This document shows positions 1 to 64,000 of a DNA stretch of 64,000 nucleotides, piece after piece. The stretch covers positions 1 through 64,000 of the forward strand of contig JAADVB010000030.1 of assembly GCA_023334545.1 (NCBI GenBank), read 5' to 3'. The DNA is from Salisapilia sapeloensis CBS 127946. Its lineage: Eukaryota > Protista > Oomycota. Numbering within the stretch: position 1 is the stretch's first letter; each line of letters opens with the position of its first letter. A program made the position numbers and the translations under genes. The notes under the pieces were generated by a model. The model was not told the origin of the DNA. It did no database searches and saw only the letters and a program-made list of their open reading frames with translations.

Positions 1-623
1 AATACGCGGAATATAAAACTAATATCGAGGCTATTCTAGATATACTACAATGCTTGGCTGCTTTTTAAAAGATTAACATTTGTTTTGGTAGCTTCTGGAC
101 TGTCATAGTCGACAAATATTCCTCACAATAAAGCTGTATGAAGTACATCCATGTTATCAAAGATACGGTAATCTTGAGAGGATCCAAAGAGCTTTGGGAC
201 GCGTTATCTGACACAAAGACCACGAATTTTGTAGCGTGTAGATCCTTTCCTAAAATAAGCTGCGAAGAGAAGTTGACCAAACGGTTCATAAGAAGGAGGC
301 GCTCTAGTTAATCGCATATTTAAAACGATTGTGCTGTTTGCAGATGTCAGACAGTCGAGCTTAGTTGCATTGCAGAGACTTCACAATATGCATCGTGGAG
401 CGATCTAAGCATGTTTTATGAGAAGTGAAAAAGCCCCACAATAATGCATCTTAACGCACTTGCCATGTGAGAATGATATAAAGTAATTTTAGACGCATGT
501 ACCAGTGGGTACGAAAGATGTTAGTTGTATTTAACGATCGTTTCATGACGCCAACTTTGAGAATATTCTTCCAGACAAATCAACCAAAGTCATCAACACG
601 CAACACCTCTAAAGCTCAGCTAT

Positions 624-2363
624 ATGCAGAGTTCTACGCGAGCACATGAAATGCCCACGAACTTGGGGAGTATGAATAGAGTTTGGAGACACTTTCAAGT
701 ATCTCACAAAGGCGTTCACTCCGTGGAAGCTTTGCGAGCGTTCCAAGTATACTCTAAAGAGCCATGGATAAAGAGCCTTGGTCTTCTTATCGTATTACCG
801 CTACCTGCATTAGTATTCTTAATTGGTCTGGAACTTATTCCCTTAGCATCTCCGAGCGCAGGGTGGGAGGCTAATTATATGTTTTTCGTTCGATCTTCTG
901 GATTCCAATTAATAGCTACAATTACCTGCAGCTATCAACTCCTTCAATCACACCTAAAAGCTTCAATGTCTACACCTCTTCTTATTTTGTCATCTGTCAT
1001 TATTACAATGGTGGAGACCGGAGTACTTGTGCTATGTGGGGAGAGATTGATGTTTCCAGTTCCCTTTTGTCTCTTGGTAATAGTATTTATCGGAGTGCCA
1101 GCTATTGGCATAGTAGTTCTATTCACCTTTGACAAGCAACGCTTGTCAGATCTAACGGTATATCAAACATTGGTACTTACCTTGAAGCTGTTGCTAGCCC
1201 AAGCTTCGATGTTGGTTGTTTATCCAGCTTTCTCTGCTATCTTTTTCAGGCTCCGAGGTACACAGCAAGCCGCATTCGTACTCGTACTTCCGGTCATCAA
1301 GGTGCTCATGAAGAACTTCATCGCAAACCTACTTATATCCATGCCAAAAGATATTATACACACCACAGTTTACTGCGTGGAACTCTTTAACGCTTTTTAT
1401 GTCTCAACGTGCATGCAGACTGCAGTGTCTTCATGGTCTACTATAATCCTTATATCGTACGATGCGCTTAACTCCGTTTGGTCGCTTTATTCCATTCAAA
1501 GAGCGTCTAAACAAGTATGCGAGATGCAACACAGGTTAAAGCGTCATAACCGCGAGGACCTTCTCTCCACAGTGCTTCGAGATCTTCCAACTCAACTTGT
1601 ATCATCAGATAATAGTCAAGTCGGGACACGAAAGAAAGAGACACAAGACTACAAGAAAAACATGGTAGCTCCGGACACTGTAAAGAAAGAATCGAACACG
1701 AGAGCATCAAGCAAGCCTAAATTAGCCACTTTTCATCCTTCTCAGAAGCAAACCACGATTTCTCCATTGTCTCCAACACCAAGTATGGTCAGTAATGTCA
1801 AAACTCATGACATTCCGAATAGTGACAGCAGAAAGGTAACGAGCACAACTCAAGTGGAAACTTTCGAAGAAAACAAACGCTTACTCTTACAACAAACACA
1901 GTCTCTGCTCTTCCGATGCGAATACTTGGCATCGCTCGAATATGTAGAGTTCATGGTGCCTTTCATCTACATCATCTACATGTCGGTTCTGTTCTATCTA
2001 CCGAACGCCAAATACCATTCCAACTTTCGATACTTGACCGAAGATGCGCTCTACAGTTCCATCAGCAGCATAGCTCTGTACGGCGGTCTTGAGCTTCTTT
2101 CATTTATAGTACTCGTCTCTTATATTCGATGGAAATTTGGATTTAGTCCGGTCAAACTGCTCGGCTTTACGATTGAAACCGAAGGCTTTATCATCGTTGC
2201 TAGAATTGTTTTGTTTCTCTTACTCGTGGCACAATATCCATATCCTCACTACGGTATATCCATTCGCTGTATCAAGATTTCCAGTTGTAACGTAGACACT
2301 GACTTGTAAATTGGAATAGGTATGGATCCGACATTCCAGTTTGACTACTCTGATTATCCATAA
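624..2363 (+). CDS. Multi-pass transmembrane protein of an oomycete-type expanded family (2 exons; intron 2254-2319)
   Basis: 561-aa ORF with many hydrophobic helices, a Ser/Thr/Lys-rich loop and the motif LFRCEYLASLEYVEFMVPFIY. Splicing GT(2254)..AG(2319) gives the C-terminus HYG-MDPTFQFDYSDYP*, resembling the YHYGMDFTF ending I recall for this family. Confidence 0.75.
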
Positions 2364-2682
2364 TGATGGTCAGGACTACCAACTAGTAATTTGCGAAGTA
2401 AAAAAGGTGTTTTAATAGAGAGAGTCTAAGTTTGCAGATCACGCACAAGTTATCAGTGGTCTACGCCCATAATTATCTTTGTTCTCCTGCAGGATTATAG
2501 CACAAAAATATAAGAATCGGACGACTAAAGCGTCAGTGCGCAAGATATGAACTTACAAGACGATTTTTGACAGCTGTGTTACTCCCTAGTAGTCAATAGA
2601 TAAGACTACTTCGGCAAGATAAAAGATAATTTTCGGTCGAGCAGAGCAATTTAGACCACACTTGGAACGCTTTCTGGTTCAT

Positions 2683-5163
2683 TTATTCGAAAGGTTGTTG
2701 CCATTGCTGTCTCATGGTCTTTGGATGATAGTAGTAGTGCTCACCTATAAACATCCTTATGCTAAGTAATAGCTTGAGTAGTTTCATAAAGACCTTACCA
2801 AGTGTCGAATCTAGTATAATTATCCAGTCGTCCGAGTACTCCAAGTCTCCTTTTCCGAGTCCGTAAGGCTTCCTCTTGGATGAAGTTTGTGTTGGAGTGT
2901 GAAAGTAAATAGACTCATGATCTGTTGCATCAAACTGTCGTACGTATTCCTGTCGAACCTTTTGCTGAAGCAACTTCCGAGCAGCGAACATGCGATAGAC
3001 AGATTGGATTCGCAGAGCACTCTCTCTTCGCTTTTGCTGCTCCTCAATGTTTTCCTTTATCTGATGGAAATTTTAGTGAGCTAAACATCAACTACGGCAC
3101 GTAAAGAGATTACCATTCGTTTCTCATCCTGCTTTTCCTGGATTTCCATCCATTCTTTTTCCAAAGCTGTCCATTCGTCTTGCGCCTACGTCGGATGAAC
3201 GTCAAGTGTAAGTTGCTCATTAAGATGATTGCAGACAATGTGAAGCTTACCTTTGCATCCACGAGAGCTAGCTCATCATCTATCACCTCCAAACGAGCTC
3301 GTTCTTGAATGTCTTCGCTTTGCAGGTGGACACCAGACTTTCGATAACGCGTCTTTAGTTCCGCTTTACGCTGCTTTAGTTGGCGATAGAGCTGGACAAA
3401 TTGCTGTCGGTATTCGCTAGTTGGTTCCTCTTCCATCGACAAGAGCTGTGAGACAACCGACTTTCGATTCTCCCTTGCTACTGCTGTGCGTGATTCCCAT
3501 TGCTGCTTAAGCTCATCGTACGACTGAGACTTTTGCCTTCGTAACTTTTCTAGACGTTTCTCTTTGGAACGTTGAAAGTATTCCCATTGCCTCTGGCACT
3601 TTGCTCTTAGAGCTTTCTTCTTTTCCAGCTCCTCCAGAGCCTTCTTTTTCTTCTCAGCTTCATACTCTGCTCGTCGCTTCTGGTACCACATACTAACCTC
3701 ATACCGATGACGTTCAGCTTTTAATCTACTAGCCTCTGCATTTCTTTCCATCTCTATCTCAATACGTTTTCGTTCAGCTGCCTCTTGCGCCTCGATCTGG
3801 AGTTTCTTATTTATCCGACATAAACGCATCCATCGCTGTAGTCGTCGAGCCATATCGCCTTCGATCTGTAACCAAAATGCTTGTTTCTCCGCTCTTATTA
3901 TCTTCATCTCTCTGTCATAGTATTCCAACAAGCGCTCCTTGGTCTTCTTTCTACCAAGACGACCACGATACATACGCTACGGAATCTTTCAAATAGTACC
4001 AGACTATCAGGATAAATGTAGCGAGTTACCATACCTGGATAGTGATGGCTCGAAGGTTTTTGCGGCGCATAGTTCTCATGAACGAGATAAAGAACGACCG
4101 GTCTCGAAATGTTCGTTGTACTGAAATTACAGCTCGTAAAGCTTTCCAACGATTATCGGCCTCCATTCTGCCTCTGTATCCTCGGTAAACTCGCTGTATC
4201 TCAACTACGGCAAGACTAGTCATTGTGAAAGCCTTCACAGTCGTAAACGCCCGATGGAGATGAACCCGCGACAAGTTTCTATCAGCTCGCTCCATCTTCA
4301 CTCGGATCTTCTTGCGAAATTTAGCGTTGTCTCGCCATCTTACAAAGCAGAAAGCTTCCAGTCGTTTATTATTCGAGCCCATGAGGCGCATAATCGCTCG
4401 TCGAACATGCGCCTTCTGCCTTTTGGCAACCGCAAACTCTCGATAGACTGGAGCTGCCATCTCTTCTAGCACCAAGGTATGTCGTGCAGCCTTGTGAAGC
4501 AGTGCTGCTAAGGGAGGTCTGGAAAGAAGGTGAAGCAACGTATCATATGTAATACGAGGCTTGGCTAGAAGAGTCTCGGTATCCGCTTTCCGTATCTACA
4601 TGAACTAGCTACGTGACTTGAATTATCATTACAAAAGGTATATACTAGGCTACTCTGTCGCGAATGAACAAGTCGGCAAGTCCAGATCCCGAGAGCAATC
4701 CTAACAATTGGACAGCATCTGAAGAAGCGATCGTCGATTTTTTCGACACCTCCGAGACAGAAGAGGAAGCTAAGACGCAGAAACACCATCGAATGTACTT
4801 TTTCATTCCGTCCAAAGGCTCCTCCAGACTTCTACTCTATCCATGTTGTAAGGACGTTCCTAGTTCATTAGGTCCAAAAGAGGTAGCAACATACCTCAAC
4901 ATGCATAGCAAGAAGCGCCAATGGACCATCAACGTTCCATCTGGACTTCGCTCTAGACAACATTGCAGTCGTTCCAACTGCCGCCAGAGTCTCGACACGT
5001 CCTTCTTATCAGCATCACAACTCGACTTCTCAAAGACTCGTCGACAGACACCAACAAACCGAGCTTTTGACACGACATCCAGTGGAAACGCACGTGCAAA
5101 GTTCTCCAACAAGGCTCGATCATCTCCAGCAAGTCGTACTCGAGCGAAACAAGGTCTCGACAT
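2683..5163 (-). CDS. Multi-exon IQ-motif/coiled-coil protein with WW-like C-terminus
   Basis: ORFs 4837-5169, 4026-4538, 3110-3973 and 2683-2991 can be joined through GT-AG introns. IQ motifs: EIQRVYRGYRGR, SVQRTFRDR, RLQRWMR. The middle is charged coiled coil, and the C-terminus YYYHPKTMRQQWQQP is WW-like. Confidence 0.65.
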
Positions 5164-5488
5164 GGCCACATGCTATTCCCATCTACATTAAGATCTACCA
5201 CTACACTATAAACGTAACTAGTTCTCACAAGACGCATCAATTCTGTCCATTTATCAGTATATCGCTTATCCGGCATCGTCTCTCGCCACTTGCGCCAGTC
5301 CACCTTCCATTCCACATGACCTTCCTCCATCTCGAATTCGTACAAGTCTACCAAAACGACAGTCGCATGAAACGGCAAGTATAAACTTGGCAAAGGCATG
5401 AAACGTGGGGTATATTGGATCCTATGATAAAAAGGGAAGTGGAAAATGTTAAAAATGCACACCCCAAGTCTAGCGCATCGACACACCT

Positions 5489-6568
5489 TCACAACACGGC
5501 TTCCATCTCTGTACCGTCATGCGTGGTGGGTGTGTCAGCAACAAACGAAGTGGCATCGTCCGTCGCATCTGCACCAGAGTGTGCACGTATCTGCTGACTC
5601 AGCTCCTTCTGCAGCTGATCTCCGAGCTGTGCAGCGGCCGATGCCACGGTCGACGCCTCCACACCGTCGACAACTTTCTCATCCATCGGCTTCATGTCAT
5701 GCATCTCGAACGCATCTGCCTCACCTTCCGGAGCAGCCCGGTCGTTCTTACACGTACGCCGATTATGTCCAATCCGACCGCAATTGCCGCACATCTTCCG
5801 GACAGTCCGTTTATTCGACATACTGCCGTCCGTATTCTCGCGCGGAACATACATCTCCGTCTCGGGTAAATCTACTGGCGCATTTGTACAAGTCCGTCGG
5901 TTGTGGCCCATCTGACGGCAGTTCCGACAGATACGACGACGCTGGGAGCTCGGCGGTGGAGACAGTCCTTCCACTGCGATCGTATCCTTAACCTTGTGTG
6001 CTGTCGAGTACGGCAGCTGAACGCCGTACTCTGTCTCGATGTACGCCTGAATGTCCTTGGCCGAAATGTCCGCTGTCTCGAACGGTGCTAAGCGGATCTT
6101 CTCTACGAGCCATCGATGATTCGTCTGGGACGACCGCTGCACCTGACTCGATCTCTGGCTCCGATCACACGTATGCCCGAGATGCAAAGTCGTTACGTGG
6201 ACACTACCACTCGCAGACGTGATCGCTCGGAGGTGGAAAGCACATCGAGGAGCAGCCGTGGGTTCTATGGCAATTGGCCGTTCTGAGGCCGTTTCATCCT
6301 TAATGAACGCATCCTTCTCGACTGTATCAGGTACTTCAGCCTCTGGTATGTCTGGTTTCTCGACCGTCGGCGTCGGCTCGACAGGTCGTGCAGCAGGTTT
6401 CGAAGGTTTATCGGAAGCGCATTTCAGAATAATTCGTTTGCTATCACGCTTGGAGATTCGAAAGCTAAAGCCAGACAAGGCCGCAATATCTCGCATCGTA
6501 TGCAACAAGTCTTCAAAGGAGGGAAAGACGTCGCCCGTCTTGAGCGAAGGCGCCTCCTGCATCGCCAT
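5489..6568 (-). CDS. MULE/MuDR-transposase-derived DNA-binding protein with two CCHC zinc knuckles and no DDE domain
   Basis: KTGDVFPSFEDLLHTMRDIAALSGFSFRISKRDSKRIILKC, CAFHLRA...HTC and ISAKDIQAYIETEYGVQLPYSTAHKVK match MULE N-terminal regions. Knuckles are CRNCRQMGHNRRTC and CGNCGRIGHNRRTC. First in-frame ATG is at 6568. Confidence 0.7.
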   Translation of the reverse strand: MAMQEAPSLKTGDVFPSFEDLLHTMRDIAALSGFSFRISKRDSKRIILKCASDKPSKPAARPVEPTPTVEKPDIPEAEVPDTVEKDAFIKDETASERPIAIEPTAAPRCAFHLRAITSASGSVHVTTLHLGHTCDRSQRSSQVQRSSQTNHRWLVEKIRLAPFETADISAKDIQAYIETEYGVQLPYSTAHKVKDTIAVEGLSPPPSSQRRRICRNCRQMGHNRRTCTNAPVDLPETEMYVPRENTDGSMSNKRTVRKMCGNCGRIGHNRRTCKNDRAAPEGEADAFEMHDMKPMDEKVVDGVEASTVASAAAQLGDQLQKELSQQIRAHSGADATDDATSFVADTPTTHDGTEMEAVL

Positions 6569-6992
6569 GGCTTTCACGTGTGGAAGCAGTGTTTCTCGGA
6601 CGCTATTTTCAGCCAATCCATGCGTTCCATTTATAATTACAGCCAACCACATATAGTTTTATCTTTGAATAATCGATCGAGCGATGCCAAATACTTGATT
6701 CCATCCAATCTTCCGTTCTTTGCTTTATAAGCCCATGCCTGCATGCATGTAGTGGATCGGTGTCGCTACTACCTTTGTCGTGAAAAAAATACGACCTATT
6801 AAGGCGGTACAATGATGGTACAGTGGTCCATTTCAAATGACTGGCGTTCAGTATGGAGAAGCGGCAAAAGCGGACAGTTAGCGCGAACTTAAATTCGTGA
6901 GTGCGTTCCCTCCCTAGACGCCTTGGTACGGATCTGCCAGTGGCCGTGCGAGCCCATCGACGTAACTAGCACTTAAGAATATAAAGAACGCA

Positions 6993-9288
6993 ATGGTATA
7001 GTTGTCTCGTTATCGTATGCTGCGGTAGGTAGCACTTTCACCGTCCTTATTGATCGTGCTACTCCGTTTATGCGTGCGTGCGCTCTTTGAAGACAGTCCA
7101 CTTACTAACGTCCTGTCGATGACGTCCTGTTAATATAGGCGCCCGTTCTAAAGCGATACACGGCACGCTATCAACTCGGCACTCGCGTGAAGAAGAGATT
7201 TGAAGGCTATGACGAGCTCTTCGGTGGAACCATCGATGAGCATTCGACCGTCACAGGCTTCTACCACATCTCATACGACGATGGTGACAGTGAAGAGATG
7301 ATCGAGGATGAAGTAGAGGAAGTCGTCGACCGTCCGGCTCCTCGAGACACCGAGGCCAAAGGCTCACAAGACAGTACCCCCAGTGGTCGTATTCTCGAGG
7401 TCAGCACGCATGCGTCAGACCTAGAGCCACCAGTCGAACGACCAGCCACGCCTCCACCTGGCACACAATTTCTTCATCGGCCCGTGAAAATACCTTTAAA
7501 GAAGGGTGAACAGGAAGAAATATTTGATGGGACGATCACGAGCTACTTTCACGCGACGAAAAAATACCGGATCCTCCTCGTGAGTGGCATGACAGTCGAC
7601 ATGTCGTACGCAGAGGTGAAGCCTTTTGTCTCATCCGGCGAAAAACCACCAATTGTCATCGACGCATCGACGCCGAGTACGAAGGAGAAAGATAAAAGCA
7701 GTAGGAAGAAAAAAGAGAGCGTAGCTAGTCCTGGAACGAATAGTAAAGACAAGGCAGGAGTCAAGCGATCGAGACAGGTTGATGCCCCCGCAAGTGCTCA
7801 GTCTCCAGTCGAGTCAGCGCCTGTCACGAAACAAACGGAAGGCAAGATAGATATGACGCAAGCTTCTAAAAAGCAGAAGAAGGAGGGTGGGCGATCACCT
7901 CGGGACACACCCACGTCGCCCAAGGTGATCCACGAGGAGAAAGAGACGGAGGAAGTGGATCCTTCTTTCCCAGCCGTCTTGTCCGTTCTCCCGGACAATA
8001 TCTCCTCTCAGCACGTCGCATATACTGTCCTCCGCAGCCTCCTGTACATCATTATCAGTAGTCAGATGGAAGACCCTTCTGAAGACGAAAGCAGGCACTT
8101 TAAAGTCCTCGGCAACGAAGCCTTTTCGGTACAGACACCAGCACTTTCATGTCATCTTCTGTACTCTAATACGATATTTATAGGCAGAGAAAGCGATTCG
8201 GAAGTTTATTAGGACAGGAGGACTCTCGACATTATGTACGATACTATCGAAATGGACAGAGGAGCGAAGCGAGAAGGGTATCTTTCTCATACTCAAAGTA
8301 CATATCTCTATCTTGTTTTCTATCTGCACCAGAAGTCTTACATCTCGCCTAGGTCTTGGCTGTCCTTCCAAACGTCTCGAGTGACATGATCGCTGCAAGT
8401 AGAATAGGTAAAGCCGTAGTGAAAGTTAAAAAGCGAGATAAGGGACGATTAAGTCTTGATGTCGGCAACTTTGCTGCCTACGTCATCGATAAATGGAAGA
8501 GTGACTTTGGTATGAAGCCAAAGTCTCCAAAAGAAGATGAGAAACCTCCATCGAAGCTTCCTACTAAAGAGACCAAACCAAAGGAAAAGGCAAGTGGTAC
8601 AACATCTACACGTCCTTCAAATAACATGAAGAGGTCCTTGGCCTCCAAGTCGCAAAAGCATCTAGAGAACCTCATGGGTGACTCCAATGGCCAGCAAGAT
8701 GTTCTCGGCTCTGCACTTGGTGTCAAGAAGAGCTACCTCGGTGCATCCCACGCTCGTGTCGCTCGACGGTCGACGCAGCTCTTGGATAGCATCGACAAGA
8801 TGTCGACGAAGAAAGCATCCGAGGAAGCTGCGCAAGCCAAGGTCACGGCGGAAGAAGACTTGGCGCACGCGTCGACACGCATTTCGTTCGGACCGGATAA
8901 AGCCATCCGCTTCGACCAGCGACTCGAAGTGTCGAGACTCTTGTCTACAAACCTCGCGCCTCGACCACCGTCGCTACCGTACACTGGCAAGATCAAGTCG
9001 ATTCTCAAGGTGAGGACGAATGTCCAGCGGGAGGACGCGACGGTCCCGATGACGCCACGAGTTATCGGAGATGACGGCACGATGGAAAGCACTGGCGAGT
9101 TTGAAGGCCTTGCATCTGTCGAATCAGCCTCTGAGACTGTCCTGGCGAAACCTACAGACGCACAGGACAGTACGTCCAGAAGGAGGAGGCGAGGTACCGA
9201 CAATGGAGGAACCAAAGACGTTGGAGTCGATTTCGGTCTCAGTTCGTGCGGATCCATCGACGACCGAGAAGTTCGAGTCGATGTCTAG
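6993..9288 (+). CDS. Nuclear protein with Tudor-like domains and a TFIIS N-terminal-like domain (multi-exon)
   Basis: Exon from 7139 reads RYQLGTRVKKRFEGYDELFGGTI...YHISYDDGDSEE (Tudor-like), with a second Tudor-like segment IFDGTITSYFHATKKYRI. LPNVSSDMIAASRIGKAVVKVKK...YVIDKWK is TFIIS-N-like. The ATG at 6993 followed by intron 6996-7138 is inferred. Confidence 0.65.
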
Positions 9289-9455
9289 TACGACGAAGGA
9301 ATTAGAGGCTCAGACATCTCTTACGACCGCTCCTGTAGAATGAAGGGAGGTACATGTGTGTTGATGCGTCGATCTAGACGAAAGAAAAACAATTTTTAAT
9401 CACTTTCTTTTATAAATTAAATTCCATCTCTCGTCCTCTCGACCTCGAAGAAGAC

Positions 9456-11482
9456 ATGTTCAAGCAATTCTATTCCGTTGCAACTGGTGCAAGTGATACG
9501 AAAGACGAAAGCATTTCACCTGCACCTACGGACTCCTCCTCCACACAAAGTCCATCACCAGCAATGATGAACATCCAGACGTCAGGGGAAGAAGAGAAGA
9601 AGGAGGAGACGCCAGACTCTCCTCCTACTGCTGCTCAAGCTACGGAGCAAACTCCAGCGCAAGGATACTTCTCCTCCTCCCTCCTATCAGATCGTAGGTG
9701 GAATGCAGAGTCCATGTCTGCAGCAGCATCCTTTGCTAGCTCTAGCATGCGTGGCTTCATGCGCAAGGCGCAGAGCGCTGCGAGCGTCGCGGCGCGAGAA
9801 GGAGCCGCGAAAGCCTCGACGTGGAAGGCGAAGGCTGTAGACGTCGCGGACATGGACTCCCTTCAGCGTCGACTGAGCCAAGCTTTGGATCGATCCACTG
9901 GTGAGGTCGACATCGAGCTCCTGAACTTTGCCTATATCACCGATAGTCTCGTGGCCATGGGCTTTCCGAGCATGAACCAAGGCACAAACCGCTCTCTCCT
10001 TCGTGATAACCCCATCGATCTCGTCTCTACGTACATGAACTCAAAGCATTCGGGACACTACATGATCTATAACTTGAGTGAAGAAACGTACGACTACGCG
10101 TACTTTGACAACCAAGTGCTTGAATTCAATTTCCCAGGCCATCCGGCACCTCCCCTCGGTCTCATGTTCAAGATCTGTTCATCTATGGAGAATTGGCTCC
10201 TAGCAGACGACAAGAACCTCGCGGCCGTCCACTGTCTTACGGGCAAAGGACGCACAGGTACGGTCATTGCATGCTACTTGGCCTGGACTGGACAGTGTCC
10301 AAACGCCTTGGCAGGTCTCGAGTTTGTCGCTGAACAGCGTCAGAGCACTGTCGAGAAGCTAACGATCCCATCCCAACGACGCTACATCGAGTACTTTGAC
10401 AATGTCATGGATGGCGTCAAGCCTCGATCGTCTCCACTACTCCTTCGTCGTGTCATTATCAACTCCATCCCGGTCTTTGGCAAACGCAAGGTCCTTTCGA
10501 GACCTCATGCACTAGATGAAGAAGAGAAGGAAGAAGTAGAGGAGGAAGGATGCTGTCCGTACTTGCAGGTATTCAAAGGCGGCAATCTGGTCTTCACGAC
10601 TACGTGGAAGGACGTCGAGTCCGGGACGGGTGTCCAATGGGCCAGTCGCGCCGATGGATCCGTGTCGTTCAGCATCAACGCGCTTCTCCAAGGCGACGTC
10701 CTCGTCCGCTGCCGCCATCTGACCGAAGCGGGGCAACGCGTTTCCATGTTCCGCGCTGCCTTCCACACCGGATACATTCCCCAAGGCATCCTACGGTAAC
10801 CTCACGACCTCCTACGTACCCTACAGACGACTAATCTCATTTTAGACTAACGAAACAGCAGCTGGACGGCGCATGCGGCGACAAGCGTTTCGACAGTGAC
10901 TTTTTCATCGATCTTATCTTTGGCGAAGTCCAGTCGGATGGAGATGAAGACACTTGCACGCCACATGGTGAAGGTCTGGAACTTGCGCAGGAAGATCGGA
11001 AGGCATATGAAGACATGCTGCATCGAGATGAAGAGTTCTGGGCAGACATTGAGTCTCGAAAGGAACGCGTCAAGGAGAAACGAGTGGAAGAGAATAAGAA
11101 ACGAGAAGCAGCAAAAGTCGAGTCACCGAAACAGACGAACAAGTCGCCTGTGTCCTTTAGTATCGACGGAGATGCAAAGGAAGTGAAGACGAGTCGGAAG
11201 GATAGCTGGGATGAAGAAAAAGACAAGGCGCTCATGAGTGAACTTGAATCGATTACGTCTCCAGCGAAAAAGACAGAGGTAGCTCCTGATACTTCGACAC
11301 CTGATGATGGATTGGATATGGACAAACTAGAAAAGGAACTGGGATTGGAAGGGGACTTGGATGCGCTGGAAGGTTTAGCCGGCAAGGAAGGCGAATCAGA
11401 TGATCTGATGAACTTTGAAGCAGAGGACTTTGATGAACTCGAAGAGTACTTGACAGGGCTATCCAAGTCGTCAGGTCAGTAG
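9456..11482 (+). CDS. PTEN/tensin-type phosphatase plus C2 domain protein (2 exons; intron 10796-10845)
   Basis: LNFAYITDSLVAMGFP, YMIYNLSEETYD, FPGHPAPPL and CX5R loop HCLTGKGRTG. C2 motifs MFRAAFHTGYI and LTKQQLDGACGDKRF...FFIDLIF after splicing. Acidic tail. Confidence 0.9.
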
Positions 11483-11901
11483 CCGATGCGGGTCGATTGC
11501 CCTTTATGAACCTTGAATATAGTTTGCTTCCTATAAACAACCTAGAGTCAAGTGATGTCTATTTTCTAGACACATGTCCAAAATAAAACTTGTATCCGTA
11601 GAGCTCCCGGACAAGAGGCGAGGAACTCCGCGTGTGCTTCTTATATCCCACCTGTGTACGTCTAGTGTATGCTAGTAGGATATACCATACCTGCCTTCTT
11701 AAGTTAGTTGTATAAAGGTGAGAGAAGTACCAATTCTCAAGTGTCTGCTATCCAGACGCACGTCCGACCTCACGGGCATCGGTAGGCACGATTAATAAGC
11801 GATCTAGTACCTCTGTTGCGTCACTACGGTCTTCCTTCATCCTCTCCTAGCGTCCCTTGTATCCAGTCTCCATACCTATTGTACTGTAAGAGCCGTCGAG
11901 C

Positions 11902-14158
11902 TTGTATGCGACTTGGCAGACGACCATGTATGATTCACCTGAAGCAGAGCCGATGGCAGCTATGTCACTCGCGACATCAAGCAGCAAGACTTCTCCTATC
12001 TCAAAAGAACCGCACGTATCTCTCCGTGTCGACCAGCCAGTCGAGCGGTGTCAGATGCAGGCACACGCCTTCTTTCGCTCCATGGGCAGCATCGCCGACA
12101 AGGACGAAGCCACTCTAGACTTTACATGGTATCGCTCGTCCATGAGTCGAGCGTGTGCCAACGTATCTTGTCCGCGTCAAGGTGACGGCAATGTCCTGCT
12201 CCTCGTTGCCAACATCGAGTGCGTGCTCTGCTGTCGTCTAGGCATCACTCGAGAGCACTCGTGCTTTTGCAGTGCCGAGTGCTTTCGTCTCGCGTGGCAG
12301 CAGCACAAGCAGCTTCATGACGAAGGTACCATTCGTCCATCAAAAAATGAGACAAGTGACTCCATCGTTTGGAAGTCCCAGCAGCAGAACATCAATCGGC
12401 ATTGTCCTCCGCGAGAAGAGTCGTGGATCCAAGTCCGGCGTGGAACGTACGTGGCGACCTAGACCGACCTCGTCGTAGCGTCTAACACGTTGCCTTGTGT
12501 AGTCGAGTGTACATGCCAACGGTAGCCGACGTCGGTCATATCTTGCGAGTAGAATGCACAGTCCGGACACCTTTCGGAGAACAAGTGCTCTCGAGTACGC
12601 AGGACACTGGCATCGTCTTGCCATGTAAGCAACGCCTCGGATGTTTACAGTACAAAAGTTTTTTATTCATATCCTTCTAGTCCCGCCGTACCCTCCGAAG
12701 CGACCAATGCTCGCTGGCTCGTACGGAGACCGGAGTGCGCCTCGTATGCGGCAGGTAGGTGCCTTCCGAGTGCTTACGTACAACATCCTAGCAGAGATCT
12801 ACGCCACACGACAAGTGTATCCGTACTGTCCGATGTGGGCACTCACCTGGCCATTCCGTCGCGAGCTCCTGAAACGAGAGCTGCAGTCGTATAACGCTGA
12901 TATCATCTGTCTACAGGTACTAGCGTCTAGCGAGAGTCTTTCATGTGTGCATACTTAGGCGTAAAGTAGGAAGTACAGGGTGATCACTATAAGAACGATC
13001 TTCATGCTCTCTTCTCGGAGTGGGGGTACGACGGATGGTACGTGAAAAAGACACGAGAGGCCATGGGACTTGAAGGCAAAGTCGACGGCTGTGCTCTCTT
13101 CTACAAGCGAAATCGGTAGGAAATGTCTCGCGCGTCTTGCGTCGATCGAAAAGATAGCTTATGCGTGTCTAGTTTTGTCATGAAAGAGCAGTATCCGATT
13201 GCATTCAATAAGCTCGCACACGAGTTCTTGCGAAACATCTCGGACGAGTACGATCTGACCTATACGACCGGGACAGAAGCAAGCCGGCAGGTGTGTCTCG
13301 ACTGTACACATCGTGGATGTGTCTAGTAACGCGACTATTACAGGCTTTCCAGTCGCGTCTAGCGTGGATGCGAAAGCGTTTGATGCGAGACAATGTGTGT
13401 CAAATGGCGGTCTTGGAAGCCGTGCCGACCAGCAGTGAAACATGTACATCCCACCCTATCACGTCTTGTCTCCTCTTCCTACCATCTCTTGTAATAGCTC
13501 GCACCGGGAAGCAGCAGTCTGGACCTCTTCTCTGCATCGCAAACGTCCACCTCTTCTCGAATCCGCGGTTTCCGGACGTGAAGCTATGGCAAGCCAACGC
13601 GCTGGTCAAGCAGGTAGGTTGTAGCAGACGCTAGATGTTCCTCTTTCTAACGATCGAGTATGCAGATGGAGCAGCTCGTTCTATCTCGAGACCTACCGGT
13701 CATCCTCTGCGGAGACTTTAACAGCGAACCTAGTAGCAGCGTCTACGAGCTGATCAGTCAGAACCACGTGCCGATGAACCATCGCGACTTGGATGCGTGG
13801 AGCAGCATCTACTCGTCTATGGATTTCGGACACGACCTGTCCCTCGCAAGTGCCTACGCGTCGGTCTTTGGCGACGAACCTGAATATACAAACTATACAG
13901 GTACCTTTCCAAGTCCTAGGAAGAATGTATATGTACATAACACTTGAGATAGACCACTGGTCTGGTGTCATCGACTATGTATGGTACTCGCCAGGGAAAC
14001 TATCGGCGTTTGCTGGTCTAAAAGTCCATTCGCCAGACGTCCTGACAGACTACTCGAAGACAGCACTTCCGAACTGTCAGTTCATGTCGGATCATGTAGC
14101 ACTCTGTATCGACTTTTTCTTGACCATGCATTCATCAACGAATGGCACTTTCATGTAA
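11902..14158 (+). CDS. CCR4: CCR4-type EEP deadenylase with N-terminal MYND-like zinc finger (about 9 exons)
   Basis: FRVLTYNILAEIYA, ADIICLQEV, KVDGCALFYKR, ANVHLFSNP, ILCGDFNSEP, IDYVWY and SDH EEP motifs. The Cys/His cluster CANVSC...CVLCC...CFCSAECFRLAWQQHKQLH precedes them. Confidence 0.88.
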
Positions 14159-14341
14159 CAATCATACTAGTGTACGTAGATGTAGATATGCTAAAGGAAT
14201 TGCAACTACATCCTTTCCATTTCCATGCTCTCTTCAAGTTGAAGTTACCTACCCTTTCATTGGCTTAGAAGATACTTGCTGCAATTTCATTCGCTGAAAT
14301 AGGATTGACAAAAGACGAGACGAATACTCGTACAGACAGAC

Positions 14342-16630
14342 ATGGAGACGTCCAAGGTATACGGCGTCCAGCGCGTGTATGACGACTTGCGACCGTCCTT
14401 TGTGACCAAGGATGTACTCAAGCAACTCTCTCAGCTAGATGCAGCCGTTGAAGACGTCTTTGCCCGATTGCAGCAGAAAGTGACGCAGGAAAAGAACCGC
14501 GTGACGGCGATCGACGACCGGATTCGCGTCTGTCAGGCCAAGGTGAACGCCGTCATGGAACGACGGACTTCGAATAAACCTACGACCGTCTTCTCCACCT
14601 CCAAGTACCCTGCACCCAAGCAATTGCCTCCACGCAAGACGCTCTTCCACGATAAACCGTACGCCGATGCACCCATCCAAGTCCCAGAAGACGACGAAGA
14701 CGAGCATTATCTACCAGCAGTACGTCTTCCAACGTTCCTACAAGGTAGATCTATAATATCTCATGGATTCTACTACCATAGGAAGCTCTTCCGGCAGCGA
14801 AACGCAAGCAACAGCTCAATGAGCTCTTGGATCTGTTCGAAAAGGTGAACATGTATCGCGAGACGACGCTCGCTGAAGTCGACATGCTCGAGGTACTCTA
14901 TCCATCTACCCATCCCAATAGTACATGACATCCTGATACACTTGTATGCACAACAGGAAGGATTGGGACCTTTGCCGGAATACGTACCATCCGTCGGTAG
15001 CGTCCTGCTCTTTAACTCGGAGAAGAATCCGTATCAAAAGGTACTTGTATCCGTCCTCTCTCAACACACGAGACTAATACAAGTCTACTAGTACACGTCA
15101 TGGGACAATCTACTCGGCACCGACTACGAAGAGGAAGAAGAGAAGAAGAAGGAGCTGGCCGAAGCTCCCGGCACACTCGTCCATGGCGACGAACTGGTAC
15201 CTCTCTACCCTCTTCTTCCACCTCTACACTCTCTCACAGTCCATAGCCATCGCCACAAGACATCCAATACAAGTACCGACCAGAATACCAAGAGCACGAA
15301 GGCATCTCGGCCAAACTACCTACCAACTTGCCTCTCAGCGACATTGCGCATGAAACGTATACGGACGAGAGCAGCAACAACGCATCTATCGCTCCGTCCT
15401 ACTACCATGATAAGACCCTCCCGGACCTCCCGACTGTCTCCGGCTTTATCCAAGGTCCGACGGCGCTCGAGCCAGCTCAAGGAGACATGCAGGTCGGACC
15501 GACGGAAGAGGCTCCTCCAGCTCCACCAGAGGTCTCTCTAGACCTGACGCAAGCTCATGACGTGCCCCCACCGCCGCCTCCGAGCGACAGCGTCGTGGAG
15601 GAAGACGATGACTCGGTCCCGCCGCCACCTCCGCCCATGAGCGAGATGGGAGACGACGATACGGACACGCCACCTCCTCCACCTATGCCTCCTGCTAATG
15701 AACAGGCAGAAGTAGGCTACTTGTAACATGTGTCGTCTAGTGTATACTAACAAATAGTGTAGGAGGAAGAGGACGAGGCTCCTGCAGACGATGGGAATCC
15801 GCTGAACGCTCTGCTACGAGAGATCCAGAAGCCCAAGATCCAACTGCGCAAGGTCTGTCTCTCTGTCTCGATAGATGACCTCGTGTCTTACTCTTTGACG
15901 TAGGTGGATCCGAATGAACCGCAGGCAGCTGCATCCTCCAAGGCAGAGGTACACGTCTTCCTCTTCCTCTTGATACCGAACGACTAAACGCGCTGTAGGA
16001 ACCGAGTCAACCGACGACCATTGCAGACCAATTGGCTGAGAGACTGCGTCGACGACAGGCTGCACAGAGCGGACGACAGGATATACTGGAGCAGCGACGG
16101 GAGCAGGAGCGACATCGAAAGCCTGTGCAGGTGGTCACTGCGCAAGAGATCTCCGAGTCGGGCGAGCAAAGTGCTCCTCCGCCACCTCCGCCTGTAAACG
16201 ACAGCAACGAGTCGAAACTACCGAGTGTCGCCATGTCCGATGACGGTAGCGACGACAGTGCCTTTAGCGATGGCTCGAGCGGCAAGTCATCCGTCAATGA
16301 AGGCGTACGTCTATGAATACTAAGATGAAGGGATCGAGCTTAACGCTATCGATGGTCTATAGAATGATCTGCTGTCTCAGATCAAGAACCTGCGGCAGAA
16401 GCAAGAGGATGAAGAGAGTGTCAAGCCTCCTCCTCCGACGCAGCCACCAAAGACAGAGGAAAATACCAACCCAGTCGCGAATTTCGAGACGGTACTTTAC
16501 TATTCCTTCTTACTCTTGACGATGTACTAACGTAGTTGCATGACCTTTTCGTCCATAGCAAATGGTCGGACTTCGACGTGACAGTGACGACTCGCTCGAC
16601 ATGTCGGAAGCATCGGAATGGTCCGACTAG
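14342..16630 (+). CDS. WASHC1: WASH complex subunit 1 (WAHD, polyproline, VCA; multi-exon)
   Basis: WAHD signature EGLGPLPEYVPSVGSVLLFNSEKNPYQ and polyproline tracts. WH2 NPLNALLREIQKPKIQLRKV, C-like LAERLRRRQAAQSG, and acidic end DSDDSLDMSEASEWSD* with a terminal Trp. Confidence 0.85.
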
Positions 16631-16680
16631 ATACTTGCTTGGACTCTAGCAATGACATTGGATGCTTCATACATGACCTT

Positions 16681-18405
16681 TTACACACTCATTCGCTCTT
16701 CGTAGTGCCCTCGTACCCTCATACGACCACCTTTAGCTACTATCGATACGTTTCCTGTCGCACTGGACTCGTCCTCTATTTGATTCATACCACCGAGATG
16801 ACAATCGCACTCGACACGACCACAATCTCGGCATATTATCGACTTGTCTCCTTCACGCAGATCCGTCTTGGGCATACGGAACTCAAAGGTGCCAGCTTGG
16901 AGGATACGACGCATGCGAGCTACACCGTCGTCAAATCCTTGCTGGAGACCTGGTCCAGGCTCCATTTTACCTTCCTGCTGCTCCATCGACAGCATCTTTG
17001 CTGCTTCCTGAAGATCCGTAGCAAGCTTCTGCTGTAGATAGCAGCTCTTAGCAAGTGAAAGCACACCGACTTCCTGTCGCGGACGATTCGCACGTAGCAT
17101 TGCTTCCAAAGACGTCAACTCCCGCTCCTGATGTCGCTGGATCACGTGTCTACGGATCGACCTCTCTTTCCATCGCACTCGCTGCTTCCTTACTCTTGCA
17201 GCTTTGTCAGCAGCAAACTTTGTCTCGGCGTTATGCAGCTCTAACTGTCTGTACGTCTCTAGCTCTCTCGTCTCTCGTTGCAATGCTTCTTCGGCATCTC
17301 GCTCTAAATCCTCTAGCTCTAGTCTCAAACTTTCCACCTCGATGTCATAGTCCTTCACCTGTTCCTTTCGAGAGAGAATGTCCTCAACACTGAGCTCTAG
17401 ACTGTAATGTAGAACATGTTTCTCTGTTATGAAAGCTTCATCCCACCCACGATCAATGTCCTCCGGTGTCAGCTTTTCCAACTCTTCCTCTACCTCTGGC
17501 TGTCGTCGCTCCCATTCGATCTGCATATCTTTCAGCTCTCGAATGCGACGCAACGCCTTCGACCGATACCGTATCACTCTCTTCAGATCGGACCGAGCAT
17601 CTACCATATCAAAGTGTATCATCTCTCGCTCTTCTTTCAGCTGTGTCAAGTTCATCGCTTTCCGTTCGATCACAGCACAGAAACGGAATTGCTGCATTTC
17701 CTTTCGAGCCAAGAAACTACGCCACGCTGACTGAATCGCCTTTGCTGCTCGTCCTCCTCTCGAAAGATGCTCTAGTCTACGGCGTAAGAGCTCTCTTCTA
17801 GCTCGAGAGCAACGGTAACCTCGCTGGATGACACTTGCCTGCTTGTGTCGCATCGTCGATCGCAAGCCAAGCAGCTTCTGTCTCACGGCAGCGAAGCGAA
17901 GTCGAGCACGCCACCACTGTTGGAGCGTAATGGCAGACTCTGTCTGGTCTCGTTGTCGATCCATCGCTTGCCGCACCATGTAACCTCGAAATGCAGACTG
18001 GATTTTGATGGCTCGAGCAGGAAGTACATGTGCCAAGAGAAACAAGCGTCGATGGCGTTGCTTGAGCTTGCGAGATAGATAGTTCCTACCTAGAGTACCA
18101 ATCAGCTTCGCTGCATCGCTACGCCGACGATAGGCCACTATCTTCTTCCAATACTGACGGTGCACGTGAGCACGCCAGTACCGCTGAAGTGTGCATATTG
18201 CGTATAGATACCGTCGCCGACGCGATGCGACACGACGAGCTAGATATCCTCGTATTACGCGTGAGAGCCTTGCAGCTGAGTCTACCACTAGAGCTGCCTG
18301 TTGTTGTTGCCGTCTTACTTCTGTTATGTAAGCCTGTTTCCGCTTCCACCAACGCTGGATGGTTAATGCCGATTTCGCCAACACTTTTGAAGTATCATCT
18401 GGCAT
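16681..18405 (-). CDS. Multi-IQ-motif coiled-coil protein
   Basis: 574-aa ORF with about 8 IQ motifs (IQRWWKR, LQRYWRA, IQSAFRGYMVR, LQQWWRA, IQRGYR, IQSAWRSFLAR) followed by heptad-rich coiled coil. Confidence 0.85.
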   Translation of the reverse strand: MPDDTSKVLAKSALTIQRWWKRKQAYITEVRRQQQQAALVVDSAARLSRVIRGYLARRVASRRRRYLYAICTLQRYWRAHVHRQYWKKIVAYRRRSDAAKLIGTLGRNYLSRKLKQRHRRLFLLAHVLPARAIKIQSAFRGYMVRQAMDRQRDQTESAITLQQWWRARLRFAAVRQKLLGLRSTMRHKQASVIQRGYRCSRARRELLRRRLEHLSRGGRAAKAIQSAWRSFLARKEMQQFRFCAVIERKAMNLTQLKEEREMIHFDMVDARSDLKRVIRYRSKALRRIRELKDMQIEWERRQPEVEEELEKLTPEDIDRGWDEAFITEKHVLHYSLELSVEDILSRKEQVKDYDIEVESLRLELEDLERDAEEALQRETRELETYRQLELHNAETKFAADKAARVRKQRVRWKERSIRRHVIQRHQERELTSLEAMLRANRPRQEVGVLSLAKSCYLQQKLATDLQEAAKMLSMEQQEGKMEPGPGLQQGFDDGVARMRRILQAGTFEFRMPKTDLREGDKSIICRDCGRVECDCHLGGMNQIEDESSATGNVSIVAKGGRMRVRGHYEERMSV

Positions 18406-19264
18406 TCGGTCTACGCAATCGAATAAGGTAAATCAGTCGCTGTGTGCAAATTAAGCGCTTTAATGAGTACAAAATTCGCCTGTTTGCTACGCCATACCTT
18501 CCATTGAGCATCAAGTATCGTAGTGACGAGTGCGATAGTCATTGAAACGGTCGTCTAGTATATCTGAAAAAGTAGACTGGATGGTATTATGCTAAAGTAA
18601 TTTTCACGTGAAAACAAACATTTATTAGTGATATGTCTTTATTCTACCCTTCTAGTGTGCATTCATGCAAGGTTTGGAAACAAAGGTATGGGCGTAGTTG
18701 AAGTAAAGTTGAAGTATCCGTGGCTCTTCAAGATTACGCTGGTGGTGACCGCCTTAGCTAAGCGAATGATCTTCGCATCCATACTGTCTCTAACTTTACA
18801 AAGCTATGTTCGATATATTTTACACACAACTATCCTTTCAGCAGCCATGGCCGTGTTCGTTGAGCAGATAATTCAGTACTCAGTAAGGAATAGTCAGCAT
18901 TATGCAACCAAACATGTATGAATTGTAACAGGGATTAATGCCTGAATCTTTGGTGGTCCGTTCTAGGCCTACATCGCTATGTTCCTTCCCTTTTCACGTG
19001 TATCGTCCGTTCCTCTGTCATTTCTCCGCGGGAATCGTGTCGAGCGTATCGTGGTAGATCGCCGGAAGTCCTTCAGGTTGAAGTTGCATTCGATTTACTT
19101 GCGACATTGAGCTCTTCGCTGTTTTACTAGGACGGCGTACAGTGCGAGTCGTAAATGTCAACCAATTATTTCGCCCACCACTGTACTATGCCTGTTCCGA
19201 AATAGTAGCGAAGAGCTAACTAGCGCAAGTAAAGCGAAGAGCTCACCAAGTGAAGCTACTCTTT

Positions 19265-19280
19265 CGCGCGCATTTTCAAA
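19265..19280 (+). promoter_or_regulatory. E2F/CDE-N4-CHR-like bipartite element (CGCGCG-CATT-TTCAAA)
   Basis: Exact match to SSSSSS-N4-TTYRAA, preceded by TTT (TTTCGCGC is an E2F consensus). An Inr-like TCATTTC lies about 50 nt downstream. Function is not shown. Confidence 0.3.
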
Positions 19281-19831
19281 TTTGCACACTTCGAGCACCA
19301 GGCGTGACTTGAAGTCTTCTCGAAGATCATTTCCTCATGGTTGGATCCAAGACGAACGATCACTTGCTCTTGTACTCCCTCTTTGGCGGGAAAGTGATAT
19401 TGAAGTGCTACGTTAGGTTTCCAATGTCAAGTTGTAAAACGAAATGGGCAATCGTTCGCGAACATGGAATTTGTCGATTCAATTATCACGAACAAAATGA
19501 CATAATCAAAATCCCCAATTCCTCTGAACACTGACTCAGTGTGAACACAGCCGAAATGTAAGGACAACCATGAAAGTATCTTAGCGCACTAGACTTCAAC
19601 AACAGGATCCAAGTAACCTCCATGCAATCAACAATACAGTCACACCCATGCCGCCCAACGCACTATCGCCCTTCTCGTCTTAACACCAGAAACAAAAAAG
19701 ATAACAACGTCCACATAATCATATAGATCCAATGCAGATACGCATCGCTTCCCATCCTCCTCCTTTCTAACTGCTACCTAACATCTTCCATTCACGTTAC
19801 AAACATCGGACACGAATCAGAGTTTTTCGCA

Positions 19832-22800
19832 ATGGAGGCGTATCAAGAGGCGAGCGAGCCTCCGCAGCCGCTCGTAGCAGCCTTGGGCGCTCGTGAACTC
19901 CAGTCACGCGTCCTGCAGCCCATTCGGCTCATCAACGAAGCTTTTTCACCCCGATTATCCTTCACAGAGCTTCCTACCTCCCATGAATTCCCATTAAAAA
20001 AGGAACTAAGAGAGAAACCAGGTACTTTTACCCAAATGCAGAGAGACTTTGACGGGTACTCTGTCGAAGGAATTCTCAAAGCCCAGTGGCTTAATAAACA
20101 CCGTCACGTCCTTCCGTCCGTCGTTCTCCTCTTCCATGAACTCGACCCTCGATGCAGTCATCTCGAGTGGCAGCGAGCAGAGAACTTTTTAAAGGAACAA
20201 GTAGTAAACACTAGACGCATGGTAGCTGGTAGAGAATGTCGAGTCTTACTTTTACTCTTGGATAAACCCGAGACGGAGGGAGCGAACGTGCCGACTGCAG
20301 TGGAAGAGCGTCTAGCAGGGCTACGTCGTCGATTCGAAATGGACTCTCGATCCCTCGTTCTCCTCCGTCCAAGAGATCTAACGCCCCAATCCACAGTCAT
20401 CCTAAAACTCGAAGCCACCATCCGGAACGCTTCTCTAGAGTACTACAAAGCCCAGTCGAAACGTGTGAAACGGTACAAGAAGCTCGTGCCCAAGACCACC
20501 TACCTCGCTCTCCACGCTCGCTATAGCTTTAAGATCGCGCATTACTACGAATTCAGACGATACACGACGAAAGTAATTGAAAACTACGAAGCAGCATACA
20601 AGGAAGCCTTGTCGCTCGGTGGTCTCGACGGTGGATCCATCTCCGACTCCTTCATCATGTCTTCTGATGGTGTCATCAGCTTCTCGCAGCTCAAAACCTT
20701 TGCCGAGTACGTCCACTTGAAGCTCTGCTACTACTACATGCTCCACTCGAACAACGTCAAAGCTGCCGTCGAGCAGTTCTATCGCCATATTAACGCCTAT
20801 TCGCATGCCAAAGGACCTGTCGACCGACTCTACGAGCACTGGGCGTGGGTATCTCGACAATACCACGTCTTTGCGCAGCTCCTAGTGCAAGCAACGACAG
20901 CTCGAGGGTCCCTCCCGGTCCTCGGCATCGGTTCGGACGTCTACAAGGAGCCATACATGTACTTTAGCACTGCTGCAAAGTACGAAATGGTCCGTCGGAA
21001 GGCAGCAGCACGTCTATCTGTCGATACGGACATGCATGATCAATATACGTTTATGTCTTCTGTCTTTCTCGGTGGTGACGGAGTCATGTTGGACTCTAGC
21101 AACACACCCTCGACGTCTGCTCTCACGCACTACCGCCATACGCTCGAGCGTCAAGTGCCGCATACAAAGCAGACGATATACCTGCTAGAACAAGCAGTCG
21201 TGTACCTCTCGTCGTATGTCTCGACGCACAAACGTCCTCGCAATCGTCTCAAGAGTCGACTCATGATGCAAATGGGCGCCGAGCGACTCGCGGCAGGACA
21301 ATTGGATCGGGCTAAGGTCGAACTACAGAAAGCCAAGCTCATCGCGTCTGCGGAAAAGTGGCATGCACAGTCGGCGCAGGTGCTACAGCAGCTCCTCGAG
21401 TGCACGCGTCTCCTAGGGGACGTCGAGGCGTACGTTGAGTGTGGTCTGCAGCTCCTGGCACCAAACCTCAAGCCGTTCGTGCCGGTGGAAGACCGACGGA
21501 ACGTGCAAGCATCAATCCTGTTGGCTTGGAGAGACCCTGCCAAGGTCGGGGACGCTTTCGTCTCGACTGAAAGCTTGAGCTCCCTCCGGATCGACGTACC
21601 TCCTCGACAATCTGTGTTGACAGTCCACGTCGACTTTGCTCCGCCGGTAGCTGCCGTCAAAGAACAAGTGTCGATACTAGTACGCGTAGAGTCGGAGCTT
21701 GTTGACGTCGTGTACTTGGATAAGATGGAGCTGTGCTTCAATGACGATCGATACAACGTCGTCGTCTACCACGCCGACACCCAAGAGCTAGTATACGACG
21801 ACACTAGAGGCGTCTTGACGACGTCCTTGGCGCTTGCTCCAAAGCAAGAGAAGACACTCGAGATACCTCTTTCCATCCGACCTCATTGTTCCGTCCTGCA
21901 GTACACTGAGACTCGCTTCTTCCTGTCGAAAGATCCTGGTACAGAGGATACGGCCGAGTACCTAGAGCTCTCGACGCCTCTAGCACCCGACACCTCCGAC
22001 AAGCCGTTGATGAATGCCCAGACGCCACAGATGGGACAAGGTCCTGGATCCCCGAGCTTTGCTAGTCGAAAGTCCATGTTCTCGGAGGAAGATGTAGATA
22101 GGAATAAGCCGCACCGATCGTTTCTTTCCATTCGTCCCCCAGTCGCGAAAGCACAGATCCAACTGCTGTCGACGACCGACGTCCTGGCGAATGACTTTCG
22201 ATACTTGTCCTTCCAAATCGACTCGAACGGAGATGTCATGTCCCATGTCGTCTTGAACGTCACGTGTGATCCAGCTCCGACGTCCGAAGCGTATGAGGAC
22301 GCTGTCCTCTTCACGTATGAAGATGGAGCGTACCATCCACTTGCGTTAGATCCACATTCGTACCAGTTGTCCCATGGCATATCTCTACCAGACCAAGAAG
22401 CAGACGCTAGTAGCCGAACACATATCGTCGTTCGTGTCCCGAAAGCATGCTCCATGACCTTGGTGGCCTCCGTCTCGTATGAGAACATCGGAGGCATCCA
22501 AGTTTCCACATCCGTCCAGACGGACCTCGTTGCTCGACATCCGTTCTCCATGTATAACCTTCTGCTCACAGACACGCCGCAACGTCCGACGTGGACGACA
22601 AATGGTGGTCTCTCGTCTGCGTCGGATGCTGTGGTTGGTGTCAGCTCCACGCTCGTGGGGCAGATTGTCTGCGATGCACCCGAGACACTAGACCTCTTGC
22701 GTATGCAGTTCGTTGCGTCTGATAGTATTGATAGTCTCGCAGACATCTATCCTTGTGGTTTCGATGAACACACGCATGTCTTATCGACTGGAGACATGCA

Positions 22801-23311
22801 TACGTTCCAGCTACGACTTACGCCTACACGTCCATCTCCTAGTCTCACGCTCGGGTACGTCCAACTCGATTGGAAACGTAGTGGAGAGGATACGCCTGTC
22901 ACGTGTCTCTTCCATCTACCTCCTCTTGCTTTCGTCCAAGCACCTGTATCCATACGTCTGGACACGCCTCCGTATGGAACGGAAGGCAAGATGCTCCAGA
23001 TGCGGCTTCACGTCAAGAACAACCAAGCAGCCTTACAGTCCATTCGGATGAAGCTCCAGGACGGTACGTCTGACTTCTTCCTCCAAGGTCGACTGCAGGC
23101 AGATGAAGAGCTCCTGCCAGAAGAAAATCGGACTTTTACACTAGGTCTCGTCCCGACACACACCGGTTTCCTCCACTTGCCTACCGTCGAGATCCACTCT
23201 TTGACACATGGAGGTACAATTTCCTCGACGAAAGACCAACCGCGAGTCTTTATTTTGCCGGCAGGTTCCTCTTCTGTCACGAATGCGAGTACCTCGATGG
23301 TACCGAGTTGA
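19832..23311 (+). CDS. TRAPPC11: Trafficking protein particle complex subunit 11 (Foie gras/Gryzun domains)
   Basis: 1159-aa intronless ORF. GILKAQWLNKHRHVLPSVV, ARYSFKIAHYYEFRR, HWAWVSRQYHVFAQLL and C-terminal LVPTHTGFLHLPTVEI match TRAPPC11. Confidence 0.93.
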   Translation: MEAYQEASEPPQPLVAALGARELQSRVLQPIRLINEAFSPRLSFTELPTSHEFPLKKELREKPGTFTQMQRDFDGYSVEGILKAQWLNKHRHVLPSVVLLFHELDPRCSHLEWQRAENFLKEQVVNTRRMVAGRECRVLLLLLDKPETEGANVPTAVEERLAGLRRRFEMDSRSLVLLRPRDLTPQSTVILKLEATIRNASLEYYKAQSKRVKRYKKLVPKTTYLALHARYSFKIAHYYEFRRYTTKVIENYEAAYKEALSLGGLDGGSISDSFIMSSDGVISFSQLKTFAEYVHLKLCYYYMLHSNNVKAAVEQFYRHINAYSHAKGPVDRLYEHWAWVSRQYHVFAQLLVQATTARGSLPVLGIGSDVYKEPYMYFSTAAKYEMVRRKAAARLSVDTDMHDQYTFMSSVFLGGDGVMLDSSNTPSTSALTHYRHTLERQVPHTKQTIYLLEQAVVYLSSYVSTHKRPRNRLKSRLMMQMGAERLAAGQLDRAKVELQKAKLIASAEKWHAQSAQVLQQLLECTRLLGDVEAYVECGLQLLAPNLKPFVPVEDRRNVQASILLAWRDPAKVGDAFVSTESLSSLRIDVPPRQSVLTVHVDFAPPVAAVKEQVSILVRVESELVDVVYLDKMELCFNDDRYNVVVYHADTQELVYDDTRGVLTTSLALAPKQEKTLEIPLSIRPHCSVLQYTETRFFLSKDPGTEDTAEYLELSTPLAPDTSDKPLMNAQTPQMGQGPGSPSFASRKSMFSEEDVDRNKPHRSFLSIRPPVAKAQIQLLSTTDVLANDFRYLSFQIDSNGDVMSHVVLNVTCDPAPTSEAYEDAVLFTYEDGAYHPLALDPHSYQLSHGISLPDQEADASSRTHIVVRVPKACSMTLVASVSYENIGGIQVSTSVQTDLVARHPFSMYNLLLTDTPQRPTWTTNGGLSSASDAVVGVSSTLVGQIVCDAPETLDLLRMQFVASDSIDSLADIYPCGFDEHTHVLSTGDMHTFQLRLTPTRPSPSLTLGYVQLDWKRSGEDTPVTCLFHLPPLAFVQAPVSIRLDTPPYGTEGKMLQMRLHVKNNQAALQSIRMKLQDGTSDFFLQGRLQADEELLPEENRTFTLGLVPTHTGFLHLPTVEIHSLTHGGTISSTKDQPRVFILPAGSSSVTNASTSMVPS

Positions 23312-23387
23312 AGTGGAAGACGTAGAATAGCGCGTGAACCCAAAATAAACCCTACGCGTTAAATTTACATTTGAAAAATTCGATAGA

Positions 23388-24053
23388 ATGGCCGCGTCGT
23401 GTGCATTTTGCTGCTCGAGCGCCAGGACGAAGCGAAGGATGCAGTTCGAAGGGCAGTTTGAGCAAGTGCAAGAGCTCTTCCCGGGCACAGATTATGTGTG
23501 TCTACTAGACGCAGAGACTGGCGAACTCATGTAGGTTTTAGACAAGTATAGAACGACTCGTCAGGACGTACGAGACGTTTATCATGCATTGCATTCCACG
23601 TGATTTACATGCTCCCTTCTACTCGCTAGTGCCGAATCGGACGTCGCAGCAGCCATCTCCGAAGACTTTGCACGCACTATCCTGAACTTGAAACGGGCAG
23701 CCATGCAATTCGGTACGTACCGACCTCGATAACCGATACAACGTATCAACACGAATGTCCTCGTAGCTGCCAGTTTGAACCAAATGGATTCCCAGACCGT
23801 CCACATCAAGTCCGAGACGCGAATGTTCTCATGCTACGGTGCCACTGGAACTGTGCGTACCATTCAACCTCATCTCTATCACGTACTTATCTCGCTCTAG
23901 ATCCTAGCTTTCTACACGGAAATGGACGAAACCGAGCTCGAGCTCTTCGACTGCAGCATTCCGGATAAACGCATCGAACCCATCGTGTCCGACCTCGCAC
24001 GTCTCGTCCAGACGAACCACCGACGTCGCATCAATTCCGATGAATGGTCTTAA
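23388..24053 (+). CDS. Small 4-exon gene (154 aa), predicted Roadblock/LAMTOR/MglB-like fold
   Basis: Exons 23388-23530, 23630-23712, 23767-23852 and 23901-24053 total 465 nt and stay in frame; all introns are GT-AG. Absent from the ORF track. The fold call is inference. Confidence 0.65.
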
Positions 24054-24120
24054 ACGAGCTCGAAAGAAAAAGAAAGAGAGAAAATGGATTTCACAATATT
24101 TTATACAGCTCCGACGCACT

Positions 24121-24798
24121 CTAAAACCGTTCGTTCATGCGACTCGCTACGTTCCGCATCTTGTTGTACACTTTGCCAGGAGGGGCACCCATGATCAAGG
24201 AGCAAATGGCGTCTCGAGCCAGTTTGATGTTCGCAAAGGAGCCCAAGATGTGAATCTTCTGATCCGCGAGCACGATTCGCGTACGCGTCGCGTTCTCAAT
24301 TGCGTACTTGGTCTTGCCATCCTGTCCGGCGACACGTCCAATGGCTCGACTCAAGTGGTCTCCTTTCAGCATCTTGACGTCGTTTACTTCGAACGTGTCG
24401 ATGAACAAGTCTTCGAGACGCAATAGCGCCACGGCGTCCTGCACCTCAAAGCCCATCATGTACGCCTCGACAAAGTCCGCAGCCTTTTGCAACGCGCCCG
24501 TGTCCGTTGTCTCCGGAGAGTTCTTCAGCTCGACACATCGAGTCTTGGTGTTCATACGGATCTGGAGTCTTAAATGCTCCACGATTGGCTTCATCAAGTT
24601 CGCCCAGTCCTGCTTTAACGGCGTGTACCGATGCGGTGGCACTCGCACACGTCGAAAGTCATTGCGACTACCAGCCACTTGCTGTGCATTCAAAGCTGGA
24701 AAGTTGGGACGCACATCCGGCGTTTCCACCTCCATATCCTGACTCTGCGTCGCCGCAGCGATCTCTTCGTGATGCACAACGTCTGCCTCGACTTCCAT
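24121..24798 (-). CDS. PNO1: Pre-rRNA processing KH-domain protein PNO1/Dim2
   Basis: VPPHRYTPLKQDW, LRLEDLFIDTFEVNDVKMLKGDHLSRAIGRVAGQDGKTKYAIENATRTRIV and GAPPGKVYNKMR. Confidence 0.97.
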   Translation of the reverse strand: MEVEADVVHHEEIAAATQSQDMEVETPDVRPNFPALNAQQVAGSRNDFRRVRVPPHRYTPLKQDWANLMKPIVEHLRLQIRMNTKTRCVELKNSPETTDTGALQKAADFVEAYMMGFEVQDAVALLRLEDLFIDTFEVNDVKMLKGDHLSRAIGRVAGQDGKTKYAIENATRTRIVLADQKIHILGSFANIKLARDAICSLIMGAPPGKVYNKMRNVASRMNERF

Positions 24799-24918
24799 TT
24801 CGCGTAATGTCGTGCTCTTCCTTGACTAGCAAAATGGCTGGAGGCAAACGTTCATCCAATCAGCGTGTCCGAAAATGAATTTCAACCAATGAAAAAAGCT
24901 ATGATCTTGAAAAGGTGT

Positions 24919-26130
24919 TTAATCTGATTTGAAGAGAGTACTCGTGTACTTGGCGTAGGCGAGGAGCACGAGTACCGGGGACACGCCGCCCGCAAAGACA
25001 CAGACAGACCAGACAAGCTGATCGAAGAGCCATACGATCGCCACAGTTGTCGAAGTGCATGCGAGACTGAGCAAGGCGCATGTCAAGTGCTTTTGGACCA
25101 GCTCAATCGGAGCAAAGTAGGACGGTAGGACCCTCGTTCGCAGCACGAGCATCGAGATGAAGCCCAAGACAGCTGCAAAGAGCCGGAAGAACCGCGTCTC
25201 TCGGCTCTTTACGCTCACTTTTGCATTAAACATGTCCTCTGCGGACATCACGCCATCTTCCAGGAGCAAAATGCGTTCGCCCTCGATCGTGTCAAACCCT
25301 TGCACCTCATTGCCCTTTTGCTGCCCACACACAGTCACAGGATACGCCGGCGTGACCTTAAAAGAGATCCGCAAGTCCCCCACCTCTGCCTGCCGTCTCG
25401 ATCTGTCCTGAAAGTAGTAATAGTACTCTTCCTCCTCACTTAACGTCACGTTCATCAGGGCACTCGTGGCCTTCCATTCCTCTCCAATCCTCTGTTCTAG
25501 CATCGTTTCCATCTCATTTCGAGCTTTCTGGTCTAAACGAACGACGTCCTGCCGTGTAATTTGATCCAAAAGCCTATCGTTTAGTAGAAAGTCTCCTACA
25601 GCTACGTCTCCGGCCGAAAAGACCTCCGAGTGGTACGTCCAGAGCTCTTCCGGAGGGTTCCAGTACGTCATATCTCGAAACCCGGCGCTATTGACAAAGT
25701 CAGCTCGCCACTCGAGATCGTACATGTAGATCCGTTCACGTGTATCATCCATCCCTCGGTCATCATCCTCTGGACTGGACGTATACGACGTGTGGGATGT
25801 CTCGACCCACTGGTACATTTCCACGATCCGATGCAGCCGGACGCCTCGTGCGGCAATACCGAACGTTGGGTCTAAAGCATGAGGACTACGTGCCTTGTGG
25901 GCGACTGTATTCGCTTGTCTAGCTACTGCATCATGTGCATTGGTGATCAAGCCTGAGAAATGGACGAGCTGACCGTCATGCTCGTCCTTCACGACCGGAT
26001 GCGAGAGTGATATGACTTGCTGTCGACCGATCTCATAGCTCTGGATCTGAGCACGTAAATAGCTTTCTTGATAGACTGTCATGCAAATCGAGGCGGCTAG
26101 TAGACCGCCTCCGATCAAATAGTCCTGCAT
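24919..26130 (-). CDS. TMEM43/LUMA-like membrane protein
   Basis: N-terminal anchor, DGQLVHFSG, DPTFGI...LHRIVEMYQWVE, VGDLRISF, TVCGQQ and C-terminal TM helices. Confidence 0.8.
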   Translation of the reverse strand: MQDYLIGGGLLAASICMTVYQESYLRAQIQSYEIGRQQVISLSHPVVKDEHDGQLVHFSGLITNAHDAVARQANTVAHKARSPHALDPTFGIAARGVRLHRIVEMYQWVETSHTSYTSSPEDDDRGMDDTRERIYMYDLEWRADFVNSAGFRDMTYWNPPEELWTYHSEVFSAGDVAVGDFLLNDRLLDQITRQDVVRLDQKARNEMETMLEQRIGEEWKATSALMNVTLSEEEEYYYYFQDRSRRQAEVGDLRISFKVTPAYPVTVCGQQKGNEVQGFDTIEGERILLLEDGVMSAEDMFNAKVSVKSRETRFFRLFAAVLGFISMLVLRTRVLPSYFAPIELVQKHLTCALLSLACTSTTVAIVWLFDQLVWSVCVFAGGVSPVLVLLAYAKYTSTLFKSD

Positions 26131-26181
26131 GACGAGTGGGAACGAAAATGATGTTCATTTTATTTTGTCTCCTACTGATGT

Positions 26182-27024
26182 CTACGGTACACTTTCGACC
26201 ACCGAAGTCGCGTCCGACACAAGATGCGCCAAGTCGACGTGCTGGGTGAAGGTCTGGATGATAACCTCAGCCTTTTGAATCTCCTCCGATGTTATTTGGT
26301 CACTCGGGTTGATGTCACCACAAGCGGAGACAGCGATCGTGTCGTTCGTCTCGACTTCTGGGAGGAAGCCGTAAAGCTTTTGGTCCGGACGATTCGTACT
26401 AAAGTAGAGCTCGATAAACTCTTTGCACTGGTCTAGGCTATAGAATCCGTCTAGCGGTAGTCGGTTGAATACTGCACCGAGCACTGGCACGCCATGGCTG
26501 GCAAAGAAGGCCGCATTTAGGTTGAATGAGTCTACGGCGTCGCCCACACCTTTCTTCCCAACGAGAAGAACAGGAGCATGGAGTGTCTTGGCGACGTCTG
26601 CATTCGAGACACCGCAGATGGAGCCGACGGCAGGGTAGCCGACGCCATCGATGATGACAATCTTCTTCTCTCGAGATAGTTCCTCGACTTTATTGCGTAT
26701 CTGAGTGAGCAATTCCTCAGAGGACTCGGTCTCTCCTTTCAAGAAGTCACGTGTAAACCCTTTGTAAAAGACTACAGGGCCGATCGGAACGCACGCAATG
26801 CCTTTCGCAGCACAGAACTTGGCAATCAGCTGCGGCTTCTCGCATTGTGTCGCTGGCTTGATATATGCAATATCTTCCGATTTATATCCACTTTCTAGTA
26901 AAGCACCCACGAGGCCTAGACAGACCGTCGATTTGCCTACTTGGGCCCGATCGCCACTCACGAATACTCTTATCGCCATATCTATAGAACGAGTATGGGA
27001 GTAGACGGGTATGATTCGTACCAT
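26182..27024 (-). CDS. Stand-alone BioD-like/phosphotransacetylase-N P-loop protein (AAA_26-like)
   Basis: RVFVSGDRAQVGKSTVCLGL, IAYIKP, VIIDGVG, SNADVAKTLHAPVLLV and LGAVFNR. Intronless. Confidence 0.8.
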   Translation of the reverse strand: MVRIIPVYSHTRSIDMAIRVFVSGDRAQVGKSTVCLGLVGALLESGYKSEDIAYIKPATQCEKPQLIAKFCAAKGIACVPIGPVVFYKGFTRDFLKGETESSEELLTQIRNKVEELSREKKIVIIDGVGYPAVGSICGVSNADVAKTLHAPVLLVGKKGVGDAVDSFNLNAAFFASHGVPVLGAVFNRLPLDGFYSLDQCKEFIELYFSTNRPDQKLYGFLPEVETNDTIAVSACGDINPSDQITSEEIQKAEVIIQTFTQHVDLAHLVSDATSVVESVP

Positions 27025-27533
27025 GTGATTAGTATTCGTACCTTATCGAAAATTTCGACCTTTTATTAAAATGATGGAAAGAAGAGAAATTAGCATCAAA
27101 ACCGAGGAATTAGTGCGCTTCAAGTCCACATTACAGACAGAGCTTTGTGATATGCTCGTATCTGTTGGAGAATCGGCTCATCAGAATAAGTTCGAATGTA
27201 TTCGCCTTGTAGACGACTGCCATTTCGATCCGACTTTCAGAAAGACAGTACACTTGACTAATAAAAATGAAAACTCATCCCATTTACAGGGTGCGAAAAG
27301 TTACAAATGAGACCTCCCTTGCTTCGTCTTCCTCGATCCAATTATCCGACCCATCTTTAAGATCCAGTCTACGTAGAGAGGCAGCGCAAGCCTCGCTCGC
27401 TCTGTGATGAAATCAGACGCTTTGACCGGCATCAAGCGACGTGACAGCTCCAGCCGACAGTTTGACTGGCGTAAAGTATAGTGTGGATCCAGCCACTTCA
27501 ACCAGGCTTACGTAATCGCCATTTCGACACAGA

Positions 27534-28666
27534 ATGAATACCGACGACGCAGCGCTGCTTTGGCCGGACCGGCGGCTGCATGCCGTCGACGTCGAGCTCT
27601 TTTCGTTCTACTTTCTCATGGCAGAGTCGCTCTCAACCTTTGTCGGGTACAGAATCGCACAGCATTGTCTCCGTGGCTGCCGAGTGTGGTTCCTATCGCC
27701 ATCGAGTCGCATGGCCATTGGCGTCGTGTACTGCGTCCTCAAAATCCGCATCATCGACTATGCCTTCCGAGACTCAGCCTACTTTATCTGTTCGCTCATG
27801 ATCATGGTATGGTACTTGATCTACGCTGTGCAGGCGCTTGGATTTCACCAAGGTCCGCTCCAATTTCTATTCTTCGACTACCTGCCCAAGAGTCAGATGA
27901 CCCAATGCGTCTACGACCGAGCTGCGAATGTCTGTCGGCATGTGAAGAATCGACTCGAGTACTACGTATTGCAGCAGATCGTCGACGTCCCGACGAGCCG
28001 ACATCTCGAGTCGAGTGATACGCAATCATCCAGTATCGAAGGCAACGTCGCTCGCCTCGCAATTTGCTTTGGACGTGAGATGCATGTAAATATAGAAGAA
28101 TGGAACGGATGGATGCAGCACAATTGGCTCCAGCCGATGGTCACATCCGGTCGAAGTCGTGCCGTCCACCGCGGTCCACCTGTTGACGCTTTCGAAGCAC
28201 GTTTCGTCTTCCTCATGCAACGCAATGGACTCATCCTTGCTATCTTTCTAACGGTACTTTATAACTCATATCTACGTCTACTACTAGGCTAACATGCTTC
28301 TAGCACCCGACAGCTACGCTGATGGAGAAACTGAGCACCAAGGACGCGACGCCGTTTGAGCTGGTCGTGCGATATCATTGCCAGACCTCGAGAGACCTGG
28401 AAGACACGTACCCTTATTTCTTATATGCGGAAACGCCGATGCTCGTGGGCGTCGCTGGATCCGGCCAGCGCGCAGCGACCTATGAACTGCTAAAGGCACT
28501 TAACGCTACTTTGGGGTATGTCGTCGATGTCCCGTTGCGATCGCTTCGGACGAAAAACTTTATTGAGGCCGGGGTCGGGTTAACATCCAAGAAGGATGCC
28601 AAGGAGAGGAAACGCAAGGCACAGCGACCTACTCTGTCGATGAAGATGGCCGAGTCACTCGGATAG
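27534..28666 (+). CDS. Uncharacterised membrane protein (2 exons; intron 28254-28303)
   Basis: ORFs 27534-28292 and 28322-28666 join in frame via a 50-nt GT-AG intron with a CTAAC branch site. Several hydrophobic helices. Confidence 0.65.
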
Positions 28667-28948
28667 ATCCGCATTCTCGAAATGTACCATTAATACTTAC
28701 ATATAAAAAATTAGTTTGATGTTGCTTTTGCTACCGATTGGATTTCGACGAATCTTAGTACGTAATCTCTTATTTTGTCGTGTTTGATTGGCTAAAATCA
28801 TTTGTAAGATCTTGAAGAGACGGAATCGAGAAGACATGATCATGGAGCGCTAGATGCCGGTAGCGAGAGTAGAGCTATGCATATTGCTTCGTAAAGAGGC
28901 CGTAGATAGATAGACAAAAAGAAAGAGGCGTTTTATATTGAGTAAACT

Positions 28949-29806
28949 CTAAACTGTCGAATCGAACGGAAGATACTGCTGGCACGTTGCTGCTCCACAG
29001 TGGCATGGCTGGCGGCTGACAGTAGGCTCGTCTCTCTGTCTTTTCATTCCAATGGTAGATGAGCTGCCATAATGGAACGTAAGCTCTGCGTTTGCTTGAA
29101 TGTCACGAGTTGCGAAGAAGACGAGTCGTGGGAGGAATGAGTCGAGTCGGACGGTTTCCAACGTCAACGACGGCTCGCAGCTATGATTGAAAAAGCGAGT
29201 AAAGTTGCCGGTAGTGGTAGCATCTACATTTGTCCTCATAGAGCTGAAAGAGAACTGGTTTGAGGTAGAAGCAGGCATACGCTCCCGAACGGTCAAGATG
29301 TAGTTGAGATGCTGGAGGTCATAAATCTGATAATAACGTCTCGTAGCTTCACTGGACGATACGAGCTCTCCGACGTACTCTCCACAGTACTCGTTTCTAG
29401 CAATGTCCTGCGCTGCAAAGACTCCCCAGCCTCGATTCTCTGTCTTCGCTACATACACACATACTTGTCTACCTTGACGCACTCGCTGTCCATGCATCGT
29501 ACGCAATGCTGCTTCTTTCATATGAATTGGCAATTCATATTCAGACAGTAGATTATGATGTACTATATCGATTCTATATCGAAAACTATGCTTGAGAGTA
29601 ATCGCTTCAATGGAAGAGCAATGCAGTGGAATACATCGAGTCTCCAGTCCGTTCGAAATATCCGTTTTTATAGCTCGGATCCATGTATCAATAACCTCCT
29701 GCATCTCTTTGTTTACTAACAGTAAACTACCATAAGACCGTACATCCACCAGAGCCTCGGTAGATGGCCATGAGACGATCACTTCCACCACCTTGGTCAA
29801 GTCCAT
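28949..29806 (-). CDS. SET-domain lysine methyltransferase (SUV39/SETMAR-like) with post-SET
   Basis: RGWGVFAAQDI, EYVGEL, RFFNHSCEP, ELTFHYG and post-SET CHCGAATCQQYL. The 5' end is uncertain. Confidence 0.88.
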   Translation of the reverse strand: MDLTKVVEVIVSWPSTEALVDVRSYGSLLLVNKEMQEVIDTWIRAIKTDISNGLETRCIPLHCSSIEAITLKHSFRYRIDIVHHNLLSEYELPIHMKEAALRTMHGQRVRQGRQVCVYVAKTENRGWGVFAAQDIARNEYCGEYVGELVSSSEATRRYYQIYDLQHLNYILTVRERMPASTSNQFSFSSMRTNVDATTTGNFTRFFNHSCEPSLTLETVRLDSFLPRLVFFATRDIQANAELTFHYGSSSTIGMKRQRDEPTVSRQPCHCGAATCQQYLPFDSTV

Positions 29807-30614
29807 GTTATGTACAAAGATATGTGGTACACTTTGAGATTTTTATTGGAATAAAGAGTTTCTTTTTCGCCAATAAGCTGATCGACGATGTGCTGGAAAA
29901 GATGTTCAGCTCCCGTCGCTCTCGGCAGCTCAGATGCACCGGTGGAGGTCGCGATCAGGATGATCTCACATAGTGTACAAGAGAGTTGAATTGGAAAACG
30001 ATTTGAACTCCAATGTTTCCACATTTCCACTAACTTCAAGTGCATATTCCGGCCAGAAACCGACGCTTCCATTGCTACGTAAAAAGTACTTGGTCCTAAA
30101 CGTGTAATATCTACTCGCAAGGAATTGTTCTCCGTATCAAATTTATCTGTATTACGAGCAGGCACAAGCATGTACAAACCACCGACTTATACACCTACAT
30201 CAGAAGCGCCGGACCAGTCACTCAAACGGTCACCAAGTCGCAACTGTCGAGTCCGAGCAGCTTGCGTCTTTCCCAGATCTCTAGAACCTTAATTACATAG
30301 AGCGAATAGATCAAATGCAGCGCTATAATCTTCCGTCGACAACTTTTCAATTACCACATACAACTTCATTCAAACCATAGTCAAGTAGACCATCGAGATG
30401 CATGCGATGGAAATGTAGCCGTTGATACAACCGCCAGGCTCCGTTTCAGACGACGGAGATTTAAGTCCAGAATGTGCTCCCAGTAGAAACAGACTCTCTA
30501 CTCCATACGAAACCCAAGCCCAGTCGCTTGACAGGAACATGGCTACACTCGACCAACTACTGGTGCCCATCGTCACTTCCTCTTTTGCCTCGTTGGACGC
30601 AACCTATAGCTCAA

Positions 30615-32462
30615 ATGGGGGAAACTGACACCAAACCGTTGCGTGACGAAGACCAGTACTACCTGCAGGACATGCCGGCCGACTCGAAGCAGTCCCGTGA
30701 TGCTGGCAGTCGCAAGCGAAGCCTATTCGCTCACATCATGCTCGTCTTCCTACTACTCAACGTCATCGTACTCTACATCCTCCACTTTGCCGATCGCGGA
30801 GGAGACACTTCCGACGCCGTCGAAACCAAGTTTGATACTTCCAATGACAACCGAGACGGGGTCACTAGCGCGTCGCCGGAGACTGGACACGCCGTCAGCT
30901 TTGATGACAGTGGTAACCTACGTCTAGGCGCCGGTTCGTCCGTCTATCTATCCGCAGGAGACCTTCCTTCGAATGTCAAAACCTCGTCCTTCATGGTTCT
31001 AGCTCCCATGGGGTCTGCTCATGAGGTCCACAGCACTAACCTCCTGGCCTACGCAGTCACGTCCGACAGTGGAAAGCAGGAGAGTGTCGTCACGACTGTC
31101 AAGACTGATGCTGCCGGCAAGAAGCTGGACGTTTCCGAGGACGGCAGCTCCGTCAGCGGTACATCCGTCAAGGACGTTGCCTCTCTCTCCTCCTCCCTCG
31201 CCGTCATGGCCAGTGCCACCACCTCGTCCGACGGCATGAGCGTTACAACGTTCATCTACCCCATCTCCTTATCCGACGATGGCGTCAAGATCATGGAAGA
31301 CAAGGCAACGGAGGCAGCGAATAGCATTACCAACTATCTCCTCCCGCTCACCGAATCGACGTTCGCTCTCATCTACTTTGAAGAGTATTCGGCGGACAAA
31401 GACTACTTCCAACGTGCTGTCGTCGGCTCTGTCGAAGATGATAATATCGAAATGTCCGACTCGGTCCAATTCGGAAAAGGCAATAGCATGAGCGCGAGCA
31501 CGACGTTCGGTACGCCGCAGTCGGTCTTTAAATCGTCGGACCTTGCCTTCGTCGTCCCGTGGTTCGTTGACTCTGCTATGCCCAGTGGCAACGACAGTGA
31601 CAGTGACTCCCAGTCCTCTGGTCTCTGTCTCTCCATGTTCACGACAGGTGAAGGAACCAACGTGTCGGAGCCACAGGACACTTGCACTGACGCATACGAC
31701 CCGGCGTACTTTGTCGAGTCCACCAGAATCTCCGAGACACGACTCGTCCTCGCCTTCTTCGACAAAGCCAACGGCTACGCGCTGACAGTCGTGTCCGTCG
31801 AGTTCTCTCCGATTTCCCAGAAACCTACCTTCCGAGGCTCGTACGTGATCGAAGGAGCCGCCGGAGCGTTCGACTTTGGCGCTTCAAGTGGATTCTACCC
31901 CAAGCCTACTCTCACTGCGTTTGGCGACCAGCGTCTCGCGGTTGGATTCATGAACCCTTCCAACAGCGGCAAGCCGAGTGTCCAGGTCCTCAAGTACTCT
32001 TCGGATCAGTCGTTCCAGCAAGTATCTCCAGTCCTTCCCATCTCGAACGATGACTTCTCACTCACGTCGGCTGACCCGAAGGCCTTCGGAAGCTTCATCA
32101 TGGACGTTCTGCCGACTGCTGACGGGTTCATGGTTTCTTACGCTGGGTCCTGGGCGAATAACCCGCCGGCGCAACGTCTCGCGTATGTCGAGTCCATGAA
32201 CCGAGCTGTGGGCATCGTGTCCAATGCCGATGGAGCGGATGTCAAGTTCGTGAGCTCCGGGACGTTTGGCATGGACGAGTCCGTCGTCGCTGGAAACGTG
32301 TACTATGCAGCTACTAACGGACAGTTGTACGCGCCATCGACGTCGACTAGTGGTGACATGTACGTCTTGGCGGATGATAACTCGATCGTCATTTCCAAAG
32401 ACGCTCTCGTCGGCTACGCAGTGAACGATAAGAGCTTGTTCGTGGCGCCGACGAGCAACTAG
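30615..32462 (+). CDS. Type II membrane protein with large Ser-rich beta-repeat ectodomain
   Basis: First plausible ATG is 30615 (MGETDTK). A single TM follows (FAHIMLVFLLLNVIVLYILHF), then about 550 aa of beta-strand-rich sequence. Intronless. Confidence 0.85.
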   Translation: MGETDTKPLRDEDQYYLQDMPADSKQSRDAGSRKRSLFAHIMLVFLLLNVIVLYILHFADRGGDTSDAVETKFDTSNDNRDGVTSASPETGHAVSFDDSGNLRLGAGSSVYLSAGDLPSNVKTSSFMVLAPMGSAHEVHSTNLLAYAVTSDSGKQESVVTTVKTDAAGKKLDVSEDGSSVSGTSVKDVASLSSSLAVMASATTSSDGMSVTTFIYPISLSDDGVKIMEDKATEAANSITNYLLPLTESTFALIYFEEYSADKDYFQRAVVGSVEDDNIEMSDSVQFGKGNSMSASTTFGTPQSVFKSSDLAFVVPWFVDSAMPSGNDSDSDSQSSGLCLSMFTTGEGTNVSEPQDTCTDAYDPAYFVESTRISETRLVLAFFDKANGYALTVVSVEFSPISQKPTFRGSYVIEGAAGAFDFGASSGFYPKPTLTAFGDQRLAVGFMNPSNSGKPSVQVLKYSSDQSFQQVSPVLPISNDDFSLTSADPKAFGSFIMDVLPTADGFMVSYAGSWANNPPAQRLAYVESMNRAVGIVSNADGADVKFVSSGTFGMDESVVAGNVYYAATNGQLYAPSTSTSGDMYVLADDNSIVISKDALVGYAVNDKSLFVAPTSN

Positions 32463-32576
32463 GAGCTTGTTATAGAGCAGATTTAAGGTCTAGTGGTAGC
32501 GTGTACTGGACTACGTCCGAAGGATCTACTCGTGTGTACTGGATAACTCAATCCAATGATCTGATTCTCTTCATAC

Positions 32577-35500
32577 ATGCGTTTCGTTTATTCTTATATG
32601 TGTCTTCTCTCCAGCTTTCAACCGTTACCGTCGTCGAGATCAATGTCAACGCATGGAAGGACCAAGGAAGACAAGTGTATCTTGGAAAGCATCGTCCAAT
32701 GCGCTCTCAAGCATGGACACCAAGCCACGATAGATCAGCTGAGACTTGTCTTTGACCAATTCTCGGTAGATGACCTGCAGACGCTGGTGTCTTCTTCAGC
32801 TGAACCAGACGCAGTTGTCTACGCTGTGTTATCGAATGTCCATTGTCTGCTCCTGACGCTTACACATACCCACCTTCAACCGGTTATCGAGCCACTGTCT
32901 TGGACTGCATTGCGTCTCGACTTCTTAGCAAAAGGAGAACACATACGGACCAAGATGCAAAGGCGAATGCGAAAAGTAGCCAAAGGAAAGTCATTTTTGC
33001 CGGCTCAAATCAAAAGTGTGCTTGTCAATACCTCTCTCCATCGTTGTGACTATCAAGAAGAAGGATCCGAGATGCAGGACACTTTCTATCCATGTCTGCT
33101 GCGAGTGTATACCAGCTACCATCCGAGTGTAGCGTCACTTGCTGCGTGGACGTACTTGTGCTTGCTCATACCAGCGCTATCCACTTTTCATCTACGAAAA
33201 CCTCACTTTTCTCCTAGCAATCTGCCAGCTTTCGTCGTCAATTCCAGTCCGAGGTTCCCACCTCAGGCTCGACGTATGAATAGTCCGAAAAAAGCTGTGA
33301 GAAAGCTGCTCCCGATAGAACCTCCATCCAATCCAAAGAAGATGCGGATCGCTGTTAAAATCGGATCGCTATATGCACTCGTGCAGTTCCACTCCGAGCT
33401 ACTTCCCAACGACGGCAATCGATCCTTTACTGCTCAAGAGGAATATAAGCTCGTCTGTGGCGTTATGTTCATCGAGCGTCAGTCAAAGACTCGTAAACGC
33501 GAGTCGATAGATCCCTTTAAAGCAAGAATCCAGTGGCAAACACTAGACCTGCCTTCCTTTGCTGCCGATATGTTGACACAAGAGAACCTTCCTATCATAG
33601 CTAGAAAAGCTTTCCTACTGCAATACTCGCAATCGCTACTCTATTCACGGCTCAAGCAGCACCGTGTATCTTCCATCAGCCGTAGTTTGGAAATGCGCGT
33701 GGACATCAAAATAGGTATTGTGGAAATCTCAGCGTACGCAAAGCAGCTCCACCTTTTGGTACTCGGAAGAGCAATCATTTCAGCAGAGTCCACGCTACGT
33801 AGTCTACATATAATGCTCCATGCAAAGCTCGCTATGGAGATTGCTGGATTGAACGATGGTAGCCAGCATCTGCGCTTTTGCATCCATGGTAAATTACTAC
33901 ACATTGACGACGCATTGACTACTAGTGTAGTATCTTGCCTTCCTTTCACCCTCATCTGCCTTACACCGTCCTCAATGAGCGTTACCAAGGCCAGCAAGCG
34001 TGACATCCAGTGTTTCTATCGACAACTCTCGCAGGCAGTTTGGAATGCTAACAAAGTGCTGGATTGCTGTCCTCAAGGTGATATGACACCGCTGAAGTTA
34101 TTCCCCATGCGTCAGCGGATATGTCCAACGTCTATGGATACAATAATAACGATGATGTATGACTGGAAGCTAGTCGAAATGTTTTACCACTTAAAGGATT
34201 CCCAAGTCCTGTACTCGAATATGCCGAAAGCAGCAAAGGTCAAGCGTTTTGACTTTGAGACATTGGATGCCATGCCAGCAGCGTTTCCAGTCCAAGGACC
34301 CAGGATGCCTCGAGAGGTATTTTCTATTCTCATCTATGTTTGCCGTCCTATAGGTGGAGCATTGTATTCTCATTATGACTTTTTGCAGGGATTCCGGCCG
34401 GAGAAGGAGTATCTCCATCCGCTCTATGCTACAGCACATGTAACCTCTAGTACAACTGCAGACATCTATTCGTTTAATGCGCAAGCGCTGCATGAAGTAC
34501 ATGCGATGTTCCAAACGGCAACGCATAAGCTTCGACTAGTACTCTCGGACGTCACGACACTCATCCACGTGACCAGTGTTTGTCGGCATAAAGACCCTCT
34601 ATGTCTATCAATTACGTTTCTACTAGATGAATCCTCTCCATCTGATACGCTACTTTCGCGGAGGGAAGCGTACGTTTGGTATGTTGCTTCCATTAAATAC
34701 CCACACGACCCACTGCGTCGATATCCACCTCCCTGGCTGTGCGACGTGTATAAAAAAGTTTGGCATCCACGACGAGATGTCAGTGACGAAATGAAAGCAA
34801 TTCTACCTACACACTACTTTCACATTCGAGTTCCAGGTAAAGCGCTGGAGACGGATCTGGAGGCCACATTCTGGAGTCGGCAGTGCGACTGGACTCGTTT
34901 CTTCGCTCAAACAGACATTGACAGGGATGTACTGCGACCAGTCTACGATATGCTTTGTAGGTCTCACCCTCCTTCCGATACAATGGATGGCGTCAAATTC
35001 GCCAAGCTCATGCGGGAATGCGGCATCCAGCCAGCTCTGCTTACGATTGGAGAAGTCGCATACGTATTCACAAGTCATGTGCATCCTAACCATATCCATG
35101 AGCTTCGATACCAAGACTTTCGACGCAGCCTCGAGTCCATCACTAGGACATACGTTCGGCGTAAGCGTAGTGCCATTGGTACCCTTGGCTTACACTCGCT
35201 CCTCTTCGATGTTATGATCGAGGCACCTAGTATACAGCCACTATGGCTACGAGTCATTGAAAGCTGGCGGATACAAGCCAAGAAGGAGTTGCTCGTCCAG
35301 ACAGCAGTAACCTACTGTGGTGCAACACGAATCCAGAGTGCTTGGCGCCGATGGTCTGCTTATTCTCAATTCATGAATAGACTAGCTCAGATCAAACGGA
35401 GGTGGAAAGCAGCAGCGTTGATTCAAAGCAAAGCACGTGCGTTTATCCTATCGAAGCGATACCAGAATGCCAGAGTTAGGATCTGGCAGGTCCAAATGCG

Positions 35501-37760
35501 CATCAAAGCTCGACATGAACTTCGTATACTGCGTGAGGAACGGAGGATATATATAAATCGAATGCTAAGTCGTCTTCAAATGTGGTTTCGATGTCGCTGT
35601 CGAATCCTACGTGTGTGGAAAGAGATGCATGCGAAATGGGTAGCAAGGCGTGCTCGCGCCTTAGCCAAAAGGGCACGACATATGTGTTCTCGGGCACTCC
35701 GACTAGAGTCACGAATGTACCTCTTCGTCTTGTATCGAGAGGAGACTAGTGCTGAGGAAATGAAAGACGGTTTTGAAATGGAGATAGTCGATAGCGTCAC
35801 ATCCCAACATACAACATTTCCTATCAACAGCCAAGAACTTAGTAGACTTCTCCAGGAGAGATACGCACCTTTAATAAGTACTATCAACAGCCGAGACTGC
35901 ATTTCGAGTGAGCAGGATGACGTGCAAAAGATGAATAAAGGCTCTTCATCGCTCCAGACTTTTTATGCAATTGTGGAGCGTCTACGTCCACCGAGATGGC
36001 AGTGCGAGGGTCCATTAACTGTACACTACTATCACAATCGCTTCAACACATCGCTTGGAAAGGTATCTTCGCATTATTTTTCATTTTAAATATATATTTA
36101 TACAAGCTACTTGTGATATGTAGCTTTGCTATAGTGGTGCTGTGAAAGCAATGACGACCGAAGGCTGCGTCTATTTGATCGCGAGGATACTACAACGAAT
36201 GGATAGATTTACAATGAAGCTGTACACGCCAGCAACGTCAGAATGGAAACGATGGGACCTGTCGGCATTCTTCTTGTATCGCGTTCTACAGTTCTTTCAG
36301 TATGCAACGCCACCACTCACTCCGGAGGCTCCTATATCCCCAGCACTGCTTTCGGCTGAAGAACACTGCACCATGAACAATCGAGTTTACGCTCTTCTAA
36401 GAGACAAGCGACATAGTCGACACGCCGTTCATTACTTGGTTGGTTACATCGTCGGATATGGAGAGTTAACACCTACGTATCATTTACTTCCAAATGTCCA
36501 AAACGAGCTAAGAAAAGCAGAGGAACAATGTCGTGTGCACCTAGAGTCAAAGTATGCCATTTTCGTCCAAGCATGTGTTCGAAGACGACTTGCCCAGATG
36601 AAACGATACGAACTAGCCAAGGTACAAGCGTCTCTACTTTATCCTATCGTCTAGACTCACCGTAGTACTCATTTCCTTTGTCCTCTAGGCTGCATACAGG
36701 CGGTACTTTGACCGAGACTTGAAGGAGTATCAGTACGTCGATTACCACAGTGGGAGGACGATTCCAGTCCGTGTCGCTTTGCGTAGTCTCTTCCAGCGAG
36801 ACCTTCCTCCTCCATTGGACGAGTGGGTTCCCATGACAGACTACTTTCCATGTACAACAGAGGAGCAAGTGTACTTTAATCCACGTCGAGGAAGCACAAG
36901 TCGATTCAACTTTGAGACCGTACGATCAATACATACGACATACTCGTTCGACAAGATTGCGTCCATCAAGAGCTCATTGTCATGTATGTGCAGGCGGCCA
37001 TGGAGATACAGAGAGGGTATCGACGCCGGATGTGGTTCGGCATCAGCAACTGGAGCTTGGCATACTTGGTCCGAGCGTACATGTACCACTCCAAGCAAGT
37101 GTCTACGATGGAGTACTCTAAGAAGAAGGAGGCGTTGGAAGTACACTTGCTACAGCACCAGGTACTCGAGTACTAGTTTGAATATCAACCTCTATTCGCT
37201 TTAATACTTGCTATCTTGTACTAGTGGAGATCTGCACTAGCGATCTATGAATCTGCCTTGGAGGTACGTCTCCACATGCATTAACTAGATTCCTATCCTG
37301 CCTCATCCGAAAGCAGTTACTCCCTCACGACCCTCCGCTCGTCATCGGACTAGGAACACTCCTCATCTACTCATGCCAGTACCCCATCCTCCAGTCGTAC
37401 AAGCGTGGCTGCGACCTCGTATCTAGCATCGACACCGACGCCAACAGACAAGTCATCTCCGACCTCGAAGACTACTACTACACCTGGAGCATCTTCCTCG
37501 ACCCGACGAGCTCCGAGGTAGACGTCTACGATCGATAAACGAGCACAGCAACTAACATAGAAGTAGGCTCTCGCCCAGTACGCCGTCTTCCTCCAGTACG
37601 TCCGTCGAGATAAGCTCAAGGTAGCCGTCTATCGTATATTACATCTCGCCCACTCACACGTCCCTAGGCCAGCACACTCTACCGCCGCGCGCTCTCCATC
37701 GACAGCCACAACGACTACGCTCTAACCAACTACAGGCGTCTCCTATCTCCATCTACATAG
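32577..37760 (+). CDS. Very large multi-exon protein with EF-hand/p25-like segment, IQ motifs, WW-like and TPR-like C-terminus
   Basis: MDGVKFAKLMRECGI, IQSAWRRW, IQSKARAF, VQACVRRRL and IQRGYRRR. Terminal exons read ALAQYAVFLQYVRRDKLK / ASTLYRRALSIDSHNDYALTNYRRLL, with stop at 37758-37760. It may contain in-frame introns or be two genes. Confidence 0.65.
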
Positions 37761-37802
37761 CCAAAGGACACGAATGAACTCCCGACCAGTCACCACTTGC
37801 CT

Positions 37803-40800
37803 TCATTCCTCTCCTCTACACACGCGCTCGACGCCTCGTAGCACTTGCTGTGCCACCACCACCATCGGACTCTTCCTCTTCGACGACAGCAACGACACTT
37901 GACGACGGACTCCTTCGCTCGTCACGACATCCACGTACGCCTTCATCTCGGACACAGACGCACAGAGGCAGACAGACCGGAGGAGCTGGAGCTGCGCCAT
38001 CTGGATGGCTAGAGGACTCGACTCGGATGCCAGAGGGGTCAGAGCCATGCGGACGGCCGGATGCAGCTTGAGGCTGTCCATGGAGGCCACGGCTTTCTCC
38101 AGGAACGACAGGAGGAAGGGGTTGAGGCCTCCTTGATGGCGTCGGCACGACCAGAGCTCTCGTTGGAGGAAGACAAGAGTGTCGTCCAGAGCCTCCGGGT
38201 GTGTCTCTAGTAGCGACACTAGCAAGCTACTGCATGTGGAGGTGGAGGGGGTGGTGCTCTTGTCCTGTCCGCAGCCGCAGCAGAGGCTGGTGCAGGTGCG
38301 GAGGAGAGACGCGATGACGAGTGGACCGGCGGGAGTAACGCGGGTACCAAGGGTCTGGAGGATGTTCATGGACGTACGAGACGCTTCTTTCGCGCCATGG
38401 ACACTGTAAAGGACCAAGCGCTCGACGACATGCTGTCGGTACCACTCCGTCGCATACGTTGCGTCAATATGCTCGATAATGGACGATATAGTGTCCAGGA
38501 GTACGAGTTGGTGTGATTGAAGACATTGCAGACGACTTACGAGGAAAGAGACGATCGTCTTGCTTCCCAAGAGCTTGTCGACAGCGGCTTTCCTATCTCC
38601 AGAAGCTTTACACAGGAGTTGGATGGATCGAAAGGCGTTCATGGCAGCCTCGTCATTTGCTCTGGATGTGGCACTGGCATCGACAGCTTCATCTTTGTCT
38701 TGGATGCATGACACAGCGGACGGACGACTGAGGTACGCAGACAGAATATTCTTCATCGCCACAACCGGTGCTTCTGGATCTCCAGAGCATGCATGGAAGA
38801 GACCAGAGACACTGGATGCCAGCAAGGGTTCTCGAATGGCATCGTCCGACGGCAGAAGGAGCTTTACTACGTCCTGATATCGGACCAAGAGCGACGGGAT
38901 GGACAAGTAGCCTCGGACGTCATCTACATGAGACAAGTAGAGTGAACACAGGCGCTGGATGAAGAGGCGGAAGGCGCCCAGCGTCTGCGGATGGCCTTCC
39001 AACAAGTGTGAAGCCTTGGTGGCGTTACGACGGTCGACAGTCACCGATAGCAGGCTATAAATATATCTCCATGGAACAGAAATCGGATACGCGTCCGTCT
39101 TGCACCATGTACGCATCCACGCCGAGACAAAGGCAGATGCAGTGGCATCTTCGCACGACTGCAGCAGTCGGAGGAGCCACTGCACATTGCCTATGATGTC
39201 CTTGGTCGAGTGCTTGTCCACGAGTGCATGCACATCTTCACTCGATGTCAGACCAGTCGCATCCGTCTTCAGCGCTAAAAACGCTCGAGACGCTTCTTCC
39301 CACTCTTCCTTTGGTACTCCGCCGAAAACCATGGAGGAGTATTTCTCCAACAGCAACGTCAGCAGCGTACACCGTTGTTCCTTCGCAAAAGGAGCATGTA
39401 GGATGAAACTCAGGATATGATTACTGAACCACTTGGTCTTCTTCACGCTCATTTTCATCGAGCACGGAACGACTTTGGCTACGAGTGCTTTGAACGCGTC
39501 GTGAGGCTTGGCGTTTGATCGCTGATCCATCCATTCTTGACACAATGACGACGATGCAGACGTTGACGCGTGGGTGAAGAAGAGGACGGTTGCTTCGTGA
39601 AAGGCTATCGAGTCGCACACGGCCGGCAGGTCTACAATCGTCCCATCGAGTAAGACCAAGCGGACAAACGACGTAGCAAGTGGACATAAAGGGGAATTAG
39701 AGCTTCGCGCGACAGTCTTCTCGTCTTCAATGAGCTCGAATACTTGGTGCCCAGCATCCAGGACGTGCCACGCCTGCTCCTCACTCGTCTTTATCGTGTT
39801 CGCCTGCGTCCAAGAGTTGAGCAAGTGCATCCATAGACTGTCCGTGACTTGACGACTGCACTGTCGAGCGCATGCGGCAATCCATGGACTCAAGACGAAC
39901 TTGTGCGTGTTGTCCTCTACAAGACATCGCAACAGTGTTAAGCAAGCAGTGTCATGACTCGATCGGTCTTGAGAATGCGCGTACGATGGGTCGCATCGAC
40001 GAGCGAAGGCCTGGATGATCGGGTACTTGTCGGCCGTGGCCGAGTCGCCTGCTTTGCGCAGTTTGTCCACCATCGGACGCAGCAGTTCTCGCATGAGCTC
40101 CGGCCGCTTGAATAGAAATCGTACTAGTACCTCATCGAGGATCGTGGCGTGGGCACACGGGTAGTAAGCGGTGAGCAGAGTCGTGATCTCGTGCAAAAAG
40201 TCAGCGTCAAAGCCAGCACGCCGCAGCCACTGGCGTACATGCTGCTGAACGACGCGTGCGAGGAACGACTGATTGATGCGTGCGTCGAGTCTTTCCACGA
40301 GCCCCTGTGGCACGAGTTTGACGCTATCTACGCCGTACCGCATCCAGAGCTCACCTTCATCTAGCTTGTCTCTGTCGTCCGACAGCTTCTTCCGGCTGAA
40401 AGCGAAACGGCTATAGGCGTCGCCTCGTCTTCTCCTCTTATGCCCAGATCCGTGCTTGCCACCATTCGGCCGCTCACTCTTCTCTGCCTTGGCAGCAACA
40501 AAGTCAGCCACGGAAACGATCTTATCAGTTGAAAACGACGGCGTCGTTGGCGTTCCACTTCCGCCATCTCCAGCATGCAACAAGGCATTCACATCACTCT
40601 GTCGAGCCCTCCCTTTACCGTTCGTATGTAAACTCGTTTCGGTTTTTTGCTCCGTGGTAAAGCTCGTACTAGTCGAAGATGGGACACTCGACACAAAGTG
40701 TCCATCCACGTGTTCACTCGTCGCTCCGTTCTTCGGACTGGACACGTCGACCATGTCGTCTTGCGCATTCAAGATCTCGGCACCACCAACGCGCAAAGGC

Positions 40801-41057
40801 GGCGTTACCGCCAACGTTGCAGTCGCGCGCGGTGGATCCTGCGTTTTGTTCCAATGTTCACCTGGAGCACTTCGTTGCTTCCTCTTGCGTCCGTCCGTCT
40901 CCTTCTTACTTCTATGTGTCCTCCTGCTCTTCGGAGGCGAGTCCGCCCCATGCGCCATCCGAGCGTGCGGGAGGATGCGCTTGTTTCGGTTGACGGCAAC
41001 TTTGGAAATGACCCAAAGCGCTCGGACCGCTCTTCCTTCTCCACTCGATGCCACCAA
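37803..41057 (-). CDS. Large helical hypothetical protein with basic low-complexity N-terminus
   Basis: 1084-aa uninterrupted ORF. The N-terminus has NLS-like runs (KRKQR, KRRRR) and the rest is Leu/Ala-rich helical. No family recognised; the true start is probably MAHGADSPP. Confidence 0.8.
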   Translation of the reverse strand: MVASSGEGRAVRALWVISKVAVNRNKRILPHARMAHGADSPPKSRRTHRSKKETDGRKRKQRSAPGEHWNKTQDPPRATATLAVTPPLRVGGAEILNAQDDMVDVSSPKNGATSEHVDGHFVSSVPSSTSTSFTTEQKTETSLHTNGKGRARQSDVNALLHAGDGGSGTPTTPSFSTDKIVSVADFVAAKAEKSERPNGGKHGSGHKRRRRGDAYSRFAFSRKKLSDDRDKLDEGELWMRYGVDSVKLVPQGLVERLDARINQSFLARVVQQHVRQWLRRAGFDADFLHEITTLLTAYYPCAHATILDEVLVRFLFKRPELMRELLRPMVDKLRKAGDSATADKYPIIQAFARRCDPSYAHSQDRSSHDTACLTLLRCLVEDNTHKFVLSPWIAACARQCSRQVTDSLWMHLLNSWTQANTIKTSEEQAWHVLDAGHQVFELIEDEKTVARSSNSPLCPLATSFVRLVLLDGTIVDLPAVCDSIAFHEATVLFFTHASTSASSSLCQEWMDQRSNAKPHDAFKALVAKVVPCSMKMSVKKTKWFSNHILSFILHAPFAKEQRCTLLTLLLEKYSSMVFGGVPKEEWEEASRAFLALKTDATGLTSSEDVHALVDKHSTKDIIGNVQWLLRLLQSCEDATASAFVSAWMRTWCKTDAYPISVPWRYIYSLLSVTVDRRNATKASHLLEGHPQTLGAFRLFIQRLCSLYLSHVDDVRGYLSIPSLLVRYQDVVKLLLPSDDAIREPLLASSVSGLFHACSGDPEAPVVAMKNILSAYLSRPSAVSCIQDKDEAVDASATSRANDEAAMNAFRSIQLLCKASGDRKAAVDKLLGSKTIVSFLVSRLQCLQSHQLVLLDTISSIIEHIDATYATEWYRQHVVERLVLYSVHGAKEASRTSMNILQTLGTRVTPAGPLVIASLLRTCTSLCCGCGQDKSTTPSTSTCSSLLVSLLETHPEALDDTLVFLQRELWSCRRHQGGLNPFLLSFLEKAVASMDSLKLHPAVRMALTPLASESSPLAIQMAQLQLLRSVCLCASVSEMKAYVDVVTSEGVRRQVSLLSSKRKSPMVVVAQQVLRGVERVCRGEE

Positions 41058-41238
41058 CCCACTTGTCGGAGTGGCAGTCTATGGAACGTCAACCTCTGCT
41101 TTCTCCACAGGAAGCCACGCTGGATGCTAGAGTGGTGGTGGATGGCAGTATGTGGAAAGTCAACTAAAGAAGGAGAAGAGCTCGATGGGAGCTAGGTAGA
41201 CAAGTAGACGAGTACGTAGCTAAGTGGTCACTAGAGTT

Positions 41239-42738
41239 TTATTCGTTCTGAATGCACTGTTCGACGGTACGGACGGTGGACGCCAATTTGTTCACCGTCT
41301 CGACGTACTCTGCCTCGGGGTCCGAGTCAAACACGATGCCGCCGCCGGCTTGGCAGTACGCCCGCCCGCGCTTCGTCACGATCGTACGGATCGCGATGGC
41401 CGTGTCGAGGCAGCCATTAAAGCTGACGTACCCGACGCTGCCACCGTAGACACCTCGTCGTTCCTTTTCCAAGGAGCAAATGAGCTCCAGCGCCTTGACT
41501 TTCGGCGCGCCGGACAAGGTGCCAGCGGGAAACATGGCGCGGTAGGCGTCGTACACGGTGCGGTCGTCTCGTAAAAGCCCCGTGACGACTGACACGAGGT
41601 GGATGACGTGCGAGTACTTTTCCACCTGCAAGAGCTTCTCGACACGCACCGATCCTGGGTGTGCGACTCGTCCGACGTCATTTCGACCCAAGTCCACGAG
41701 CATAATGTGTTCCGCGCGTTCCTTTTCATCTTCTAACAAATCCTTGGCGAGCGCATCGTCCTCAGCGTCCGTCTTGCCTCGCTTCCGCGTGCCGGCGATG
41801 GGGTGCGTCTCGACCTTGCGCTCTTCGTCGACCTTGACGAGCATCTCGGGCGACGCGCCGACGACCTGGAGCTCGTCTCCGCACTCGAGGTAGAACATGT
41901 AGGGCGACGGGTTGATCATGCGCATCTGGCGGTACAAGTCGAGCGGACTGACGGTCTCCGGGAGGTCGATCGCCAGTCGCTGCGACGGCACGGCCTGGAA
42001 GATATCTCCGTCGACAATGTGCTGCTTGAGCTCCGACACGAACTGCATGTAGCCTTGCTTCCCGACGTTGGAGGACGCTTCGAGGTCGACGGGTGCATAG
42101 TCCTTTGGCGCCTTCGTGGGCGCTTCGCGAGACAGCGGCTGGTCGAGCATGGTCTTGACGTCGAGGATCTTGTTTTTTGCGTCTTGATACGCTGCCTCGA
42201 GGTCGTGCGTGTCGAGACGGCAGTGCGAGACGATCTTGAGCGTGTGGAAGACATGGTCGAAGATGACAACCGTGTCGAAGAACATGTAGAGGCTCTCTGG
42301 GATCTGCAGCACATCCTCCTGGGCGTCCACCACGGGCGCTACTCTCGGCTCAAAGTGCTTAATCGCGTCAAAGCTGCAGTAGCCGACGGCGCCGCCCGTG
42401 AGCGGAACCTGGAGCTCCGGTAGAGAAGCAGCTCGGAACGCTTGCATCTCCTTTTCTAGATTCTTGAGCGGGTCTCCCTGGACCTCTTGGTCGTCTCCAG
42501 TCTTGACGATCTTGAACGGGTTGCTCCCGATGAAGGAAAAGCGAGCGATGCGTTCGCCAGGCGCGACGCTCTCGAGCAAAAAGCAGTGCGACGTGTGCTG
42601 TCGGAGTTTGAGCAAGACGCTCACGGGAGTGTCTAGATCCGCCACGCCGTCCATGTAGACCGGCATGAGGTTCTTGTCGGCATGCTCTGGCTGGGTCTGC
42701 AGCGCTCGCACGCGCTCCAGTGATGGTTCGAGCTTCAT
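41239..42738 (-). CDS. trpE: Anthranilate synthase component I
   Basis: FLLESV, GGAVGYCSFD, GDIFQAVPSQR, NPSPYMFY, GASPEML, HPIAGTRKRG, ERAEHIMLVDLGRND, FPAGTLSGAPK and QAGGGIVFDS. ATG at 42738. Confidence 0.97.
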   Translation of the reverse strand: MKLEPSLERVRALQTQPEHADKNLMPVYMDGVADLDTPVSVLLKLRQHTSHCFLLESVAPGERIARFSFIGSNPFKIVKTGDDQEVQGDPLKNLEKEMQAFRAASLPELQVPLTGGAVGYCSFDAIKHFEPRVAPVVDAQEDVLQIPESLYMFFDTVVIFDHVFHTLKIVSHCRLDTHDLEAAYQDAKNKILDVKTMLDQPLSREAPTKAPKDYAPVDLEASSNVGKQGYMQFVSELKQHIVDGDIFQAVPSQRLAIDLPETVSPLDLYRQMRMINPSPYMFYLECGDELQVVGASPEMLVKVDEERKVETHPIAGTRKRGKTDAEDDALAKDLLEDEKERAEHIMLVDLGRNDVGRVAHPGSVRVEKLLQVEKYSHVIHLVSVVTGLLRDDRTVYDAYRAMFPAGTLSGAPKVKALELICSLEKERRGVYGGSVGYVSFNGCLDTAIAIRTIVTKRGRAYCQAGGGIVFDSDPEAEYVETVNKLASTVRTVEQCIQNE

Positions 42739-43081
42739 CTTGGCTTGCAATATGCTCGGATGATGGGTGTTTTTAATGTGGACCGCGTTGTCCAAGGACG
42801 GAAGCTCACCACCGCAGAGGCGGATTCCAGTAAACTAGCGACCATCAGATTCTTCCGATGGCGTTCCGAGTCCATAGCTGGCTCTAGGTTGGAGGAAGCT
42901 TTATACTGGTACACTTCCTATAACACACCTTGGACAAGGGTACAAGGACCTCGGATGATGGACTAAATAGCCGGTACACGTGGGCATAGTAAAAAGAAGA
43001 TAAATAAAGTGGTCATTTGTAGAGAAAGAGGTGGGTACAGATGATATTCTTGAAAGGCGTACCTGCTACCGAGTGCTCGAG

Positions 43082-44051
43082 ATGTCGCGCTTCCTGGCCG
43101 AACCGCTTACGGAAAAGTCGTCGGAGGATGTGTCTGGCAACGGACTCGCCATTGGCAAGTCATCCATGCAAGGATGGCGAGATACGATGGAGGTACACCT
43201 ACATCATCCGCCCTCGAAAGCTCCTACTGACTCGATCCAATAGGACCAAGACCTCATCCAGCTACCTCTCCATCCGTCCACGCCGGACATTACACTTGTC
43301 GCTGTCTTTGACGGCCACGGAGGAGCCTCCATCTCCCAAGCCATGTACAATCCCTATCAACTACCTGTAACACCTGCCTAACGCCTGCTCTAGTGCCAAC
43401 GAGATTGTCGATCACATCGTCCGGACGGAGGAGTTCAAGACGGATCCGCGCTCACCCGAGTCGCTCGCGGCCGCGCTCTGTAAGGGTTTCCTATCGGCCG
43501 ACTCGTCTCTCCAGCACAATCCGGATTTCGCGTCCAAAACCGATGAGATCGGCTCCACGGGCCTCGTCGCGCTCCTGACGCCGTCCCACGTCCTCAGCGC
43601 CAACGTCGGCGACTCGCGTGCGATCCTGAGTCTCAAATCCGGCGCTGTCGAACAGCTCTCGCTCGACCATAAGCCCGACATGGAGCTCGAGCGCCAGCGT
43701 ATCTTCGCGGCCGGCGGCACCGTCTTCCGCGGTCGCGTCTGCGGCGGTGTCGCCGTCTCTCGCAGCTTCGGTGACTTTTGGTTCAAACGGAACGAAGAGC
43801 TCGCAGCGCACCAGCAGCTCGTGACGGCCGAGCCGTGCATCGGTATCCACAAGCGCCGGTCGGACGACCACTTTCTTCTCTTGGCGTGCGACGGCATCTT
43901 CGACGTCATGTCCAACGACCAGCTCGTGGCCTTCGTCCAGAGCAAGGCGGCGAGGACCAAGAGTCCCAGCGCCGTCTGCGAAGCTCTACTGGACGAGTGT
44001 CTGCGTAAAGGCAGCCGTGATAACATGAGCGCCGTGCTCGTGCTCTTTTAA
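43082..44051 (+). CDS. Protein phosphatase 2C (3 exons)
   Basis: MSRFLAEPLTEK...SSMQGWRDTME/D, VFDGHGG, NVGDSRA, DHKP, VSRSFGD, LACDGIFDV and DNMS. Confidence 0.95.
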
Positions 44052-44085
44052 ATACATCTCGACCGTCCATTTTCTCTCTTTATCC

Positions 44086-45706
44086 ATGTACAAGCTACTT
44101 TGTCGTACGACCTTCTCTAAACGCTCTTGTCTGCGTGCCATGAGCTCCACGCCAGACCTTCAGCGGGTCTGTGTCGTCGGCTCCGGTCCGGCTGGCTTCT
44201 ACGTGGCCAAGTACCTCCTCAAGGACGCACCGGACGTCCGTGTCGATATGCTCGAGGAGCTCCCGACGCCGTTCGGTATGAAGTACTGTCTGCTCCTATC
44301 TAGGCTACTTGCTAACGCTACGCAGGACTCGTCCGCTCGGGCGTCGCGCCGGACCATCCGGAAGTCAAGTCCGTCATGAACGACTTCACGCAGGTCGCGA
44401 CCAACGACCGCTTCGGGTTCCTCGGGAACGTTCGTGTCGGCCGTGACGTGTCGCTCGATGAGCTACGCAAGCGCTACCACGGCGTCGTCCTCGCGTACGG
44501 TGCGTCGGGGGATAAGACACTCGACATCCCGGGCGAAAGCTCGCTACAAGGCGTGCACTCGGCACGAGCGTTCGTGAACTGGTACAATGGTCACCCGTCC
44601 TTCCGCCATCTCGAGCCGGATCTGTCTAAGGACACGGCCGTGGTGCTCGGCCAAGGCAACGTCGCTGTGGACTGTGCGCGGATGCTGACCAAGTCCACGG
44701 CAGAGCTCGAGAAGACGGACATGACGCACCATGCACTCGACGTGCTTAAGCACAGGTACTTCTACTAGTCTACTCTAGATAACTCTTGGCTCATGCGTCT
44801 TCAGCAATGTGAACAAGGTGGTGTTGGTCGGGAGAAGAGGATCGGCACAGGCAGCATTCACAATGAAAGAGCTGCGGGAGCTCACAAGACTCCCGGACGT
44901 GGCGTGTGTCGTGGACCCAGAGGACATGAAGCAGAGCTTGACCGAGAGCTCGCAAGAGGAGATCAAGACGCAGCGAGCTAAGAAACGGATGAATGAGCTC
45001 CTGAGTACGTGTTTGGCTTATCCTGTAAAAGTACCTCGCGTAACGCCATGGCGTAGAGAAAGCGGCCGAGGCCTTTGCGACCAAGGACGAGATGGACAAG
45101 TGTGTCCAGATCAAATTCCTGTCGAAACCGGTGGAGATCCTGCCGGATGAAGATGATCCGACTCGCGTCGGTGGTGTGCGTTTCGAACGAACGAGGCTGG
45201 AGGGACCTCCAGATCAGCAAAAGGCGGTCGGGACGAACGAGTTTGAAGACGTCAAGTGCGGCCTCGTCCTACGTAGCATCGGGTACAAGTCCGCGGGTGT
45301 GGACGACGCGCCGTTCGACGATCAGCGCAATGTCCTCTCGAACGTCCATGGACGTGTGGTGGACACCCAGGCGGACAAGACGCCTGTGCCTGGACTGTAT
45401 TGCTCTGGATGGGTGAAGCGAGGTCCATCCGGCATCATCGGGTCCAACATTATGGATGCGAGAGAGACGGTCGGGTGTATCGTCGAGGACATGGCCAACG
45501 ACAGTCTTCCGACGCCAGAGGCTGAGGGAGGTGTCCAAGCTCTCCAGCAGCTCTTGAAAGAAAGAACTCCGGACAAGCGTCTCGTGACGTGGGAAGACGT
45601 TGGGCGTCTTGAGAAAGAAGAGGTGCGTCGTGGACTACAAGGTGGAAAGCCACGAGAAAAGTTTGTGTCGGTGCAAGACATGCTCGAGTTCATCAGCAAA
45701 CCATAA
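44086..45706 (+). CDS. FDXR: Mitochondrial NADPH:adrenodoxin (ferredoxin) oxidoreductase (4 exons)
   Basis: [60 protein letters not shown] and [12 protein letters not shown]. The N-terminus resembles a transit peptide. Confidence 0.95.
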
Positions 45707-45734
45707 CGATAGACCAACACGATCGTCTTCTCCA

Positions 45735-48700
45735 CTACTTTTTCATGTTCATCCTTTTCCGCTCTACCTGCTTCATCAGAGAGATGTTGGCTGTCCTAAG
45801 AGCTCGAGACTTCTTTCGTTCGGCTGTCAGCATCCCTCGGAGACGTTCGACTTCGTTCTCGTCCGTCCAGGCTTCCGTGGTACTCGATTGAGCGTTCCCT
45901 ACGGACGTTGCTTGGTGTGGGATGGCAGGCGGATCCGAGTCGACGCTCGACTGATTCGTCTGCGTCCGTAGAGTTGATACGTAATTCTGCGGACGGCAGC
46001 GATGGACGGGTGCGGACACTGGTCGATTATTTTTGCGTGAATCCGACTCGACGTTCACCGTTCGGCCGTCTACCACGCGATGGTACGTTGCGATCTACTC
46101 TCTCAGCGAGGTTACCAGATGTGGCATCGAATATGATCGAGATAGACGTACCAGTGCTTTTAACTGGCGTAGTTTGTGTCCTTCAGCTAGAAGGTTCTTG
46201 GGTAGCGAGATTATCCTTTTAGCTACGGTTAGTACGCGCTGGTCTGCTAGTAGACGAGTAGAACGATACCTTTCGCCGTTGCAGAGCATCCGATAGAGCT
46301 TGCCAGTAAACTCACACAGCTCCTCACAGTCCGCACGGAGGTGCTGCATGGACGTTGTTATTTGCGCTCGAGTCTCCTTTAGCTTGTCGTCTGCCTGGAC
46401 GAGCTGGTTTGCCTTGAGCTCCAGCATGCTCTCGTACTGCCAACACACCATGCTTGAGCTTTCTACATGGCAACATACTGTATAAAGTTTCTTACGTGCT
46501 GTCGGATGAGAGCTATCTCCTCTTCTTTACTTGCTTCTACCGCCGCAATACGAGTGCGCAGTTGCTACCAACGACGTAGTAGGTCAGACCATGTAGGATT
46601 AGGAGTAAAATTATGATACCTGATCGTGTATATCCTTGGTGCGTATCGACGCTCTAGACTCTTGTGGTCGATTTGAGCTAGTACTGTGGTCACGCTCGAC
46701 TGTACTCTGCTGATTACTGTGGCTCATCAATTGCTGAAGCTCTATCCGGTGCTTTTCACTCTGCGCAGTTAGAGCTCTTTTGTGCTCTCGATCGCGCTGG
46801 TACAGCGTATCCTCTAGCGCTACCAATCGCTTTCGCTGCTCTGCAATCGTCTTCCTCGCTTCCTCTTTATCCTTTCTCGCGTCCGTCTTCCCATCAACAT
46901 AAGCGATTTATGCAGTGTCCATGAAGGAGCTAGGTGGAAACGTACCGAGAGCATGGCGAGGTTCGTCTTCGCGTTGGCGTACTTGAGTCGTAGTTGTTCA
47001 CGGTCTCGTTGGGAAAAGTCTATAAACGCTCAGCACTGGTCACTAGCTCAAGGTCGAGGCAATGGAAAGTAGTACCGATCTTGTGGATGACATTCTGCCC
47101 CATCATCAGCTCCCGGCGACTTCGAACGCCAACGGGACTCGGTCGTCCTTGGTTATCACTACTCCCATCGACGTCTTCAAATACCGATTGGAGAACCATA
47201 CCATCCTACCGTCGCGTCATGGTCTTAATGTCGACCGATGTACATTACCCAACTTCATAGGACTTACTGCGAATTTGATCTCTCCATTTTCCGTTACTTC
47301 CTCTGCTTCGAACCCAAGCTCATTCAGTGCCGAGATAAAGCGCTGGTTGTAATCCTTCCGAAGACTCTCCATCTGCCGCTTCAGATTATTTACTTCCTCT
47401 TGAAGCCGCCGGATACGACGGTCCTTGTCCGTTCCAGACCCACTGATGTAGTTCACGCGAGGCTATCGAATGACCATACATGAGCTATGCGTCTTACTAT
47501 AGGACATAAGGAAGAAGTGCCTGGTTTTGAACCGATCGACAACGGTTGGCGAACTGGAGTGTGCTTAAACACTCCTCATAGTGTTCCTTCATGGGGTGGA
47601 TGGTGGCAATCAGAGTTGTCAAAGAGTTTCCACCTAACGTCCATGTCCATGACTATCCAGTAGCTTTATATCACCCTAGCGAGACGTACCGATGCTGTTC
47701 TGGAGTATTCGTGTAAGCTTTGAGTCTCGATAAGGAATATAGTTGTAGCCACTGCCAGGATCAAGGGACATGATGACTTTGCCCACGGCACTCAGACTGG
47801 AGTTGATGTGCAGCGCTTCCTTCAGTCTCTGACCATCCGACTCGCTCTTCTTTAATCTCTCAGAGCTATACAAAGGTATATCTTCATTCGTTTGTAGTAT
47901 GAGTAGGCAGGTCAAATGACGTACCCTGCTAAGTCCACAAGGTGAAGACTTCCGTAGATGACTTCCTCCGTCTTTCGATCTGCGTCAAGACACTAATCAG
48001 TGCTTTCTCGACTGATTTATACACATACATATTACTTTGCTGGAAGATGTGGACGGTGAAGACAGTGTGGGATCTCGAAGACACGGCATTCATCTTGGTC
48101 TCGTGCGTCGCCCGGAGCTTCAGTCCGGACTGGACGATTGCATCGACATCTTCCCGACAAGTCACGGTAACGAGTGCGAGGTCTTTAACAAAGACACTGC
48201 CTTGAGCATCCTCGTGTATTTCAAAGTTGGCTTTTGAAGTAAAGGTAGACGACATGAGAAGTGTATAACGATATTTCTACAAGACATGGATGGTACAAAC
48301 CTTTTTCATAGTCGTAATCCTCTTCCGATCGTGCTGGGTTCGATCCGAAACTAATCAAGTAGAGATGAAGGAGAACCGGTATCTAGTAGATGTTCTTCAA
48401 TATACCTCGACGTGCTTTCTGTTCGTCGTAATTGCTGCCAATGTAACAAGTTACCATAAATCTTCGATGAGCTAAATGTAAGGAATGTGTTTACCTGTCT
48501 GAGAAACCACTCGGCAGTGCTAGATGTCTGGTGGGAAAACGGTCTTCCAGTCTTCTTCAAATAGCTATTTTATGCTGGTCAATCCTTGTAGCCGCAAAGG
48601 TATGAATAGACGACTACATACGCTCTAGAGAGATCTCGCACGCGATCGCAGTAGATCTCGAGAAAACTGACGACGAATGTCACTTCCTATAAAGTTTGTG

Positions 48701-49464
48701 AGAACATTTCTTCTTAACTACTACTGTGTACGTACGGTCGATCGACTGTCGCCTCGCTTTACCATGTCGAACATGTAGGATATGGAGCGAGGAAGGAGTC
48801 CAGCCTTCTCCCCTGCTTCGCCAAATATACTTTAAGAGCATAGCAAGTGGGTTGTCGATTCGTATTTGTGCAAAGCATTTAGCAAAGGCATACCTGAAAG
48901 TTTTCCCGGATCCCGTTTGTCCATAGGCAAAGCAGCAACTATTGATTCCTTTGAGAGCGTGGTCGACGAGACTCTTACTCGTCTATAGATATGTAATCGC
49001 CTTGTCAGAAGACATCAGTTGGACTTAACGGGAACGCTGTACCAAGTCAAAGAGAGTTGCTTGGCTCGTGTCTGTCCAGCATATCTATAGCATGACTGGT
49101 AAGCTAGCAAGTACGCAGTCGAATCAATGAGGCCGTACGTTGTCGAAGCTAAAGGCATGGTTTCCATACTGCATTCTTTCCGTGTCCTACGCCATCAACA
49201 ATGTTAGATTTCCAGTGCAAACGCCCAATGTATAAGAAGGATACTTTAATGACGATGTTCGTCGGGGACTCCTTGCGACGCTCAAACATATCCTCTGGCG
49301 CTTGCTCACCATTAGCACAGGGTCGGGCTCGGACGTACACCTAGTTAGCGCATTCAAAATGACTATGACCAAATGTCCATTTTATTCTTGCACAAATCAA
49401 ACGATACTTTGACGTTGGCATTGTCTAGCAGACGCGTGTAGTCTGTGGTCACCTTGTGGTCCAT
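45735..49464 (-). CDS. Kinesin with N-terminal motor and coiled-coil tail (many exons)
   Basis: VYVRARP, P-loop [11 protein letters not shown] (about 48895-48930), switch I SSRSH, switch [20 protein letters not shown] and [13 protein letters not shown]. Coiled-coil exons continue to 45735. Confidence 0.85.
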
Positions 49465-49816
49465 CTTGGTGACGCGAGATGATCGAGGCTAAAGTTGGCT
49501 TTTCAACATATGAAACGTCTATACAAACTCTGAATATCAAGCTATCTGTCCTTTAGACCTAGCAGTATGAAAATAGTAACGCAAGGACCAAAGTAGAGGG
49601 GGGATGACATCGACTGCTAGCCTCCGAGCAGCTCACCAACTTCAAAAATAAATTTGTAGATACACCCCTCTCTAACGTTACACTCACATTTGATATTAAA
49701 AAATATGTACAGCATTTGTACAGAATACAGTTCGAGATGTATGTATATCCGACAACAAATAACGAAACAGCATCAGAGACCGAGTCCCCCCTCTTTTGCT
49801 ACCCTCTCATCTACCT

Positions 49817-50237
49817 ATGGCTCCTGCAACGCTCTCCGGTGATCCGCGAAAGCCGGATGCGATCAAGACATTCGTGCGGAAGGAAGTTGACCCGGAGTCA
49901 GAACCGATGGACTATTACTCCTTTGCATCGCTCATACTTGGTCTCGGCAGTTTCATTTTGAAGGTAGGAATCCGTCTCATCTGAAACACAATCTTGCCTT
50001 GGCTGTTCATTAGAAGAAACTAACATGCAGGCGATATCATAGTTGAAAGAATTCGCTTGGTTGTCTCTATTCATGGCCGCAGCCTCGTACGTGAACCTAC
50101 CGGCATCCGAAAAGGAGATGCGATCGATCATCATGTCCGTGACACTCGCGACGATGGCACTCGTGTCGAGCTATACGTACCGGCCTCCCCTTATTCCAGG
50201 CAGCAAAGCAGCAGTAGACGCTACTCCAGATCTCTAG
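49817..50237 (+). CDS. WDR83OS: PAT complex subunit Asterix (2 exons; intron 49964-50042)
   Basis: DPRKPDAI...DYYSFASLILGLGSFILK/LKEFAWLSLF...MSVTLATMALVSSY matches the UPF0139 pattern. Confidence 0.85.
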
Positions 50238-50425
50238 ATCTGTCAGCAGGCTTACCATAGGCTCGACCTATGCTTTTAAACATGGCTTCTCTGTCGTCTT
50301 CTCAAATCATCACGTTGAAATCGTTCTGTTGCTTAGTCTGTAGCTAATTATAGCACAAGTTCTAGGAACAATAACCTCTCTAGGGCTGAGAGAATGCTTC
50401 GCTGCAGATGAAAGCTTGAGACCGG

Positions 50426-53400
50426 ATGAATTTTAACTTGTCTTCGCATGAACGCAGGTCGCCGCCCAGTCCAATGCCACAGCACAATGAAGTCGATACC
50501 AATGACCTGATACAGCACCCAGGACTATCTTCTGGTTCCTATCCATCTCATGATCGTGAGAATACATCAAACCTCAAACGTTTCTCCAAGTCACACAGCA
50601 AACATCCTTCCCCCGTAGTCCCTGTCACACTACCTCCACTAGCAGCACTAGACCAGTATCAACAGCGACAGCTTCGCTCCTTCCTTCGCAATTTTTTATC
50701 AGATGAAAGTGGGACCCTCTGTTCCTCCTTGGATTTGGGCCAGCACGCCATCGACTCTGGCATCGCCGTATCCGACGCTACGGTCCATGAAGTCGTCCAC
50801 ATGCTACCGAAACTACAAAGCCTGTCGCTAGCAACGTGTCTGCAGATCACCGACGCCAGTCTTTGGGCGATCGCGAACAAGTGCCTATGCCTCGAGACGC
50901 TCTCTCTTTCCAAGTGCACTCGATTCTCGGAGCTGGGACTTCGTCTCGTCAGTCATGAGTGCCCTCTCCTGCATCTTGACCTCTCAGACTGTCCTCAGGT
51001 CAATGATAAGATGCTTCAGGCCATTGCTGCTGGCTGCTGGTCCTTGGAAGTGTGTCGTCTCCGGCGTTGCGTCTTGGTTTCCGACGCTGGCCTTGTCCAT
51101 CTCGCCCAATGCTGTCGCCAACTGCTTGAACTAGACGTCGCTGAGTGCTGTCGAATAGGAGAATTCGGTGATAAGGCACTTGGGGAAATCGGACGGAACT
51201 GCTTTCGATTGGAAACGCTTGATCTCTTTGGCTGTCGGCATGTGCGAGACGGAGGTCTTAGATCGGTTGCTCGAGGGTGTACCAAGCTGAAAACACTACG
51301 GCTATCTGGATGCCGTGAAGTCACAGGTAGGGCGATCCGGGAGGTTGCTCGATGCTGCCAGGCCCTGCATGACCTGTCCCTCGCAGGCTGTGCCAAGACC
51401 AGCAATCAAGATTTACGTGTCCTCGCATCAAATTGCAGAGGGCTCACTGTACTGGACATCAGTGGTAGTGATTTCATCAGCTCTCAAGGTGTTAGATGTC
51501 TAGCAGAGGGTTGTTCAGAACTGACTAAGCTGACACTGGATTACTGTACTCGTATCGATGACACTGCTCTTGAACAGTTTCTCGTCGTAAATGAAAACTT
51601 GAAGAGTCAAACGACTAATAAACTGGACGTGGCGACTCGAAAGCTTGAGTATCTTTCGGTGGTGTCGTGTCGACGCATTCGGGAACCAGGAGTCGATGTT
51701 TTGCTACAAGGCTGTCCAAACCTGACTACACTGAACGTTTCGGGATGTGATCGAGTGAGTCGAAGATTCATGCAATTTGTCATATCTCGGCTAGAGGTTG
51801 TCGAATGGGCCTCTACTTTCTTTGGTTTCCAGCCCTTACCTCATGCTGACGAAATAGTACGCCAGAGACGCCGAAAAGAAGTTGAACATCGTGCTGCAGT
51901 CCTGATCCAAGCAGCGATGAGAGGTTGCCTGGCGAGAGGAGGTCTTTGGGAGGCCAAAATGAAGTATGTCCAGACAAAGGTGCTGCCACGAATTCAAGGC
52001 ATGGCGAGAGGATTTCTCGTCCGAAGACGTATTTTTCTTGAGCAGGAAGAGAAGAAGGAGAGAGCTGCTGCACGGCAAATAAGCCAGGCGTATCAAGACT
52101 ATAGACTCCGTGGGATGCTAGCACGGGCGAAACTTCGACGAAGACTTCAAATGCACTTAGACTTGACTGCGACCGAGATTCAGCGAGTATATCGAGGCCA
52201 TCGAGCTCGATGCTTCTATCGTAAGATGCTAGAGGCAAAATTGATTGAGAAGCAAATGGCAGATCGACTTGGTATTCTCGAAGAGCTATGCGCTATCAAA
52301 CTGCAACGAGCCTATCGTGGTCATTGTGGTCGACATCAAGCAGCGCTGGCGAGAACTGCAAAAGAAATGGCAATTCTTCAAGCTCAACGTGAATCTGATG
52401 CTATTGCCTTTGTTCAGCGTGTGTTTCGAGGGCATCGAGGTCGAAAAGAGAAGAGAAGTCGTCTCATGCAGAAATTGTTCGAAGAACGAAAGCAAGCTGG
52501 AGCGTGTGCTCTACAGAGAGTCGTGCGAGGCCACTGGGCTCGACAAAGAGTCCGCTTTCTTCGTCAGCAGGCATTTGAAAGGCGACGCATGGAAGCAGCG
52601 AGTACCATTCAGCGGTATTGGCGAGGATTATGCGAAAAGCACCTGGCATCCTTGCTACGTGGGCTGCTTAAACTGCATGCTCGTGAAGTTGCAGCTGCTT
52701 GTACGATTCAAACAGCATACCGAATGCAGCGGTCAAAGGCACTTGCTGATGCAATTCGTCTTGCCCGGGAAGCGGAGCGTCGACGAAAGCACGGTGCCAT
52801 TCAAATCCAGAGGTTTGTACGAGGGCATATCGCCCGATCAGAAGTGGAAGCTAGACGAGAGTTACAGCGGCTGCACGTTCAAGCGGCACCTTTGTTTGAG
52901 AAAGAAACGAGAATCACAGAGCTGGTCCAGCAACGTAGGAAGCAAGTAGAAGACCTCACAAAGAAATGTGCTGCGAACGAACGTGATGAGCATGATTTAA
53001 CGGACGAGCTTGAGAAGACGATGCAGATCAAGACCAAATATCACGACTCTAGTCGTATATCGGGTACACCACAACGGTACCTCACGCAATATCTCCAGGT
53101 CCAACTCGCCGATCAGCTTCGTGCCAAACGAATGGAGATGGCAATGGACAACAGGTCACTAGAAACTGCTGTTGATGCATTCAACGAGGCAAATAAAAAG
53201 CTGCGTGTGGTACGAAGGCAACTAGAGCCACTAACAGCTGGTGCATTTGAGCATGCCAAGCTAGCCCGTACTCGGCGCTTGCACAATGATATACGATGGC
53301 AGCGATACGGAGCGCTGACTATACAACGTGTCTATCGTGGATATAGACTTCGCGTAGCGCTAGCAGAGAAAGCTGAATACTGGACTGAATCATGGAATGC

Positions 53401-53491
53401 AAGCACACAAAGTATGGAATACCTCAACACATATACCGGAGACTGTAGACACCGCACACCAATTGGATTAAATCTATTTAAGATGAAATGA
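50426..53491 (+). CDS. Cys-containing LRR (FBXL-type) plus multi-IQ, coiled-coil and WW-like protein
   Basis: About 12 repeats of LxxLxLxxCxxI/VxD, about 11 IQ motifs (IQAAMRGCLAR, IQRVYRGHRAR etc.) and C-terminal WTESWNASTQSMEYLNTYTG. Intronless 1021 aa. Confidence 0.9.
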   Translation: MNFNLSSHERRSPPSPMPQHNEVDTNDLIQHPGLSSGSYPSHDRENTSNLKRFSKSHSKHPSPVVPVTLPPLAALDQYQQRQLRSFLRNFLSDESGTLCSSLDLGQHAIDSGIAVSDATVHEVVHMLPKLQSLSLATCLQITDASLWAIANKCLCLETLSLSKCTRFSELGLRLVSHECPLLHLDLSDCPQVNDKMLQAIAAGCWSLEVCRLRRCVLVSDAGLVHLAQCCRQLLELDVAECCRIGEFGDKALGEIGRNCFRLETLDLFGCRHVRDGGLRSVARGCTKLKTLRLSGCREVTGRAIREVARCCQALHDLSLAGCAKTSNQDLRVLASNCRGLTVLDISGSDFISSQGVRCLAEGCSELTKLTLDYCTRIDDTALEQFLVVNENLKSQTTNKLDVATRKLEYLSVVSCRRIREPGVDVLLQGCPNLTTLNVSGCDRVSRRFMQFVISRLEVVEWASTFFGFQPLPHADEIVRQRRRKEVEHRAAVLIQAAMRGCLARGGLWEAKMKYVQTKVLPRIQGMARGFLVRRRIFLEQEEKKERAAARQISQAYQDYRLRGMLARAKLRRRLQMHLDLTATEIQRVYRGHRARCFYRKMLEAKLIEKQMADRLGILEELCAIKLQRAYRGHCGRHQAALARTAKEMAILQAQRESDAIAFVQRVFRGHRGRKEKRSRLMQKLFEERKQAGACALQRVVRGHWARQRVRFLRQQAFERRRMEAASTIQRYWRGLCEKHLASLLRGLLKLHAREVAAACTIQTAYRMQRSKALADAIRLAREAERRRKHGAIQIQRFVRGHIARSEVEARRELQRLHVQAAPLFEKETRITELVQQRRKQVEDLTKKCAANERDEHDLTDELEKTMQIKTKYHDSSRISGTPQRYLTQYLQVQLADQLRAKRMEMAMDNRSLETAVDAFNEANKKLRVVRRQLEPLTAGAFEHAKLARTRRLHNDIRWQRYGALTIQRVYRGYRLRVALAEKAEYWTESWNASTQSMEYLNTYTGDCRHRTPIGLNLFKMK

Positions 53492-53619
53492 ATATACCTC
53501 TCTACTAATCCGTTTTGCATTACGCTGGCGTGTACTACGACAACAACAAGTAACACTTAAGATGATTCTAATTCGTCGACCAACTTGACGATGTGCGTCC
53601 TAGTAATACAAAACCACAA

Positions 53620-56500
53620 ACAAAGATAACCTGACACTTGACACTAATACAATATCTAGAGAAAATATCACTGACTAAATTAAAAACCAACAAAAATATG
53701 ACAAAGGCTCTAATATGGCCTGTATATTAAAATAATGGAATTATACATTTGAACAAATTAAGCGATTCACATGTAAATACTTTATTTTCAAGTACGAATA
53801 AAGATTTAAAATAAGATAGTTAAACATAAAAACAGAGTGTAAAATGTACTCTATGTAATTAAACCAACAATAACAAGTACATACGAGTATCAAAACGCAC
53901 AAATGCAACTTTAAAACAATAAAATACTCTAAATTTAAAACAAACGATTTAGACGTTTCAATCGTACAAGTGATATAAATTACATGCAAATCTTTTATAT
54001 TAATCTCAATTTTAAATTTCATCAAACCATACAGTAAAGACAACAGAAAAAACCTTTTTGCAGGTATAAACATACAACCAAAAATATAAAAAAATAAGTT
54101 TGTGTTTTTAAAACTTAATAAATGCTAGACCTTATTTCGGAAGAAAAGTTGTATAAGATTAAATATTTATCTATATGAAAAACACAATCATTATGAACAC
54201 ATACATAACTTTAACAAACAGATAAAAAGTCGCTTTCTGACAATCAAATATGATTTAAACCAAATTTATACCGCGCTTAAAATTGCAAATGTATAGTAAA
54301 AAATGTATGTACAGTGTTAAATATAAATATATTAATATTTTGATCGAAAAGTTAGAAAACGTTTTTGGCAGTTGTTGCTGTTAAATTGTAGCACCTAATT
54401 TTTTTTGTAAAATAATAAAATTTGTATAAAACGTATAAAAAGCTTATTCATATAGCTATTAATAATAGAGCTTTTTGTACGAAACTGTGTAAAATACTTT
54501 GTAAGTATACGTCATGTTGACCAAATCAATACAATATTCTGTAGCCTAAGACATGTACCCTCTAAAATTTATGTAAATATACCTGTATAACAAAATTTCT
54601 TTCTAATTTATACAACATCATTTTACTACTACACATACCAATCATTAAACAAACCATATGTATAAAAATAAAAACATCTGAACAGGGTAATGATATAAAT
54701 GTTTTGTAATTATGCTTGAGAGTAATTGGTTTGTGATATTTCATTTTAAACATATTAAAAAAATGTTAAACATGGCAAAAAGCGCTACTTCATCTACTAC
54801 GATCCTTATCTTTTAGCTTTATTTATCTTATTTTTAAACCATAACAAATCATCTCTAAAATAGTTTATTTGGTGCCTTGCAAATTCATAAGCGCTAAAAA
54901 GAAATTAAGATCAATTATAAGAATATACACAATAAGTTGGCATTAAGACACCTCAAAATATTTTGTAATTAAAACAATTTTAACACGCTTTGTTTATAAC
55001 AAAATATATGTATACGTTTATTGTTCCATAACAGTTAAATGGTAGGGTTATAAAGAATTTTTAAAATACTTTGTACATTTTAATTAATCGTTTATTATAC
55101 TCGAGTAGACCCTTAGATAATTGCTGAAATAATCAACCTTATAATACAATATTATAATGGGGTTTTAACTATAATCATAAAATTTTTTTTGTTAAAATAA
55201 AAAACAAATCACTAATAAGCTAAATAAATTTAATACGAAGCGTTCATATATATTTGACTTATTACAAGATTTTTACATTAATATTAATACAAAACAACTA
55301 ATAAACGAGTTTTGTTTGCATTTAGTTCTATACGATTTGAAAGCTTTGAAAAAACGACTTATTAATTTAAATAAAACCAATTTACAAACGACACATTTAA
55401 TTAAACATACATGGTCATTGTGAAAATATAAAAATGAAATTACAGAAAGTCTTTCAATGTAGAATGGTTTTTGTTTTATTTACCGTATACTTTTTTTGAT
55501 ATGTTGGCTTATTTATACTAAACTTATCTTTGTTTAGATATTAAATTAAACTTAAACATGATATAATATAAAGTGCAACGTCTTTTTTGGTGTACTAATG
55601 CTTTTACTTTTTCATTTTGGTTAGCTAAAAACTACAGGCACACATTGTATTTATACAATTTTCTTGCATTTAAAATGAAACACTTTGTAACATTTTTTTT
55701 ATGTTCTTTAAATACAGTAAATTTCGTATATACTTGTTTCTAAATATTTATGATTTTTAATAAAGTCCTTTAAATTAATGCAATTGATTTTATATAATAA
55801 TACTTCTAGAGCTTTGCTTGTATGTAATACATCATGTTATGTACATGTCACATTTTATGTTGTCATAAATATTCCACATTTTAATTTATTTCTTATTTAG
55901 CAAAATTTGAATTGTTTATCTTCTATGTCTCTTACTGTTTAACCTATTAATTCCTTTTATAAGTTTTATATGTTTTATTATTATGTTTGTTTATGTAATG
56001 TTAAAAGATTGGCAATATCATACGAAATATATATGGTGTATTATTTTAGCAAAGTTGCCTCTTTAAACACAAAATTTTTACTTTTTAAATAAAGTTTAAG
56101 ATCTATTATGTGAAATCTAACATTAGTTTACGACACTTAATTTTTACTTTACGAACTTTTATTTTAGTAACATAAACACTATATGTCCGTTGTACAGACT
56201 GAAACCATTTATAATATGCGATACCTGAAAGTATCGGCAATATTAACTAGCGCTTGCATTTTAAAATATTTATAGATTCTTTTACTTATGTTTGTTCGCA
56301 TATTTTTATTTGTATATTTCATATTTTATTTGACTCTTACTTCAATGTTTATTTGAGTATCATAGCGTTTGTTAATACAACATTGTGAACTTGGTTTTAT
56401 GAATTTGAAGACTTTGTATGCAAATAATGACAATTGGAGAAAAAAGTTTGTATTTGATTCATCATAATTAGTAGAGATTTGGTGTTATTATGTGTGTTTG
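53620..56500. other. Gene-free AT-rich island with strand-skew inversion
   Basis: Hand counts: 53881-53940 has A32 T14 C10 G4 (23% GC); 56281-56340 has A12 T36 C7 G5 (20% GC). Flanking genes are near 50% GC. No credible ORF. Confidence 0.9.
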
Positions 56501-57927
56501 AATCTCTGTTATAGATGCATTTCATAGAGCAAGTTATGCAAAAAGAGATTTTAAGTGTCTATATTGACGCTAGAAATCGTCTTGTGCTCGTCTTCATCAA
56601 GTCTTTAAACAACGTCTACGATGTTGAGTTAAAACGATTGAAATGCATTTTATTTATGGTAGAACGACAAATAGAAGCGCCTATACAACATATTTAATCA
56701 GGTCTAAAAGCATTCACGTCTTAAGTGTAAAGCATTTTGGATGCTCTAGCTGTCGTAGAAGATTAAAAGGCAAACAAATAAAGGTGGTTGTTGATTGAGG
56801 AACTATCTGTTGCTAAAATGATAAGGACGGCTCAGTGCATTGATGAAGCTAAATGCCGGTATGAGCTGATTAGGTAGTGAAAGCAGTAGACTCAATTTGC
56901 TTTGCGTGCGGATCGCATCCGGTTTTCCGGCTTTGCATACTTTTGCGCACAGGTTTTGCTTCTGTTTGACACTAATTTTAGCAAAGAATATGGTCTATAA
57001 TAGACAAGTACGTCACTATTATCACTTTAAATGAGCAGACGCATTTGAGTAGTTTGGTACTTTAGCTTTGAATGCACTCATACGTGGCGTCGAATCTTGC
57101 TTTGAGCTGGAGCGTTACGTTGTCGAATTTGAATCGTGCAATTTGTATTTATCGCTCCCGAAGAAAATATTTTCGGGCTTGAAGAGCCTAACTAATGCCG
57201 CTTGCTTTCGTATATTCTTCGTGGAAACTGCTCTTGCTTAACATAATGCAGTCAAACCTGTGAAATGCCTAGGCGTGTGCTGATGCAGCATATAAATAAG
57301 GTATTTAGTTTTGTAAGAAAATGTTTATGCTGGATTATTTATCTACTTAAAAGCGTAGCTATCGAGCATCCAACGCGCGCCATTCTCTATCATAGGCCAT
57401 AGTAGAAGTTAGCAGCATTGACGATATTATAACTATATCTTTTTCTACATTTACTGCTGCTATGCATAAAAGTATAGTTATACACACAGTATTCGCACCA
57501 CGAAGTCAGTATGCTTCATCTCTAGTAAAAATCTACATTGAACCACTAAGCACGTTACCTGTAATAGCAACCCTCCAAATTTGGATAAGGTGTCGCGCAA
57601 AGCTTTTGAGTTTGCTCATCCGCTATTTGGGCAGAAATGATGCTTGAAGACGCGTTCGATGATTACGGAGATAGACATTTCGTTTTGAACCTGATGCTAA
57701 ATGATCCGTTATGTGCACTCTCGTATAAAAGTCATGATCTAAACCAATACTGCTCTCGACCAGTATCGTCGAGTAGGTATGCGCCAGTATTAACTATCAG
57801 TGTAAAGATGTTAAAACGAGTTTAATGGTACTACACTTGTTAGAATGTTGGTACTTATACGGAGATAATTGCAGAGTCACCTTTGCCAACACTTACTTCA
57901 ACAAAATTTACCACGAAACTATTTATC

Positions 57928-60900
57928 CTATATGTGACGGTGCCATATGCGTACTATTATAGCGAAAAGAACCCAAATCAGGACCCAAATCTTGTATACT
58001 ATCCCATTTGCGAATAACACACTAACATCGAAAAGATCAAACGTGTACCCCACTACAAAATATTTGCAAAACGACTCTGGGCAAAAGAGTATACCGTGTA
58101 TGCTGTCTCGAGCCTCGAAATTGAACGTTGTACTCGTTATCTGTGCTGTTATCATCCAAGCAGAAGGAAATTAAAGAGCTTCAAATTGGTAAAATTGAAA
58201 ACATTGATCGAACCTTCAATTGACAATATACACGCATTTCAAAATATTCTTTCTTGCCGACCAAATCATGCGCAGCTCGTGCTGCCTGACAAAGCTTAGC
58301 AATGTCATCAACACAGCATCGAGTAGTAAAGGCTGATTCTGTATTTTGCAGGCCGTCTTGCTTGAGAAGCCACACGATGATATCCACACACACCCTACAC
58401 GAGGCAAACATTATCACAGACCACACGGTATTTTCCACGCTTCTGACAAATGGTCTTCGCACATTCGATAATTCCTACTATCATTAATGCTGAAATAATC
58501 CAGGAAGATCAAAATTGCCCAGTCAACAAAGTTGTTAATGTGGCCTGCAGCTACATGCACAGCGTAATTGAATGGGTGCGCTCGATAGTCATTTTTAGAA
58601 AACTTTGACACATCCACAAAGTAGGCTTTATCCTCACTGCAGCTGACTCGAAGCTTTCACTGCCGTTATCATCGACTTCAGTGATGGCTAGATTTCTGTC
58701 CATCTGCTCCTTCTGAATCATCTTGACATCTTGCATACGGAGTGGATTTTTGTTGGTGATGCTCTTGTTGTGATTTCTACTCGTCTGATTGCTGTCTGAT
58801 AAGATTTTAACCATTTCTGGGAAATCGTCCTGACTTAGACTGTCATCTTTAGGACGTGTGTGATCCTCGATGTCAGGCTGCTCATTGTCTGTCTATTTTA
58901 AAGACAAGTGCAATATATTACTAGAGAGATCATTCTCGTCCGCACCATCTCTAGTAGGGTCGTTCTCACTTTCAATGTCTAATTCAGCAGCTGCTTCTTA
59001 CAGCTTTGCCACAAAGTCATCCGGGGGACGACAGCCCTTTCAAGAATGCGCTGCACTCTCTCCTTGGCTACATACTTTTTAACGACGTCATCGGAAAAAT
59101 CTGCAATCGCATTCAGTACAAGGCCCGGGTCGTTAGATAGCAAAACTGATTCAATAATGTCTTGTATGAGAAAACCTCCAAATAACGCGAGCGCCGAACA
59201 CGTCAGCGAGATGGCCATCTCAATCTTCTCTTTTTTTAGCAACCTGTACCTCTATCTTGGGAAACTATCATAAGTTTGTTGAAGTTGCTTTGAAGTATCT
59301 GCAGACCGTTTTGTTTTGCAATGAGGCGCATTGATTTCGAGTTATTTACGATATAGTATCTGCAGACTCTTTTCATTCGCTGTCGTACGCTCTTTAAGCC
59401 TTTGAATGGAGGCTTTGATACATCCCGTCCAATCTGAATTTTCCATATTTTGATCCCTTTTATATAATAAGCATCCATCTGCATGTTTGAAATAAAATCT
59501 CGCTCGCACATTTCCGAAATGATCGTCAGACACAGATTACGATCGTGGTTTTCGTACGCGAATCGTCGCGGAAGCGACATAATTCAGCCGTTTTGAATAT
59601 ATGGCTTTATTGCCTCAAGCTCGAGCCGACCAAGAGCTAGTTTCATAATGAGACTGTCATCATTCATGCAAATCGAGTAGAACAGTTTCGATTGGAACAA
59701 CTTCGTTCAATATGTTTGGGTTGTGTCATGGGTTTCAATTAGTTTCTGAGCACACTCTACGTACTGAAACGCCATGGTCTTCATAATTTTGCCTCGGAAC
59801 TTTTCCTTGAGGGACTTGTTTTCGACTGCTTCCGAAACAAATTAATGGTAGTTACAACTTTCGTACGGATCTATTCCATAGCGTATCAACCGTTGCAGCG
59901 CATCCAGGTTTTTGAACTTCACAGCTTGTTGCAGTAACGCCGCTTCGTTTAAATGCTTTGCTGTTTTAATCCAGAAGTCGTCGCCGATCCATTTGATGAT
60001 AGAACCCCTCTTATCAGTATCTTCCGTCGTGAATGCCAAGTACAGCACTTCGACTTGATGACCTTTTAAGACGCTAGAAACTTGACGCTTCCATTGGAAG
60101 TCCATGAGTCCATCTCTAGCTTTTGTGACCTCTTTAGACCGAGTGGTCATATCATTCACTGAGTTTTCAAAGAGTGTCTGGCGCAAGAAACCTTGCAGAG
60201 TCTCACGCTTTTCACTCTTGAGCGCTTTGTCAAGACTTGTGAACGGTTCCTCGGGGGGCGACAAACTTTTCGAAATTGTGAAGCTTCAGGCACGTTCCTT
60301 TGCAGTTTCACCATAGCTGTTCTTCGCATTCGGATTTGATCCCCATTCGGTCATGAGTTTTATAACCCCTACATTTTCTTCCAAGACAGCATGATGAAGT
60401 GGGATCTCACTAGTTCCACCGTTCCTATTTACCTCTCCTTCATGTTCTACCAACAACTTTGCCACAGCTAGTTGCTCCTTCTCTGCAGCACGATGAAGCG
60501 GAATGTCACCATCGTCTTCCACCACATTTACATCCGCCCCATGCTCTAGTAGTAACTTGGCAATTTCAGGAAACTTCTTGAGAGAGCAACATGTAACGGC
60601 GTGTTCTCATACTTGATCTTTGCATGCACGTCCGCTTCATGCTGTAAGAAAAGTTTCGCCATCTCCTTGCTTCCGAACTTAGTAGCAACATGGAGTGGTA
60701 TCCCATCGAATTTTCTGAATGCATTCACGTCTGCACCGTGTTCCAAAAGCAACTGCGCAACCTGTTTTTGTCTTCACCTGGCAACGTAATGAAGAGCGGT
60801 CGAATCCAAATAATCTACCTCCCGTATTTCTGCTCCGTACTGCAAGAGAAATTCGATTACTTTGACATGACCTCCTTCCGCTGCCTTATCAAAGGGCGGC

Positions 60901-61149
60901 GTACACTCATCATCGTCATTGGCCCAATTGGCATCCCCTCCTTGATCATTATTCAACCCCTTCTACGTCTCCAGACTTGGCGTACTTCCATAGCCTCTTA
61001 TCAGGACTTCGAGAAAGCTTACTGACAGTTCTTTTAACAAGGCTTGATCTTGCTATGACTTGGGACTCGATAGGCAAATGGGAAAATGACGGTTGATGCT
61101 TGAAAGCGATGAATGAAGGGAGAATAGTGCGCTTCATAGGTGCACCCAT
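57928..61149 (-). pseudogene. Fragmented ankyrin-repeat gene with C-terminal hydrophobic segments
   Basis: Consecutive minus-strand fragments in shifting frames: LWKYAKSGDVEGVE*, PFDKAAEGGHVKVIEFLLQYGAE, LLEHGADVNA...PLHVA, PLHRAAEKEQLAVAKLLVEHEG and PLHHAV...WGSNPNAKNSYGET. Further fragments run down to the TM-like VLFANGIVYKIWVLIWVLFAIIVRIW. Confidence 0.8.
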
Positions 61150-62068
61150 AGAGCATCCTCCTCACAGGATTTGACAAAGCAGCACATTGTTACTAGAGAA
61201 ATCGCTCCAAACGTCGAAACTAGTTTTACGCACAGTATAAGCAAGATGACAAGACTAGGATTTTCACATAAAAATCAATTTCTGTCATTGTGCTAATTCT
61301 CTTCCATGGTAAAGCAGAGGACGCGTTTGGATGTAGTTAAAAGCGTCCATAGCTTCATTCTGGGTCTGATACTTTGCACCCAGAACAAAACTGAGAATGG
61401 ATATTTTCTCTGCACATATGCAAGACCGGGGCAAGCGCACGCTAGTGTTCAAGCAGCGATGCGTCAGTAAACTGTGAGAGGTCTGCTGTTGCCTGCATCT
61501 TTCGTCGGAACCTACTGGTAGGATATGAAGCTAGATATCGACAAAGCTGCCAGAGTTGGTCGGTGTATATCCTTCAATGCCACTTTATGACAAGGTTGAG
61601 ATGCAGACCGCGAATGTTCGGTCATGAGCGTTCCGAGTACACTTCCAGGAATGCATTGACCCTAGCTCAAAGCTCATACGATGCAGTATGCTGTCTAGAG
61701 AATACAAGTTACTGCTTTCTATGATGTAGACATGTAGTACTGGAGCTCTAGTATTCGTTTAGTATTAAAGTAGACTGCCGAAGAGAGTTTGACAGCTACC
61801 CATGCAGCATACAGGTTGCGGATGGGCGATGGGGTCCTTTGAACCTTTTTGCTCCATCTGATCTCTTATGGCCACTTTATGCCATGGATTGGACAGGAAG
61901 ATCTTTTAGTAGCTGGACACTAAAAGTCGACCTGGGTACAGCAGACGGAGCCTGCTCTCTCCAAGTCATCCATCTACGTATTGGACTGGATTCTAGTAGC
62001 TAGTTAAAACAGGCAATGGATAAAGAAGACCTAGAGGCTGTAAACGCATGTCATGTATTCAATCGTGC

Positions 62069-64000
62069 CTACTCGTCGTGTTCCGTCTTTTGCTCCGAGA
62101 CTAGTTTGCGCCGTCCTCTCTTTCGACGTGTGGCTGCGTCCTGTGTCATTTCAAAGTCAATCTCCTGCGAGTCCATCCGCACTGCGTCCCACGTGTACAT
62201 GAAGATCGACCAGACTTGATCGAGCGCACAAGTCTTTACGTCCAAAGTGATGCGAGGCAGCTCCAGTCGCTGCGTGGCATCTGCAAGCACCGTAGGTTGG
62301 CTAGCTTCCTTCTGCGGTCTGTACGTCTGACAGCGCTCGTTTTCGACGAGGTAGACAGACTTAAGGAAGACTTTAAGACCTAGCAGCATGCCGATCGGAA
62401 GCGCATGGAGACTTTGGAGGCGAGTCGAGTCACGAAGGTTGGGGGCTGTCGAGGCATAGTCGTCGATATCGACGTCCGATAGATCCGGCTCTCTCTCCTG
62501 CATGAGCTCCGGTGCGATGCCAAGGTCTGCGAATTCTTGCTTGAGCGTCTCGAGTAGGTTTCTATCAGATGCAAGAGTAAGGATTCTGGATCCGGAGGTA
62601 AGAGAAGAGGTACGTACGATGCATGTAGCGTGACGAATCGGTTGATGTGATAAATAAGGAAGAGCGGCTCATCTTCTAGAGCATAAGGGAGGGATGAGAG
62701 CAGGTGCGTCAGGTAGGAGAGGTAGTCTAGTCTCTTGACCGCGTCCTCCGTTGTCGACGGCATTTGCTTGATGGCGAATTGGTTCAGGACTGCCTTGAGG
62801 AACAAATTGCGTTGGGAGCGAGGCGTCCGGAGACAGTTGGAGTAGAGTTGACCAAAGACGCTTCCTCTGCTTGGGTCTTCATCGACAAAGGGAGAGACGA
62901 GAGCAAAGGCTTGCGACTGGAAGGTAAAGGAGCGACGTATGCCGTCCACCGCCGCGGTTGCCAGGAGCTTGGGGAACTTGGCGTGCAGCGTACCTAGCTG
63001 GTCCTGCGCCAGCTCTCGATTGGCAACGACCTTGTCGGAGGCAAGCGCCACGAGTGTCGGGATGCATTCAAAAGGTCCGACGAGTCCTTGTGTCAGGAGT
63101 TTCGAGAGACAGCCAGCAGCCTCCGACCGGACGTGTGTAGATGGGTGGAGTGCGAGAGACAGAATGTTGTGTAGCTGCGCCTGCATGACGCTCCCGACGA
63201 GAGACGCGTCTCCATCCCGATCTCCTGCCACTTGCTCTCGAGCGTTTCGAGCGAGTCTCTTGGGACTAGATGCGTCCGCCAGTCGTTCCTCTTCGACTTG
63301 CAGGAGGTTCTGGATGCTCGTGAGACACTGCGTCGCGACGTCCTCCGACCCACTGCGCAGGAGCATTTCTAGTATACGATCTTCATGCGCCTCCAGCAAG
63401 AGTCTCGGTCGAGCGATGAAGAGGAAGCTGAGGCCTTGGACGGCTTTCGTAGTCCACCGGGGCGACGGACTGGACACGAGGTAGGCTGTGTAGACCTTGT
63501 AGAGCGACTGAGTAATGTTGCCAGGCTCGAGGTCGCTCCTGTCTGGCTCTAGGCCTGAGTGTTCGTCTAGGTCGATTGCCGAGACGAACTGACTGGCGCA
63601 GAAGAGCGCTCTTTGGACGGACGCATCGATGCTTGGCGTCATACTGATGGGAGTATCCGATGGCTCAAAGTTCTGGAGGCAGGCGTAGAAGACGTCGAGC
63701 ATGCTGAAGAGGAGTGTGGGGGAAGTATTCGTCTTCTTTGGGAGCAGAGCGAGGCACTTGATGGCAGGTCCGACGACGCTCGGAGGTGCTTTGAAGACCA
63801 GGTCCTTCATGTCTGTCTCCAACTTGGTGACGATCCTCGGTGGAATGCGCGTCATGTCGTCGAGTACTTGCTCGAGCATGGAGATGACGACGCTCTGGAC
63901 TTTGGCTTCATTCGCTTTGGACAGGTTGTCATCTCCTCCGACGTACACCATGAGCACTCGAACGTGCTTCACCAAGAGACTCGGATTCGCCTCGCTAAAG
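62069..64000 (-). CDS. NIPBL: Cohesin loader NIPBL/Scc2, C-terminal part (runs off window; intron 62562-62617)
   Basis: SLVGSVMQAQLHNILSLAL, LLTQGLVGPFECIPTLVALASD, YLTHLLSSLPYALEDEPLFLIYHI and LLGLKVFLKSVY match the Nipped-B C-terminal domain. Confidence 0.92.

What the first reader, a model, noticed from the sequence alone, without database searches (positions are those of the whole stretch)
53620..56500. 3-kb AT-rich, gene-free island: candidate short regional centromere
Seen: GC falls abruptly from about 50% to about 20-25% right after the LRR-IQ stop codon. There are no genes or tandem repeats, in a genome where intergenic gaps are otherwise tens to hundreds of bp. Established: diatom (Phaeodactylum) centromeres are short, low-GC, non-repetitive regions, whereas described Phytophthora centromeres are large and retrotransposon-rich. 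Inference: a diatom-like compact centromere in an oomycete-like genome would be a new centromere type for the group.
Basis: partly seen in the sequence, partly recalled or inferred. Interest (0 to 1): 0.75.

Follow-up and report, generated by a model that had tools for sequence, protein, structure and literature searches.

The report
Short AT-rich candidate centromere, oomycete
A unique, gene-free 3-kb stretch of very AT-rich DNA in a compact water-mould (oomycete) genome belongs to a small, discrete class of look-alike islands. It is most likely a small centromere of the diatom or yeast kind, unlike the huge transposon-filled centromeres known from other oomycetes, but no kinetochore data exist to prove it.

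Summary
Window 53,601-56,565 (2,965 bp) has 23.8% GC against about 49% around it. It starts 110 bp after the LRR-IQ stop codon and has no ORF, RNA gene or repeat, and no copy elsewhere in the 22.4-Mb assembly.

I sampled 20 other loci that carry long A/T runs. Three hold the same object:
- 2.5-3.1 kb long at 23-26% GC;
- unrelated in sequence;
- TpC depleted (odds ratio 0.7 against 1.2 elsewhere);
- the same strand-skew switch, A,C-rich on the left and T,G-rich on the right.

A 1.46-kb all-AT contig also shares the composition and TpC depletion. Weaker GC dips lack these marks, so the class is discrete. Extrapolation gives about 10-20 islands.

The skew polarity is that of a fixed replication origin, as at the small centromeres of Candida albicans and Yarrowia. 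The intact-gene-free zone runs to about 62 kb and includes a decayed ankyrin-family pseudogene. The LRR-IQ gene lacks the WW tail of its orthologues, and synteny with Pythium ends at the island.

The best reading is a small regional centromere (about 0.5). Collapsed Copia contigs leave a transposon-type centromere possible.

The scan had already reported this island class on other contigs of this genome.

The parts
46700..49500 (-). Kinesin gene with short introns (left flank). Its linkage to the LRR-IQ gene is shared with Pythium oligandrum.
   Evidence: tblastn of ORFs from the Pythium locus L023 and the Logan locus L024 hits 46,713-49,482 in collinear exon-like pieces at 55-97% identity.
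50426..53491 (+). LRR-IQ gene, 1,021-aa ORF, whose 3' end abuts the island. It lacks the roughly 450-aa C-terminal tail with several WW motifs that oomycete orthologues carry.
   Evidence: Pfam IQ, LRR_4 and LRR_6. Orthologues are 1,350-1,590 aa with a WW domain and 48-52% identical. The alignment to the Pythium ORF ends at its residue 1,020 of 1,490. An HMM built from the orthologue tails finds nothing right of the island.
53601..56565 (.). AT-rich island core: 2,965 bp at 23.8% GC, single copy, with no gene and no repeat. This is the candidate centromere core.
   Evidence: composition. (no features). (the only other match in the genome is 225 nt at 70% identity, in a weak trough on C978). 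(TpC odds ratio 0.71).
53601..54300 (.). A-rich and C-rich arm of the island (on the + strand).
   Evidence: AT skew is +0.20 to +0.26 and GC skew -0.09 to -0.25 in 300-bp bins. Ordinary 3' flanks in the window have a mean sense-strand AT skew of -0.03.
54301..55450 (.). Central part with almost no A/T skew. The cumulative A-T curve peaks at 55,448, which is the skew switch.
   Evidence: The switch statistic has z = 8.8 against 1,000 shuffles.
55451..56400 (.). T-rich arm of the island (on the + strand). G>C appears from about 56,400.
   Evidence: AT skew is -0.16 to -0.21. GC skew reaches +0.22 at 56,400-56,999.
56566..57927 (.). Transition zone with GC rising from 31% to 41%. It holds only short open frames and no recognisable coding or RNA.
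   Evidence: no Pfam match above noise, no Rfam match.
58181..60525 (-). Decayed member of a large ankyrin-repeat gene family, broken into open frames of 147 aa or less.
   Evidence: Pfam Ank with E = 2e-10 at 60,286-60,525. DNA matches of 65-71% identity occur on about ten other contigs. The 140-aa piece has 45 matches in the genome. Intact paralogues sit in open frames of 500-1,549 aa, whereas the frame here is 147 aa.
62380..63975 (-). C-terminal part of a Nipped-B/Scc2-type cohesin-loader gene. It is the first intact gene to the right, and its 3' end faces the island.
   Evidence: Pfam Nipped-B_C with E = 8e-38.

Best explanation
The island is one member of a small, discrete class of roughly 2.5-3.1-kb AT-rich, gene-free segments that are unique in sequence, in a compact oomycete genome. 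Most likely it is the core of a small regional centromere: a stretch on which CENP-A nucleosomes and the kinetochore assemble. Such a core would be specified by base composition and chromatin state rather than by a sequence motif, as in diatoms, Plasmodium, Cyanidioschyzon and several yeasts.

The A,C-rich to T,G-rich switch inside it is the footprint expected if a replication origin has fired at the same place in most cell cycles for a long time. That is the pattern reported at the small centromeres of Candida albicans and Yarrowia lipolytica.

Shown here:
- the composition, uniqueness and size class;
- the shared dinucleotide and skew signatures;
- the rarity of the islands;
- the dead gene beside this one.

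Inferred, not shown: kinetochore binding, origin firing, and one island per chromosome.
For: 1. Discrete class. Of 20 loci fetched because they hold an A/T run of 22 or more, three contain islands of 2,485, 3,064 and 2,655 bp at 23-26% GC. One 1,459-bp contig is all island-like. The other 16 never fall below 32% GC in 500 bp.
2. Shared signatures. The islands share no sequence, but all share TpC depletion (0.69-0.71, against 1.26 in genic and 1.16 in non-island DNA) and GpC excess. All share the same strand-symmetric skew polarity, with z = 4.9-8.8. Weaker troughs of 30-35% GC lack both marks.
3. Rarity. About 111 such A/T runs lie on at least 74 contigs, and 15-20% of the sampled loci are islands. 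That gives roughly 10-20 islands in 22.4 Mb, within the range of oomycete chromosome numbers (12-18 in PMC11139960 and PMC12887029). Each of the four island contigs has only one long A/T run. C590 spans at least 110 kb, inferred from the window offset given.
4. Skew polarity. GC skew runs - to + and AT skew + to -, which is the origin polarity described for small regional centromeres (PMC2924309). Ordinary 3' flanks do not explain it.
5. Not neutral decay. The neighbouring pseudogene has 41-46% GC and a normal TpC ratio of 1.09.
6. ORF-free setting. The AT core lies in a 6-9-kb zone free of intact ORFs at all four loci, as with C. albicans CEN cores.
7. No transposons. There is no transposon or repeat in or beside it, and the whole assembly shows only 3 Copia RT and 10 integrase matches.
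8. Breakpoint. Synteny with Pythium ends exactly at the island and the adjoining gene is truncated.
Against: - There are no CENP-A, Hi-C or replication data.
- 'One per chromosome' is untested. The assembly has 1,365 contigs, and no TTTAGGG or TTAGGG arrays were found for counting chromosome ends.
- Contigs C889 (three long A/T runs, at 35, 48 and 69 kb) and C1255 (two) could hold several islands. I could not read them.
- All known oomycete centromeres, including Pythium and Globisporangium, are marked by Copia-like transposons (PMC7082073, PMC11139960). An intact Copia polyprotein ORF exists on contig C881, and LTR elements sit on what are probably short collapsed contigs. Large repeat-rich centromeres may therefore simply be unassembled.
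- My count rests on 3-4 of 20 sampled loci, with a 95% interval of about 3-33 islands.
Confidence: 0.5

Rival explanations
1. The islands are constitutive replication origins, or another special chromatin domain such as a boundary or attachment site, without kinetochore function. The true centromeres lie in unassembled Copia-like transposon arrays, as in other oomycetes.
For: The skew polarity is that of an origin. CoLT-type centromeres are the rule in every oomycete studied (PMC7082073, PMC11139960). LTR elements, including an intact Copia ORF, sit on short contigs of their own, which is typical of collapsed repeats.
Against: About 10-20 sites in 22.4 Mb are far too few to be the genome's set of origins, so the islands would have to be a special class. 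In yeasts with the same signature that special class is the centromere (PMC2924309). Only 3 RT and 10 integrase matches were seen in the assembly.
Confidence: 0.18
2. The island is ordinary or foreign DNA (a dead gene, transposon or insert) eroded by a local C-to-T mutation process acting on cytosines that follow a pyrimidine. It has no present function.
For: TpC and CpC are depleted about 1.6-1.8-fold relative to other DNA. The adjoining LRR-IQ gene has lost its 3' part and an ankyrin gene next door is dead. The GC content rises gradually to the right of the island.
Against: - There is no residual similarity between islands or to anything else in the genome. C-to-T erosion of copies of one element would leave similarity behind.
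- The sizes are narrow (2.5-3.1 kb) and the skew switch is identical at unrelated loci.
- TpC depletion is equal on both strands and in both halves, so it does not produce the skew.
- The RIP signature is absent: CpA is enriched at 1.2 and TpA is not.
- The dead gene beside the island has not drifted below 41% GC.
Confidence: 0.12
3. It is an artefact: a chimeric join, a contaminant, or a mitochondrial DNA insertion.
For: AT-rich DNA is prone to assembly trouble, and oomycete mitochondrial DNA is similarly AT-rich (my own knowledge).
Against: The island is embedded between oomycete genes on one contig. Three further contigs carry the same structure. There is no tRNA, rRNA, ORF or organelle-like match. 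There is no other copy in the assembly.
Confidence: 0.03

Closest known systems
Diatom (Phaeodactylum tricornutum) centromeres; also the 2-4-kb AT-rich centromeres of Plasmodium and the 2-3-kb ones of Cyanidioschyzon merolae
   Same: They are short (2-5 kb), non-repetitive and unrelated in sequence, and are defined by low GC with at least 500 bp below 33% (bioRxiv 10.1101/096016). Diatoms belong to the same stramenopile supergroup as oomycetes.
   Different: The trough here is much deeper and sharper: 24% GC over 3 kb, visible at any window size. Diatom ChIP peaks average 39% GC and show no dip at 0.5-10 kb windows. Here there is also a skew switch and a TpC depletion, which I did not find mentioned for diatoms in the passages of that paper that I searched. 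CENP-A binding and episome maintenance are shown for diatoms and untested here.
Small regional centromeres with a built-in early origin (Candida albicans, C. dubliniensis, Yarrowia lipolytica)
   Same: They have a unique core of about 3-4.5 kb in a longer ORF-free region and no shared sequence. GC skew switches from - to + and AT skew from + to - at the core. Yarrowia combines an AT skew with a local GC dip (PMC2924309).
   Different: C. albicans cores are not strongly AT-rich. Origin firing, ORC binding and CENP-A are demonstrated there and untested here. The lineage is unrelated (fungi).
Oomycete centromeres of the Phytophthora sojae type
   Same: They are in the same group of organisms and are gene-poor and silent.
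   Different: The island is 3 kb, unique and free of transposons.

Membership tests
Short AT-rich non-repetitive regional centromere (diatom / Plasmodium / C. merolae type) | CENP-A (CenH3) nucleosomes occupy the region | not testable with these tools
   No ChIP data. Sequence alone cannot show this.
Short AT-rich non-repetitive regional centromere (diatom / Plasmodium / C. merolae type) | A region of 2-5 kb containing at least 500 bp below 33% GC, which is the strongest low-GC peak of its neighbourhood | tested here: met
   2,965 bp at 23.8% GC. It scores 51 of 59 on the metric used for diatom centromeres, against 0-1 in windows elsewhere in the 64 kb away from the island and its shoulder.
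Short AT-rich non-repetitive regional centromere (diatom / Plasmodium / C. merolae type) | Non-repetitive, with no sequence or motif shared between centromeres | tested here: met
   No repeats. No similarity among four islands. No k-mer stands out after multiple testing, and the TTGACA cluster reported for another island is not general.
Short AT-rich non-repetitive regional centromere (diatom / Plasmodium / C. merolae type) | Exactly one per chromosome | tested here: inconclusive
   The estimate is about 10-20 islands in 22.4 Mb, with one per island-bearing contig. However, the assembly is fragmented, no telomeres were found, and C889 and C1255 are unresolved.
Short AT-rich non-repetitive regional centromere (diatom / Plasmodium / C. 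merolae type) | Confers stable maintenance on a plasmid | not testable with these tools
   This is a bench assay.
Small regional centromere with constitutive origin (C. albicans / Y. lipolytica type) | Skew switch at the core, with GC skew going from - to + and AT skew from + to - | tested here: met
   The polarity is the same in all four islands, and z = 8.8 here. The polarity definition is from PMC2924309.
Small regional centromere with constitutive origin (C. albicans / Y. lipolytica type) | Replicates earliest in S phase, with ORC bound at the switch | not testable with these tools
   No replication-timing or ORC data.
Oomycete Copia-like-transposon (CoLT) centromere (P. sojae type) | Hundreds of kb with clustered Copia-like transposons | tested here: not met
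   A 3-kb unique core in an 8.5-kb zone, with no reverse transcriptase, integrase or repeat. Only 3 RVT_2 matches occur in the whole assembly, none on this contig.
RIP-type mutated repeat | Derived from repeated DNA, with residual similarity among copies and a CpA-to-TpA bias | tested here: not met
   Single copy. No similarity between islands. The CpA odds ratio is 1.2 (enriched) and TpA is 0.9.
Organelle DNA insertion (NUMT) | Similarity to mitochondrial genes, rRNA or tRNA | tested here: not met
   No tRNA, no Rfam match, no ORF with a Pfam match, and no match to any other contig of the assembly beyond 225 nt at 70%.

The most novel reading that the evidence does not exclude
One oomycete lineage uses roughly 3-kb AT-rich, sequence-unique centromeres with a built-in constitutive replication origin, in place of the 200-350-kb Copia-rich centromeres of Phytophthora, Pythium and Peronospora. 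These centromeres are shaped by a local, pyrimidine-context C-to-T mutation bias. This would mean a switch of centromere type within the oomycetes. It would also supply a small, clonable centromere for stable episomes in a group that has none.
Probability: 0.45. Interest if true: 0.8.

Novelty: new variant of a known kind. Interest (0 to 1): 0.6.

Why it matters
Centromere architecture is thought to be uniform in oomycetes: long and rich in Copia-like transposons. That uniformity is used to predict centromeres and to reconstruct karyotype evolution in the group.

A lineage with 3-kb AT-rich centromeres would show that centromere type can flip within the oomycetes, and would link them to their stramenopile relatives, the diatoms. 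It would also give a tractable case of the centromere-origin coupling so far documented mainly in yeasts. On the practical side, a 3-kb centromere is a candidate maintenance element for oomycete plasmids.

All of this rests on a ChIP or Hi-C experiment that has not been done. Until then it is a well-supported candidate.

Tried and rejected
- **Whole-assembly census.** I mapped all A/T runs of 22 or more with anchored patterns and fetched the first 20 loci. I did not try to obtain the rest by other routes. The other 54 contigs, including C889, C1255 and the rest of C590, were therefore not read.
- **Chromosome count from telomeres.** No TTTAGGG x3, TTTAGGG x4 or TTAGGG x4 arrays occur in the assembly, so no estimate was possible.
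- **Island as a giant intron of the LRR-IQ-WW gene.** Rejected. An HMM of the orthologues' WW tails finds nothing beyond the island. A first attempt with a global alignment was misleading.
- **Shared motif.** The k-mer enrichment is unremarkable. The TTGACA cluster noted by an earlier agent is not general, with 1, 1, 5, 1 and 2 copies. An earlier version of the script timed out.
- **Strand-coordinated TpC deamination as the cause of the skew.** Rejected. The depletion is equal on both strands and in both halves.
- **Ordinary 3'-flank composition as the cause of the skew.** Rejected.
- **Coding relics at 56.5-57.9 kb and the 110-aa ORF in the island.** No Pfam match above noise.
- **Organism identity.** It is an oomycete about 50% identical to Pythium, Phytophthora and Lagenidium and about 41% identical to Saprolegniales in one protein. 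I could not name the genus, and literature searches did not help. No close relative was available for checking whether the island's position is conserved.
- **Diner et al. 2017** was not held under its PMC id, so I used the bioRxiv version.
Full report
**Observation**

The window as a whole has 48.7% GC, and no 1-kb bin outside 53-57 kb falls below 0.40. In 200-bp windows GC drops from 0.40-0.51 to 0.27 at 53,600 and stays at 0.20-0.28 until about 56,450. A likelihood-ratio segmentation puts the island at 53,601-56,565: 2,965 bp at 23.8% GC.

The 1,021-aa ORF on the left (50,426-53,491, + strand) carries IQ and LRR domains, and its stop codon lies 110 bp before the island. Inside the island I found:
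- no tandem repeat of note;
- no real direct or inverted repeat;
- no tRNA and no Rfam match at E<=1;
- no open frame longer than shuffles give.

By the metric used for diatom centromeres, the island scores 51 of 59 low-GC 100-bp windows. Windows elsewhere in the 64 kb, away from the island and its right shoulder, score 0-1.

**Surroundings**

To the right, GC climbs slowly: 0.37 at 56.5 kb, 0.41 at 58 kb and 0.46 at 60 kb. No intact gene appears before a Nipped-B-type gene at 62,380-63,975 on the minus strand.

The stretch 58.2-60.5 kb holds a string of short minus-strand frames. One is an ankyrin repeat (Pfam Ank, E = 2e-10). The DNA matches about ten other contigs at 65-71% identity. The 140-aa piece has 45 matches in the genome. 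Intact paralogues sit in open frames of 500-1,549 aa, whereas the frame here is 147 aa. This is a dead member of a large ankyrin family.

The zone without an intact gene is therefore about 8.5 kb long, with the AT core at its left edge. The stretch 56.6-57.9 kb gave no Pfam or Rfam match.

**Organism and synteny**

The window is G000:C590:1-64000, in an assembly of 22.4 Mb and 1,365 contigs. The LRR-IQ protein is 48-52% identical to orthologues in Pythium, Globisporangium, Lagenidium and Phytophthora, and 40-44% identical to those in Saprolegniales. The organism is thus an oomycete outside the well-sampled genera.

Those orthologues are 1,350-1,590 aa long and end in a tail of about 450 aa with several WW motifs. 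Here the ORF stops after one degenerate WW-like motif, and a profile of the orthologue tails finds nothing beyond the island. The gene is truncated at the island border, and the island is not an intron.

In Pythium oligandrum and in a Logan assembly, aldehyde dehydrogenase genes follow the LRR-IQ gene directly, with no AT island. The kinesin to the left of the LRR-IQ gene is linked to it in Pythium as well. Synteny with Pythium therefore ends exactly at the island.

**Is it one of a class?**

A/T runs of 22 or more occur about 111 times, on at least 74 contigs. I fetched the first 20 of these loci in contig order.

| Locus | Contig | Length (bp) | GC |
|---|---|---|---|
| window | C590 | 2,965 | 23.8% |
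| L008 | C269 | 2,485 | 24.7% |
| L010 | C358 | 3,064 | 23.1% |
| L022 | C515 | 2,655 | 25.6% |
| L006 | C159 (whole contig) | 1,459 | 21.9% |

C159 has no ORF or RNA gene, so it is probably an island fragment. The other 16 sampled loci never fall below 32% GC in any 500-bp window.

The islands share no sequence and no over-represented word. They do share three signatures:
- **Size and GC**, as in the table.
- **Dinucleotide bias.** The TpC odds ratio is 0.69-0.71 in all five segments, against 1.26 in genic DNA, 1.16 in non-island loci and 1.09 in the neighbouring shoulder. GpC is 1.3-1.7.
- **Skew.** A>T and C>G on the left, T>A and G>C on the right (z = 4.9-8.8 against shuffles for the four islands, 3.4 for the C159 fragment). 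This pattern reads the same after reverse complementing, so its polarity is a real shared property and not an effect of contig orientation.

Weaker troughs of 30-35% GC and 1 kb or less (on C978, C487, C313 and C100) show neither the TpC depletion nor the switch. The class is discrete.

Three or four islands in 20 sampled loci, out of about 74-80 loci, gives roughly 11-16 further islands, with a 95% interval of about 3-33. Earlier agents of this scan, working on other contigs, reported 15-21. That figure is a lead, not evidence, but my independent sample is compatible with it.

**What the skew means**

The left 0.7 kb of the island is A,C-rich (AT skew +0.20 to +0.26). The central 1.15 kb is almost unskewed. 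The right 0.95 kb is T-rich (-0.16 to -0.21), with G>C from 56.4 kb.

Ordinary 3' flanks in this window have no such bias (mean -0.03), so read-through or UTR composition does not explain it.

The polarity (GC skew - to +, AT skew + to -) is that of a replication origin with a G,T-rich leading strand. It is the pattern described at the small regional centromeres of C. albicans, C. dubliniensis and Y. lipolytica. The authors take it as the footprint of an origin that fires constitutively over evolutionary time, and Yarrowia combines an AT skew with a local GC dip (PMC2924309).

The TpC depletion is equal on both strands and in both halves. It is therefore a separate, strand-symmetric context bias and does not cause the skew.

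**Why not neutral decay, RIP, a NUMT or an artefact**

- **Neutral decay.** The dead ankyrin gene next door, presumably unconstrained, still has 41-46% GC and a normal TpC ratio. The island's 24% GC needs a local process or selection.
- **RIP-like erosion of one repeat family.** This would leave copies similar to one another, and there is no similarity. The CpA-to-TpA signature is also absent.
- **Organelle DNA.** Nothing resembles it.
- **Artefact.** The island lies between oomycete genes on one contig, and the same structure recurs on three other contigs.

**Comparison with known centromeres**

The P. sojae centromeres that have been described are long and rich in Copia-like transposons. The same marker is used for Globisporangium, Pythium and Peronospora (PMC7082073; PMC11139960). 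The island fails that description.

It fits the short, AT-rich, non-repetitive type known from diatoms, Plasmodium and C. merolae (bioRxiv 10.1101/096016). It also fits the origin-coupled small regional type of yeasts. I found no paper that describes such centromeres in an oomycete.

**Caveats**

The assembly has only 3 Copia RT and 10 integrase matches. These sit a few kb into contigs of their own, and one (on C881) is an intact 1,726-aa polyprotein frame. That is how collapsed repeats look in a short-read assembly, so unassembled transposon-rich centromeres cannot be excluded.

No telomere arrays were found, so the chromosome number is unknown. C889 and C1255 carry several long A/T runs and were not read.

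**Verdict**

The finding is a real and well-defined object and a good centromere candidate (about 0.5). The main rival is an origin or chromatin domain without kinetochore function. It is a further member of a class that this scan has already reported on other contigs of the same genome.

What this report adds:
- an independent sample-based confirmation that the class is discrete;
- the truncated flanking gene and the synteny break;
- the dead ankyrin gene as an internal neutral control;
- the negative test of the TTGACA motif;
- the finding that TpC depletion is strand-symmetric.

Noticed in passing
window 50426-53491: The LRR-IQ gene lacks the roughly 450-aa C-terminal tail with several WW motifs that all oomycete orthologues carry. 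It ends after one degenerate WW-like motif, right at the island border.
   Followed up: partly
window 58181-60525; L010 8598-9559: A decayed member of a large ankyrin-repeat family (at least 45 matches in the genome, with intact copies in 500-1,549-aa frames) lies beside the island. The shoulder of a second island (C358) has weak, collinear matches to the same family, with E about 3-5e-5. This may be an enrichment of the family near islands, or it may be chance.
   Followed up: partly
G000:C881:1772-4543: An apparently intact Copia-type polyprotein, with integrase and RVT_2 in one 1,726-aa open frame. It is one of only three Copia RT matches in the assembly. Its copy number is unknown, which bears on whether transposon-type centromeres exist unassembled.
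   Followed up: no
G000:C889 (35.3, 47.9, 69.1 kb) and G000:C1255 (112.6, 150.5 kb): These contigs have two or three well-separated A/T runs of 22 or more. If more than one of them were a full island, the centromere reading would be in trouble. I could not read them.
   Followed up: no
G000:C952:119-5173: More than ten long A/T runs lie within 5 kb, and the same 23-mer occurs in opposite orientation at 119-141 and 5151-5173. This could be a very AT-rich short contig bounded by an inverted repeat, or possibly mitochondrial DNA.
   Followed up: no
whole assembly G000: There are no TTTAGGG (x3, x4) or TTAGGG (x4) arrays anywhere. Either the telomeres are unassembled or this oomycete uses another repeat.
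   Followed up: partly
L011 2-810, L016 5390-5776, L017 5041-5127: A short dispersed repeat is shared by three unrelated contigs (C411, C456, C461): 75% identity over 391 nt and 97% over 87 nt. It lies near non-island A/T runs.
   Followed up: no
window 46700-53491 versus L023 (Pythium oligandrum) and L024: The kinesin and LRR-IQ genes are neighbours here and lie within 10 kb of each other in Pythium oligandrum. The genes that follow LRR-IQ there (two aldehyde dehydrogenases and a cytochrome-P450-reductase-like gene) are absent from this window.
   Followed up: partly
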